Shown here: positions 1 to 64,000 of the stretch, piece after piece
Position numbering within the stretch: the stretch's first letter is position 1
Layout: every line of letters begins with the position of its first letter
NCBI GenBank assembly: GCA_026026165.1
Contig: JAPEUD010000022.1
Coordinates: forward strand, 186,001-250,000
Origin: Sarea resinae
Lineage: Eukaryota
DNA: 64,000 bases
Direction of reading: 5' to 3'
Made by a program: the position numbers and the translations under genes
Notes under the pieces: model-generated
Told to the model about the DNA's origin: nothing
Databases searched by the model: none
What the model saw: only the letters and a program-made list of their open reading frames with translations

Positions 1-804
1 TTCCCGGTAGATATTCGTAACACTGAAGCATCATACGAAACTCAATATGGCATGGTCAAGAGGCCTACCCATTACAACACAACGTAAGTATCCTCAAAAA
101 GCCTCTTTGTGAGTGAATGGCTAATTCGGCATAGCTGGGACATGGCCAAATTCGAAGTCTGTTGCCACAAGTGGGCAGATCTTTCAGAGCACTCTTATGG
201 TGTCTCTATCTTGAACGACTCGAAGTACGGGTTTGCGACCTGTGGTAACTTGATGCGCCTATCTCTATTACGTGCCCCCAAGGCACCAGATGCACACGCA
301 GACATGGGTGAGTAAATAGTCTAAGAGTCAGCGAGAATATCACGTCTCTTACTAAAACTATTTTTAGGTCGACACCACATCCGGTATGCCATCTTTCCCC
401 ACGTCGGGCCGGTCGATGCGCGGACCGTACGGGCGGCTTTCAACTTCAACAATCCCATGAAGGTGCATTCTCATCCTTCTCCATCAGAGACGAGTTCCCT
501 TCTCAAGGCCGTTACTCTGGAGGGCTCTTCGACTTTGATTCTCGATACTATCAAGCGAGGCGAGGATGACGTGGATGTATCGCGCGGTGAGCTACCGAAA
601 CGCTCAGGCAAGAGCATCATTGTGCGCATATACGAATCACTGGGGGGCAAAAACAGGGGCACAATCGAGACGACCCTACCCGTGAAGAAGGTATACCAGT
701 GCAACCTCCTCGAGGATGACGGCGAGGAATTGAGGATCGAGGATGGCAAAGTCAAGATTGAGTTGCGGCCCTTTGAGGTTGCCACTTACAGGCTGCAGCT
801 GTGA
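1..804 (+). CDS. AMS1: Alpha-mannosidase (GH38), 3' portion; begins before the window
   Basis: Exons 1-83, 135-307 and 368-804 splice to [83 protein letters not shown], typical of the GH38 C-terminal region; GT-AG introns at 84-134 and 308-367. Confidence 0.92.
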
Positions 805-1055
805 GCTAAAAGGCAGGGAAAAGTAATGGCAGAGATGACTAGAACAATTGATGCGATATTGCTGACGATGATTTGATTGCTGATGAAGATGAGAAAGGAA
901 GGCACTATCAGGACAGATTGGCAATATTGTAGGAGTCTTCCGACGATCTGATTGACACCTCTGGCCCAGTCTGGATCTCTCTCATATATCATGTTTGTGA
1001 TGTGACAGGCCACACTTGCTTATCATCAAAGAACATGTCGCTTCCCATTCTTGGT

Positions 1056-1222
1056 TGACTAAGGTCAGGCCGAGTATTAGGTAATCGAGGCGCGAGGGCT
1101 CAGATCGGGTCATATCTGATCTCTGCGCAGCATGACGGTGGGTCGGGGTGCTTCACGTGACTCATGACTCCGCCAGCGTCTTTGCCGGCACTCTTGGCCG
1201 GTCTGGAACGTCGCTTTACTCA
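1056..1222. promoter_or_regulatory. Cluster of AP-1/Yap1-like bZIP sites plus an E-box upstream of thioredoxin reductase
   Basis: TGACTAA 1056-1062, CACGTGA 1154-1160, TGACTCA 1158-1164, TGACTC 1165-1170, TTACTCA 1216-1222; motif matches only. Confidence 0.45.
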
Positions 1223-1614
1223 GCAAAGAGCCTTTTCGACCCCTCGTTTGGCTGGTCCCTTAGAAATCGGGAGCGCACGAAGTAGCGGTACTTGATGATG
1301 GGGATCCCGTTTGGTGGTCGGATGTGTACTCGCCCCCTCCTCCCTTCCGTCCTGTCGCCGTCTCCCATGGCTGGTCCGTGGTACCGGCTTACACATTCGC
1401 ATTTTCCTCGACCGTACTAGTACATGGACCAGCTTGCGCTTACGTGCTGGGATCCGCATGGAGCAATCGAGCCGGCTGCAATGTGATAATCTCGACCCCA
1501 AGAATTCTCCCGTTTGCCTTGGCCGACAGTAGTCGTAGAGTCTGTCGAGTAGGGTCAGTAGAGAGGGAACAATTGTTGAGGTAATCGGCCTGGTAGGAGA
1601 GACCCGAGTCGAGA
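1221..1614 (+). ncRNA. Candidate structured RNA element, family unassigned
   Basis: Several nested complementary segments (1298-1308/1449-1459, 1370-1380/1423-1433, 1490-1496/1608-1614, 1521-1526/1585-1590) with G-U pairs favouring the + strand; no credible ORF. Confidence 0.4.
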
Positions 1615-2160
1615 CTACCGTTCGATCATCTTCATCCTCCTTCTCTGCTTCTTGTTCCTCTCCTTCTTCTTCGATTTCCAATTCCATCACCTCTACCTGT
1701 GGCGTTCTAGATTGAAGGTACTCGAGTCGAGACGAGTGACCATTGATATCAACATCGTTGATCGAGCCATATCTAACGCCCTTCCCGCAATCTGATCCTC
1801 TACTTCCATCTGCACCTCGACGTCAACTCTTCGCTTCGAGCTCCCTCCAACAACGAAAATCTTCGAGACATCCTGGGTCGCTGTACGGACAGAATTACCC
1901 CACACGCCCATTGAACTGTTCCCCTCCTACTTCATTCTCTCCATACCTATCATCTATCTCCAGAACCAGCAGTCATCTGCTCGAACCTTTTAACCTTCAA
2001 TCTGTTTTCTTTCGCCTTCAGACGATCCTCCTCCCTTCCCGTCCGTGCAGTCCTTGGTGTACCAATAGCTGCAGCGGCTTCTTTGCAGCAGAAAACATCG
2101 GTTTCTGCGACTTTACCCTCGAAGACTCAAACTTTATTGGGCAAGGAAAGAATACGCAAA

Positions 2161-3444
2161 ATGCATACAGGAGTTGCCAGTAAGTGGAATGAATGCTGTC
2201 CCTTGACTGTTTGCTAATTTCCTGCAGTCATTGGTTCGGGGCCTGCTGCCCACACGGCGGCTATCTACCTCTCGAGAGCAGAGTTAAAGCGTGAGTTTCC
2301 TCGAAAGTGTGGCCTTTGGCTATAGACTGACACATTCCATAGCCGTTCTATATGAAGGTATGCTTGCAAATGGCATCGCAGCCGGTGGCCAATTGACCAC
2401 GACGACCGATGTGGAGAACTTCCCGGGTTTTCCGAAGGGCATTGGAGGGGGCGAATTGATGGTGAGTTCAGCAGCTGCAAATTTACATCGCGATGAAACC
2501 TCTTACTGATCACATCGCCTCAGGACGAAATGCGCGCCCAATCTGAACGTTTCGGTACCGAGATAATATCTGAAACCGTCTCTCGCGTCGATCTCTCGAA
2601 ACGCCCTTTCAAGTACTGGTTAGAGTATGCGGACGGTCCCGATGATGCTCCCAACACAGCAGATGCTCTCATCATTGCCACTGGTGCCTCGGCCCGCAGA
2701 CTCCATCTTCCTGGCGAAGAGACCTACTGGCAAGCTGGTGTCTCGGCGTGCGCCGTCTGCGATGGCGCAGTGCCAATCTTCAGAAACAAGCCTCTGTTTG
2801 TGATCGGCGGCGGAGACTCTGCAGCAGAGGAGGCCATGTTCTTGACCAAATATGGTAGCGCTGTCACGGTTCTGGTACGGAAAGACAAGCTACGCGCTTC
2901 CAAGACCATGGCCAAGCGGCTCTCAACCCACCCCAAGGTCAACATCCTGTACAACAGTGTGGCCACGGAAATCAAGGGCGAGAAGGGTCTGATGTCCAGT
3001 CTCGTGATCAAGAACGTCGTCACGGGTAAAGAGGAAGAGCTCGAAGCCAACGGACTTTTCTACGCCGTGGGCCACGACCCGGCCACCACGCTCTTCAAGG
3101 GCCAGATCGACACTGATGCCGATGGCTATATCCTGACCAAGCCAGGCACGAGCTACACTAGCGTGGAAGGCGTCTTTGCTGCCGGAGACGTGCAGGACAA
3201 ACGCTACAGACAGGCTATTACTAGTGCTGGTATGTATTATCTTCTCATGCGATGACATCCTCAAAGTCATCAAATCAAGTTGCTGACATATCTATTCTCA
3301 GGTTCTGGCTGCATTGCAGCCCTAGAGGCCGAGCGCTTTCTCGCAGAAGCTGACGCAGGCGTCGACAACGAACTCGAGACCGAAAATGGGGCCGAAAAGG
3401 CCAACGGCAACGTTCCCGAATATAGATCCAACCCCCTCCTATAG
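2161..3444 (+). CDS. TRR1: Thioredoxin reductase (low-molecular-weight type)
   Basis: Exons 2161-2179, 2228-2290, 2343-2461, 2524-3229, 3302-3444; motifs [30 protein letters not shown], redox [33 protein letters not shown]. Confidence 0.97.
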
Positions 3445-4342
3445 AACGACTAGAATAGATGCGTGCCTGCACAGCATAGCATTAGAACGCGAACGAGATT
3501 TTTCCTTTTGAGTTAGCGGAAAAGGCATGGCACCGGTAGACCAGAAGTCCATCTACTTTCAGATCTCTTCAAGATTAAAGTGACTAGAGAAGCAGCGGAA
3601 GAAAGCATCAGCATCTCGCGGCACGCCGCGGTATCAATCCTTTCCGTCTCTCAATCGATATATTCACGGTGCCGTCGACGGAGATGTCCCGAGTACCCAT
3701 TAGACTTATGTTGTGGCCTGTAGTTGGTCTGAGTGTCTGGTTTCTGTTCTGTTTGTTCTCCATCTGTTGTAAATAGGGTCTGAATGAACATCTTTATTCT
3801 CTTCTGAACTTCCAAGATTTTCGAACATGCCATCAGAACATCAACTCTCGTATTTGAGCAGCAGACTTTGGAACGCAACCCGACAAGTCGCTGTTGTGAG
3901 CGGCTAGCCCGATTGAGATTTCATACGACATCATGGATCCGTGGATCCATCTCAAGGGAGGTACTTTGTTCGCCGTGTCAGTTGGGTGTGATGGCCGGTA
4001 CCTTCTTTATCGACTGTCATGGACTGTCTACCCGCTTACGTACCTGGCTGGTCGACCCCGTACCTGCGCTGTAGCTCCTCCGTCAGTCTAGTTCGGCGAA
4101 CAGCTGCAGCTTCACTGACCACCTGCACCAACACCACCAACACCACCAACACCATCATTGTGTCCTCAGCCAGATTACTTAACTCTTATGTGTCAAAGGA
4201 ACATCATTAACCACAGACTGGCTACTCCTGTATTCGACATCGTCCGCAGCTGCTCTTCAACTGCACCCGGAGACGTTTGATCGCTCGCCAGCCTTTCTCT
4301 ACTGACGGTCTCCACTTGGCCACGATCGCCTCTTCGACCGCG

Positions 4343-5932
4343 ATGGACCACGACGATTTTGATAATGTGTCATGGCGGAATAATCCCGAGAGTGAAGGGG
4401 AGTCTCCAGCAATTGCCGGCATAGAGCAAGATGATGGCAGAAGTACCCGGCACGATGTCAATGGCAAGAGGAGGTTAAGCACCGAAGACCCGCAGGCGGG
4501 TCCCAATGCCGATGCCGTCGACCTGGCGGGAATAGGTGTAGATGGAAGACTGGACTGTACCGTGGATACGCCCCAGAAAGAGAACGACGGCACCAAGGAC
4601 GCTTTCGTGTCGTATTTGGTCACCACTCATGTAAGATATTTCCCGTCGGAGTGAACATACAATCAAACCCCCCATCAGCTTGAGATCTTCTTATTTGATT
4701 GTCCCGGGACGATTCCTGATTGCCCATCACAGACCGACTTCAAATCATTCCAGAAGCCCGACTTCGCGGTACGCCGCCGGTTCACCGACTTCGTTTTCCT
4801 CTACAAGACCCTCTCACGAGAATACCCCGCATGCGCCGTGCCCCCCCTCCCCGACAAGCACAAAATGGAATACGTCCGGGGTGACCGCTTCGGTCCCGAC
4901 TTCACCCAGCGCCGCGCCCATTCACTCAACCGCTTCCTCCGCCGAATGACCCTCCATCCCGTCCTGCGCCGCAGTCCGCTCCTCCTCGTATTCCTTGAAT
5001 CGCCCGAATGGAACGCTCACATGCGACTTCGCCCATCAAGGGGCTCATCCGTCTCGGACCCTACAGGTGCCGGAGCTGGCAGCAACAGCGCCTCTAGCTC
5101 CGTCTTCGACAATTTCACAGACACGTTCTTAAACGCCTTCAGCAAGGTTCACAAGCCCGATAAGCGCTTCATCGAAGTCCGTGAAAAGGCAGACAAACTC
5201 GACGAAGACCTCGGTCACGTCGAGAAGATTGTCGCCCGCGTCGCACGGAGAGAAGGCGATCTCGAAGCAGATTACAGCGACCTTGCTACCCAATTCCAAA
5301 AACTAATCAACCTCGAACCCAACGTGGAGCCAGCCATTCACTCCTTTGCCACCTCCGTCGAAGCCTCTTCCTCTGGTCTCAGGGGCTTGAAAGAGCACAC
5401 CGATCAGAATTACCTTGGCTCTCTCCGCGACATGGAAGCCTACATCGTGGCTTTAAAGGCCCTGCTCAAGACGCGCGAGCAGAAGCAACTCGACTTCGAA
5501 GCCCTGACAGACTACCTCAACAAAGCGGCCTCGGACCGTGACATCCTAGCCTCGTCTCACGGCTCCTCCTCTCTGACCGGCCCCGGTGGCTTTCTGCGGT
5601 CGAAGATCGAAGACGTCCGCGGCGTCGACCACGAACAATCCCGTCGTGAACGTGTGCGCAAGCTCGAACTCCAGATCGACAAGTTGACTCGCGAGGTCGA
5701 GGATGCAAAGAAGACGACCGAGGCCTTTGACGAGGAGGTTGTCCGAGAGGTGGCGGATTTCGAACGCATCAAGGCGACCGAGTTTAGGGATACTCTTGGT
5801 GGGCTGGCGGATGCCCATGTGGATTTCTACGGTGGCGTCATTGGCACTTGGGAGGCGTTTCTACGGGACCTGGAGCTGCAGGGTGCGGAAGAGGCGGGGG
5901 GGAGTGCGGGGGGACACGATGCTGGGGCGTAG
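4343..5932 (+). CDS. SNX4: Sorting nexin-4 / Atg24 (PX-BAR)
   Basis: Exons 4343-4630 and 4733-5932; PX motifs VSYLVTT, VRRRFTDFVFL, VPPLPDKHKMEYVRGDRFGPDFTQRRA, followed by a BAR-like coiled coil. Confidence 0.93.
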
Positions 5933-6652
5933 TGAGGTGTGGCGGTTGTATTCTGCTTGATGAGTCTGAGGAGGCAATGCACGGTACAGAGAGCGAGATG
6001 CCTCCTTTTCATTCGAGCCAAAGTGCAACCAAGGGCGTTTCTGTTGTCATCATCATCATGATCATCATCGTCGTCATCGTTCATTCCCCTTCCCCTTCCG
6101 TTGTTCGTGTAGAGGCTTCCTTGCTTCCCATAATGAATGGCACATGATCATGAAACATCTACACCTTTGCACCTCACACGGCAAGCCATGCAGTAGGTAG
6201 GAAGTGCTTGAGGTGAATGCAACGAGCGGAGTGAAGCGATGCGCCACGCAAGAATTGTCTCCTTGTGCTCACTCTATGCTCGACGCCAATCTCACAGTTC
6301 CCATCACATTTTCGGTGTTGATGCAAATCTCTTCAATTGAAGGCAAGGAGGCATCCCTCATCCGGGGACAAAGACGTCCACTACCCAACAGGTACCTCCA
6401 GCTAAGCTCGCGCCGCGCGTATCGAGCCAAGTATCCTACCTACTACGTAGTAGTATCCTACCGATTTAACGAGATCGGCGTTGGGTCTGACCCTTTGAAA
6501 GTATCCCCGTCCCCTGATATTATTATCATTTTGATCCTTTCTTCACTTCTATCCGTCGAGCGGAGAGAAGGAGAGGAAGCCAGACGATCTCTTCGAAGCT
6601 TGGATATCGAGTGGGGATGTGCTTCTCGCTCTCGGTGCGATAGCAACTAGGA

Positions 6653-9505
6653 ATGCGCCCGACTGCGGCTTTGACGCTGCTGGCTTTGGCATGCGCATCT
6701 GCTGCCTCTTCTGTACGACCACGCACCTACGATACCCATGACTATTACGCCCTGCATCTCCAACCTACGACTTCACCCCGTCAGATTGCGGGCCTGCTGG
6801 GCTTGGATTATCGAGGACAGCTTGGAGAGCTAGAAGATCACCACATCTTCTCATCACTGAAGCACGACGGAGATGTGGTCGACGATGCAGTGCAGACACT
6901 ACGGCGAAGGAGGCGGAAACGGGAGGCCGACTCGGGTCTCGAGGCTCTAGATGGCGTACTCTTCTCACAGAAGCAGAAGCTCAAGCCAAGGTTGGAGAAG
7001 AGGGGGATCATCCCGGAGCGCGCGGAGAGCGCGACAACAGTAGCTGAAGACCCGCCGCAGTCCGTTGACGCTGCCATTGCCAGGCAGCAAGAGATTGCCC
7101 GAGCCCTGGAAATCGAGGACCCGATATTCAAAGATCAATGGCATCTGTACAATCCCGTACAGATCGGACACGATGTCAACGTTACGGATGTGTGGAAGCA
7201 AGGAATCACCGGACACAACTCGACCGTGGCCATCGTCGACGATGGATTGGACATGTACAGCGACGACTTGAAGGATAACTTCTTCGCGGCGGGATCGTAC
7301 GATTTCAACGATCAGACTGAGGAACCGAAGCCGAGGCTATCGGATGACCGACACGGCACCAGATGCGCGGGGGAGATCGCGGCGGTAAAGAATAAGGTCT
7401 GTGGAGTGGGTGTGGCATGGGACGCCAAGGTCGCCGGGATCCGGATCCTTTCCAAGCAGATCTCTGATGCGGATGAGGCTGAGGCGATGAACTACGCATA
7501 TCAGGAGAATCAGATCTACTCTTGTTCGTGGGGCCCACCAGACGATGGGCAGTCGATGGACGCTCCGGGAATCTTGATCAAAAGAGCTATGCTGAACGCG
7601 GTTCAAAAAGGTCGCGGCGGCAAGGGATCAGTCTACGTGTTTGCCTCGGGGAATGGTGCGGCTTATGAGGATAATTGCAACTTTGACGGTTATACCAATA
7701 GTATCTACAGTATCACTGTGGGTGCCATCGACAGGAAGGGCCTCCATCCGTTTTACTCGGAGCGATGCTCTGCACAGCTGGTAGTAACTTATAGTAGCGG
7801 CAGTGGGGATGCAATCGTGAGCATCGTCTATCTTCCATGAACCATCCAGGAACTAATGGGAATTTCTAGCATACCACTGACGTAGGGACCAACAGATGCT
7901 ACTCTCAGCATGGAGGAACATCCGCCGCCGCCCCTCTCGCCGCCGGCATCTTCTCTCTCGTCCTCTCAGTCCGGCCCGACCTGAACTGGCGCGACCTCCA
8001 GTATCTAGTCGTCGACACGGCTGTGCCCGTAAACGAGGAAGACGGATCTTGGCAGGAGACCGCGATCGGCAAGAAATTCAGCCATCGGTTCGGCTACGGC
8101 AAGCTGGACGCCTACGGCATCGTCGAGGCGGCGAAGACTTTCAAGTCGGTCAAGCCGCAGGCGTGGTATATCTCGCCGTGGATGCATGTCAAGCATCCGA
8201 TTCCGCAGGGTGACCAGGGGCTGGCGAGCACGTTCCAAATCACGGAAAATGACTTGAAGGCGGCCAATCTCGAGTCGCTCGAGCATGTTACCGTTACGAT
8301 GAATGTGGAGCATGGGCGCCGAGGCGATCTGAGCGTCGATTTGCAGAGCCCAAGTGGGGTGGTCAGCCACCTCAGCGCGACGCGGAAAAACGACGCCAGC
8401 AAGGAAGGTTATAAAGACTGGACTTTCATGTCCGTCGTGCACTGGTACGTCTAGTCCACCAGAGATGGCGACGATTTGCTAATGAAACAACAATAGGGGC
8501 GAGTCAGGCATCGGTCTATGGACGGTCGTGGTCAAAGACACGCAAGTCAACGAATACAACGGCACCTTTGTGGACTGGAAAATCACTCTGTGGGGCCAGA
8601 GCATCGACGGCTCGAAGCAAGACCTTCTGCCCATGCCCACGGACCACGACGACGACGATCACGACGTCACGACGCCAAGCACCACCATCTCCGGCGCCGT
8701 CTCTACCACCTCGCTCTCCACGCCCGCCGCAGCCTCTACCGACATAGAGGCGCGACCAAGCGACCACCCGGACCGGCCGGTGAACCAAAAGCCTTCGTCT
8801 TCGACCACGCCATCCCCGTCCTTACCTACGTCGACATCTACCCCATCACCCAGCCCAACCAGCACGAAATCCACCTTCCTCCCCTCCTTCTTCCCCACGT
8901 TCGGCGTCTCCCACCGCACCCAGATCTGGATCTACGCCTCGCTGGGCCTGATCGTCCTCTTCATCGTCTCGCTTTCCGTCTACGTGGTGCTGGTGCGACG
9001 ACGACGCCGGCGCCGGCTCGGGCTCGACGGTTCGACGTCTTCCGCCGCGCTCAACCGGGACGATTACGAGTTCGAGATGCTGGACGACCAGGACGCCATG
9101 GGTCTTTCCGAGACGCGGGGTCGGGGCCGCGGAGGAGTGACGAGTGGTGGTGGTGGTGGTGGTGACGGAGGAGCAGGAGCAGGAGTGAGGAGAAGTGGTG
9201 GGATGCCGGGAGCGACGTCGGCGGGTAAGAAGCGCGCGGGCGAGCTGTACGACGCTTTCGCGGGCGAAAGCGACGAGGACGTCTTTAGCGATCTCGACGA
9301 CTCGGTCGACGATGATAATGAGGAGGAGCTGCGCCGGACGCCGGACTCGGACTCGGACGACGACGAGGACGGGCTGCGCGGGTATCGGGATGACCGGTCC
9401 GAGGCGGGCGAGGGGGGCGATGTGGCTGATTCGAGGGATGGGCGCGGACGTGGCCGTGGACGGGGGCCCGATGGCAAGGAGGAAGAGGAGGAGTTGTTGG
9501 GTTGA
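6653..9505 (+). CDS. KEX2: Kexin (subtilisin-like proprotein convertase)
   Basis: Exons 6653-7816, 7870-8444, 8497-9505; signal peptide, VAIVDDG, HGTRCAGE, GGTSAAAP catalytic motifs, P-domain, Ser/Thr linker, TM helix, acidic tail with YEFEML and ELYDAF. Confidence 0.97.
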
Positions 9506-9689
9506 GCATGTGGGGGCTGGTGAAGCATCGTGTATCAAGTACTCTACTTATTGTTCTTTCTGTAGTCAGGATGCTGGGTATAGCTGCGGTTGTTAGGCAG
9601 CATAGCATAGGGCGGTGCTGATCAGTAGTAGTGACTAGGAAGCAATCACTTGGTCGATCGGAAAGAATAAAACAAAAGGTTTCTGGCAT

Positions 9690-11060
9690 AAAAGAAGAAG
9701 AAGAAGAAGAAGAAGACGAAGAAGGAGAAGAATAGAACAGCTAAGGTAGAGAGCTAGAGAGAGAGAAAAGGAAATGAAAACAAACAGACCTCTCTCTCTA
9801 ACACCTCTTCCTGAAACCACCTCACCTCACCTCACCTCACCTCACCTCACCTCACTTCACCTTACCTTACCCACCTTACCTACCTACCTACCCACCTCCC
9901 TCCCTCCCTTCCTAGCTCTAGAAAAAGACACCTACCTACCTCCCCTCCGAGCTCCTAGAAAACCCCCTACACCTACAGTACGCCTACACCTACACCTACC
10001 TACCTACCTACCTACCTACCTACTTACCTACCTATTCTCTATACTAAGAATAAGAACAAGAATAAAGAAACTAGAGCACCTAGGATACCTTATATCTTAT
10101 CTTACACAACAGGAAAGAAAAAAAAGAAAGAAAAAGAATAAAAGAATGTTTCTTTTGTAGTCTGTGGCTGTAGCTCTAGCTAGTAGCAGCACCACCAGCA
10201 CTAGCAGCACCAGCAGCAGCACCACCGCCACTTCCAGTAGTAACAGTAACAGGAGTAGCAGTAACAGGAGTAATAGTAACAGTAGTAACAGTAAAACAGT
10301 CCAGCCAACTCCCTCCACCTCCCTCCGACTCGTTCAGTCAGCCAGTCACTCAATCTGGCTTAGAGCAGAAAGAGCAGAAAGAGCAGAAAGAGCCTTGGAA
10401 CTTACCTACCTACCTACATAGTAGACATGGACTCAGACTCGGACTCGGACTCGGACTCGGACTCGGACTTCCGAAACTCGAGCCGAAAAAACATCCTAAT
10501 GTCGAGTGAGTTGTTGGTGTTGGTGATAGGATGGCGATAGAATCGAGTTAGCGATAGAGTCGGAGTTGGAAGTCGGGAGTTGGGAGTTGGGAGTTGGTAG
10601 TTGCGAGTTGGGAGTTGCGAGTTGGAGGTGGAGTGGATCCTGAAAAGAAAAGAAAAAAGCTTCGGACCTCAGAACCTAAGCAAGTAAATAAACATGAATG
10701 AACCTCGGCAGACTTTTGCGCATGAAGACGTTGGAATTTGGGAATTTGGGAACGTGGGAATTTGGGAACGTGGGAAACTTGGATTTGGGAGTGGATCCTG
10801 GAAAATTCGGGCCTCCAACAGAACATGGAACATGGAATATAGAATATAGAATATGGAATTAAGATGACTTGACTAAAAGACTTGCGTATGAAGTCTCCAA
10901 AAACTAACAAAAACAACCATCATCCTCTTTTCCTGGTAGGATCGGGGGGGGGGAAGGCTGAACGCTGAATGCTGAATGCTGAATTCTGAACGCTAAACGC
11001 TGAACACTGAACGCTGAACACTGAACGCTGAATGCTAATCGCTGAATGTCTGACTGAACG
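9690..11060. repeat. Microsatellite/low-complexity tract between convergent genes
   Basis: (GAA)n ~9693-9730, (CACCT)n ~9818-9860, (CCTA)n ~9995-10033, (GGACTC)n ~10429-10468, GCTGAAY-like 7-mers ~10957-11050. Confidence 0.85.
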
Positions 11061-11250
11061 CTAAACGCTATCTATTTGCCCCCTGAAAGATAGAATAAAG
11101 AGAGGACGATGCTTTACCTCTCCTCTTCTCTTTTCTTCTCGTATCGCTTGTCTACCTTCCATCTGACCAGACCAGACCTGCTGGACCGGTTGATCGCTCA
11201 TGTGGTTCAAGAGTGTTATTACTACACCACACTGCCACTTAGTCGAGGGG

Positions 11251-14200
11251 TCAGACACCTGCACTACCATCGCGACCACCACCACCACCACCACCCATGC
11301 CAGCAGCACCGACCCCGTCAGCACCACCACTTGCACTACCACCAATACCACCACCAACGCCAGCAACACCAGCAGCTGCACTGCCCCACCGCCTCCTCGA
11401 TCTCGACCGCCGAGAACCACTCCCCGTAGACGGCAGGATCGGCGAGCCGTATTCGTCGTAGTAGATCTCTTGGCCTTGGCTCTGGTCCTGGTTCTGGTTC
11501 TGGTTCTGGTTCTGGTATTGTGCCTGCTGTGTCTGGGTTGGTTGTTGGGGCCGGAATTGTACTTGGGGCTGTGATTGTGGTTGTGGTTGGAGATGGGTTT
11601 CATTTTGGTTAGGGCTTGGGTACTGTGGCTGGTACTGTGGCTGTGCGTGGTTGGGAGGGGAATTTGTGGGAGGAATTATGTTGTTGTTGTTGAGGGGTGC
11701 ACCACCAACGGCTCTGGCGTTGGAACCGGACTCTGGGGGTTGGAACCGAGGTTGAGCTTGAAGCTGAGGTTGAAGCTGAACTTGAGGCTGTTGAGGCTGC
11801 GCAAAGTCTTGAGCTTGGCCTCCACCTGGGGCGTAACGTTGACCTTCGCTTTGAGCTTCACCTTGACCGTTCTCCGAGCCTAAGTTACCATCATCATACC
11901 CTCCCGCGCCGTCACCTGCCCCGCTCTTAGTACTACCCTTCCTCGACCCCTTACTTTTGACACGCTCAAGCCACGTCTTCTTCCTGCTCTTCAGGCGACT
12001 GACATTGAGATCGCCCTCGCCCTGATACCAGAGCGCCGGAACTAGCAGCCGGTACGGCGTCGTGATGCCCGCCGGATCGCGCTGACTGAGCTCGCAGTTG
12101 ATGGTGATGTCGAGGCCGTGCTCGAGGTCGATTTCCCCGTCGTGGTTGCCCTCGTCGTTCGGGTTGTTGTTGGGGTGGTTTGGGGAGGGGGGGAGCGCGG
12201 CGCCACCTCGTTGGGCGGCTTGCGTGCTGAGGTTTGTGGTGCGCCGCCGGAACGTGCGCGGTCTTTGATTTTGTTCGGCTTGAGGCTGGAACGGGGATTG
12301 AGATGGGAGAGAAGGTGAGGTTGTGGGGTCTGCGGTGGAAGTGTGGGTGTTTTGCTCTTGCTGCCCTTGCTGTTGTGAGAAGGCTGGCTGATATTGTTGT
12401 TGATGTTGTTGCCCTTGAGAGGAAGGTGGTTGGGGTTGGGCTCGTTGCTGCTGCGTAAACGTTGGCTGTTGTGAGGGTCTTGGACTTTGAACTGGAGCTG
12501 AACCGGACGCCGATGCTGGCGGTGGCGGGTAGTAAAAGTCTGTGCCCGCGGAAGGAGGCCGGCGGGTCTCGAGGCTGGACATAGGACGACCCATGTTGAC
12601 GTTGGCGTTGGCGTTGGCATTGTGAGAGGGAGGTGGACCCTGAGAGCGAGAGTTTCGGCGGAAGAGACCGGTTGGAATAAAGTCCCTGCGTGTGAGCGAC
12701 AGACTTCGGGTTATTCTACCCGTCGACTGCTGAGCTGGTTGTGGTGGCGTTGGTTCTTGTTGGATTTCCGGCGTGGACGGTCGCGGAGTTGCTGGCGGCG
12801 TCGTCCCAGGGTAGTACTCCCTGAGCGATGCCCAGTTTCGGCGAGGTAGCAGATGCCTGTTGTTACGTGGTTTGCCGTTCACGTCATGTGTGAACATGGG
12901 AATCATGTCTTCATCTGTTTCGTCGTCGAGGTGATGGACTTTGTTTCGTTTGTTGAGCGTGTCCGCCATCAATTCCGGTGGCGGCCTTTGGCGCAAGTTA
13001 ATAACACAACCTAAAGAAAAGGAGAAGCACAACATACGTGTTGACAATAGCCGACGATATGATATTCGGCATATACCGATTGTCGTGGTCTTTAGAAATC
13101 CCCAATTTGGGATTGGAATAGAACTGTCCCACAGCGGCAAGATGGACGTCGCCTCCGAGAATCGTAATGCGTACCGACTTCTCGGCAGCAAGCTCCTGCA
13201 ATTCTTGTATGAACCAATTCCTCTCTCTCTTGTGCTCTTTGGCCGTCCAGTGATCGTCCAGATCATCAAGGATCTCAACACCACCATCAAATTGATTCAG
13301 GAAACCTCCAAGAACACCAGTCCGACCCAAGGCTTTGACCGGGTCCATCAGCTTCGAGGTCAGTATGTTTTCCAGGAAATTGAGGCGCGGATATGCAATC
13401 GGCACACCTGATGACCTGTCAGTATCGCGTTCAAAGCTGTCGATCACACAGACTTACCGAGGAGGACGATGAGATGCTTCGTTTCTCCTTGAACGATTTC
13501 CCTATGAAGGCGATCGAATACAAGACGATAAGTATCCTCGCGCAGCACCTCATCTCTCTGCAGCCCTTGTTAGCTTGAACAGATAAGAAACTTCACGGGC
13601 CCTACCTTTCTCTCAGTACGGCAATCCAGACCGACAAATAACACCCTTTTCCCCAAAGACACACAGACACTCCTGCTCAATTCATGGATATATGGACCTG
13701 GAGAAGCTCCCAAAAGCCAGCTGGGCTCGTCGAGCTGATTTTCGTCAACGGCGCTCTGGTGCTGAAAGAGCATGTAGTATTTGAAAGCCACGGCGCCCAG
13801 GCCCGTGAAGACAGGAGAGCGCATGAAATGATCAGGATACGAGCCATATCCGTCGATGATGTCATCTGTGTTGTATCAGTACTGGATCCATATCAGAACA
13901 AGCTCGAGGACTCACGATCGTCCCATATATTGATCATGGGAATCTGACTATTCGCTAGACCAAACAATCCCTGAGAGAACCACATTGCGTATCTTTCTAG
14001 GTAGAATGAATCGAGCTCCTCTTGCATTTCTTGAGCGAATGGAGCGGAATGCTTGTGGAGGGGATTCTTGATGCTCAACCACTCTTTGAAATGCGTCGTG
14101 TCTCTCATGGCGGCATCATTGTAGATCTGATCTCCGCCGCCAATCATGACATGGAATGGCCGTGTTTGATGTGAATTCAAAACGTCTCTATGAAAAACAT

Positions 14201-16981
14201 TTTGTCAGCTATCGACTTGAAAGACAAAGTATTCGGAACAAACCTCCAAAGTGGATCGGGACCAGAGAAATCATTCGGATTGACACTAAGGCTGAATCCG
14301 TTGCAGCTATGGAACATGATATTCATCGTCTGTCCCCGAGCTGGGACCCAAAAGCCGATTGCCTGTTGGATTTTAGATTAGCAACGAGATTATATGGAGC
14401 AGCATTTGAGACTCACAGGCCCACGGTTGATACGATAGCCTATTCTGGTCTCACGCTTTCCAAGTTCAACCTCGATGTTAAATCGCCAGAAGGTAAAGCC
14501 TCTCTCCGCATGTATCCGCGTGCCCTTTACCTCCCTGTACTTGCCTAGCCTCTCGCCGTCTTTCTTGTTGACTCTCCTTTGGCCGTGCCGTGGAGATGCT
14601 GGATTGGAGGTCCCATCATATTCACTGGAACTGTTTGGCTGTGGAGGGCTCGTTCTGTCCTCATATAGTCCTTCGTTGGTCTCCAATCGAGAAAAGTCAA
14701 GTTCTCCTTCGACGTCTTCGACTGGCCTTACGAAAAGAGTCTTCCCAGTGCGAGAGCATTTCGGAAGACCGGCAATCGGATCCACGTATTCTGGCGCGAG
14801 CTGTTGGCCACTTGCTCCATCAAATTGAGTCGGCGGCGGGGGAAGGAGATCCATCGGCTGAGCAAATAACCTTAGAGTAGGTACAGCGCTATAAGATGAA
14901 TAAGTATCCTCGGTGACTATCATCACGCTGCCTCTCCAAATTTCATGTTCCCTTGCAGAGTCTCTGCTGCGAGAAGCAGAACGGGAGGGATTTTCGGTCT
15001 TGATTCCGGTGTAGCGTAACAACGGACCACACCTAAGGTAGAGTTGTGGATTAAACTGTGTTGGGCCAGTCCCGTCATCGGCACCATCAACAGCGTTGGG
15101 CCCTTCGGTACCAGCGGTGCTATTACGACGTCGACCAGATCCACCCTTCTCCCACCAGGCTTTTTTGCCTTCCTGAGTTTTGACCTCCAAATCAAGGTCG
15201 GATTCCAGTAGTCTTGCTGTGCTAGCATTTCTCCATTCATCAAGTCGCGGAGACGGTTGGTATTCTCGGGCTTCTACATCTTTTGTCTGCCTGGCTCGCG
15301 GACGGAGAAACGTCGAAAGGCGACGATGCTGACGTTGATCATCCGGAGATTGGCCTTCGGAGTTGATTCCGTCACCTGTCTCTGATTCTCCCCTCGCAGA
15401 TTGCCCACTCGCAGTCTGCGTTGGCAGATCATATCTTGGGACTTTTGCCAGTCTGTTTTGTCCGGCGCCGGGAGGACCATTGTCTCCAGTCATACCGCGA
15501 GGTCCAGGTTGATATTCGCTATTAGAAGAGCCAGAACGATTGTTGTAAGATCCCTTTTGCCCTCTTGGATCCTGTTTCCCCCCCTGATTGCCCATCAAAG
15601 GCTGGCGACTGTTGGCCGGTCCTTGCGCCCCCGCGGGGTTCGGATACGAGGCAGCTCCGTTTGGCCCAGGGCCTCTGTTGTAAGTAGTGAGGCCACCGCC
15701 TGGAATGCCACCGCTGGCCACTCTACCGGCATACGCAGCTGGGTCCCAGTATCGCTGATTGTTAATTCTAGGGTCACTTCCGTAAGCGGCCGATGTCCCT
15801 CTCAAACCAGTCGCGTCGTAACTTTCAGGGTCCTGCAGGTATTGCTGTTCCTGGTAACTAAAGTTTCCCACATCCGCATTCGATGGTAAAACTGGCTTTT
15901 TCGATTCAACAGTCGTGCTCCGTTGCAGTCGCTCTTTTTGCTTGTCGCTAAAGCTCCTGACCAGTCCTGCCTCTGCAAGGTTTCTCGGTTCTAAGGAACG
16001 ATCAACTGAGGCAGGAGGACCCCCCGAAGCTGCTCTCCTCTTGGCTCGTTGGCCACCTCGACCGGCTCTAGACTCTCGATTCACAAGTTCTGCCTCCTCC
16101 ACCCGCGCTCTTTTCTCTTCTTTGCTGATGTCATTCAATGTGATCTCAAGCTTCTGCAAAGGTGATCGATCAGGTGCCCAATCGCGTTTTTGCTGCGCTG
16201 ATTGGTCTACAGGGCTTTGTCCATTTTGTGTGTTCGATCGGGAGGGTGGTGATGCAGTCGAGCTACGAGGGAAATTTAATGGCGACGTCGCTCCTTGAGG
16301 GGGGGATGTGGGGTAATCATTCGAGGCAGAGGAGGATGCGGGGACTGGCTGTTCGTAATGAGGATAATTTAGAGGCCCTGCATTGCTTCCGCTCCTAGGC
16401 CGTTGTTGAGCTCCCGCCTGATTGGCTGCTGCTGCACGGCCCGCGTATGGATTGTTTGAACCTGCTGCATCCCAGCCACCAGGCAAAGAGCCTGCACGAG
16501 CCGAGTAAGGCCTTCTATAACCCTGAGGTGGCACCAGCGCTGGTGATGCTCTGTGGGGCCCTCTATAAGATACGGGTGGCGGAGCTCGCGGCGCATCGGG
16601 CACTTCGGGTGGTGGGTCTGCTTTAGGTGGGTCGGGTGGAAGAGGCTTTTCGTTCGCGGCACTCTGGCTTCCTGAGCTCTCTCTGTGACTTCGGGAGCTG
16701 GGTCTCCCCGTGTGCGTCCCGTCTTGCGGTCCCCCGGAAGGGTATGATGGGGGCCGAGGCGCAAGGCCGCCATCTTCGGGGAAATTTGGAGATATTGGAG
16801 ACTGGAATGGGCTGACGGTTGATATCGATGGGTCGCGATAGTCCAGAGACCTTCTATAGGAATTCCGCTGGGGATTAAAACTGCTCGACGGAGTCTCTAA
16901 TGGCGGAGGAGCTCGACGATATCCTCCAGGTGCGGCAGTGGGGGCGCCTGCGCCTGTGCCTGTGGAGTGTAGTTGCTCCAT
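11251..16981 (-). CDS. Large PhoD-like metallophosphatase-domain protein with disordered Pro/Gln-rich termini
   Basis: Six exons (introns 14363-14416, 14188-14243, 13866-13915, 13558-13605, 12986-13037); motifs MFHSCNGFS, IGGGDQIYND, IWDDHDIIDGYGSYP, ILGGDVHLAA, IISSAIVN. Confidence 0.85.
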
Positions 16982-18559
16982 ACGCAATGCCTATGAGGTA
17001 TATCTTGCTGCAAGTGCAAGTCGGCGGTGATGCTAGAAGTAGTTGCGATGCGATGGTGGTGGCCTAGAATGAATCCACGATGAGAATGCGACGTCTTTTT
17101 GGGCAGCAGGGATCTGAATAGATGAATTTCATTGCAGACCTCAATTTCTTCCTATGCAAAAGGCCAGGAGGAAGATCAATTGCATTCACCAGAAGTGCGA
17201 CGTTCAGCGCACTTGATAGCCAAGTCAGCCCTTCTCAATAAATCGAGCTGTGCGGGACAGTCACAGGTAGGTATTCGTACAGCAAAGCGTCGACAAGTCA
17301 CAGCGAATCAGACGCTCGAACGCGAACCAGAACGAGCTCGAGAAGTCAAAGAACAAAAACTGTGCAGCAACAAACGCGCATTGACGGCAATTGATCCTCG
17401 CAATGTAGAAATTCAAGCGCTCTCGAATGCGGCACGAACGAGTTGAGAATCATGAGAGGAGCAACGAGAGCGAGGATGCTGGATGCAGTTGAGGCCCGAC
17501 AGACGACTCTCTCTGTGCCTCTCTCTCTCTCTCCCTCTTGACTCTTGAGTAACCTCCCGTCTGCATCGGCAAGGTTGCTTTGGGCCAGTGATCGTCATTC
17601 GTCTCCAACTTTTTCTGAGGTGGCTGGGCGTGCCGCTACCTCCACGAATCATCGGCCACGACGCCGACGGGAGACGTGCAGCTCCCGAGGTATTGCAGAT
17701 ATAGATCAGAGCTATTCTGATATTATTCAGACATACGATCCGGATTCCGTAGGACTGTTCCGACGCTCGTCCCTCTCTTTTTCGAAGAGAGATTCGATGC
17801 TTAGGATGATCTGGCATCCCTGCTCATCCCTGGCTCAGTCCATTGCGGGTAGAGACGAGAGCCCAAACCCACTCGACGTAGTAGAGGACCGGGCCCCCGG
17901 GTACGCCTAAGGTGAGTGCTGGGCGTTCCTGGACACAGTCACATTGTTCGCCATCAGACAACAGTCTTGATGAGCATGGTGAAGTTCTGGATGCGATGCT
18001 TGAGGTATGAACGAAAGCAGGAGCCGAGTTCACTTAAAATGCATTCGAGCAGTGTTGTGGCCCGCAAGCGCTGATTGAGATTTGCACCTGGGCATTCAAT
18101 TCCAGATACAGCTGACTCAAACCCATCCACGTCACATCAGCCTAAAGACAACGTTGACTATCTGGAGAGTGACTTCTAAATTCTGACTTCCAAATTCCGA
18201 GCAGTCAACACAATAATAATCAATCAGCAAACACTGCCTTGACGCTCTCCACCTCGGTTTAACATCGCATGCGACTTGGTATGAAGTACTCCAAGGCATG
18301 GGATGCAGAGTCTCAATCCGTGAACTAGCATGGGGTATCAATACATCCTGTCCCTCAGAACACAACACTCAGACTCCCTAATACATGACAAGGCATTCCT
18401 GGGAGATCCCAAACGCCCCGTTGATCCTATCCCGCGCAATCTATGCTCTGCCCTGCGCCGCCAATTGAAATCAATACGACACCCTCGCGCCGTGCTCAAT
18501 GCATCCCTATGAGTCCCCATACTCGATTTTGACGGATCCCTAGAAGCATGTATTGATGC

Positions 18560-19408
18560 TCAGTCCCTGCCATAGCTGATCTTCAGTCTCTTGGTTGCCT
18601 TTCCCTCTCCCTCCGTATCTTCGCTCTTTTCCACATTTGCCGCCGCAGCCGCCGCCGCCGCACCAGCGGCGCTCTTTTTATTCTTCTTACTAGCTGCACC
18701 GCCCGTCGCCTTGCCCGTGCCGGTGGAATTTGTAGGTGTGCCAGCGCCTGTGGGGGTTGCAGTATGAGAGGGGGTGGAATGGGGGCCCGATGGAGCCGGT
18801 GAGTCCTGTACATGGGCATTTAATCAGCACCTCTCTCAGAATACAAATACGCCAAATCGTCCATGCCATCCAATCCCATGATTCTGAGATGGAGGAAGAA
18901 TACGCACCCGCATGAACCCGACAGAGCTGCGACTGAAGATTCGATCTACGTCCGTCACGCCACCTCTCTTTCGCCCGTTTGCAGCGGCTGCACCTCCAGC
19001 CCCACCACCGCCGCCAGATGTCGTAGAGCCTTTGATGTAGTTATCGAAGCCCTTGATGATATTACCGGCGCCATTCGTTTCTTCGAGATACGACGTTTCA
19101 AGGCGATAGATGCTGTCTTCGAGGGAGGCCTTTGAGTAGAGGGGATATGAATTAGTCCCGTAATCGTAGAAGGAATTGACAAGCAATTCAAAGTATACTA
19201 CAGTAATATAGAGATGCGAGGGGGTAGCGTGGGAATGTACCAGATTCTTGTCTAGCAATCTCTTCTTCTGTAACGTCTCGCGCAGATCTCGTCGCAGCTT
19301 TTCGTAGTATGGCAGACCGCGGGTTGCGTCCGAGTTGGGATTTGTTGAAGCCAAGGCCGAGGCCGCGGTCGCAGCATTCGGTGCACCAGGTCCAATGTTC
19401 TCGGCCAT
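18560..19408 (-). CDS. EAF6: NuA4 histone acetyltransferase subunit Eaf6
   Basis: Introns 19130-19240 and 18806-18907; GLPYYEKLRRDLRETLQKKRLLDKNL, IYRLETSYLEET, GNIIKGFDNYIK, DRIFSRSS; ends KRLKISYGRD. Confidence 0.92.
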
Positions 19409-19783
19409 GGTCCGTATGTGTTCTTTTGCAGGTCCGAACGAGTGGGATGATGATCGACGAACTGAATTCAAATGAATCGTCGACGTTACGTGATCTCAAG
19501 CAACTGTTATCCAACTACTTTAGGTACTGATAGATTGGTGGGCTTGAGGTGAGCTGGGCGCGATTCGATAGATAGCACGAGAGCACGTGACTCATTATCA
19601 AAGATGCGGAATTACGATCGGAACGTTAAAATACTATCATGCCTTTGTACATGGTATACGGTATTATCATCGAGGTGAATATAAGTTTGGGCAGATTAAT
19701 CATGTTCCATTACGACATCTAACGCGTTGAGACCCTGGAGGTAAAGTTACGAACGGAGAAGGCGCTGAAGAAAAGATAGCCAA

Positions 19784-21587
19784 TCAATGAGCCTCGCCGG
19801 TCGCAGCGCCGCTTGTTTTTCGCATTGCTATGATACGCTCACGCAATAGCTTCTCTCTTAATTTATTTGCCGTATTCAAACGTCGTGCCGAAGTCGTCTG
19901 GAGAACTCGGAGGGTCAGTGTTATACAGCCGACAGTCATACCTAGGGGTTCAAACGTATTAGAATATTAACCCAGTCACTTAGAATTGCCGAAGGTCTGA
20001 CCCACCTCTTTCATTTCAACTTCTCGCCGGGCGTCATCTATCTTCTGAGAAGATCCTTTCGGGGCTGGCCTGCTCTCTTCATCCGAGAAAGAATCAGCCT
20101 TCTTGCGTCGCTGATCTGGAGAAGAAGAGATGGAAGAAGTATTTCTCCTTCTTCTACCGACAGGCTCATATCTTGCAATAGAGTGGTGTCGTTTCCTTCC
20201 CCGCTCCTTGCGTCGATCTCTGCTTCGACTCCTGCTTCGGCTTGGACTGAGATCCGTGCGTCGGTATCGATCTCTGCTCTGATTGGGACGCCGGTCATAG
20301 TCACGTTGTCGTTCCTTGCGAGCATCAGCGCGTGCATCATCCGCGTCAACATTAGTGTAGGAGGGTGATCTTCTAGTCTTTTCGGACTTGCCGTATCGCT
20401 CCCGCCTCGGGCTCAGAGAACGAGAATGCGATCTCTTTGATACAGAGGAATATCTGCGACGGTGTGTCCTAGACGTCGGGGGCGGGGAAGGGCTGCGGGA
20501 AGAGCTGGATGGGGATCTCCTTCGGGAGTATCTCTTCGGTAGGGGTGATAGAGAGTGGCGAGCACTAAAGGATCTTGCTCGGACGTCTTCACGGTCCGGA
20601 GTCCTCCCTCGGCGAGCGGTGCGTGCTGCTTTTCGAGGAGGCGAACGAGATCTGCTGGGGGAGTATCTGCGCCTCCTAGATCTTGGCTCGTCGTAGTCCC
20701 TTCGTCGTGGGGGTGAAGCAGAACGCGACCTAGAGCGTGACAGAGATTTTGATAACGGTGAACGGCGATGCCTATCATCTTGCCAACGTCCTCCTCGGCC
20801 ACCAGAGGGTACGTACGTATCCATCTCCCTCCTTGGAGGAGGCCCTCTGTTGCCGTTCCTAGAGAACGAGCCGCGGCGTCTAGGAGGTGGAGATCGAGAA
20901 TCGCGACGAGGACCACGATCGAAATCTCGTCCACCGCGACCACCTCGACCTCGACCTCGACCACGTTCGCCGCGTTCACGCTGCCGAATATTGTCTATGT
21001 CTCGATCACGAGTTCTCTCTTGCTCGCGACGCCGGCGCGCTTCTTCGGCAGCTTTCTCTGCTTCGATCTGTTGAGAAGTCAGAATGGACCTTGGTCTTCA
21101 GACTGTCGCCAAGATTACCTTCTCCTGTATCAGTTCCAACTTCTTTGCCTCCAGCAGCTCTTTGGGCACCCCCTGCGGGTTCGACTGGGCACTGAGACAA
21201 AGATTCCAGAGCTCCTTACAGAACTTGGCTGTGTCCTTGTCGAGAAACCCCGTAAGCTGTATTTGGAGTACTTTGATATTTGGCTGCCAGCAGTCAGCAC
21301 GATATCATAGGATAAGGGCGCTGGTGGGGTGTACAAAGCGCGCTCCTTCAAGCAAGTTGAAGCATAGTTCAATGACAACATCATCTTCGTTACCCAGGAT
21401 CTCTGATATCTTGCCAGCAATCCACCTGCAGACAAAAATTCGTCAGTCGTCGGGTCGCAGGAGCGTTGCTTGAGTTCACGTACTTCTTCATCACTTCAAT
21501 ATTGACCTTCTGCATGTCAACCTTCTGATTGAACTCCGGAGGGAACTTGGTCTGCTTCAGCAGCTTTGCATCGACACTGCTCGCCAT
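19784..21587 (-). CDS. PWI-domain SR-rich splicing factor (SRm160/SRRM1-like)
   Basis: Starts MASSVDAKLLKQTKFPPEFNQKVDMQKVNIEVMKKWIAGKISEILGNEDDVVIE (PWI) then a long RS region; introns 21426-21483, 21284-21334, 21068-21118, 19898-20005; last exon encodes ANKLREKLLRERIIAMRK. Confidence 0.9.
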
Positions 21588-23411
21588 GATGCCCTAAACC
21601 CCGAAAGGACGAAAGAGTCCGAGCGCTGACTTCAGAACTGGAAGTCGTGATAGAGCGTCACGTCTGTCAAACTGCCCAAATTGAAGAGACGATCCACGAA
21701 CGTACCTGAATTGAATAGGTAGTCGAGCTCCAGCTACGAAGCAACAAGTACCAAATACGCGGTACGTCAAGCGGCTCATGCCAATCGTTCCTGCCAACGT
21801 ACTCCCATGAATCGAGCTTCCGAGCTGCGGGTAACCCCACAACAGCAACAACGACTCGTCTGTTTTCTCTGCCTCACTCGAGGAAGGCATTGATGAGGAT
21901 CAACAGCTGATTTCGAGCAAAACCGGTCTTAACAAATTAAGTTTGACTAGAGGGTCTTATCTCTGCAGTTGAGACTAACAAAAACCAAGTATTGTAGTCG
22001 TCGAGCAATACAAGCATTAGATGATTATGTCATGCTCGGAATTGAGACGGTATCTAACTCGAAATGGAGGACCTGAGGCTCGTAGGCCCATACATAGGTG
22101 CTTTATATTACAAGTTGTATCATCAGCACATGAAGGTACACTGAATAGTTCAATAGAATAGTTACAGAATAGATTATAATCTGTGATCTTTTTACACCAT
22201 ATGGTTCGTATGATTGAACAAGCTAGGTATCAGATAGTTCCGCTCACCAGCTCACAAAATACCCACTTCATATTTATATCCTTATGCAGATATATTTCAA
22301 GTATGGACAAAAAACTTGAGTTCTTGCACCCGAGAAGGGCCCATCTATATCTGAAGAGAAGTAAACATATCACTTTGAGCATTAACCTAAAGCCAATTAT
22401 GCTCATCAAAAGGGGCAAGATCCACTCGAGGCAGAGTGGATAGGTGGCCAGATCGTATTGGTGTTTGCGGTGTTTGCATTGGCTCTTGCATTGGCCCGAC
22501 TTCTTGTGCGCCGTCTGCCTTCGTAAAGCAGCTTGAAGGCCTTCCCCAAGGAGGCATTCACCTAATGGATCGAGTCTCGCTCCTCCACAGAACATTGCCA
22601 TAGCACTGTGCTGTGACGTAAACATATCACACTAAGGTAAGAACAACAAGAACAACAACACCGATCTTCTTATCTCTGAGACGATTGCCGCCGTTCCACT
22701 CTGTTGAAGTGGCTTCGATGGGGAAGGTATGGGCTGGTCGCCTCGCGTTCAGGGAAGAAGGTGATCCTGCCGAAAATGGCAAGCTGTATGCTCCGCGGGT
22801 ATCCAGTCTTCCATGGCTTCCGCTTCAAGCACGGCCTCGCCTTCCTGCCTCAAAACACGCTGGTCACAGACACGTCCTCACGTCTTCTCCCAGTGATCTT
22901 AGCGAAGTCGATCAGGTATTTAAAACGATTGACCGCGCCCGAGTCCTGTCTTCTCTTCTCTCTCTCTTCACAACTCCCATCACCCTTTCATCACGACAAA
23001 CCCCTTTCTTTTCTTCTTCGTTCTTCATCTTCGCAGAAACGTTTCAAAAACATTTCGACCATCGTACTGTGAAGATCAATAACTTCTTCTGAACTCAAGC
23101 CAAGAGAAGCAAAGATTGGTCGCTTTCGTACTTCGTCGCTGTCATCTTGCAAGTCAAGGTACGCGTCCCTTTCATAACAAATCAATCGACACGCATCCAC
23201 ATACTAATACCAGCATTAGTTTGCCCTTTCTCATCCAGCTGGTGTATCAACGCGTCGGGTCCAAACAGTTTAGAGCAATTCCACTGATCTGTAAGCAAGC
23301 AACCCTGCTATTCCCCTTGACATCAACAGACATTATCAGCACGGTCATTATCAGCGTAGCTCATTATATCTGATCAATGTCGCTAACCTTTATAATTTTA
23401 GGTCGCCGACC

Positions 23412-24710
23412 ATGGGACGACGATTCTTCAAAAATTGGCGATGGAACGTGCTCAAAGTCGTCAATTTTTCGTCCACCAAGAAGCCAGAGTCTCTCAGGAA
23501 CGTTCAGCGGGAGCCGCTTCATAACCCAGGACCGACCGACGCAAGCAACGAAGCCCCACCATCGGATATCGCATCTGTGGAGCCGACGGTCAGATCCAAT
23601 CATGACGATGATTTGTCGCCAGAGACTGCATTGCCCATGCTGAATCCAGAGATATCATTGATGGATCATGGCGTAACAGTTGCGGAGCCAGCTGTACCAG
23701 CAGAAGCTCAAGCCATCAGCGAGCATGCCAATCAATCTACGGCGGTTGTTACTGCGTATGCACCAATCGAAACCGTAGAGGCCGGGCCTTCAAGAGCCGC
23801 ACCAGAAACGCGAGACCGGGAAGAATACGTGGCATCGTTTTCAGAGTCGTGCTCCAGTCTGGATCGCTTGATGGCCCCGAACCAGCTGAACATCTTCCTC
23901 AAGGGTCCACAAGCCCGCGAGAGCATCATGCAGGACTTTCTGGACATGGATCAAGCTCGCGAAAGAGCTGTCAGTGGGTCATCTCGAGAAATTTTGAAAA
24001 ATCCTTTCCAGATCGGGTTGCAACATGATGAGGATCATATGCATGTCGCCGCCCTAAAGGCAATCGCCGCGAACAACCAGGTCGCTGCCCGCAAGCCAAG
24101 CGTGGCAATGGTGTCCTCTTCGGCAAAGCCGAATACACCAACTCAAGGCAAGAGCGACTTGCCAGAACGCCGCTCTTCATCGGTCTATGAGCTGATGAAG
24201 TTTTTTGAGCCTCAAGTCAATAGGACAGAGGCGAGGAGAGTCTCGTTCGCGAGCTCTATCAAAAGCTCGGCCTCAACGGCCATCACGCGGAAAGAGCCCG
24301 TGATTGTCGAGGGGGGATTGTTCTGGGCACCGCCCGGACCTAGGAGATCCATCTCCTCCACGAGGGATGGATCAAATGTCGACGCACGAAAGGGTTCGAC
24401 ATCTCAAGCAAGTCCTCAAGTCGTAGTTACGACGGAAGACCAGCCCTCTCGGTGCGAGGCTACGGTCGAAACTGATCCGACGAGCAACTCCCGCCAATCG
24501 AGCTCGCAGGAAGATGATATTGTTGCTATTGCAGCAAATCATACCGAGCCAGTGAAGGCAAAGTCCGGAGCGGCTCTCCGCAAAACGTTTCGTAAAGTTC
24601 GAAACTTCGTGTTGGGCAGAAAGTCATCCGAGCACAAGCAATCGGGAACTAATGCCAACAAGGCAGTGGAGGCTCTTCGAAAGCTCAGCAAAGTCAAAGT
24701 TCGCCGCTGA
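23412..24710 (+). CDS. Hypothetical 432-aa protein, Ser-rich, probably disordered
   Basis: Uninterrupted ATG-initiated ORF of 1.3 kb filling an intergenic gap; no recognisable domain. Confidence 0.65.
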   Translation: MGRRFFKNWRWNVLKVVNFSSTKKPESLRNVQREPLHNPGPTDASNEAPPSDIASVEPTVRSNHDDDLSPETALPMLNPEISLMDHGVTVAEPAVPAEAQAISEHANQSTAVVTAYAPIETVEAGPSRAAPETRDREEYVASFSESCSSLDRLMAPNQLNIFLKGPQARESIMQDFLDMDQARERAVSGSSREILKNPFQIGLQHDEDHMHVAALKAIAANNQVAARKPSVAMVSSSAKPNTPTQGKSDLPERRSSSVYELMKFFEPQVNRTEARRVSFASSIKSSASTAITRKEPVIVEGGLFWAPPGPRRSISSTRDGSNVDARKGSTSQASPQVVVTTEDQPSRCEATVETDPTSNSRQSSSQEDDIVAIAANHTEPVKAKSGAALRKTFRKVRNFVLGRKSSEHKQSGTNANKAVEALRKLSKVKVRR

Positions 24711-24979
24711 AGGGTCGGCTTCTGGATGGTGACGTTTGTATAAGCGTGTCCTGAAAGCTGGCTTTGGTTTGTCTTGGTTTAACCGTCACTCATTTCTGAG
24801 TATAAGCTATTGGAAGCGATTTGGCTTGGTTCCCTTCTCAGGATTGGTCAACCTGGCTCGTCGCCTGGAAACATTGGTGATTGGATGCGTTCGATTGAAA
24901 CCTGTCGGTTGGTTCTGTTTTGCTCGTTGGAAGCGTTTCGTCTATGATTATACTGCCTTTCTGTTCTTTTAATCGAGCA

Positions 24980-25078
24980 CGACCTGTATACTAGCCTGTC
25001 CCACCCGCGCTGAGACCCCCAGGGTTGAGCTGCCTTCGGGCGGCTCCCCTGGGGTTGAATCGCGCGGGTAGGGGGTCG
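24980..25078 (+). other. Long GC-rich hairpin capped by a C(UUCG)G tetraloop
   Basis: GAGCTGCC-TTCG-GGCGGCTC (25027-25046), CCCCAGGG/CCCTGGGG (25017-25024/25047-25054), ACCCGCGC/GCGCGGGT (25003-25010/25062-25069), CGACC/GGTCG. Confidence 0.8.
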
Positions 25079-25469
25079 CGTTTGTCTGTATCGGTTGGTT
25101 TTCGGGATTGAAAATAGATGGCTGTCAGTCATGAAAGGTTTTTTGCGCAGACTCTAGCTTGTAGTTTGGTCAGAAAGCTCAATCAAGTATTATGGGACTT
25201 CAATCTGCTTGAGCACTTGATCATGCCGTGTGTGATGACCTTGATCATTTATCAATCGATCAAGCGCTCATCTCTTGCTTTCCATGCCAGAGAGACAAAC
25301 AGGCAGACAGACAAACATGACGCTCGCTCGCAGGAGATGGCAATGTAACTTTCACAGCCTCGTTAGGGAAGATGATGACAGAGCCACAATGTCCGTCCTC
25401 TGGTCTCGTCTCAAGTTTCTCTGCAGCCAACTTCATCATCATCGTCGTCATCTTCATCATCATCGTCTC

Positions 25470-26458
25470 TCATGTGCCGTGCAGTCCCGACAAAGCCCTC
25501 CGCACATCATGCCTCGCGGCCTCGAGCTCGGCATCCCGTCCCGAGCGATGCTTCACTTTGACGGCGTAGTGCAGGTCTACTAGATCCGTGGCCCGGCGGA
25601 GGTCCGGGTCGGTGGTGTCGTCTTTGCTGGTGATGGGTTTGGTTGTTGGTTGAGGATGTGGATGTGGATGTGGATGCGGCGTTTTGGCTGTTTGGTCTGC
25701 TGGTGTCGATTTCGATGTAGTGGGGGAGGCCGGGATTGCGAGGCCGGTTGAGGATGAGAATGAGGATGAGGGGGAGGCGGATGATGATGGTGGTGGCGGA
25801 GGGGCAGAGGAGGATAGAGTGGAGGGGGAAAGCGTCTTGTGGGCGTTTACGAGGGCGAGCGCTTCGTCGTGGCCCTAGTCGGGTTTTCCCCTCTGGATTA
25901 GCTTTTTGGTGTCTAGGTGGGAGGATGGGTGGGTGGGTGGGGAGGAGAGATTTGTGAGAAGAGGATATGATAGAAGACAAGAGGCGAGAAGAGAGAAGAG
26001 AAGGGGTTTCATAGGATTCGAACAAGGTAAGAGGACATCAGGGAATAAAGGGCGGTAAGCGGAGGCAGAGAGGAGCACAGAGGGAGATATCGGAGAAAGG
26101 AGAGATCACGTGATTAGAGAGGATGAGATCTGAGTGAGAGTACAGGTCTGGGTTTTCTGTAGCCCCGATGGCTGAGATGAAGATAGAACACGGGTAGAGG
26201 CATGCGTATTGCGACTGAGTGCACAATGTTGTGTAGGGATTGGAAGGGGAATTGTGTTTTGCTTTCTTTCTTTTCTTCTCCCTCTCTGTCTGAAGGTGGC
26301 TTCGAATGAATAGACAGGATATCCGTAGACTAGGAATAGAATAGACGGGATATCCGTAGACTAGGAATAGAGAAGAAGAGAAAGGAAGGAGAAGAGGAAA
26401 AAAAACTTACGCAAACGCGAAGAGACGTCAGATCGGAGAGAATCTCGGCCAGCTGCAT
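25470..26458 (-). CDS. Small two-exon hypothetical protein (~150 aa), absent from the ORF track
   Basis: Exon 1 26458-26411 (MQLAEILSDLTSLRVC), 536-nt intron GTAAGT...GCTAAT...TAG, exon 2 25874-25470 (GHDEALALV...DPDLRRATDLVDLHYAVKVKHRSGRDAELEAARHDVRRAL); frame joins cleanly. Confidence 0.8.
26308..26369. repeat. 31-bp tandem duplication inside an intron
   Basis: GAATAGAC(A/G)GGATATCCGTAGACTAGGAATA twice, one mismatch. Confidence 0.9.
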
Positions 26459-27405
26459 TTTGCTTTTCTTAGAATATCACTTCTGTCTGTGAATTGCTGA
26501 TTGTTTGAGAGGCGACTTTAGGGTCGAGAGAAACGGATAGACAGGTAGGTAGGGAGGTCAAAGAGCTCTTTGGTAAGTTGACCGAAAGGCTGCCTCCAGG
26601 GAGAAGAGGGGCCCGAATATTATGGCGCGAAGATATACAAGGCCGTTTTTTTTGGCCCTTGGAGACGGAGAGACAGGGAAAGAGGTCGACGGAAGACAGC
26701 AGATGAGTAGGCCAGGTAGATAGGTCAAGTAGACAAGCTACCTAGGTATCCGTAAAGCAGTGACCCCGACGGAATGAACAAGAACAATCATACAGATTGG
26801 AATGGATACAATATAGGAGCAAGGCAGTGACGGTGATAGTGACAGGACTTGAATGAGGCAGAAAGCTCGCAAAAGGAATATTGGGTGAAGGTCCACCGAG
26901 TCTCAGGTAATATCTATGGACTAAGGTTTGGGAAATTGCTCTTCCCTGCACGACTATTTTTTCTGTTCTGAAGATGATGGTAAGCTGGCCGTTGTCATGA
27001 AAGAGTCTTTTGCTAAAGGGTCTGCTTATTCAAGTAGTAGGAAGATAGGGCTTGTTCGTCATCGTCGTCCAGGGGCGGGGTTTGATGCCAGGGGCTCGAT
27101 CAGTCTAGGGTGCGGGACGTACACCGGGGCGGCAAATCCCACAAGACACCACTACGGTACAACAGGGCTACTATTTGCGCTGCCGATACTCGGCCCGTTT
27201 GTCATTCACCTTTGGCGGGGAAATTATTGCGAAAACACGGCTCTTCCTTGACAACGGCTTTTGAGGCTTCAATTTGGTTCGAACGATAGAGGGAGCTATT
27301 TGTGTGTCCTGTACAGCTTGTTACCTGCTTGCTTGCTTGCTGTTAGTCTACGAGAACTACTGAGCGAAGGTTGTCTGTTTCGCCGTAGAAGGGACATCGG
27401 CAGCC

Positions 27406-28219
27406 ATGGCATCCATATCGGCCCTCAAGACCAATTGTCGCAAGATTGTGGCCATAGGAAGGAATTATGCGTTTGTTCCCACCCCTCCTCTCCCCGGGGC
27501 TCCCCCCTTCTATCATCTCCTCTCCTATCTCCCCCTACTAACATTTCCCCCACAGAGACCACATCACGGAGCTCAACTCCGCGCGCCCCAAACAGCCATT
27601 CTTCTTCCTCAAGCCGCCGTCCTCGATCCTGCTGCCCTCGAGCGGTCCCGTGCAGCGGCCGCGCGGCGTCGACCTGCACTACGAAGTGGAGCTAGGACTG
27701 GTCATGGGCCAGACGCTACGGGACTACGACGGAACGGATGCCGCGATCGCCACGGACGCCATCGAGGCCTACATCCTGGCCATCGACCTGACGGCGCGCA
27801 ACGTGCAGGCCGAGGCCAAGAAAAAGGGCCTGCCGTGGACCATCGCCAAGGGCTTCGATACCTTCACCCCCGTGTCGCGGATCATCCCCAAGACCAGCAT
27901 TCCCGACCCGCATAACCTGCTCTTGCACCTTTCCGTCGTCTCTTCGGCCCCTGGCGCACCCAAGGAAGAGCTCAGACAGAGCGATAGCACCGATCTGATG
28001 CTCTTCCGCATCCCGCGCCTGCTGTCCGACATCTCAAAAGTGATGACGCTCGAGAAGGGCGATATCGTGCTGACGGGCACGCCCAAGGGCGTTGGGCCCG
28101 TCGTCGCGGGCGAGACTATGGTGGCCGGGTGTAGGGTCGATGGGAAGGAGGTCGAGGAGGGTCGGATAGAGGTCGCCGTTGTTGATAGAGAAGGCGGCTA
28201 TGTTTTTGGTGAGACGTGA
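27406..28219 (+). CDS. Fumarylacetoacetate hydrolase-family protein (FAHD1/Fmp41-like)
   Basis: Intron 27471-27555; KIVAIGRNYADHITEL, FFLKPPSS, LHYEVELGL, IDLTARNVQ, KGFDTF, GDIVLTGTPKGVG. Confidence 0.93.
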
Positions 28220-29050
28220 GTGGGTGAATGGGTCAGTAAGTGGAGGAGGGAGGAGGGAGAGAGGGAGGGCAAGCGTAGTAGACGCCACACAGAAACATCG
28301 AATGATACATGAAAGTCACGAAGAATAGAAAGGAGGACATAAATGACCAGAACGGAGGACTGAGTCAAATAAACATCAAATAGTAGTTACATTCACACAT
28401 AAAGAGGTCAGATAGTCCCGAGGACAAAAACTCCCTTCTTTAAAAGAATGATTGAGAGGATCTATTCCATATCTTTTCCCTTTTCTATAAACAGTACATG
28501 TAGATAAGGATTGGAGGCCCGGCGTAACGTCAAGTAACGGTAACGGTAACGGGCAATGTCAACGTACGTACATCAAGTGCATCAAATGCACGAGGTATAT
28601 GTACGTCTCGATCTATCTTCGTCATCGTTGAGCGAGACAACAACAACAGCCATGCCCGCAACAACCACGACGAAGATCGAAATGTAGCCCAGGCCAGGAC
28701 CTCGCCAGCCCTTGAAGCTTTGAATCCTTCCATTTCTCTGGCTGAGAAGTACCCATTCTCATTTCGCCGCCCCAGTTTTGAGTCTCAAAAGGACCATTGA
28801 ATTTCTATCATAAAAACACGTGTCGAATCCAAAGAACCCGGACGAAGGATTCCCCTCCTTCACCTTCTTCTACAACAAGCGCCCTGATCGGATCCGCCCG
28901 AGACCGATGTTGCTCCGACTCGCCAAGCCGCCCAACATGAATGAGTGATGGTGCACATCTAGACACATCACATGCACAAGCAAAATGCTAGGGAAAAAAA
29001 GGAAAGCGAAAGAGACAAAGGAATGAAGAAGTGGAAAGCAGACGGATAAG

Positions 29051-30875
29051 TCAATCCTTCTGCTTCCTCTCCTCATCCTTCTTGTCGATCTCCGCGGTCT
29101 CTTTCTCGGCTTCCTTTGCCTCATTCGCCTTGACGGCCTCGGTCCCAGCCTCAACAGCTTTAGTACCGCCACCGACCTCAGTCTCAGCCGCCTCGGCAGC
29201 ATCAGCGGCAGCCTTGGCATTGGCAGCCTCGACACGTCTTCGGTCCTCTTTCTCGTCGATGTCCTCGTTATCCTTCGGGGCCGATCTTCCGGAACTAGCC
29301 TGGCCCTCGTTCTGCTCGTTCTCCTCTTCAATCAACTCCTGCTGTTCCTTGAGCACCTCAAGACGTTGTTTGTTCGTGGCGGCACCCTCGGCGTTGTGCA
29401 CCTCGAGTTCAATCTCGTGAAAGAGTTCTTCGGGAATGGAAGACAAGACAGCCTGGAGAGCCTCGATCTGGGAGGTAATTTCCGAGTCTTTGCCCTGGGC
29501 ATACACAAAGGCATTGCTGAGGACGAGGAGTGTAGAAGGGACGCCTGCCTTGAGTCGGAGATCGAGCCACATAGAGAGATCGTCACGTAGTCGGCCGGGG
29601 CTGACGCCATGGGTGCGGAGACCGCGGGAGGCACATGCCATTTGCAGTTCCGGTACAGAGAGGGACTCGACACCTTCGTAGTAGATGGCACGGTCGTCAC
29701 GCTTGATTTGACGCATGCGGAGTCGGATCTGGTACCGCAGCATCATGTCGGTGCCGAAGGTGTTAAGATTCATATACCGGCACATGGCTACAAGCTGAGG
29801 ACGCGAGAGGTTGTCAAGCGTCAAATCATCTTTGAAGATCTTGCAGACTTTGATGACATCTGCGTGAGTCGGGGATTCGCCCGTTGCTCGGACCTGATTC
29901 GGACTTAGTAGATGATCTCTCAATGTCGATTGATTAAACATACCTTTCGGAAGAATTCGGTGAATTCCTCTCTCTGTGCGTTTGCCGCACTGACAGGCAG
30001 CCCTGTCTCCTGCAACGTGGCACGTAAGAAACTGCTGACTTCCTTTCGAGTAGCCCGTAGATTCGTTGCTTTCTTGTCCTTTGACTTTTGACCTTCATAT
30101 GTGCTGGGAAGCATGTTGGGGAAGAGCTTGAGAGCTACAGGTAGGAGAAGCTCGGCAAACGGGACGATGACGAAGACAGAGAATGGGACAATGCGTCCAA
30201 GATCTTGAACAGTACGTTGAAGCTTGGGAAGTAAGTTAGTCTTCAATCCATGTACAGAATCTCATCCAATCTCACCTGTCTATTCTCTCTCCGGCTTAGC
30301 TCGTACCCAGCGGCCATCTTCATCGCCAATTTGGTACTGATTCTGACTTCGGTAGCCAACAACTTGGTGCCATCCCAGTAATGGAGCGCTTCCCTCTTAA
30401 CCTTCTGCATAATCGTCAATTTCGGCTGCTCCTCCTTCGCCTTGGCCAGCTTCTTCTCATCCTTTGCCGCCGCAGCTTTTTCAGCCGCCAGTTCGGCCAA
30501 GCTGTGAGCCTCGGCAGCTTCAGTCTTGGGCACACCGGTAGGAGACGACTTCGGGATACCGGTTACCTCGGCGACAGCATCTGCAACTTTGGAGGCCTGG
30601 CTTTGGCCGGATTCCTTTTGCTGGTCCTTGGGGAGGGGCTTCTTAGCTTGCTCGGCGTTGAATCCGGGAGGCGGGTATGACGATCCGCCATTGGAGGAAG
30701 TGGATGTCTCCGTGGAATAACCACGACGAGAGATCAAGATGGCGAGGGCGGGAATCTGGGAGGGGAGGTCCCGCGCATTCCGGCGTAGGTAAGCGGTGTA
30801 GGCTGACGAAGGGGCAAAAGCTGGTCGAGCAGATGCCCTGGCTACGATGTTATTAGCCGGGAGCAAGACAGGCAT
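29051..30875 (-). CDS. MDM38: LETM1/Mdm38 mitochondrial inner-membrane protein
   Basis: Introns 30223-30275 and 29894-29943; Arg-rich presequence, HYWDGTKLL, VPFSVFVIVPFAELLLPVALKLFPNMLPSTY, ELQMACASRG. Confidence 0.95.
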
Positions 30876-32014
30876 ATGGGGTCAAGAGACATACGCCCAG
30901 AGAAGAGAGAGCGCTGAACCGAAGCATTCCGGACAACTCGAGAAGAGGCGGTGCTCATGACGATGGAGAGGATAGTGTTGGTGAACGGGGCGGGGGAGGG
31001 GGCAAAAGGGCCCTCCGATTACGATAGAGCGAGGGGACGAGAGATGGTTGGCGAAAGAAATAAAAAAAGCCGTCGAGGTGGATGCTGTTATCAATGGATC
31101 AAAGGGCGGAGATGGTAAATGATTGATGGTGATCGTCTGGGAGGGATTCAGAAAGAGCGGATGATGTGAGATGGGAGATGGGAGATGGGAGATGGGGGAT
31201 GAGGTGTAGCGTCGTGGTTTAAAATGGAGTTGCGGTTCGAATATCCAATGAGTCTGGGGAATTTGCTGGAATGGACGAGGGCTCGACTGCCAAGTGCAGC
31301 CGCAGTTCCAACATAAGGTACGAGGTACCGAATTCGTCACTTTGACGGGCAGCATGACTAAGAGATTAGGTAAACTTCGTACCTTTCTGGTTCTTCTCGT
31401 TCCTTTGGCTGCTACACATACTCCCGAGTAGTCTAGCTCTACTGCTATACTGTTAGGACGTACTGTCTGGATGTATGAGGTATCCATGTGCTACTGGCAC
31501 GTCAAGACCACCCTACTAAACCGACCGAGCCCGAGTCCGAGCCCAGCGGAGCCCGCCCGCGGCTCCGCACCCCAGCCCGCTCGTACGACGTCACCCGCCG
31601 GCTTACCGTACCGTAATTTGTTGAACCTTGGCTGCCTGTACCGAGTAGGGATCGAGGTCAACACCACCAAGTGGAACGCGACCACCTGTCAGCTCTCTGG
31701 CCATAATATCTGATGCCTGCGTGAAGCACTTAGCTCCCGTCATCTTCCAACCCTCCTCCCCATTCGGCCTCTTCAACGGCAGCATGATATACTTATAGCC
31801 CCTCTCCCTTACCATGCCCCTACAGCTTCATCATTTCCTGTAACAAATGGAGGCATAGCATAACATCACCATCCTCGCCAATTCCCCTTGTCGCTCTCGC
31901 GCGAGCTTCCATCGTGCCACTTCCCCTCCCGCCCTGCCCCCTTGGCCCGCTGCCCCCTATCCAGTGCTCTCTACCCATTCACCTCAACTCCGCCCAATAC
32001 CTCGATCACCTACA

Positions 32015-32849
32015 ATGAAGCTCACACGTGCCGCGCGAGTGATTCTGGTCGGCGCCCCAGGCGTAGGAAAAGGCACGCAGACGGATCGGCTGATCAAGCA
32101 CTTCCCGCAACTGGCGGCCATAAGTTCTGGGGACCTGCTCCGCGAGAACGTACGAAAAAAAACACCACTAGGTCAGAAACGAATACTCATATGTAGACTG
32201 GCCGGGTAGTGACAGCAATCCAAGTTAACAGGTTATGCAATAAATAGGCCTCCAAGCAGAAGCAGCAATGAAATCCGGCGCTTTGGTGCCTGATGCAACC
32301 ATCCTCTCCCTCATTCTCGCCGAGCTCTCCTCTCGTAGATGGATTGAGCTTCCTCCTACTCCCGCAAACGACCACCCAACGATCTCGCCCCTCCCAGCGG
32401 GCCCGACCCCCATAGCCTCTTCCCTCCCCAGCACCTCATTCCTCCTAGACGGCTTCCCACGTACCGGCAGCCAAGCAGCACAACTGTCGGCACTCGTTCC
32501 CATAAACCTTTGCGTCCATATTCATACCCCGCATGACATCATTATCTCGCGCATTGCCAGCCGCTACGTTCACGCGCCCTCGGGCAGGGTCTATAATACC
32601 GAATTCAATCCCCCCAAGAACCCGGGAAAAGACGACATCACGGGGGAGCCGTTGACACGGAGGGCCGATGATGATCCGCAGACGTGGCGGACCAGGCTGA
32701 AGAAGTTTGAGGAGACGAGCCGAGGGGTATTGGAATTCTATGGGAAGAGGGACTTACTTTGGACGGTAGAAGGGAACAGCAGCGACGAGATAACGCCCAA
32801 GATGGTAGCAGAGTTTGAGAGGCGCTTCTGCGGCCCATCTGACCGATGA
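32015..32849 (+). CDS. ADK2: Adenylate kinase, AK3/Adk2 type (GTP:AMP phosphotransferase)
   Basis: Intron 32172-32247; P-loop [25 protein letters not shown], lid [26 protein letters not shown]. Confidence 0.9.
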
Positions 32850-34111
32850 CGGCCCTTTTGATGTCCCCTTTCTCCAATCCAGCCATTTTCATTCCCGTTA
32901 TCATCACATTCTTCGGGCTTGACGGTACCATCTCGAACGGGTGCTTTGATTATAGCACACGGTACTAGCATACGGTACGAGACCGAACGGCTCACTCCTT
33001 GTTCGTACAGGACGGGATCCAACATCCAGGGAGCGCTCATGCTGGCATAGGCGCTCAGGGCGGGCAGTCGCAGTCTGTCATGTCGCAGTCGATGAGACTG
33101 GAGTTTTGGACTCCAGAAAGTGGAGACCGGGCTCCACCATTCGAAGCTCAAATAAATCTCTTTCTTTTAGCGGGTTGCCTTTTTGAGTCAGCCGCCAATA
33201 TGCATTTGGATATCACATCTGGATCTATCACGAATCTCGTTGGGCAGAATGAGGTACAGGTGTTGAATTCGGCATTTGGTAAATGTCAAGACATATACCC
33301 GTTTCCATAGGTACGCAAATGAACCTATTCAAAGACTAAGGCACGTCCTCAATGCTTGAGATATGCAAGTCGTAAGCAGGTCCTAGACTGGCTAGCGCAT
33401 CTCCTTGGTATCTCTTCGTTACAATTCCAGTCTGCTAGACAGCAGCAATCCATCTCCCATCGTTATTGATCATCCCTGGGTGTTGAAGATTTCTGCTTGT
33501 ATTGATGTTCCAATGGCCGGATGGTAATATCCATTCTGGCTTGAGTCCCCCCTCACGAGAAGTCAGTCTTGGACTCTCGCAGTGGTGAGCAGCAGCAACG
33601 CTCAAGAGCTCCCTTCGAACAACGCTCGAGAGATGGCACGGGAATGATTTGCTTGCTTTACTTGATCTTCCACGAACAGCTGAATGCCTGAAATGGCCGT
33701 CTGGAGCTAGACTGGCGTTTTTGAATCGGGGCGGGCAAGCTCTTGAACGTGAGGATAAAGAGATCGGAAATAGCAAATCATTCGACAGTATTAATTTCAG
33801 TCTTCAAGGTTTGATGCCGCCAACGGAATCATCCCCTTTCCATGCTCTGGGCGTACTTCAACCTAGCGCCCCATCTCCAAAATTCACTATGACGGGTGAA
33901 TGGCCGCCAACGCGCCATCTTGCCTATTTGAGCCCAACTTCACCACAAGGGAATGCCCTTGATGAGTCGACATTCACTCTGCGTTCGTTTAGCCATGGGC
34001 GTCCATCCTATTTAAACAGCGACGGCCTTCACTCTCCTCTCTGTTCTTTCCTTCATACCGCACCTCCATCGACGACAAGTTGAGACTCTTATCAAACAGG
34101 AAGCTTGCCGT

Positions 34112-34795
34112 ATGGCTTTCCACCAACAGCTTATCGTCGAATCTCTTTTCCCGGCCGTGACCATGACGTCCTACATCCATCTCCAAGTCTGCGATGAGTT
34201 CATCCGCCGCCTCGAAGTAAACCCCAATACAGAGGCCGACCTGAAGGCTCTGGGCACCGCGATGCTGAACCACTACTTCTCTCCCGCACAACGCTACCTC
34301 GTGGACGCGATGCGCTTCCCAGACGCCCGCCGCAACAACCACGACCACGAGCTCCAATTCCTCCGCGTCCGCAAGATGGTCTCCGACGAGTACAGCCGCA
34401 ACCGCTCGCTGCTCGACCACGCGCGCGTGCTGATCGAGTCCGAGGAGCGCGCCACCACCATGGTCAGCACGCACCCGAGCTACTACCTGCGCCCGTCCTC
34501 GCTCGCGCAGCTCCAGGAGCCGCTCGAGAACGCCACCACGGCCTCCGGCACCTGCTGGGTCTTGCACCTGCGCGGGCCCAAGATCCAGTTCTATCGCTTC
34601 ACGCAGACGCCGTCCTTTGGGGAGTTCGAGATGCAGAACCCGCTGCGCCCGTTGGTGCTCCCGCTGGTCAACGTCGATGTCATGGCCGAATCTAATCTTG
34701 GGCATGCGTCTACCTACCATCTCCGCAACGACGCGGGGCTCATCGACGCCGCTTTCAGGCATATCGCCTCGGCCGCTATGCAGGGAGGCTATTGA
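34112..34795 (+). CDS. Hypothetical 227-aa intronless protein
   Basis: ATG-initiated ORF with strong C/G third-position bias; TATTTAAA at 34009-34016 about 100 nt upstream. Confidence 0.8.
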   Translation: MAFHQQLIVESLFPAVTMTSYIHLQVCDEFIRRLEVNPNTEADLKALGTAMLNHYFSPAQRYLVDAMRFPDARRNNHDHELQFLRVRKMVSDEYSRNRSLLDHARVLIESEERATTMVSTHPSYYLRPSSLAQLQEPLENATTASGTCWVLHLRGPKIQFYRFTQTPSFGEFEMQNPLRPLVLPLVNVDVMAESNLGHASTYHLRNDAGLIDAAFRHIASAAMQGGY

Positions 34796-35679
34796 GAAGT
34801 CCAGGAGGTCTATGGCTGGCGGCAGCAGCAGCGAACTTCAGGATCAGATCAACATTCTGGGATCGAAGACTCGCACTTTGGATTAGATAATTGAGCGTTG
34901 CTACTCACATGGATCCACCCATTGTAAAGTAAGTCCCTCGGCCCACGTCGCGAGGAGAGCATCCGAGGGAAAACTAACAGACTCCACCCCGAAGCCACGA
35001 CCATCCATCCGTCCATCCATCCAACAATCCAATCCACCCTGCCACCCACCATCAGTCCGCCATCAGCCCGCCACCCTTCTCACCACCAGCCAATGTCACC
35101 AGCACACCATGACCAGCAAAGATCTCCTCAGTGCCCACTCACTCAGGACTACACACCATCACAACCCCATTTCCTTTATTTCATGTTCATTCAAAAAACA
35201 AACTGCTGCTGCTGCTGCTAAGGTAGTCATAGTCAGTCACCCAAAATCCCAAAAACATATCCGTTTCGTCCGATGTTTTTGATCTGTGGTGACTTCCTGT
35301 GACTGTGACTGTGGCTGTGACCGTGATTATGACCGTGAATCTGTGTCTCGAAGAGAAAAAGGGAATACCCCACTCCCGGCACTCCCAACACCCTCCTTCT
35401 CCTACTGATTTAAGCCCTATCCCCAATTCCCTATTCCCTACTCCCTACTCCACCTACTCCACCTAAACAGTAATACTAATACTACGACGTCCTGCCAGCT
35501 CGTACCACAACCACCCAGCCTCAAGCCGTCCATCACAAACCAAAAAAAAAAACAAAAAAAAAAACCCTTGGCAACGACATTCCAACCATCGATCGGATAA
35601 GACCAGATCGAAGAATAGGTACCTTACCTTACGAAGGCGTTCTGTGAGGTGGGTGAGATACGTGCACGCATAGCTAGCT

Positions 35680-35810
35680 AGCTTTTCTCTTTCTCTTTTG
35701 TTCTGTACTACTACTAGTATTACTACTACTACCACATACACACATACATACATACATACATACGCATACATACACATACACCTACACACGCCCACACGCA
35801 CATATACGTG

Positions 35811-35866
<56 letters not shown>

Positions 35867-35950
35867 GGTAAGTAGGTAGATAGGTACCTAGGTAGGTAGA
35901 TATAGGGGTGGGTAGGTATCTAGATAAGGAGATATAACAGATAGGGGTAG
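35680..35950. repeat. Microsatellite tract (CTA, CATA, GA, GATAGA, TAGG units)
   Basis: Simple repeats visible directly in the sequence. Confidence 0.85.
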
Positions 35951-36447
35951 TTTCTCGAGCCTTTCCTCCTGGCTCTCCCTCTGCATCTTTCTCATTCATC
36001 GTCCCTCGTCCATCGAGTTCTTCCAGATAATCCGGGGCGGGTTGCGTAAGAAAGAAGGTTCCTCTTCCACCCACACTTGAATGGATGGCTGTGTGTAGCT
36101 GCGAGGGTGTTATGGTATGGTATCATCTGTCCTGCCCTGGGCATTGTGAAAATGGATACGATGATATACTTGAGTATGGATGATGGATAGAGTTGTGTAA
36201 AATTCTAGAGATCAACACGGACCAACCGCGCCCGACCGACCCAACCGACCCAACCGACGACGTTCTCATGCATGGAAGAGAAAGAAGGATAGAGGAAGAG
36301 CATGATACGATACGATACAAGGCCCTCGGGAATGCAAAGATAGGAATATACATCATACCCCTGCGAGACAGACACGGACACGCACACGCACACGACACCA
36401 GGCCATACAAGAGACGAGAAGACATGAGAGTGAAGAGGACACGGACG

Positions 36448-37882
36448 CTACCGCTCGCCCTTCCATGCATTCTCCTCGCCATCGTCGCCCACGTGCCCAT
36501 TTCCATCTCCATCTTCATCGACCTCATCCTCAATGCCGCTCTCGCCATCGCCGTCTCGGAAAACATCGTGGCCGTTCCCGGCGTCCTCGTCCTCGGTAAA
36601 ATCGTCATGGTACGGTTCTCCGTCCGCCAGGGCCGCGACGCCTGCTTCCAGCCCCGGGATTCCGACCTGGTTCTCGAAGAGGCTGATGTCGTCGCCGCGG
36701 CTGCCAGTACCGCTCCCAGGGCGCCGGAGCGTCTCGGCCGCCGTCTGCTCGTCGGCGTCGTCCGAGTACTCGCGCGCCAGGTCTTCCGGGGCGGTCGCTT
36801 GCGCGTTGGCGTATTCCTCGGCTTCGAGTTGGGCTGCACGGGTCATCGTTCTGGGAGAGGGAAGTTAGTCGCTGGTACTGAGAGTGGGATTGCAAGAGGT
36901 AGACAAGGGGGAGAAGAGGTAAAATTACTTTCGATAGATCAACCAGCCCACAGTGGCTCCAATGATGCCTCCACCAATTATACTGGCCCAGTTGATTGCC
37001 TTGGTTCCCAGATCCATTTTGCCTCCGTTCTCGCCAATGTCCGCGAGCCTGGTGCCAATGAAGACGTGAATGAAGAGTTTCGGGGTTGCGATGATAGTGG
37101 CCAGGGCGAATTTCAGGGGATCTACGGTTGGGAAGGTAGACATGGCTCCGTTTGAGATCGAATAAGGTAACGGGCAGAGTCGGATCATGCAGAGAAGAAT
37201 GATGCCATCGTGCTTGAGGGTCAATGATAGTGCGGCGAAACGCTTGTCCTTTGCCACGAGCCGATGGACGTATTTGGAGAGAATTGTGCGAGATGCGAGA
37301 AAGGAGCAGACGGAGCCAATCACAGTGCCTGATGCAGCGATAAACCAGCTATTTGAAGGAATAGTCAGAAGATGCTCGCTGTATGAGGGAGGACATGGAG
37401 ACTCACCCATTTGGTAGTCCGTAGACAAAACCAGCGAGGGTTACAGACATGGAGTAACCGATCAGAGGTGGGAAAGCACTGCCAAAGGTCATGAACCAAA
37501 TGAGCAACCAGCCTCCACGGATGTTCCTCAGTTTGGCCGCATAAGGCGCCAGCCAGCCAAAGATCTTCTCGTTGAAGACCAAGAACAAGATGCCGACCGC
37601 CAGCCCCACCACCAAGGCAACGACAGCTGCAATCTTCTGCACAAGCGTCATCTTCTCCACCGTCCTATATGCCGTGCCCTGAAACTTCTGGGCGGTCCGC
37701 AGCGCCCTGTCCTTGAGGTTCCGCCATCGACGAGCGTATCCCGTCTGCTGCCGTCGACCGAGAGAGCTCGACCGCCGCGAGTCCCAGGACGGACGTGATA
37801 GGCTTCGGTGAGGAGAGGGAGAGTGAGTAGGTGAGATGGGGAGGGCAAGAGCCCGGGCCGTCGAATTGTAGTCGGCCGTCAT
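36448..37882 (-). CDS. TVP38: Golgi membrane protein Tvp38 (DedA/VTT family)
   Basis: Introns 37349-37406 and 36851-36928; several TM segments, [39 protein letters not shown]; acidic tail. Confidence 0.92.
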
Positions 37883-39072
37883 CCTAACCGATGAGCCGCC
37901 GGCGTCCCGCGGCTGCTCGCCGTCGATCAAGGAGTGGTGAGGGCACTTTTCGGTGATGGGATCAGATCTGCCGAATTGTTGATTTCTGCGATGATGATTG
38001 CTAATGGCCCAGTAGAGACAGGCGCTGTCGAAACAGCTCAATTGATGCCGTCGGTGACAACGATGGTGCAGGCCGAAGCAGGAAAGCAAAGCCGCTGGTC
38101 CCGAAAAGCGATTGGCAAATGGATACGAAGACGTGCAATTCGATGGTGGGAACTGAGTGCGAGAGCGAGAAGAAGACGTCGAGATCGACTATTTCATGCT
38201 GATGGCCGGAGCAAGGCGGCACTGATGAGAACTATGGGAGCTCTCACAAGCCCTGGTGTTGGGCTGACTGAGAGGACGGCACCCGCACCAGAGCTTACGC
38301 TGATGCGACAGTACCCGGCATCTACATTGTGAGACTGCCAATCTCGTCGACGTCTCGGGTCCCTCCCCGGTACTTCTGCCTCACTGACAGCTCAGGAGCA
38401 CCTCACTGGCTATGTCATATCTGGCACCCTTAGATGAGTCCTGCAATGGAATATCCAACACCGGATTGCGTACTCGTCTGCATGTATGCACGCACGCAGT
38501 GGACGTGGATCATTGATCCATGAGGATCGCAATGATCCGTCAAGTGAGACTGTTCGATGATAATGCTCATTAGGGGCTCTTCTGCTCTTCTGCTCTTCTG
38601 CTCTCCCCGTCAAGGCCTCCCTCCCTCGTCATGGCCGACGTAAGGCTGGAGGTACCCTGACCATATATAAGGTACGAGCACTCGAGTACGATAAACGCCG
38701 CCCACGTTCCTGAGTCCCCCCCCCCTCTGCCCTCTCACCCCCCCCCATGATCACTATCAACACAACAATCACGACCCTTGGATCCTTCACGCCATCACCA
38801 TCACCATCACCATCAAGTGCCCATCGACATGTAATCGTTGCAAGGCCATCTCGGTGGTTTCTCCCCCCAAAGTGAATGGATTGATTGATTGATTCAATGC
38901 GACCTGCCCTCGTCGCAGCTCTCCGAGCTATCTACCTACCTTACCCTTCTGGATCTACCTGCACCACCTCGCTCACCTCACCGCACCTCACCACCTCACC
39001 TGTAACCTCGTCATCGCATCTTTCCGTCGCCTCCACTGACCGCCACACGCGGCACTCTTCCTCGCCGCCAAC

Positions 39073-41579
39073 ATGGTATCCGACACGGTCTACGAGCTGA
39101 GTCTCCCCATCTTGCATGACACCTCTCTGGAAGAGGAAGACAAGACGGAGAAGCTGGAAGAGTTACTGAGGAAAGAGACAACGTTGAGTGGTGCGCCGCT
39201 GGAGAATGCGATATTAGATATCCTATGGCGCTTTCGCGACTCGGCCGGCAGCGACCACAAATCGTCGCCTCAGGTCCGTCACACGGTCGTGCGCCGACCT
39301 TCTCCTGCGCCATGGCAGATCCCTCGCGCCGCGACCCCCATGGCCTCCTCGCCCTCGACCGGGACAAGCCCTGCGATCCCCCCTGGCTTTACCGTTCCCC
39401 CGCCAGCCTTTCGAGCGAAATCGTCGGCCGCTTCTCCTTTCAGTTCCCCTCGGCCATCACCTCGACTGGCATTTTCGAGTCCGCAAATCCCCCACAGCCC
39501 CAGCTTGAATGCTTACGAGTTCACCGACTCGGGCTCGACGCCAGACATATACGGCGATTATGGAAGCGACACCGTGGACTGGCTCGTCAACGATGACACT
39601 GCAAGTAACGTGTCGGGCCACAGCGCGGATGGAGGCCTGAGCGCGACCGCGGCCTCGTGGATACAGCCACAGCAATCGGATATGAGTCCATTCGATATGC
39701 TCAGGTCCGTTCTCGGGGATGGCAAATCCGACGAGGAGATAGAAAATGCTTTGGAGACGAATGGATATGACCTGAGTGCCACTGTGATGGCCCTCATGGG
39801 CGATCAATCGGAAGCGCAACAAGCGCTGGGAGAGCACGACTCGACGGTCCTGGTCGGAAAGTCGATGAGCCCGCATCAGAGGCCCGTCACACCCTCAGGT
39901 TCTGGACGGAGTGGCGTCGTCTGCAAATACTGGCTGTCAACCGGCACATGTCTCCGGGCAGATTGCAGGTTCAGCCACGATCTAAGCAATCACATCTGCA
40001 AGTTCGTAACCTATCTGATCTTGTTGCATCCCACGCTGACTTGGCATAGGTACTGGATCATGGGCAATTGTCTCGCTGGCGATACATGCATCTTTTCGCA
40101 CGACCCATCCAGTCTCGTGAGCCGCCTGACCGTAGAGGACGAGACTCCTCCAATACAAAATACGCAAGCAAGCTTCCAGCTTCAGGACTACACTTCCTTT
40201 CCCTCACTTCAACCTACTCAAACCGACCATTGGGGAGGTCAGTATCAGAGCTACTCTCCAATGTACAGCAGCAGCCCTCTTGCACCGCCTCCTGGACTGA
40301 AAGCCGTTCCTTCCTACATGGGCGATGGATCTCTACGGGGGCGTCCCAACTCACGGCCTAGCAGTCGACATCAGTCGTACGAAACCACGCCATCCGTCCC
40401 CTCTGTAGACGACACCGAAGCTTTTCCGTCACTCGGCTCGGCCGTCGGAAAGGGTGGTAAGAAGCACCACGGTAAACGTGGCGGACATGGCCATCATCAG
40501 AATAAAGACACCAAAGAGAACACGCCCAATTCGTTGGCGGACTTGGTCAGGATGTCGCCGTCCCCGGGCCCAGCACAATCACGAAAGAACATGAAAGCAG
40601 CAAAGTCTCAGACAGGCAGCCGTGAGAGTAGCGCCGCAGCCCAAGCCATTCCTGCGCCAAAGCGAATTCCCTGGCTCGAGACAGGAGAGAAGGCAAATAA
40701 AGCGTACCTCAAGGCGCGGCAAGATGCCATAAAACATGGTGGCCTGAGAAATAAATTTCTACAAAGGTAGCTCCTTTTTTTCCCTATTCATAAGAAAGAA
40801 CCACCTGACCGCCTACTGTAGTGCCGCACAAGCGTGGAACCGCAGCGACGCCCGCGCGGCTAAAGCTCTCAGTCTCCGTGGCCAGAGCGAAAATGACCTT
40901 ATGCGGAAAGCGCACCGCGAAGCCGCCCGTCTTCTTTACGAAGAGCGAAACAAAGACGCCAGCGGCACGTCCGGCGAGCTCTACGTAGATCTACACGGTT
41001 CGTCTCCCCATCTTTTTCCTAGTCCTCGCAGCCACGTGCCCACGACCTTCATCCCGTACGCTGTATCCCGAAACTGACGCTCGCGCGACCGCCCCAGGCC
41101 TGCACCCCGAAGAAGCCGTCGAATACCTCTCGCGCGCCCTCCAGGACCACCAGGCTTCGTCTCGCGCCCTCTACGCCATCACCGGCACCGGCCACCACTC
41201 CAAGTCGGGCAAAGACAAGGTCGGCAAAGCCATCCGCGCCTTTTTGAACGAATACCGCTACGCCTATCGCGAGTTCTCCGTGCCGGGCGATAGGAACAAT
41301 GTCGGCGGCATCTTGGGCATCGACCCCAGCAGTTTCGATCGCGAGGTTCTCGCCGCCGCTGCCGCCGGCAGTGGCAATGCAGGTGTTGGCGAGGCAGTGG
41401 GATTGGGCGTGGGCGGTGCTGGACAGGAACAAGGACATGGACACGGCGCTAGTTTACTCTCCACGAAAATTAGACTCGTCAGGGAGGCCGAGCTTGCTGG
41501 CGCTGGTTCTGGTACTGGTGCTGGTTCTGGTGCCGGTGCCAGTGCTTCCGGCACATCATCTGAATCGGGAAGAAGCTAG
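39073..41579 (+). CDS. CCCH zinc-finger and Smr-domain protein
   Basis: Introns 40002-40049, 40767-40821, 40998-41097; two CCCH fingers (CKYWLSTGTCLRADCRFSH, CKYWIMGNCLAGDTCIFSH); Smr motifs YVDLHGLHPEEA and ITGTGHHS. Confidence 0.92.
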
Positions 41580-41699
41580 CTAGTTCGTTCTCAAGCACGC
41601 ACGCACGCAAGTAAATGAGCTCTAGGTGCTCTCTCTCTCTCTCTCTCGTAATTTGATTCAGGAGTTGCAAATCAATACCCCCTCCCTAACGAGATCAGA

Positions 41700-41810
41700 T
41701 TAAGTCAAAATCAAATCAAATTAAACCAAGTCAAATCAAATCCAATCATACCAAGTCAAATCAAATGATATCAAATCCAAATCCAAATCCCAAATTCAAA
41801 TTCAACTATT
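41700..41810. repeat. Degenerate (CAAAT)n simple repeat
   Basis: Repeated TCAAA/CCAAAT units. Confidence 0.8.
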
Positions 41811-42798
41811 CACGAAAGCGTGTCTTTTTGCCTCCTCCTCCTGCCTCATCTGTGTGAGATCGAGGTCACTGACTCACCGACTCAATCACTCACTCAATCA
41901 GTCAATTATTGATACCGTTACACAGACAGACAGATACCTGATAGACAGAGAGATAGATAATACGAGTATGAGTGAGTGAGTGAGTTGAGGAAATCTCCGT
42001 TTCTATCGTATCGTAGCAGCTAGATGGGCCAAAACCCCCCCTTTTCTTCTCTTCCTTTCTGTGTTCTCCTGCTTTCGTATTCGTATTCTCCATTCTCCAT
42101 TCTCCATTCCCTGTTTCCTGTTACCTGTTTCCTTGTTTCCCGGTTTCCGGTTTCCCGGACCTAGCACGCACGCACTCTCACCTCTCCTTTAACGGTACAG
42201 CATCGTTGTCTCGTAGAGGAGTGAACACGGACTCTTGAAACATGGATTGCCATAGTAGGAATTTTCTAGAGCTCGACTGTCTAGTGCTATGGATGAATGA
42301 AGTACACGTGTGAGGACCGCCTCTCTCCGCCTCCTGTGCCTCTCTCTTTATCTCTTCTTTCTTCTTTTTTTTTGTGGGAGGAGGTAGATTGGATCGCCGA
42401 GCGCTTTTGGTGGGTGGGTGGGTGGGCGAGTGATTGAGTGACTGAGTGAGTGTTGAGGCTGTGTCTAGGTAGGTAGGTAGGTATGTAGGTGGGTGGTTCG
42501 TGCAGTTGACGCTGGAGGACTGAGGGAGAGAGAGGGAGAGGAGGTGTAGAGGGGAAAGGAAAAGGGAAAGGGAAAGAGAAACGGGGGAAAATGCTGGTGG
42601 GTTGGGTTATTGTGTGTTTAGTTCGTTGGGTTTGGTTTGGGGTCGTGTATGCGTGGTCGTGGTCATCCTCTCGCCGGTTTGTTTCTCGTGCCTTTTCTTC
42701 TTTAGTGGTAGGTTCAGCTGACCCCGCTAGTCTGATAGCCGGGCTATGATATTGGATAGGATGTTAAATGCCCCTTCTTTTCCGTGGCTTTGCTGCAC

Positions 42799-44289
42799 TC
42801 ATGACGACATCTTCATGCCGCCACACGTCGAGCAGGTCCACCACTGCGTCTCCATGAAGGTGGCGCAGCGCGGACAGAGCCACCCGAGCGGCTTGTCTTT
42901 GTGGTCTACCGAAGACACCGAAGAAGAGGCCGACGAGGGGAAACGGAGGTGTTTCGAGGAGGACGAAGTGTGAGATGGCCGTGCGGGCGTATTTGGGTTC
43001 CGGGGGCGGTTTCGCGGGCCAGGCTTCGTGGAGGCGGCAGCTGGGTTCGCTGCTGCTGATGATGACGATGGTGGTGGGCTTAGAGACGCGGCTGGACGCT
43101 CGGAACCGCAGGCGTCGCAGCATAGGTAGCTGGGTGCGTTTTCGAGAGTGCAGATTGGACAGGCCCAGGGCTGGAGGTTGTAAGAAGATGGAGGTGGGGA
43201 TGGAGAACGTGATGCGGGTGGCGAGTCTGTGAGGTCGATGAGGTTGTCGTTGGATGGTGAGGCGGAATTTTTTAGGGTGGCGGGGGCGGGACTCGAGTGT
43301 CTGATTGCTGCTGGATGACTATGTAGTAGCACGGGGGGCGCAGCCGTAGGATAGCCCTGTCGACTGGTCGAGGCGTCGCCCTCGCCGGCATTACCAGCCG
43401 GATTCTCTGCGGATGGCGGCACGTACGAGTCGCCCCATTTCTCCTTCTCGTCTTCCTGCAGGAGCTCGATATACGCCTGCATAATAGCGCGCTCATTCGC
43501 ATCGTCTTCCTCGGCCTGGGTCCTGAAGCCGTTCCTGGAGGCCTGCTCCATGATCTCCTGGCTCTCTTTTATGCCCGACGCGCAGCCTTGCGTCACAGTC
43601 GCTCGTCGGGTCGCCGCGTCTGCTATCACTTGCCGCATATCTGTGCCGCGCAGCACAGGAGCGCCTCCGAGCTTCCTGCCCGAGCCGGCGGTCAAGTCTC
43701 GTCGTTTTTCGGCGGCGGCGCGGGCCTGGCGCCGGGCTTCGCTGAGCGGGATTCGTTTGCCGCCCAGCCGTTTGCCGTCGCAGAGGAAGCCTTCGCCCGT
43801 GTAGCCCTTGCGGAGGAGCTGCTCGTGTTCATCGCGGAGTTGGTTCCAGAGGGCGTGAAATGCCGCGTGGTGGGGGCCGTGCACGATGTGACATAGTCTT
43901 GATCATGGATCTCAGCATATATTGAAGAGACCGAGGAAGTGGGAGAGCACCTACTCGTGCATCATCGTATCGACGACCTCTTCCAGGGGAAGGAATTGCC
44001 TCTCGTCATACGGGTAGCGTAGTCGGAGACATATCTTCTCTCCCTTGTTCCAGTTGATACCTTCAGGGACGTGGGTTAGTGAAAGACTGTCAGCAGTATT
44101 GATATACGTACCTAGTAGATTCTTTTCTCGGGGGTAGAACTCGGTCAGGACGCCAACTCTCCATCCCCTCTGTCGCATGATGGGTTTGACGATGGAGGCG
44201 ACTTTGCGCAGTGTTTTGAGAGCTTCGGCCTCGCGGGGCTTGCCTTTGAGATGCTCGTAGGCAGAGATGGTACCCTCAGTCTCCCGCAT
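42799..44289 (-). CDS. WSS1: Wss1-like WLM metalloprotease with C-terminal RanBP2-type zinc fingers
   Basis: Introns 44061-44111 and ~43898-43954; VKPIMRQRGWRVGVLTEFYP, ICLRLR, HELCHIVHGPH zinc motif restored by splicing, WACPICTLEN...CDAC and WLCPRC...WTCSTCG. Confidence 0.92.
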
Positions 44290-44869
44290 GGTGAGGAGGG
44301 ACTTTTGCTGGATGCCTTGATGTTTTATGGCAAGCACCTGGCTCTGTGCGGAACAATAGGAATGGAAGAGCAGAAGCAGAGAAGGGAAAAGAAGAGAAAG
44401 CAGATGCTAGACAATGACGAGATCCGAATATATCATGGGCGCCCATGCATCGCATTCACCACACTACCACACTCTCACACTCTCACACTCTCACACTGAC
44501 CACACTGACACAAGCCTGGAGGCTCTGTCTCTCTGAAAGTCGATGCTGTTGTTGCTTCCATTAGAAATGTTATCCGGATGGGCACAGTCATCAATCAACA
44601 CTCGATCTAATCTTATCGCAACGTCTCGAGGTGGAAGTACCGCTACATCGTCACTGATAGCGATAAGCGTCTCCGCTTTTGTCTTTTGCCTTTCTCTCCG
44701 GCTCCGTCGCGTGGTATTCCGATCTCAGCTCTCCCTCCACATCATCAGGGCATCTCCAACACCATCGTCATCTTCGTCACCTCATCCGGGAACTTCACTC
44801 TCCTACCAACCAATTCACCCATCATCCGTCTCCGACATCACCTAAACCGTTGCCCTTGATACCGTCAGC

Positions 44870-46437
44870 ATGTCTGCCGACGACCAACATTTTCTCGACC
44901 TCGTAAGTCCATCGCCCTGCTTTGCCACATCTCATCCGTTCACCCATCATTAACCGCGCCCTGCCAGCTTTCCGCAATCCCAAACGACGTCAAGAAATAC
45001 TCCCTTGAAATTGCCGACTCAATCGATAGACATTTCGAATCCGTCGCCGCAACCCTGAGAGAGACTATCAACTCGTCGACATGGATTCCGCACACTGCAA
45101 AGCCTGCTCCGCCACCTCCCGCCTACTATCCTCCGCTACCCGTCGGCTATCTTGAAAGAGCCCAAGGCTGGGTCTCGAGGAATAGAGCCTTGACGGCTGC
45201 AATCTTGGCGTTTGTCGGGACGAGCGGGCTTATGATATACAGCCAAAACAAGGCATCTACTCGAAAGCGGCGAGCGAGACGGGCGAGCAACGGAGCCAGA
45301 AAGGAGGTCGTCGGTAGGTTTTTACAAGATCCCGATGTGTGATATAAAAGCTAACGATGGAAAGTCATTGCTGGATCCCCCCACGAACCCATCACGCGCT
45401 CGATAGCTCTCGATCTCGAACGTCGAGGCTTTATCGTCTACATAGTTGTGAGCACCGTGGAAGAAGAACAAGCCGTCCAAAACGAGGCCCGAGTAGATAT
45501 CCGGCCCTTGAACATTGACATTGTGGACGTAAGCTTCCCACTCGCTGCCCCCATCATATTGACTGACTCCCCCACCCAGCCAACATCCTCCCACACCTCT
45601 CTCGACGCCTTCGCCCGTCTCCTCCAAACACCGTACCATGCCTTCCCCGGCGCGTCTCCGCATAATCTCACCCTCGCGGGCCTCCTCATTCTCCCCTCAT
45701 TATCTTACCCCTCAGGCCCAATCGAAACCCTCTCGCCCTCCATCTGGTCTGACACCCTCAACACCAAAGTCCTCCACACTGTCACGACGGTCTCGACATT
45801 CCTCCCGCTACTAAAAGTGTTTTCGAACACGCGTCTCCTGCTCCTGACACCAAATATAATCTCGAGCCTGCAACTTCCTTTCCACGCTCTCGAGTCTGCG
45901 GCCGTGACCGCGCTCGAAAGTTACGTGAACTGCTTACGGAGCGAACTCGCCACCGCCGGAGGTTCCTCGTCTAACTACCCCAGCATCTCACACATCAAGC
46001 TTGGCACCTTCGACACGCTTTCCTCGTCGCCTAATGCGTCGTCGCCAGCTGCAGGAGGCGCCAACAGGTCCAACGTCAACAGTCCACGCGCCGACGTGCT
46101 GACCTGGGCCCCCTCCGCTCGCGCCGCCTACGCACGCACCTATCTCTCCCTCCATCCGTCCGCAACTTTCTCTTCCGTGAAGGGCTCGTCCTTGCGCGAA
46201 CTGCACGGCACGGTTTTCGAGGCTCTGACCTCGAGACATCCGAAGAGCACCTATCATGTCGGACGGGGGAGCGTCGCGTACGAGGTCGTCGGAGGCTGGA
46301 TGCCGCGCGGCTTAGTGGGTTGGATGATGGGACTCGGCAATACCCTGGGCGGTGCTAAGGAATTGGAAGTTGTCGAGGAGCTGGGTCCGGGTGTGATGGG
46401 CAGTTTGGAGTGGGAGAGGGTCGAGAGAGACGCGTGA
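44870..46437 (+). CDS. DUF1776-type protein (TM anchor plus degenerate SDR-like fold)
   Basis: Introns 44903-44967, 45314-45364, 45529-45579; MSADDQHFLD, TM segment then RKRRARRASNGARKEVVVIAGSPHEPITRSIALDLERRGFIVY. Confidence 0.85.
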
Positions 46438-48325
46438 GTATTGCAGAGGTTGGCTTGTCTCGTCTCGTTTGGTTTGACTGGTTTCAGTCGGTAGGCTCAA
46501 CTTGGATATGTTTCTTCTCTCGCCTCTTTCGTTCTGCACCGTTTAGCATCTTCGGTTGGACTTTAGTTATGCTCGAGCCTCTCGGTGGGAAGCTATCTCG
46601 GCCATGTCTTGTCTGTTGATGTGTCCTTTCCGTCCATCCCCTCTTCTCCCGCGTCTGTAGCCTACACTCTACTCTTCTATGCACATGTAGGAAGGCGTCT
46701 GATAATATCTCGTCTCTGCAAAGGAGTCGGCATCATAGAGTAGAGTAGTTGGAGTCATTCAATGGCACTTGGAAATGCACTGTACTGCGCATACCTGCGT
46801 GCCTAGGCACCTGTCTGGGTGTCGAAAAGGTCAAGCAAAGCTCGCATGATAGCTGCGATGCTGCCGTAGGAGAAGGCCGTATTCGCTCGGTATCTGATCC
46901 ATTGGATTCTGCGTCGGTGTTCTCCTTCCATTCATGCCCTCACCGTACGGCGTGCGCAGAGTAGGTAAGGTAAGGTACCTTGGCTGACCCGATCTACGAA
47001 CACGTGAACACGCTACCGTACCTTAGGTATCTTATCTGCCAACGTCTCCTAGCCATGCCATCATCGGCAATGAGATACTCCGTATGAGGTCCAGTGGGCA
47101 ACGATCGTCCAGGGCCGAGTGATGACGTCGGCCATGGCAGATTCGCAAAGCCGCTGACTCATCCAATTCGTCCATCCTCTCACTTGGTAAGAATCGCATA
47201 AGCAGGCGCACAACTCTGGTGCACTCCGTGGTCAGGTCGTAGGGAGTACGCAGTATGTAGTGTGTACAGCGTACGAGTACTCCGTAGCAAGTGTGTAAGC
47301 AATTGCAAATCCGTGGCGGGGGGATGGCGCCGGATGGGGCGTCTCTTATCGCGAATTCCGCGCGTCATCACTAAGCACCAGCGCCAAGCTTGCTACTCCA
47401 GGGCGACAGTCCTTACCTTACGTAGTAGCTCCGAAGCTCACTGTGCCTCAGAGTGAAGCTTGCTCGGGCATCGATGGTCATGGCTTGGTCAGAGAATCGT
47501 CAGCTCGCCGTTCCTGTAGAGGGACAGAAATGGACCAATGGGGCGACCATCGCAAATGCTTTGCTAATGCTGCGTAATAAGAATGGGCAGCGAGAAGTAA
47601 GTAGCTTAGTACGTATACTCTATTCTCGTACCTGACGCACTCCAAGGTAAGCTGGAACCCGCTCCGAGAGCTTCAGCGGAATGGAAGCGCGCGAGAAAGC
47701 CCCCCCCGTGAGTGTGAGGGAGAGAGAGAGATCCCAGATCGGTACTCGCCGCGCGGGCCATGGTGCGCAGGCAGTCAGGTACCATCGAATGAGCTGTTTT
47801 TCTTTTTTCATCTCTCTTCGTATTGGTTTCATGCAACTGGATACTTACTGTCCTTGCCTCCCAACTGACATGCTGTATGGTAATGCGAGGGCCGAAGACG
47901 CGCGGATCCATAATCACTTGGCTTGAGGCCCCCAATCGAGGGGGCCATTGGATGTCGTTGATGCTGGTTACATGCAGACACAGCGGAAGCTCTGGTACCT
48001 GATTTGAGATTGGCTTCCGAGCAGCTGCAGACGGGAGAGGAGGGGAGGGGAGGGGGGGGAGAGGGGAGGACAGAGAAGAGGGAAGGAGAGAAGGAGGGGA
48101 ATATATTTAGCCCGTCCCGCCGCCGCCCCGCGCAGTCCAGATATAAACACATTCCCATTCCTCCATCCTCGGACTCCGTCGTTGCTCTACTTAAAGCACA
48201 CCTCACTTCACTTCCCTTTCCTCCATCCTCTCTCAGATCCAAGCTCTTTTTGTCGGATCATTGAATCGAAAAAAGAAATAGAAAGCATCGTATCACAGAG
48301 AAATCGGTCAATCCATTCCCTCAAC

Positions 48326-49391
48326 ATGGCGCCCAAGATCGCAATCGTTTTCGTGAGTTCCCGTCCCCACCTCTCCCCTCTTGCCCTTCCTTCCCACTGA
48401 GCTCGCCGGCTTTCTGCACGACGTTGCCATATCTCCTCTGTTTTTCTCCCTTCTATTTAAACCCCACAAGGAACGATCCTCTCGTCTATGGTGTGCAACT
48501 GGCTGACTTTGGACAAACAGTACTCGATGTACGGCCACGTCCAGAAGCTCGCCGAGGCCGAATTGGCTGGTATCAAGGCAGCTGGCGGCTCGGCCGATCT
48601 CTTCCAGTAAGGCTGGCGTCCTCCTACTCCTCCTCCTCAACTCTTTCTTCCACCCCTCTTATCATCACATACATACCATACCCTCACGTCTCCGACGGAA
48701 GAGGCCCCTTACCATTCAACACACACACAAAACACACCTCAAACTAACCGCCCTACCCTCCCAGAGTCAGCGAGACGCTCCCCGAGGACGTGCTCTCCAA
48801 GATGCACGCGCCGCCGCACGACAGCACGATCCCGACGATCGACCCCAAGACGCTAGAGAGCTACGACGGCGTGCTCTTCGGGATCCCGACACGGTACGGT
48901 AACTTCCCCGCGCAGTGGAAGGCGTTCTGGGACCACACGGGGGCGCAGTGGCAGACGGGCGCCTACTGGGGCAAGTACGCGGGCGTCTTCGTGTCCACTG
49001 GTACTGCCGGCGGCGGCCAGGAGACCACCGTCATCTCCACCATGAGCACCCTCGCCCACCATGGCATGATCTTCGTCCCGCTCGGCTACAAGCACACCTT
49101 TTCCATCATGGCCGATCTGAGCGAGGTCAGGGGTGGCTCCGCCTGGGGCGCCGGCACCTTTTCCGTGAGTTTTCTTTCCCTTTCCTTTCCTTCCCTTTCT
49201 CCTTGGACCCCGCATCGCTCTCCCTCCTCTCTCTCTCAGAGATCAGCCAGCCCCCCACAACCCCCACCAAACTAACAGACGCCCTCCAGGCCGCCGACGG
49301 CTCCCGCATGCCCACGGAGAAAGAACTCGAGCTCGCCACGATCCAAGGCAAGACCTTCTACGAGGCCGTCGCCAAGAGCGCCGGCGCATGA
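48326..49391 (+). CDS. Flavodoxin-like NAD(P)H:quinone oxidoreductase (WrbA/Pst2/Ycp4 family), 204 aa
   Basis: Exons 48326-48352, 48521-48606, 48765-49164, 49290-49391; KIAIVFYSMYGHV, FGIPTRYGNFPAQWKAFWD, GGGQETT, GGSAWGAGTF; TATAAA at 48142-48147. Confidence 0.96.
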
Positions 49392-49631
49392 CTAGATGAC
49401 AGCAGCAAGGGCGCTCCCACTGGTACCACTACTGGTAATACTACTGCTGGTACTGGTGCGGGTGCGGGTACTGGCACGGCAGCGTCTACAAAGGAAGAAG
49501 AAGAAGGAGGCGTCAAGAACGGAGCTGGAGCTGGAAATGGAGCAGGGAAGGGCGGGGAACAACAACAGCAGCCGGGCAAAAAGGAAAGCGAGGGCCCGTG
49601 CGGTCTCCCCGCCAAATGCACCATCCTCTAA
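49389..49631 (+). other. Putative stop-codon readthrough extension (UGA CUAG) ending in CaaX box CTIL
   Basis: TGA 49389-49391 followed by CTAG; 79 open in-frame codons ending GPCGLPAKCTIL, then TAA 49629-49631. Confidence 0.8.
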
Positions 49632-50773
49632 CCCCCCAACCCGCCGGTTTTTGTTCCCCGCGACCTTTTTCTTTCCTAAAAAAGAAAAAAAAAAACCAGA
49701 TTCCATGTCTACTTTCTTTCTTTCGCTCGTAGCTTGTCGGTTTTTCTTTTCTTTTGCTACCTCGAACCAGTCAGTCAGTACTCAATAGCCTGTCAACGTT
49801 AGAGATAGACCAATCAATCTCACGTCTCATTAAACTTTAGTTGCCCGATACGGGAGACAAAAAAACCCCGCGTCATTCGAGCTTTCGACCCAATAATCGC
49901 CCCTAGTGATATTCGCTAGCAGAGACATGATTGCACGAATGAAGACAGCTAAAAAAAAAGAAATGGGCTCTGATTTCTTTGGCTTTTCCGCCCAGCCATC
50001 CATCAATCAATCACCTTCGCTCCCTCCCTCCCATTTTCACTACCGTCGAGAAAAAATCAAACGAGAAAATGAAAGACAAGGTGGCCTAGTAATAATACCG
50101 AGAAGCCATCTTCGCTGCCAGAAAGCTCGGGATATTGTGTCTGTTTTTTGACTCCTATAAACAGGCCAGGCAAGCCAGGGGCTCGATCTCTTCACCAGGC
50201 CAGCCTCATGCACATTTTCCGCCCCGCCCATGTCTCAAAGGAAATAGTATTCGTTAAATGAAGATGCTAGTAGCTAAGTAAGATGAGGCTCGGACAATCA
50301 ATTAGGTCTTTCTTGCACTTCCTTATAAAAGGAGAAATAAAAGAAGAAGAAGAGAAAAAAAAAAGGCTTGGCAACGCTAAGAAAGAAGCTCTTGGCTGCA
50401 ATAAATAAAGCCCAGACGATTTTTATATCCTTTCGACTCCCATGGAGAGGCTACACAAGCTAGCCCTTCATTGCTTCACCGGCCCAGCATCCTGCACCTT
50501 TTCGCTCATGTCAAAGTAAAGATAACAGCCCTAAGATGAGAAAACTACTGGCCAAGATGAGGTTTCGACAAATGGGTCTTCTTGTGGTTTTTTTCAGCCG
50601 ATTCAAGCCACGAACAATAAATAGATTCGACAATGTAGGTGAGAGAAAGAAAGATTTGCGGTGCTGGTAGAACACAAATCAGAGACCAGCAGGCGTGGAA
50701 AGAAGAGCACCGATTCCAGCATTTGCCTCTGGGAGGAACAAAACAAAGCTACTGACTGATTCAGCGCCGTTTG

Positions 50774-51845
50774 TCAATCATTGAAACAAGACCACAACAT
50801 ATCTGCAGCTTCTTCCGGCGTGGTATCATGCTCTAGACTCATGGTCAGTAATATCTCTGGAAGCCTATGGTGGAAATGACAAAGAGAATGGCGGATTCTT
50901 ACCCTTCTCGAGGTGCTCGAGCAAGCCAGTCGTCGTATGCAGCCTGTCTTCGGTGTGGGTAGCATCTGGTCCATCATGCTCACAGTGACACACTTCACAG
51001 TGGTGCAAATCCATTCCCTCGAAACACAGTTCACAGTGAAAACCCCATTCGAGCTGCCCTTTGCGACGATCAAACCAAGGAGCGCGGACGATGCCCATGA
51101 AGCGACACGGGTTATCTGCGAAGTAGTCGTCGTCTTGTTTGTCGTCGGCGCATCTGAAGAGTTCTTCTTGATGCGGTCCATGAAGCAACTTTCCGGCTTG
51201 TAGGGCTGCCTCTCTATCTACTAGAAAAAGGCGGTGGCTAAAATGCTCGTCCGAATAACAGCCAGGAAGACTAACCATCTGGGGCAGTACCGACATTGAA
51301 GGAAAATCCAATCGGTAATTCTGCTCGGCATGATACCTCCAGATCGGTAGGGTTTGCGGTGCCACCGTGAGACAGTAAAAGCAGGTGCGCTGGCATCGAA
51401 GGAGGTAAAGAAAGGGACCGAAATCACCGCAGTATGCGCAATGTTGGATAACGAGAGCTTGGTAGAGAGCTCGGCAAGATATTGACCCTGCAATACGAAC
51501 GCTGAGGATAGCACGAACGGCCTGTGGTATATGGGTGAAGATATATTTGTAAGGAGGCAGAAGATCCAGTGTTTGTCTGGCCTTTCGATTGACCCGCCGC
51601 AGTGTTGTCAAACTTTCAATATCTAGGTCGGAAAGGACCGTGTGCAATATTTCGAGGGGTAGTTTTTCCAGCGTACCAAGGTTGAAATCTGTCGATGATT
51701 GACTCGAAGTACTTTGTTCATGCCGGCCATTATCGAGGGGACATTGACGTCTGAGACTGTTGCTGTTGATAATGCCGTAGCTTTGGTCAGGTCGAACGTA
51801 TGAAGGGATGCTGGGCTCTGTGTCGAGTGTAGATGGCTCCGTCAT
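50774..51845 (-). CDS. F-box domain protein with Cys-rich region
   Basis: F-box LGTLEKLPLEILHTVLSDLDIESLTTLRRVNRKAR; CAYCGDFGPFLYLLRCQRTCFYC; probable terminal intron 50833-50902. Confidence 0.85.
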
Positions 51846-52870
51846 GGTTTAGACGGGTACTGAACCAGTAGAAACGGGTCAGTATAAAGTCATGAACAAG
51901 GGCCAAGAAGGATGAGGAGTGTGAATCAAGATAGGTAGGAACGTAGGTATCTTGGAATATATGAGAGGCGACGTGAACTAGGAAGACACTCTTGTTATGG
52001 TTATAGTTGAGGTGAAGCGCGTGTCGTCCACGAAGCTGAGGCCTGTAGAGGCAGTAAAAGATAAAAGGGCTTTTACTTACACAGCAGAGTCAACGGTATA
52101 TCTTCTCAGCAGGATGTTGTGTAAAGAAGCAGAGGGACGAATTTGAAGATGAAGTAGAAGCAGAGTTGAAGAATATCGAAGAAGTCAAGATCTTCCTTAC
52201 TCGGTCATATTCAAAGAGTGTACGTGATTCGGAATGGAGGCCCACTTGATGGAATCTTCAATGAAGTCTATTCCGCGTTTGTTGTAGTTTGACATGAATG
52301 CCAATATCGGAACCAGAAGGTGTAAATCTGAAGCAATGCAGGACCGACGGGCCGACACGCACCACCAGATATTGATATGTTCCGGCTGGCTATCATGAGC
52401 AATTCCTGGCATTCAGACTGCTATTTACCAAAGTTCTTTGATCCTGTCAAACTTGGTGACAATCAAAACAAAGATGAACACAAATCCAGTGATATTGGTT
52501 CAATCTATCTAGTTTCGCAGATTCCAGCTTTGGAGTCCTGATTTTCAGTCTATCATTCCGCCCAGAATACGCTATCCTCCCAATGCAAAACACTGCCGTC
52601 GATGATCCCACTCTTGATGTTGGGTCAACGTAATGATTGCGCAAAATTGACGCGTACGCGCGAGACAGGTACCGCCAATTCTCAATTTGAAATCCTTCCG
52701 CTAAGCCATAATAGCTGCTGTCATCCGAATCGGATATAGCAACTCGGAGGATATGAAAAACCCTGAACGCCGGTTTCACTTAGCATGACTTGGTGTAGAC
52801 GCCGAAATCTGCTGATGCGAAATAAAAAGGAGTCAAAAGCGTGGTGAAAGTCATTCTCATTTCCCCTGAT

Positions 52871-55233
52871 TCATCCAATGTGCAAGAAAGCGTTCGGCGG
52901 GAGCATTTCCTAAGACCAGTCAGCAAATTAGACCCTAAATGACGGACGATGAGTTCTACCTTTGCGCTTTCAAACGATGTCAAGGCAGCCTCGAAATTCC
53001 ATCCAGCCTGTTCCAAGCACATTTTCGAATACTCCAAAGTCATCTTCGTCCTAGCGCTCATCTCTCCCACCATGACTTCCTGCTGCACTTGCTCGTCGGG
53101 CTTTCCGGGCATCGCCATACCAAACCCTTCTGGGAATTGAGAGATCTGAGGCTGTTGAAGAGCTGGTGTTCCAAGGTTTCCTGTACCCTCCGGCATCCAG
53201 GCTTCATGTCCTCCGTATGCCCGTAAGACCATTGTGTCACTGATCACTCTGATTCCTCCCACACCCGATCCGGGTCCAAGCACAAAGGTGCGATCAAAGC
53301 TTCGGCGTATAGTGACTTGGCCGGTAGAAACGTCCATCTCCTCAAATTCCGAGTGGACCGTGACGATCAAACCCCCAACACCCCCCGGAGATTGGCCACT
53401 AGGGTCTGGTAAGCCCGGGAGAGAGTGGCATTCGACTAGCCACTTTTGGGGCTCGCCGGCCAGATTTGGGTGGCGTGAAACAGGCAGAGACAGCCAGACA
53501 TCCCGAATATTGTCAGTCCCGGTATGAAGTCGCGACATTCTGGCTGGCAGGTGATTGATTTTCATAATATTCCTGCTCTTTTTGATGTATGCATCCCATG
53601 TCTGAGTCTTCATGTCATGTCCTTGCTGTGGGGCGCGTGGTGCTGATGTATTGACGCTCAGAGAAAATTGTGACTGAGCATCATAGAAGCCATTTGCCAG
53701 AGAGGCCCGATCGGTGTCGTATGCGGGGAAAAAGTTTTTGATGAAGTTCTCTGCGATCTGGACTTCGTCGCGGAAGCTCGGGCCTTGCACGGCAATAGGA
53801 AGGACCCCTTTTGCCTGATTGTTTCGCTTAGAGACAATGGTGGCAACTTCTTCGTCAGATCGAATCTGATTTCCATCCAGAAATCGTAGTGTCGGATACC
53901 ATCTCATCAGTTCGTCCTTGTATTGAGGCTCCGAAGTCGTCAAAGGGTTACCAGTGAGCACGAGATGGTCGAGATGTGGAAATCTCTTCTTCCAATTCTC
54001 CAGAGAACGGAATGAGGTGAACTTGTTGTTGGATAGGTCCAGGTTTTTGATATCCGGAAAAGTTTGCGAGAGGGTTGTGACGATTGTAAGGTTGGGTAAC
54101 TCATTTGCAGAAAGGGTGATACTCTCGACCATATCACGCTTCTGCTGCGCGGTCTGAAAAACGGTGTCGCAAACCTTCATGAGGGCTGGGAAAAATTTCG
54201 ACTGGGTAGACTCTTTTTGAAACATGCCCATGCTGACAAGCTCCGAATCGGTCCCTAAGGCTGAAAGGTTTAATAATTTGAGAGCCGGATCGTAACGACG
54301 GCTGAGCACCCCAGAGAGTTTCTGCTTCACGTCGATGGCGTCGGGAGATTCTCTGGCGCCGGCCAGGTTGCCTGGGGCTGAAGCCTCCTGATACTGGTCG
54401 ATCTTCAACGCAACTCCGGCGAACATGAATGTGTCGAGTCTTAATATCTTCGGTGCATCCTCCGGTCTCACAAAAACTATCAATGCGTCCCCCTCCGCGC
54501 GTGACTAAGCACCGTTAGCAAGGTGTCGGCGACCTTGAAATGCAAGTCACCCAAAAACGGCTGCGACAAGGCTCGAAAATCTCGGTCGTCGTTCTGAAGA
54601 TTTGGCTTGAAACGAGAGCGGACCGGAAGGGGCGAGGCTGCCTAGACCTTGGTGACCGGCGAGCGCGATTGTAGAACATACCTTTTTGATCCTCACGGCG
54701 TCTCGCGCTGGTGTATCTGGTCCCGTTGCCTTGCGCTCAAGAAAGGCCAGTAGATCCTTGATGCCGCCGTCCGAATTGTTGGCCGCTTTGCTCTGCCGCC
54801 ATCCGACAACGCGAATCTGGTCTAATCCACTCTTTGCCTTTCCAGACGCCTCCCGTATAACACTTTCCATTCCTCCTCTCACTCCACTTCTGCCACTCCG
54901 GGGCTGGCTCTTCGCATCGCCGGTTGCCAGTCCACGGATGATTGCTTTCTGGAGCGCCGCTCCGTTCAGAGCTCCTCGACCTGGGACTGACCTGAGAGCT
55001 TCCCGACCGCCCGGGGGCCCGTCTCCACGGTTCTGCGCACCATTCCGGCCCTTGCGATGACGATTTTTTGCAGATCCAGCCGCATCCATATCCAGATCTC
55101 CATCTTTGTCGGTCCGGAGGCCACCACGTCGTTTTTGAATCCCGCCCCGACTTGGACCGTGCGTTGTATTCGAATTGGTCTGCCCTCCTCGGGCGGCTCT
55201 TGGCCCACTTGGCGGTCTCATCATCGGAGGCAT
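52871..55233 (-). CDS. MEX67: mRNA export factor Mex67 (NXF1/TAP family)
   Basis: Introns 54505-54681 and 52910-52959; RGG-rich N-terminus with DKDGDLDMD, LRRs (LDLSNNK, LVLTGNP), NTF2-like (RSFDRTFVL) and TAP-C/UBA (TKMTLEYSKMCLEQAGWNFEAA) domains. Confidence 0.95.
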
Positions 55234-56187
55234 GATGAGCTGCGAGAAGCGAAGGAAGATGCTAAGAGATGCGTCACCGCCGGTTGTCGATTCGACGGTG
55301 AGCGGTCGTCGAGGTGGAAGATATCGCCAGCTAGGATTCGAAGCGGAAAAGTGCAAGAGATGAAGCTTTGAGGTCGGTTTGCAGATGGTCTTCGAGAGCG
55401 AGCGACGGAGGGAAATGGGCGGGCTGAGGGTGGTAGTAGTGGTGGCGATGTGGGTGAATAGAGAGGTGAAAGAAAGAGCAGTCGACGAGTGGGCTGTAGT
55501 AATAGTATTCTTTTTGAATCTGAATCTGGTCAAGTGCAAGTCCGAAGGACGCAACTGATCTCGGGGCTGCCTGCGGAAGAGACGATCCTACTGGAGGCGA
55601 GAGCACTGCCTGACGCACGAACATGACGCACACTCGGCGGTATGGGGTCCCATCCTTGCCAAACATGCAATATGCGCATCCGGTACTTGTAGCGTCCCAC
55701 AGTCTACAATCATATCAGATCAGATTAGATCTTCCTACTCTCTCCAGCTCTCCCACTTCGGACAATCAAGGGTCCATGCAGATATGGACCAGCTATTGGA
55801 GACTCAATTTAGCATGAATGCGAGATCTCATAGCCATCAGCTTCCTGCAATTTATGCCCTTGATCATTGTCTGATATCCAGCATACTCCGTAGCTATCAA
55901 TAGGAAGGAAGCTCACTCAGGAACGGGTTCAGCTCTATTCGCTTACGCAACCAACCGCACTCGCAGGTCGAATAATCCAAGCTGTCCTCTTCTAGAACGC
56001 GCGCGCCCCGAAACCAGCTGCTTTGTTCGGACTGCGAACCTCCTCACCCCTCACGAGCCATCCACTCCAGTTGATCTCCCGAGCTTGTCTGACGATCAAG
56101 GTCCCTTCATTGGCGACTCTTCTCCTTTGACACCGAGGCCGTCGGCCGTCCTGCTCGCAGCGTTCGAAGCTGCTCATCTCCAACAGC

Positions 56188-57678
56188 ATGCCCCCCAAAT
56201 CCCGCTTCACCCGCTTGGATGCCTTTACCAAGACCGTTGAAGATGCGCGCATTCGGACTACTTCAGGGGGGATTGTAACAATTGCTTCGTTGCTGATTGT
56301 GCTCTATCTGGTCTGGGGAGAATGGACGGATTACAGACGGATAGAGGTGCAACCCGAGCTGATAGTAGATAAGGGGAGAGGTACGAATTAAATGCTTCCT
56401 GCGCTTCTCCACGGCGGCAATGCTGATGGTTCTTATTCTCGCAGGGGAGAGGATGGAGATTCATCTCAACATCTCTTTCCCGAGGATACCCTGCGAATTG
56501 CTCACCCTCGACGTAATGGACGTTTCCGGCGAGCAGCAAACGGGCGTCATGCACGGCGTGAACAGAGTGCGCCTAGCTCCCGAGTCCGAAGGCGGACATG
56601 TCATCGAAACCACCGCCCTTGACCTGTAATGACCGTTTTCCGATTTTCTTTCTCGTCACCCACTGACTCCTCTCCAGCCACTCCGACGACGCCGCCGCCC
56701 ACCTCGACCCCGAATACTGCGGCGACTGCTACGGTCCTCCGGCCCCAGCCAACGCCGCCAAACCAGGCTGCTGCAGCACTTGTGACGAGGTTCGCGAAGC
56801 CTACGCCTCCGTCTCGTGGGCCTTTGGCCGGGGCGAAAACGTCGAGCAATGCGAACGCGAAGGCTACGGCGAGCGTCTCGACGCCCAGCGCCGCGAGGGA
56901 TGCCGCATCGAAGGCGGGCTGCGCGTCAACAAAGTAGTCGGCAACTTTCACATCGCTCCAGGACGCAGCTTCAGCAACGGCAACATCCACGTCCACGACC
57001 TCGACAACTTCGTCCATAGCCCAGTCGAGGGCGGCCACACTTTCACCCATCACATCCACCACCTCCGCTTCGGACCCCAGCTCCCAGATGAGATAGTCAG
57101 TAACCTCGGCGGCCCGTCAAGCGATCTCAACCCGCTAGACGGGACCTCGCAGGCCACGGACATACCAAAATACAACTACATGTACTTCGTCAAAGTGGTC
57201 TCGACATCGTACATCCCGCTGGGCTCGAAGGGCCTCCTCAGCTCGAACCCCGAAAACGACGTCCAGGACCAGGCTCTTGGGTCTTACGGCCACGCCGCCG
57301 ACGGCTCCATTGAAACGCATCAATACTCGGTCACGAGCCATCGCCGCAGCCTGAGCGGGCTGAATGACGGCACGGGGGATCCGCGAGAACGGCAGCATGC
57401 ACAGGGGGGGATTCCGGGGGTGTTTTTCTCATATGTACGGTCATCCCCCATTGCAATCTTTGGTTCTCACCGTGTAAATCAAAATGAGATGACGGCTAAT
57501 CCATTACCAGGATATCTCTCCCATGAAAGTCATCAACCGCGAAGTGCGCTCCCGCTCGTTCACGGACTTCTTGACCGGCGTCTGCGCCGTGGTCGGCGGC
57601 ACCCTCACCGTCGCCGCGGCCGTGGACAGAGGCGTCTACGAGGGCGCCATGCGAGTCAAGAAGTTGCATCAGGGATGA
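56188..57678 (+). CDS. ERV46: ER-derived vesicle protein Erv46 (ERGIC3 family)
   Basis: Introns 56381-56444, 56626-56677, 57435-57510; LDAFTKTVEDARIRTTSGG, CELLTLDVMDVSGE, YCGDCYG, VNKVVGNFHIAPG, GIPGVFFSYDISPMKV, C-terminal KKLHQG. Confidence 0.95.
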
Positions 57679-58220
57679 TCGATACGGCCCTGCGAGAAAG
57701 CATGCATTTGAATAGAGGGAATAGTGATGCGGGCATGGCAAGGGCGAGCTTGGGCGTTTCCATCTGTTTTTCCATTTTCTTTGACTTGTCTCATGGTATG
57801 TTGCTCGTTGTCTTCTTCTTTTTTTTCTCTTTCCCTTTTCAGTTCACTTAGAGTCGGCTTTGTCATGTTTTGGTCGTCCAGCACGCATTATCTCTCATAC
57901 CATGCCATCTCTGTACAGCCAGCCAGCAAGACGCAAAAGAAATCACAATCCTCCCAGGCCCAAAGCGATCGTGGCGTCCGTGATCCATGCATGCATCTCA
58001 GACATGTCTATCTCCGGCCCCAACTTCGTAATGGAAAAACGAAAACCAAAAACTAAAACCAACAAGTCTGCATCCCAGAACAGGAAAGATGCCGACGAGC
58101 GACACGAAGCCCAAAGAGCATTAAATGACTTCCAACGAACAAAGCTCACCCCCCTGTCCCCTCTTCCCTCCCTCCGCTTTCTCTCCCGTCTCTCCCCCCT
58201 GCCTACCCCCCCATACCACT

Positions 58221-59749
58221 TCACTTCACTTCGCTCACCCCCCCCAGCCCCACGGCCGCCCCAACATCCAAACTCACCCGCAACCTCGTCGCCGCCAACG
58301 GGATTTCATAATACGCCAAGTGCTCCCCGGCACTATTCAGCACGCCCGTGGCGACGATGTCGACGGGCACGACGCCGGTCCTGTACGTGCTGGCGATGGC
58401 CTCGAGCACCAGCGTCTGGTTCGTGGTCGCGCGGAACGGGGCCGTGTTGTTCCCTGGCACGAGGGTGAGGGAGGGGATGACGGCGTGCCCGATTATGGTG
58501 GGGGTGCCGTGGATGTAGAGGGTTTGCGTGATGTTGCCCTGTGTTTTGAAAGGGGGTGGTTAGACTTGAGGGGGGGAGGGGGTGTGGGAGAGGGAGTGGG
58601 GGGAGGGGAAGCGTACTAGTTCTAGCGTCATGATGGATGGGTTCGGGATGTAGACTTGGCCGACCAGATTGGCTCCGTCGGATGCCGGGGTCGATAGGAT
58701 TTTGAACGAGGTGATGTTGAAGCCTGCCAGGCTGTTGAGGCCTTGATATTGGACCAGCCAGTCAGTCTTTCTGTTGTCTCTATCCAGTCAAGGGGATAAA
58801 AAGCGGGGGAATGTCTGTAGGGGAAAAATGAGAGGGGGGGGAGGGTAGGTGTGGGCAAGTCTCAACGGTCCACACGATTAGGATAGGGGTGTTGATTGGT
58901 TCCGACAGACACTCACCCTTCAGCGTGACAACCTCGTTGTAATTCACCGTCGTGGTCGGGAAGCTCATCTCGTGCAGTCTCGTCTTCCCCCTGAGGGCGA
59001 GTCGGTAACTCTCGCTGCCCAGCACCAAGGCGCTGTACTTCTCAAACTGCGCCGGATCGGCAATGGCCACGGTCTGGTCCACCTGCGTCGGCGCCTTGCG
59101 CGTCGCGTGGATGGCCGGCATCGTCATGTACGCGAACGGCTGGATGTGGGATTCCGTGCCTTCGAGAAATAGGGAGGCGTTGAAGGAGGATAGGTGCGGG
59201 TGGTAGGAGGAGTTGTTCTCGATGATGCCGGATTGGACCAGGTGGAATGAGGAGGGCGTGGGCGAGAGGATGGACATCGAGGAGATGTGCAGCGCGGATC
59301 GGTTGACGTCGCGTTGCGCGATGGAGTGGAAGCCGCAGTAGACGCTGATGCGGAGGGAGGCTCGTCAGGGCCGCGCGTAGATAGATGGGCCAGAAAAGGG
59401 GGGAGGAGAAAGGGGAAGTGAATAGGAGAAAGAAGCAGAGGAAAATAAAGCAAGGCAAGGCAAGGTAAATGTCCAAGACTCAAAAGGCAATGAGGAAAGA
59501 TGTCACTCACATTGGAAGCACAAGACACAGCGTCACGACGATAGTAACGATAACGTGCACCCACCAGAACCTTTTGAAGTGGTTCTTCAGATTGGCTCCA
59601 AAGGTCCGTTTTCCCTTCCTGTCCGGCGACGCATCCTCAATGTGCTGACTGCCTTGTCGACCAAACTCTTCGTCTTTGATGGGCGTGGACTGCTGCACCT
59701 CCTGTTGCGGCTGTTCTTCGAGCTGGTGCTTCTCAAGTCGGTCTGCCAT
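58221..59749 (-). CDS. DUF3712-type single-pass membrane protein
   Basis: Introns 59345-59510, 58742-58916, 58539-58616; HFKRFWWVH plus TM helix, IPNPSIMTLELGNIT, HLAYYEIPL. Confidence 0.85.
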
Positions 59750-61981
59750 TATCGCTGTTTTCTGTTGCTGCCGACGCCCCTATGAAGATCAAAGGAGTCG
59801 ATATCACGAGAGCTGAGCGGGAATGAAACCTGGATATGGGAAATGAGAAGTGCTGTAGAGGAATCGGCGTAAAGAAAATCAAAAGCAGAGTCTTCGCGCG
59901 GTGGTTGTCACACAAAGTGAGTAATGGCATTGACTGGATTGCGCGCGTACTTCAGGAAAATAAATAACAACCAATGGAACAGAAATGGAGAAGACGAGGA
60001 GCCGCTCACACCTGGTGTCCACCTTTCCCGTAAGAGAACAGGCTTTCCCCACCGCGACCTCAGATTCCCCGCAGTAAGGACAATGACAGCACCGACATTA
60101 CAGAGATCGTCTTGTCCAATCTGCTCTGCTAAGGAATATACAACATCAGTCTTTCTCCACGACACCGGTCACATGGATCTCGTATACCTCTTTAGGAAAT
60201 GAACGTTTCCTAGAAGAGGGACGTCGGACTTGTAGCTGAATTCGGCGCACATAGGTCATCAGTAGTAAAGCAATGGTCGGATTACTCTGCGCTTCATCCG
60301 GTGGGGATGCGACTGTCACAGGTTTCCCATTGGAGCAGTATTCAATGCAAATCAACATGAGTCGACTGAAACTAAAGGCCAATGCCGAGGCATAGAGATA
60401 GTTTGGATGATGATCTGAGCTGCCGTGCCTCATCGACGTGACATCAGGAAGTGAGTACGAGGGCAACAAGTTGGCCCTTGTCCGGATCCTTGTTTGTTTG
60501 TTTTTTCTTTCACTCACGAATGCGCCCTGCAGTCAATGGAATTGGGCAATGTTAACGCCGAACCTCGGTATCTGCTGAAGATGAGAGTGCATGTGGCGCC
60601 ATTCTTGGGATGAACATGCAGAAAGAAGAGGCGGGCTGGATTCACAGGGAGCTGTCGCACATACAGACGAGCTAGGATGCGAAAGTCTGCGGTGCACAAA
60701 GCACTCCTTACGGGCGAAGTCAGGTAGGATGGACTGCTCGAATATGTGTAGTGTGGTAGGGACGTCGGGGGTCGAGGACGAATACAGAGTCGACGACAGG
60801 AATAAAGATTGCGGGGAACGGGAACGAAGAGCGCGAACAGCGGGCTAGATTGTGGAGTACATGAGTAGCGCAGTCCAGGGGTCATCTAGTCTTACCCACG
60901 GGCCACATCACCTCCATCCCCAGACCAGGGCCATACAATCAAGACCAATCCTTCGTCGGGGCGGAGACTCAAATCGGCATGCTGCCGAGACAATGACTAC
61001 ATATTGATTCGATGGGACTTTGCCTCTGACGGCGCTGGCGTGTGGTGACAAGAGATTGGAGAGAAGCTAGGAGAAGAGAAGATCGAAATCCGAAAACGCC
61101 ATCCTCGATGAAGAGAACAGTGACAGCTCAGGCGCATATGCCTTCGTGGCTACCTTATCTTGTAGTGTTGATGCGTAAAGTACTTCGTGTGCGTTGAGCT
61201 GCTCTCGTGCCATATGTGAATTTGCAGGACCGTCGAGTTTCCACAGGACTCGAACGGGCCACTGGATAAAATGGACCATATAGCTCGATTAAAGTCCTAC
61301 TTATCTTAATGAAAGGTTGTATGGCGTAGTGGTATAAATGCGCGGCTGCTACAAAGTAATGAATGATTATCGCACTTGATGGTTTCGATATGATGTGAAT
61401 AGCAGTTGGCCCTATACAAGCACGCCTCTACATACGCCATGACCCGTCGCAGTATTTGAAGACTAGATGGAGAAGTGAAGTAGAGGCCCCGCTTGTGTGT
61501 TACCTTACGAAGTTCCGACATAATGATATGAGATCCCCTTTCAATCCTGGCTATGAAAAAAGAAGCCAATGAGATAATCCCAACGGGGTTTCGTAGGACC
61601 ACTCACCAGAGTGGTCTGAGCTTTTTGCTCACCGTCGCTCACGTTCATTTATAACTTATTGCAAGATCGAGTGGCATGAAAATGGCGAGAAACACATACC
61701 GATCACTTTTGCTGATTCCTACTAGACGTACAAGCATTTAAAAGGCAATCAGGATTGATCGCCAAGATCACGCCGAAAGGGCTTTCTTTTTGCGGTATAC
61801 AAATGCATCTACCGTTTGCAAACGCGGTTCCATAAAGTGTTCTTTTCAAAGGGTATCGTTCTCGCATTCAAAAGCGGCATAGCTACAGCTATCGCACCAG
61901 CAGTCCGAGTCCTTTCGCCTTACAGGGACACGAACCACGCTTAGATACAAAAGAAGCTCCGTTGAGTATCAGAGTGCGCTC

Positions 61982-62011
61982 AAATGCGACGAAATGCGAC
62001 GAAATGCGACG
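61982..62011. repeat. 10-bp tandem repeat, three copies
   Basis: AAATGCGACG x3. Confidence 0.9.
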
Positions 62012-62437
62012 AAGTTACAGCGCTCTTGGTCTACAAGATCTCGCTTGTATGGAACGAGAAGAGGAAGATATCGACAAAGAGAAAGATAATCGAAGAGAAA
62101 GAACACCTAGCTTGGAAAAGGTTTTGCTCATAAAAGGCACAATCATTTGAAGATCTGGCAAGGTCCTACCAGCGTGGCAGGCCCGCTCGCTTCAACTCTC
62201 ATCACCCGTGCGGGCATAAGTCAAAAAGAAGGACGAAAAAAGAGAGGCGCCAGCATGGAACATCCGAACAATCCAACAGTGCTTGAGACTAGATCAGCAG
62301 AGAGGTTGAGAAACAAACGGATTGAGTACTCCCGCACGCTAAGCTTGGTCACAACCACTTAAGTGAACGCCAAAGAAGATTCGTCCGTACGATAGAAGAT
62401 GTGCATGCGAGAGAGCTGAGGTAGGTCGGGGTAGTAC

Positions 62438-64000
62438 TCATGACAGAGAGGGCGAGGGTGCCACAAATGACTTTTTCCTGCTGAACATGGTGCGCGTGCG
62501 TGACTTATCCCGTGGTTTTTTCTCTGGGACGTCCTTTTTATTTGAGCGCCCGCGACCAGATTGAGCGTCAGCATCATCATTGTATTTAGATTTGTAGATC
62601 CTGGGTCTCGTTAGCATTTTCTCAATGAAACAGGGGACTAATCCAATTGGAGCAAGTACTCACCAACTGTTGCCAACCATGCTCATGCCTTTGCTTTCGG
62701 CCATTCGGTAGAATTTAGCGGCTTTCTTCAGGTCCTTTTTACAGCCAACACCTTGCGCGTAGCAAAAGCCTGCTTCGGCCATAGCATCGGCATCTCCCCA
62801 ATTGCCGGCAATTTCGAAACAGCGCAGCGCCAAAGATTTGTCCTGCTCGATGCCCCATCCATTAAGGTGGCTGACGCCAAGCTCATAGATACTCAAGGCG
62901 AATTGTGCTCTGCGCGTCTTCTTCTCGTTGACGTCGGTGGGCTTATCCTGATTAGCTTCATCTTCGTCGAGAGCCACTTCCAGACTCGCAAAGTCGGATG
63001 CCTTTCTCAGCCATTGCACACCCTCCTTCTGATTCGGCCTCATTCCCCATCCGTGCCGACAAGCTAAAGCGTACAAAAGCATAGCTGTAGGGTTATCCTG
63101 CTTGGCTGCTATTCTCAGGTGATAGGTTGATTCGTTCAAGGATCCACGCTCATGGCAAGCGATTCCCTTGGCAAGGTGATCTTCGGCGGAGAGATTGGCC
63201 GAGGTGGCAAGGGAGCGGTTAGAAGGAGCTTTGATTGTGCTGTTAGAGTCCACTGACGGAGTGTATGACTGTCGAACTGGTCCAGATAAGGGCTTAGTAG
63301 TAGGTGTCTCGGCGCTTGAGCGCTTCTGTCGGATTGTCTTATTGTCTGGAGTCCGTGGTCGTGGCCGATCTGATGCTGTACTCGGGCGAGGCGGTGAAGC
63401 AGGTGATGGGGGTCTGAGATCGGGAAAGGTCTCGCCGGAAAGAATATGGCTCGCCGCGTTGGGCTGCTCCCATTTGAATTGAGGGGAATCATTTTCAGCA
63501 TACACGACAGAACCTCGTTGAAGTAGCCTGCCGCGCGGCAAGGAGTATTTCGCATAGATGTAGGAAGGTGCTGGGCCATACGACTGGTCCGACGGTTCGA
63601 AATACTCCTCGCTGTTCATGCTTACTGGAGTGTGAGCGGTGTCATCTGTGAAAACATACGGCTGACTCTCGGACGAGGCTTGGCGGGAAGGGATATCAAA
63701 CGATGGCCGACTGGCTCGACTAAGAGGGCGAGAGAAGTTGAGAGCCGATCGAGGGCCACGACCTCCACCAATCGAATACTCTGAACTGATTGACGGGGAG
63801 CGGGGTGGCGCCATCCACGGAGACTGCGGTGACTGTGGCCTAGACATTCCGCTACTCGAAGAAAGTTTTCTAGTCCTCGAATCAAATGAAGTGCCCATCG
63901 ATCCAGATAGATCATCGTCCGAGTCTGCCGGGACCGATCGGATGCTTGCGGCTTGACGGACGTGAGGAGAGCGTGGAGGCGCCAGACCGCTCAAGGGGTG
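62438..64000 (-). CDS. SEL1-repeat protein (Dsf2/Nif1-like); start probably beyond the window end
   Basis: AMLLYALACRHGWGMRPN, IYELGVSHLNGWGIEQDK, AGFCYAQGVGCKKDLKKAAKFYRMAE; intron 62601-62663; last exon IYKSKY...RTMFSRKKSFVAPSPSLS. Confidence 0.88.

Follow-up and report, generated by a model that had tools for sequence, protein, structure and literature searches.

The single thioredoxin reductase (TrxR) gene of Sarea resinae very probably gives rise to two forms of the enzyme, a minor mitochondrial form that starts at a CUG codon and a major cytosolic form that is reached by leaky scanning, as judged from the sequence of the locus and its relatives. The gene is located on the plus strand at positions 2161–3444 of the window, by which we mean the whole stretch of 64,000 nucleotides that was analyzed. 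In the mechanism that we propose, one mRNA from this gene would yield two proteins. A minority of the scanning ribosomes would begin at the CUG at 2002–2004, a weak start embedded in a strong context, and synthesize a precursor with a mitochondrial matrix presequence of 53 residues (2002–2160), which would probably be cut just before the Met encoded at 2161, leaving essentially the same enzyme within the mitochondria. Most ribosomes would leak past the CUG, encounter no AUG and begin at the main ATG (2161–2163), producing the cytosolic enzyme. An earlier note on this DNA had proposed that one gene supplies both compartments by a near-cognate start and leaky scanning, and the proposal is supported by the conservation of frame, codon, context and presequence traits across fungal classes that is described below.

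Five coding exons (2161–2179, 2228–2290, 2343–2461, 2524–3229 and 3302–3444) give a spliced translation that is exactly P0002, a protein of 349 residues with the database name thioredoxin reductase of Sarea resinae, annotated from the ATG at 2161. P0002 is about 80% identical to its top matches, which are named TrxR, and represents a low-molecular-weight TrxR of the TRR1 type, as all four motifs used to define this group (listed in PMC6416177) are present: the GXGXX motif for FAD, the CAVC redox pair (2749–2760), the GGGXXA motif for NADPH and GXFAXGDV. The C-terminal tail (3418–3444) ends with NPLL after a variable linker, as is likewise seen in 56 of 145 near-full-length TrxR proteins.

Upstream of the main ATG, the open frame is as the earlier note had described it: the TRR1 frame runs without stop or in-frame ATG from 1915 to 2161, and the CTG at 2002, in frame and 53 codons 5′ of the ATG, has a good context (ttcaat-CTG-t, with A at −3, C at −4 and T at −1). 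The composition claimed for the extension also proved correct, with 9 Arg/Lys counted and a single acidic residue. The nearest ATG 5′ of 2161 in any frame is found at 1481, with none in 1484–2160, and the region 1484–2001, which contains pyrimidine-rich tracts (GC skew −0.32 to −0.49 in 1601–2000), presumably comprises the promoter and the 5′ leader. Six near-cognate codons are in frame within 1915–2160, and the one at 2002 occupies the position that is conserved among relatives. An open frame of 82 codons could arise by chance in one genome, as another frame of the window is open for 140 codons; the conservation of the frame among relatives is, by sequence comparison, not chance. Folding of 1996–2166 gave no unusual structure (z −1.02), so that a downstream hairpin aiding initiation is unsupported. 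In the RNA run X1, which contains 0.30 of the words, near-identical contigs cover 2688–3796 with the last intron spliced, and none lies over 1746–2291.

A search of the S. resinae genome, an assembly that is possibly incomplete and of which the best candidates were scored, revealed one TrxR, the other match being a glutathione reductase. Among these best candidates of the possibly incomplete assembly, no dedicated mitochondrial paralogue of the TRR2 type with an AUG-started presequence was found.

A scan of metagenome contigs returned at least 112 loci. From the 112 listed loci we dropped 4 without an assignable main ATG, 22 duplicates, 12 yeast-like loci (classified manually, of which 8 were checked in a tree) and 2 divergent ones, which left 72 relatives in addition to the window. 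Among the matches listed, 67 of these 72 distinct filamentous-ascomycete relatives start a homologous extension with a near-cognate codon (CTG 50, ACG 11, ATT 4 and GTG 2), and with the window included the aligned codon is near-cognate in 68 of 73 listed loci (CTG 51, ACG 11, ATT 4 and GTG 2), counts that comprise 8 listed loci with the codon placed by hand. Within the 72, three loci (L030, L085 and L090) end short upstream and two basal ones (L058 and L079) have open basic frames without a single clear codon. A codon-blind anchor, scored on the FSSAFRR block (FSS..RR) alone, reached its threshold of at least 15 in 62 listed loci; the preceding codon is CTG in 48, ACG in 10 and GTG in 2 of these, and the other two are misplaced by one codon. 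CTG makes up 32 of the 282 other Leu codons of the listed extensions. Neither a synonymous codon that is not near-cognate within the DNA context of the motif nor an ATG at the position of the start codon occurs in any listed DNA locus. The listed loci are related and the counts are not independent; de-replication reduced 66 listed loci to 48 representatives, in which, among the matches listed, the codon is CTG in 38, ACG in 5, ATT in 3 and GTG in 2.

The context of the codon is conserved as well. Position −3 is A in all 48 listed representatives and −4 is C in 47, and the main ATG is preceded by a purine at −3 in 48 of 48. Position +4 is T throughout the 48 and not the favourable G, a point against the proposed start. 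The conserved initiation context corresponds to 1990–2010 of the window (C at −4, A at −3 and then TTT TCT), and 5′ of the codon the conservation in the listed representatives falls to background beyond about −12. Codon 2 of the listed extensions is TTT in 49 and TTC in 12 cases, whereas Phe elsewhere in them is encoded by TTC 104 times and by TTT 49 times; codon 3 is TCC in 53 of 68 listed extensions, and the window reads TTT TCT (2005–2010). This suggests, as far as codon usage can tell, that TTT TCC is held against codon preference and has a role at the nucleotide level beside the weak codon; the choice of TTT over TTC at codon 2 thus places part of the constraint at that level, which likewise counts against the proposed start.

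The extension is also constrained as a coding sequence. In 22 disjoint pairs of listed loci, pS is 0.355 and pN 0.100, giving a dN/dS of 0.22, compared with 1.18 in the +1 frame and 0.52 in the upstream stretch, the latter being near saturation and not a clean control. No in-frame stop occurs in the 2,885 codons of the extension in 60 anchored listed loci, which is so by construction of the anchor, compared with 67 and 47 stops in the other two frames; in an equal stretch 5′ of the codon, 37 of 50 listed loci have an in-frame stop, in four loci as near as 3–4 codons. A frame-blind motif search gave matches in 64 of 73 listed loci, the hits being 64 in frame and 1 out of frame, at 21 different distances; as the motif itself came from these loci, the informative part is the variation of the spacing by whole codons.

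The nucleotide conservation at +4 to +9, which exceeds what the amino acids need, together with AG acceptors in the open frame of the window 5′ of 2002, could be taken as a sign that the conserved CAA(A/G)CTGTTTTCC acts in regulation, as DNA or RNA, or in splicing, with an open frame that arose incidentally or is translated from an AUG in an exon further upstream. We consider this highly unlikely, because in the listed loci the middle three bases vary among near-cognate codons only, the spacing to the ATG changes by whole codons and the dN/dS is low, and a search for splice-donor patterns in window positions 1401–2161 gave no match. Further evidence against it comes from transcripts. Four listed loci (L050, L087, L013 and L024) are without introns that are present in close relatives and hence look like cDNA contigs; each contains the codon and 147–243 nt upstream of it. 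Neither L050 nor L087 has an ATG upstream of the codon, and an in-frame stop lies 3 codons 5′ of the ACG in L050; L013 and L024 have one far-upstream ATG each, which is unable to reach the extension in frame. L087 and L013, as spliced contigs, are moreover colinear with genomic relatives through the leader. This leader structure argues against an upstream AUG exon, and these four intron-free contigs, all from relatives, point to mRNA that contains the upstream codon.

The stretch between the two starts is almost devoid of ATG: the listed extensions contain one ATG in 8,655 nt where shuffles predict 87, and the upstream stretch contains 20 in 7,179 nt. Leaky scanning on a single mRNA needs an extension poor in ATG in all frames, and this scarcity counts against two transcript classes, in which the CUG would be used on long mRNAs while short mRNAs begin 3′ of it. 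Separate transcripts would need no weak codon, yet ATG takes this position in no listed DNA locus. Alternative transcription start sites do back up start-codon choice in some dual-localized genes according to Wallace et al. (PMC7049704), and even so we regard two transcript classes as quite improbable here.

In a tree of 55 listed loci and 18 named proteins, a single-gene FastTree with labels assigned by hand, the window is placed beside Xylona, and the feature is found in clades with Morchella, with Lasallia and Alectoria, with Paecilomyces and Exophiala, with Sordaria and Hypoxylon and with Hyaloscypha and Monilinia. The loci that carry it thereby cluster with Pezizomycetes, Lecanoromycetes, Eurotiomycetes, Sordariomycetes and Leotiomycetes, those closest to Neurospora and Aspergillus among the listed loci being Sordariales-like and Eurotiales-like, respectively. 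Within the tree, ACG occurs at separate points, as does ATT. The arrangement looks old within filamentous ascomycetes, with apparent switching of the codon among CUG, ACG, GUG and AUU. The earlier note had named stops or frameshifts in the leaders of orthologs as what would speak against its idea; instead, frame, codon position, −4/−3 context and presequence character are kept across the five classes. No member is more divergent than the window, whose p-distance to every listed relative is 0.41 or more, and given this divergence, its T at −1 and its unremarkable hydrophobic moment, one may ask if the signal is functional in relatives but has decayed in S. resinae. Such a decay is barely credible to us, since the window keeps the CTG, C at −4, A at −3, the FS..FRR residues, the block IAAAASLQQK, Arg at −2, the open frame and the ATG-free leader.

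Annotated proteins provide traces of the extension. The block IAAAASLQQK, encoded at 2065–2094 in the supposed 5′ UTR of the window, is carried in identical form by P0082 and in near-identical form by Lachnellula and other proteins of distant fungi. Among 146 homologous proteins, 46 have more than 12 residues ahead of the first motif, a few of them owing to intron retention or fusion. In many of the remainder, among them proteins from Lachnellula, Monilinia, Colletotrichum, Hypoxylon, Sporothrix, Caeruleum and Ustilaginoidea, the similarity begins sharply at K/T/N, followed by L/V/T/M and then FSS..RR, and the Leu encoded at 2002 in the window aligns with the L/V/T/M position; an Emmonsia gene model shows the FSS..RR onset block too. 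The annotated Met at the start of the extension in P0132, P0133, P0150 and P0408 was considered as proof of an ATG and rejected, as P0410, from the cluster of P0133, has Val there and P0389 begins with Leu. A cluster look-up contained no extended Neurospora protein, the TrxR of this fungus being annotated from the main ATG.

The extension has presequence character and is predicted to be cleavable and directed to the matrix. The 68 listed extensions are 39–82 codons long, have no Asp or Glu in their first 20 residues and contain a mean of 2.9 Arg/Lys there, and their mean hydrophobic moment is 0.67 compared with 0.38–0.40 in three controls. The window extension has a moment of 0.61, which is matched by 26% of shuffles and is hence not above them. 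In 54 of 62 anchored listed loci and in 39 of the 48 representatives, the residue at −2 from the main Met is Arg, which in the window is encoded at 2155–2157. The mitochondrial processing peptidase (MPP) recognizes sites with Arg at −2 (R-2 sites). Because of this specificity and the Arg at −2, cleavage would be expected next to the Met, and we infer that the processed product would differ little from the cytosolic enzyme.

Published microscopy has to be weighed against import into the matrix. FgTRR-GFP expressed from its native promoter in Fusarium was reported to be uniformly cytoplasmic (PMC6416177), and PMC6382746 refers to cytoplasmic TrxR in Botrytis, Magnaporthe and Alternaria. Pools of non-AUG mitochondrial isoforms are described as hard to detect (PMC6582344), and a minor mitochondrial TrxR pool could be masked in GFP images. 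The same images are compatible with a CUG-started extension that is translated but acts in the intermembrane space, elsewhere or on stability instead of as a matrix presequence; the middle block is fairly hydrophobic and shows stronger conservation than is usual for presequences, and a non-AUG extension of yeast Gpx3 is reported to direct the protein to the intermembrane space (PMC5368413). We nevertheless find a role outside the matrix unlikely, as an acid-free, Arg/Ser-rich amphipathic N-terminus with Arg at −2 is typical of matrix presequences and yeast-like orthologs have ATG-started basic extensions at the same place.

The proposed dual start of TrxR can be compared with known cases. S. 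cerevisiae possesses a dedicated TRR2 gene for mitochondrial TrxR, as the earlier note had stated, and its ALA1 and GRS1 are examples of near-cognate dual-localized synthetases. In the yeast TRR1-like locus, which we take L016 to be, the upstream frame is without likeness by eye to the Sarea extension. The clean two-gene contrast that the note drew with yeast does not stand, however, since S. cerevisiae Trr1 itself is among the 18 proteins with non-AUG mitochondrial N-terminal extensions (MT-NTE) that were tested and detected in the mitochondrial fraction by Monteuuis et al. 2019, according to the text of PMC6582344. Yeast Trr1 belongs to the same enzyme family and follows the same principle, in which a cytosolic enzyme gains a targeting signal when translation begins upstream at a non-AUG codon; it differs from the present case in that the yeast also has TRR2, whereas here a single-copy gene keeps one codon position and context across several fungal classes. 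Wallace et al. 2020 described fungal aminoacyl-tRNA synthetases of the DualNCC type, in which weak AUG and near-cognate codons interchange between lineages (PMC7049704). These resemble the TrxR gene in the single copy, the upstream near-cognate codon, the presequence and the strong downstream AUG, and differ in the enzyme concerned; thioredoxin is absent from the main text of PMC7049704 and gave no term match in its supplement. Measured against the DualNCC and MT-NTE genes, the TrxR gene has an in-frame near-cognate codon 5′ of the AUG with no stop between them, a conserved context that is favourable at A−3 and C−4 but has T instead of G at +4, an AUG-free stretch between the starts and a strong main AUG. 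The presequence properties of these groups are found in the composition, hydrophobic moment and Arg at −2 of the family, the moment of the window itself not exceeding that of shuffles.

Two further fungal systems are related in part. Ivanov et al. 2017 reported that Pezizomycotina cpc-1 has a conserved CUG, AUU or ACG in good context followed by an open frame with a dN/dS of 0.35 (PMC5487733), the same clade-wide near-cognate signature as that of TrxR; there, however, the extension belongs to a transcription factor and bypasses a uORF, and thioredoxin and mitochondria are absent from the main text of PMC5487733. In Ustilago maydis, 6-phosphogluconate dehydrogenase forms a non-AUG peroxisomal isoform (Kremp et al. 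2020, PMC7214817). This fungal redox enzyme, too, reaches a second location by a cryptic signal encoded in what is annotated as 5′ UTR, but the case concerns a PTS2, the peroxisome, a basidiomycete and an AGG-AUU start.

Filamentous fungi have one TrxR gene, which is annotated and reported as cytoplasmic. For Neurospora, a preprint (bioRxiv 10.1101/2025.04.24.650474) describes, in its available text, one TrxR without an N-terminal signal, predicted to be in the cytoplasm or peroxisome, next to a predicted mitochondrial thioredoxin; a mitochondrial reductase seems to be lacking, a mismatch that the preprint flags as unresolved. If true, a conserved CUG-started isoform would close this gap, and it would be testable by a one-base synonymous change. 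Most annotations would then miss a TrxR isoform, and experiments with TrxR deletion or promoter swaps may hit two compartments. Repeated attempts to delete TrxR failed in A. nidulans, and the text of PMC13253075 that reports this adds nothing on location; a term search of PMC7330004 gave no statement on TrxR localization. Our literature search, which covered mainly open-access work, found no report of a non-AUG mitochondrial TrxR in filamentous fungi; this is weak evidence, as reports by gene name only are easily missed and ribosome-profiling supplements may contain it. The mechanism is thus known, with yeast Trr1 as a precedent, and the conserved TrxR start of filamentous fungi appears to be undescribed.

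Other thiol-reducing enzymes of S. resinae have upstream frames of their own. In the gene of its glutathione reductase (contig C119, minus strand), a CTG in the context GTCAAA-CTG-TCT, 36 codons 5′ of the ATG, begins a presequence-like extension, and an in-frame ATG also occurs 88 codons upstream. Many Leotiomycete and Sordariomycete relatives of this protein have an annotated Met 32–39 residues upstream, and others have K-L-S or K-V-S. The glutathione reductase is an internal parallel to TrxR in the same genome, in which the length of the CTG-started extension matches that of the Met-started extensions of relatives. The gene for a canonical WCGPC thioredoxin (contig C35, minus strand) is open for about 80 codons 5′ of its ATG, without Met or acidic residue and rich in Arg, Ser and Thr. 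Close to the start of this leader lies a GTG flanked by A at −3 and G at +4; the gene is a candidate for a second near-cognate mitochondrial isoform. A thioredoxin-like protein (WCPSC; contig C64, minus strand) has an ATG-started, basic, acid-free and presequence-like N-terminus and is a possible mitochondrial partner of TrxR. With this protein and one TrxR in the same genome, a need for mitochondrial TrxR would arise. A wider idea, that in S. resinae and some filamentous ascomycetes thioredoxin reductase, glutathione reductase and canonical thioredoxin all reach mitochondria by near-cognate starts on single genes, so that the mitochondrial share of thiol-reducing capacity would be set by the weak codon that each lineage uses and would be jointly adjustable by start-codon stringency under stress, is tentative, and we would sooner doubt than adopt it.

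Yeasts show several solutions to the same problem. Among the yeast-like loci, L043, L048, L053, L067, L095 and L098 have an in-frame ATG 14–23 codons upstream, L014, L028 and L094 have a stop two codons 5′ of the ATG, and in L021 and L036 a basic frame without Met stays open for about 40 codons. In the basidiomycete Suillus lakei, the TrxR P0206 is annotated with a Met-started basic extension before a second Met, which suggests a dual-AUG solution.

At 1132–1150, about 860 nt 5′ of the CTG, the window contains overlapping TCACGTG and TGACTCA sequences, which we assume to resemble bHLH and Gcn4/CpcA sites, respectively. Judged by translation, the neighbours of the TrxR gene are presumably the end of an alpha-mannosidase-like gene (1–804), a PX-BAR sorting nexin like Snx4/Atg24 (4344–5932) and a kexin-like protease (6653 onward).

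Follow-up and report, generated by a model that had tools for sequence, protein, structure and literature searches.

The gene for a WrbA/Pst2-type flavodoxin-like quinone reductase in the window, that is, the whole 64,000-nucleotide stretch of Sarea resinae DNA that was analyzed, ends its 204-residue frame with GCA TGA CTA G and then stays open for another 79 codons, closing in a putative lipid anchor. Stop, stop context and tail are conserved in relatives, and a mature transcript keeps the stop. With a probability of roughly 0.8, we read this arrangement as programmed UGA-CUA-G readthrough that produces a minor prenylated, putatively palmitoylated and membrane-tethered isoform beside the soluble enzyme. 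The comparisons below support the original prediction, made from the letters of the window, that one gene yields both a soluble Pst2-like enzyme and a lipid-anchored Ycp4-like form.

Gene structure and transcript

The features listed in Table 1 agree exactly with those first described, namely TGA CTA G after 204 residues, 79 open codons, the peptide they encode and a final TAA. The TGA occupies 49389-49391 and, when it is included, the last exon of the gene model spans 49290-49391. The open frame 3' of it (49392-49628) ends in GPCGLPAKCTIL, and the terminal CTIL, whose Cys is fourth from the C terminus, directly abuts the TAA (49629-49631). Intron 1 is backed by spliced RNA contigs from two runs, X2 and X3, and intron 3 by contig 7 of a third run, X1; we infer intron 2 from its GT..AG ends, the reading frame and the agreement with intron-free relatives. 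Exon 3 matches the Pfam family FMN_red (E 1.8e-10, 41 bits with a cut-off of 24) and shares 60 to 79% identity with proteins that bear the names Pst2, Alt a 7 or WrbA; going by public names, two mould allergens, Alt a 7 and Cla h 7, belong to the gene family. In an intron-free relative (L034), modeled with AlphaFold2, strands and helices alternate from residue 1 to residue 204 (block pLDDT about 46 to 92), and from this model we judge the body to adopt an α/β flavodoxin-like fold. The usual annotation of the gene is the short, 204-residue form.

Table 1. Positions in the window of the exons, the stop region and the predicted tail features.
Feature	Position	Strand	Basis or remark
Exon 1	48326..48352	+	ATG, 9 codons MAPKIAIVF; joint 48352>48521 (GT..AG) present in spliced X2 and X3 contigs
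Exon 2	48521..48606	+	Probable 3' end, from GTAAGG donor and junction sequence of intron-free relatives
Exon 3, core of flavodoxin-like NAD(P)H:quinone oxidoreductase	48765..49164	+	Pfam FMN_red; 3' end confirmed by X1 contig 7
Exon 4, coding part	49290..49388	+	Final 33 codons of the 204-residue short form
Leaky-stop candidate with context TGA CTA G	49389..49395	+	Sequence; conserved in relatives
Low-complexity tail linker, 67 codons, Gly/Thr/Ala/Glu/Gln-rich	49392..49592	+	Translation
Anchor motif GPCGLPAKCTIL	49593..49628	+	Upstream Cys 49599-49601; candidate CaaX box CTIL 49617-49628
True terminal stop TAA	49629..49631	+	Sequence
3' UTR, at least to 49779	49632..49779	+	X1 RNA contig 7 reaches 49779

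Contig 7 of X1 has intron 3 removed, yet it is unspliced across the TGA and the entire tail. Its indels measure 6 and 12 nucleotides within the tail and 4, 1 and 1 nucleotides after it, with no listed difference at the TGA. The original prediction had proposed comparing RNA with DNA at this codon, and the lack of a listed difference argues against an assembly error. The RNA data are contigs from small shares of three runs (X1, X2 and X3); stretches of the gene that these runs leave uncovered were given no weight, and because contigs drop rare variants, a minor spliced or edited form could escape detection.

Conservation of the stop, its context and the tail

For comparison we used, out of 182 confirmed metagenome stretches, the best 80 by similarity to a query; because this query included the stop region, stop-less forms are perhaps under-sampled. 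All 80 loci have body and tail in one frame with exactly one stop between them, which bears out the expectation that orthologs would join an open frame to the body; the last-exon anchor D-G-S-R lies in the tail frame in 80/80, and the lone stop follows it after 29 to 34 codons. Twelve loci in this best-80 set add to the RNA evidence: they carry a whole body of 203 to 205 codons free of introns, then TGA, then the tail, and an intron does occur in L059, a close relative.

The first stop in the 67 distinct sequences among the best 80 of 182 is TGA in 65, TAA in two and TAG in none. In the same 67 the second, final stop shows no preference (TGA 28, TAG 23, TAA 16), and judged from this difference between a biased first and an unbiased second stop, the identity of the first is under selection. 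The codon 3' of the first stop is CTA in 47 and CTG in 15 of these relatives (67 distinct, best 80 of 182). TGA-CTN is present in 62/67 and TGA-CTA-G in 38, as anticipated for orthologs; in the other five the context is absent (ACG in three, ATC in one and TAA-CTG in one). CTA is itself rare in the last 33 codons of the body, where it accounts for 7 of 138 Leu codons across the same 67. Nucleotide conservation peaks at +3 to +10, with an information content above that of the enzyme's own C-terminal codons, and by this measure the stop context is under selection at the nucleotide level. In one fungus, UGA-CU is reported to be enough for efficient readthrough, and UGA-CUA-G is described as the high-readthrough motif (PMC4207609; PMC12233894). 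The first of these sources agrees with the earlier description of UGA-CUA(G) as a leaky context that adds peroxisomal tails. A stimulatory RNA structure 3' of the stop was not found, the z-score of -1.1 over 120 nucleotides being no better than shuffles, and a comparison of 49000-50600 with the Rfam families gave no match to a SECIS or any other known RNA element.

Tails in the 67 distinct relatives (best 80 of 182) are 46 to 99 codons long, and all 67 close in C-a-a-X, in the form C-x5-C-a-a-X, the terminal pair of Cys residues that had been forecast for orthologs. Their last residue is L in 39, M in 16, S in five, Q in three, A in two, and I and V in one each. With L in 39/67 and a residue other than L in 28/67, the conserved trait appears to be prenylation in general. 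Geranylgeranylation, the modification that goes with the C-a-a-L motif named at first, is expected for the CTIL of this window only. The anchor motif was found in 79 of 120 long-form proteins retrieved with a body-only query and in 80/80 loci of the best 80 of 182; these loci were fetched via the tail motif, and the invariance of G-P-C-G-L-P among them is partly forced by the search pattern. A relative's tail is disordered in its AlphaFold2 model (pLDDT <50), and a Pfam search with the tail alone matched no family. A Lasallia model carries a run of eight Lys before CEIQ in place of the upstream Cys. A polybasic run is the other classical second membrane signal besides an upstream palmitoyl-Cys.

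The tail also evolves as protein, as far as substitution patterns tell. Greedy pairing of the loci gave 30 pairs, 23 of which were too diverged or mis-overlapped (tail pS ≥0.45) and were left out of the indel count, leaving seven close pairs. In all seven, pN is lower than pS in the tail; dN/dS pooled over the 30 pairs is 0.29 in the tail, compared with 0.23 in the final 33 body codons, and the other two plus-strand frames of the tails hold 112 and 212 stops. Tail gaps across all 30 pairs are multiples of three in only 73/235 cases because the nucleotide alignment is unreliable over that set, and both the openness of the tail from the last upstream stop and any multiple-of-three indels follow partly from the way a tail was defined.

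In the window as a whole, 310 of 4180 stop-to-stop stretches (7.4%) reach at least 79 codons and a CaaX-like tetrapeptide precedes 12 of 4186 stops, which makes the coincidence of the two unlikely in this single sequence already. The comparative loci settle the point: on their evidence, the stop-plus-tail arrangement is not due to chance. An independent small ORF or pheromone-like precursor was rejected, as the tail of the window has no Met and only 10/67 tails have one. Two ORFs on the strand opposite the tail (49392-49781 and 49358-49627) were set aside as composition effects, the minus frames being open in 38, 6 and 4 of 67 tails.

Other routes to a long form

Alternative splicing could yield the same two products if an intron with its donor upstream of the stop removed the TGA and retention of that intron gave the short form. 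We regard this as very improbable for the gene studied here, even if public gene models seem at first to favor it, since body and tail are fused with no intervening stop in 79 of the 120 long-form proteins. Many of these annotations reach the tail through mini-introns that contradict one another. Outside the Sordariales the junctions disagree even between near-identical Fusarium species, with as few as 14 codons deleted. In other cases the gene caller has read the TGA as Trp, producing body-W-L(D/H)G-tail proteins (P0072, P0123, P0146-P0149, P0151, P0152 and P0213), and on two JGI contigs (P0125 and P0312) body and tail are contiguous without a stop in intron-blind gene calls, a point in favor of splicing and against readthrough. 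When long models were aligned with loci, 52 of 78 alignments were gapped in the model at the stop, with only two pairs at least 70% identical; the remaining 26 are too distant to interpret, except that of P0072, which has W at the stop. Together with standard models that end at residue 204, the long models with their implausible mini-introns expose a systematic annotation artefact.

The Sordariales models stand apart, as all their junctions fall right after one same Gly. A well-formed intron over the stop, with a GTGCGT donor 5 nucleotides before it, a CTAAT or CTAAC branch site, an AG acceptor and a length of 63 to 75 nucleotides, is present in 6 of 66 distinct loci from the best 80 of 182 (L004, L018, L021, L023, L035 and L065). 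A Sordariales-like subgroup may thus use an intron instead of, or besides, readthrough. No consensus-like in-frame intron covers the stop in 61/67 distinct sequences (best 80 of 182), and the window itself has no GT in the 20 nucleotides upstream of the TGA; its sole in-frame candidate is a 42-nucleotide GTCGCC..AAG without a branch site. The X1 contig, spliced at intron 3, remains unspliced over the TGA. Splicing would, moreover, need neither a common frame nor a stop-free interval, yet both are found in 80/80 loci of the best 80 of 182.

Equally improbable in our view is that termination at the UGA is complete and what follows is the never-translated relic of an ancestral Ycp4-like tail, or that the UGA encodes selenocysteine. 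The habitual annotation of the gene as the short form would suit a relic, and a tailed ancestor is plausible because stop-less tails exist in yeasts and Rhizomucor. A relic should accumulate stops and frameshifts, yet the frame is kept in 80/80 loci (best 80 of 182), with pN below pS and the terminal motif retained. Selenocysteine is opposed by the lack of a SECIS among Rfam matches in 49000-50600, by TAA as the first stop in two relatives and by PMC4207609, which describes fungi as being without the machinery.

Least likely of all is that A-to-I editing turns UGA into UGG at some developmental stage and the tail is translated from edited mRNA rather than by ribosomal readthrough: hundreds of stop-loss events are reported for Fusarium graminearum and Neurospora crassa, but the same source describes fungal editing as biased to UAG (PMC13123824), which is the first stop in 0/67 and the second in 23/67 relatives (best 80 of 182), editing leaves the conserved downstream CTA-G, a ribosomal readthrough context, unexplained, long-form proteins with the tail motif carry public names from genera far outside the Sordariomycetes (Aspergillus, Penicillium, Alternaria, Botrytis and lichen fungi), and the RNA contig, in a data type that hides minor variants, has no listed difference at the TGA.

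Proposed mechanism and known systems

Under programmed readthrough, most ribosomes would halt at the UGA at 49389 and release the soluble 204-residue enzyme, and a minority, because UGA-CUA-G terminates poorly, would insert a near-cognate amino acid and translate the 79 further codons. The resulting extension would begin with about 67 disordered residues as a linker and finish with the anchor GPCGLPAKCTIL, in which CTIL is predicted to act as a CaaX box: its Cys would be prenylated, with geranylgeranyl expected in view of the final Leu, the three residues after it would be cut off, and carboxymethylation would follow. A likely palmitoylation site is the invariant Cys that precedes the CaaX Cys by six residues; it would provide a second membrane signal. 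The minor, lipid-anchored, Ycp4-like isoform could act alone or tether mixed oligomers with short subunits, and would bring the reduction of quinones to a membrane, in all probability that of the cell surface (plasma membrane) or of eisosomes. A point against this reading is that the strict invariance of G-P-C-G-L-P exceeds what a palmitoylation site needs.

Flavodoxin-like quinone reductases of Candida albicans are reported to protect against oxidative stress (PMC4556627), and at the plasma membrane and eisosomes such enzymes are reported to protect against lipid peroxidation; the same preprint reports that Ycp4 is palmitoylated and states that how flavodoxin-like proteins are recruited there is unknown (bioRxiv 10.1101/2023.04.27.538084). 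The readthrough proposed here would offer a concrete, testable mechanism for this recruitment and, if true, would account for the arrival of flavodoxin-like proteins at the plasma membrane of filamentous fungi. Our literature search found no report of stop-codon readthrough adding a CaaX tail to this quinone reductase family. To our knowledge, programmed readthrough in cellular genes has so far served mostly to target proteins to peroxisomes or, in a few instances, to append regulatory tails; lipid anchoring, conserved over a whole fungal subphylum, would join that short list of functions.

We think it reasonably likely that the single Pst2/Alt a 7-type gene is recoded throughout Pezizomycotina, the leaky UGA-CUA-G setting the ratio of soluble to prenylated and palmitoylated, membrane-tethered enzyme, and that it represents the first case of readthrough-gated lipid anchoring. 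Fungi would then have arrived at three lineage-specific solutions to one need: a duplicate gene whose tail follows without a stop in yeasts (Ycp4), readthrough in most Pezizomycotina, and an in-frame intron across the stop in the Sordariales-like group. Because Alt a 7 and Cla h 7 sit in the gene family by public name, a hidden long isoform would matter for the description of both allergens.

Among the closest known systems is Ycp4, the tailed paralog of Pst2 in Saccharomycotina, which likewise joins a flavodoxin-like quinone reductase body to a low-complexity extension of about 50 to 90 residues. As the original prediction stated for S. cerevisiae, these contiguous tails close in a Cys-rich CaaX (...SCCTVM in S. 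cerevisiae Ycp4p, ...CSKCIIM in Candida tropicalis YCP4); that of C. albicans Ycp4 also ends in CaaX and is described as likely lipid modified (PMC4556627), and a Rhizomucor relative encodes a comparable Cys-rich CaaX tail without a stop. Yeast Ycp4 is a separate paralog with a stop-less tail, whereas here a single gene has a conserved UGA-CUA between body and tail, and its anchor, G-P-C-G-L-P-x-K-C-a-a-X, is unlike that of Ycp4. From its sequence, the gene in the window is predicted to work like Ycp4 and is not classed as Ycp4, since its body and tail are not encoded in one uninterrupted frame.

Peroxisomal readthrough isoforms (fungal Tpi1, Pgk1, Rpe1 and Art1; mammalian LDHB and MDH1) share the UGA-CU(A)(G) stop context and the logic of a minor extended form with a targeting signal at its very C terminus, and their stop and context are conserved between species (PMC4207609; PMC4359377). 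Readthrough extensions have been screened for prenylation sites, with no case given in the accessible part of that report (PMC4359377). The isoforms differ from the one proposed here in that they add a PTS1 tripeptide rather than a predicted lipidation box with a second Cys, and go to the peroxisomal matrix rather than to what would be a membrane surface; the extension here is long, at 46 to 99 residues across relatives.

The predicted anchor has the Cys at -4 with aliphatics after it and the second Cys six residues upstream, or eight Lys instead in one relative. Ras-type C-terminal anchors likewise combine a CaaX box with an upstream palmitoyl-Cys or a polybasic run. Unlike in the Ras-type case, the protein to be anchored here is a metabolic enzyme whose tether is long and disordered, and its lipidation is predicted from sequence. 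Finally, A-to-I stop-loss editing in Sordariomycetes (e.g., of DBF2) also obtains short and extended forms from one gene, replacing the duplicated genes of yeasts; it acts on UAG, at the RNA level and only in the sexual stage, and its tails destabilize the protein (PMC13123824). Here, in contrast, the gene has UGA, none of the 67 relatives (best 80 of 182) has UAG as its first stop, and a conserved targeting motif closes the tail.

A quinone reductase gene with an open frame beyond its stop codon

Exon 3 of the gene matches the Pfam family FMN_red (E 1.8e-10) and shares 60-79% identity with fungal proteins that carry the names Pst2, NADH-quinone oxidoreductase, WrbA or minor allergen Alt a 7. 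Intron 1 was confirmed by spliced contigs from two sequencing runs (X2 and X3) and intron 3 by a spliced contig from a metatranscriptome (X1); intron 2 is predicted from GT..AG at its ends and by comparison with relatives that lack introns. The frame of the enzyme body ends in GCA TGA CTA G and remains open for 79 codons after the TGA, closing with the C-terminus GPCGLPAKCTIL and a TAA. The original prediction, that readthrough of TGA-CTA-G adds a CaaX tail to a Pst2-like enzyme, quoted this 79-codon peptide, which we reproduced exactly from the window. Of the stop-to-stop stretches in the window itself, 7.4% span at least 79 codons, and a CaaX-like tetrapeptide precedes 12 of 4186 stops. Two long open frames lie opposite the tail on the minus strand, of 129 codons (49392-49781) and 89 codons (49358-49627), and one minus frame is open in 38 of 67 tails of relatives; we rejected these antisense frames as a gene and attribute them to the base composition of the coding strand.

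Coordinates of the quinone reductase gene and its two stop codons (window positions)
Feature	Position	Strand	Remark
Exon 1	48326-48352	+	four-exon gene, product 204 aa
Exon 2	48521-48606	+	same quinone reductase gene
Exon 3	48765-49164	+	Pfam FMN_red match
Exon 4	49290-49391	+	ends in TGA
First stop (TGA)	49389		between body and tail
Second stop (TAA)	49629-49631		after the CaaX

Conservation of the tail and of the stop context

A protein search using only exon 3 as the query, against targets longer than 233 residues, gave 672 matches, and among the 120 listed the terminal motif G-P-C-G-L-P-x-K-C-a-a-X was present in 79, with the CaaX at the very end of the protein in 75 of these. The carriers bear the public names Aspergillus, Penicillium, Fusarium, Colletotrichum, Podospora, Alternaria, Pyrenophora, Botrytis and Sclerotinia, as well as lichen fungi and others. 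Because the query was exon 3 only, this recurrence is independent of our later motif-based search for loci. The tail is real and old. In a further group of proteins (P0213, P0307, P0308 and P0178) the body is followed by W, for the TGA, and L, and the tail ends in F-C-G-I-C-T-I-M, not GPCGLP; P0178 continues beyond the CaaX, as though a stop were read as Gln.

A metagenome scan for GPCGLPxKC hit 216 stretches; confirmation left 182, and our analysis covers the best 80 of these. In 80 of 80, the conserved D-G-S-R anchor of the last exon is in frame with the tail, and a single stop separates the two, 29-34 codons past the anchor. Context was counted over 67 distinct tail nucleotide sequences, the window included: the first stop is TGA in 65, TAA in 2 and TAG in 0, and the codon that follows is CTA in 47, CTG in 15, CTC in 1, ACG in 3 and ATC in 1, with the full TGA-CTA-G context in 38. 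The second stop, which serves as an internal control, has no codon preference (TGA 28, TAG 23, TAA 16). These tails have a median length of 61 codons (range 46-99), and the last CaaX residue is L (39), M (16), S (5), Q (3), A (2), I (1) or V (1). Nucleotide conservation is maximal at the first stop and at +3 to +10, approximately TGA CTA GAT GG, where it exceeds that of the enzyme's last codons. Of the 138 Leu codons among the final 33 codons of the body, 7 are CTA, versus 47 of 63 at the first tail position, an excess indicative of selection acting on the RNA rather than on the amino acid.

The tails also carry a coding signature. Their other two plus-strand frames contain 112 and 212 stops, and pN is below pS in the tail in all seven locus pairs close enough for reliable alignment. 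Pooled dN/dS over all 30 pairs, many of them saturated, is 0.29 for the tail versus 0.23 for the body's final 33 codons. Among the seven close pairs, all 8 tail indels have lengths divisible by three, versus 5 of 33 in the 3' UTR, a result that is not independent of the open frame itself. In an AlphaFold2 model of one intron-free relative the body is folded and residues 205-259 have pLDDT <50 and no secondary structure, indicating that the tail is a flexible tether.

Possible routes past the stop codon

Three runs cover parts of this stretch, all as contigs, so that minor spliced or edited forms could escape. Contig 7 of X1 maps to 49079-49164 and then 49290-49779; it lacks intron 3 and so stems from processed RNA, and it spans the TGA and the entire tail with no joint and no listed difference at the stop. 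It represents a slightly different strain, with two indels in the tail, a deletion of 6 nt and an insertion of 12 nt, and indels of 4, 1 and 1 nt beyond the TAA. Those in the tail fall in Gly/Ala-rich repeats of the linker (window positions 49520 and 49455: a 12-nt GGAGCTGGAGCT insertion and the 6-nt deletion) and comprise whole codons; such variation is typical repeat slippage with the frame kept. Twelve metagenome loci likewise have the whole 203-205-codon body unbroken, then TGA, then the tail. Since L059, a locus close to some of them, is interrupted by an intron where the window has intron 3, these 12 are most simply assembled transcripts.

Removal of the stop by splicing is disfavored in this window: the X1 contig is unspliced across the stop, the body/tail frame is conserved in 80 of 80 loci, and the window has neither the GTGCGT donor nor the branch site of the introns described next. 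A well-formed intron does lie over the first stop in 6 of 66 distinct loci (L004, L018, L021, L023, L035 and L065, with L022 also grouped here), with a GTGCGT donor starting 5 nt 5' of the stop, CTAAT or CTAAC as branch site and AG as acceptor. These introns are 63-75 nt long, each of the six distinct lengths is divisible by three, and none holds a further stop, so that splicing and readthrough would yield the same frame. Gene models from Sordariales all join at the same Gly as this donor. Two intron-blind JGI gene calls (P0125 and P0312, on contigs of 1058 and 1289 nt) have body and tail contiguous with no stop, and are either spliced transcripts of the Sordariales-like subgroup or a lineage that lost the stop. 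The Sordariales-like group may make the long form by splicing, readthrough or both, and its intron may be a switch between the two routes.

The body-tail junctions of long-form gene models are inconsistent, even between near-identical Fusarium species, and the models always omit residues around the canonical C-terminus; P0035 differs from the closely related locus L060 solely by 14 omitted codons containing the stop. The mini-introns look like devices of gene predictors to step over a stop, and models with discordant junctions (e.g. P0053-P0056, P0066 and P0068 from Fusarium; also P0035 and P0107) are likely annotation artefacts that hide it. Several gene callers translate TGA as Trp, giving body-W-L(D/H)G-tail proteins (P0072, P0123, P0146-P0149, P0151, P0152 and P0213).

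A-to-I stop-loss editing could also yield the long form, but in fungi it prefers UAG stops (PMC13123824), and UAG is the first stop in 0 of 67 distinct sequences. That the tail is a relic, or the TGA a selenocysteine codon, is contradicted by the conservation data, by the lack of an Rfam match in 49000-50600 and by the two sequences with TAA as first stop; selenocysteine machinery is absent from fungi (PMC4207609).

A predicted lipid anchor and tailed relatives

[quoted passage not shown] Given that the window's stop context is exactly UGA-CUA-G, we read the locus as programmed readthrough, which would produce a minor 284-aa isoform. Its terminal CTIL is a CaaX box, predicted to be geranylgeranylated, the modification that a final Leu directs. 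The invariant Cys six residues upstream is a putative palmitoylation site, and the extended subunits may locate to membranes and tether mixed oligomers. The Lasallia pustulata model (P0007) has no upstream Cys, and its tail ends in eight Lys followed by F-P-D-K-C-E-I-Q, a polybasic stretch that takes the place of the putative palmitoylation site. The two arrangements parallel the two classical second signals for membrane anchoring of Ras proteins.

In the main text of openly accessible full-text papers, we found no link of readthrough to Pst2, Ycp4, Alt a 7 or WrbA-type proteins, no CaaX box appended by readthrough and no occurrence of the string GPCGLP. Human readthrough extensions have been screened for prenylation sites (PMC4359377), and the passage on this screen names no such case. 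Targeting signals added to a C-terminus by programmed UGA-CUA-G readthrough are already known; new here is that the added signal is a predicted lipid anchor and the enzyme a quinone reductase, an arrangement that many classes of filamentous ascomycetes have conserved.

Searching 1.84 billion representatives exhaustively with a profile yielded 186 matches, and among the 150 listed we inspected the 27 that span the stop position: seven have W then L there, two W then another residue, one R and one Q; two skip the region, one ends shortly after it, and 13 have contiguous tails of other types. Contiguous tails occur in S. cerevisiae Ycp4p and a Huiozyma protein (both ending SCCTVM), Candida tropicalis YCP4 (CSKCIIM) and a Rhizomucor pusillus protein (KKCFCM), so that a tailed flavodoxin-like protein is widespread in fungi. 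Lys/Glu-rich contiguous tails ending in C-F-C-M or C-F-C-I (P0225, P0302, P0261, P0278, P0290 and P0294, one named Rhizomucor pusillus) place CaaX-tailed flavodoxin-like proteins outside Dikarya as well. In yeasts the tail is encoded in a separate, stop-less paralog, whereas the Pezizomycotina sequences have a leaky stop ahead of it.
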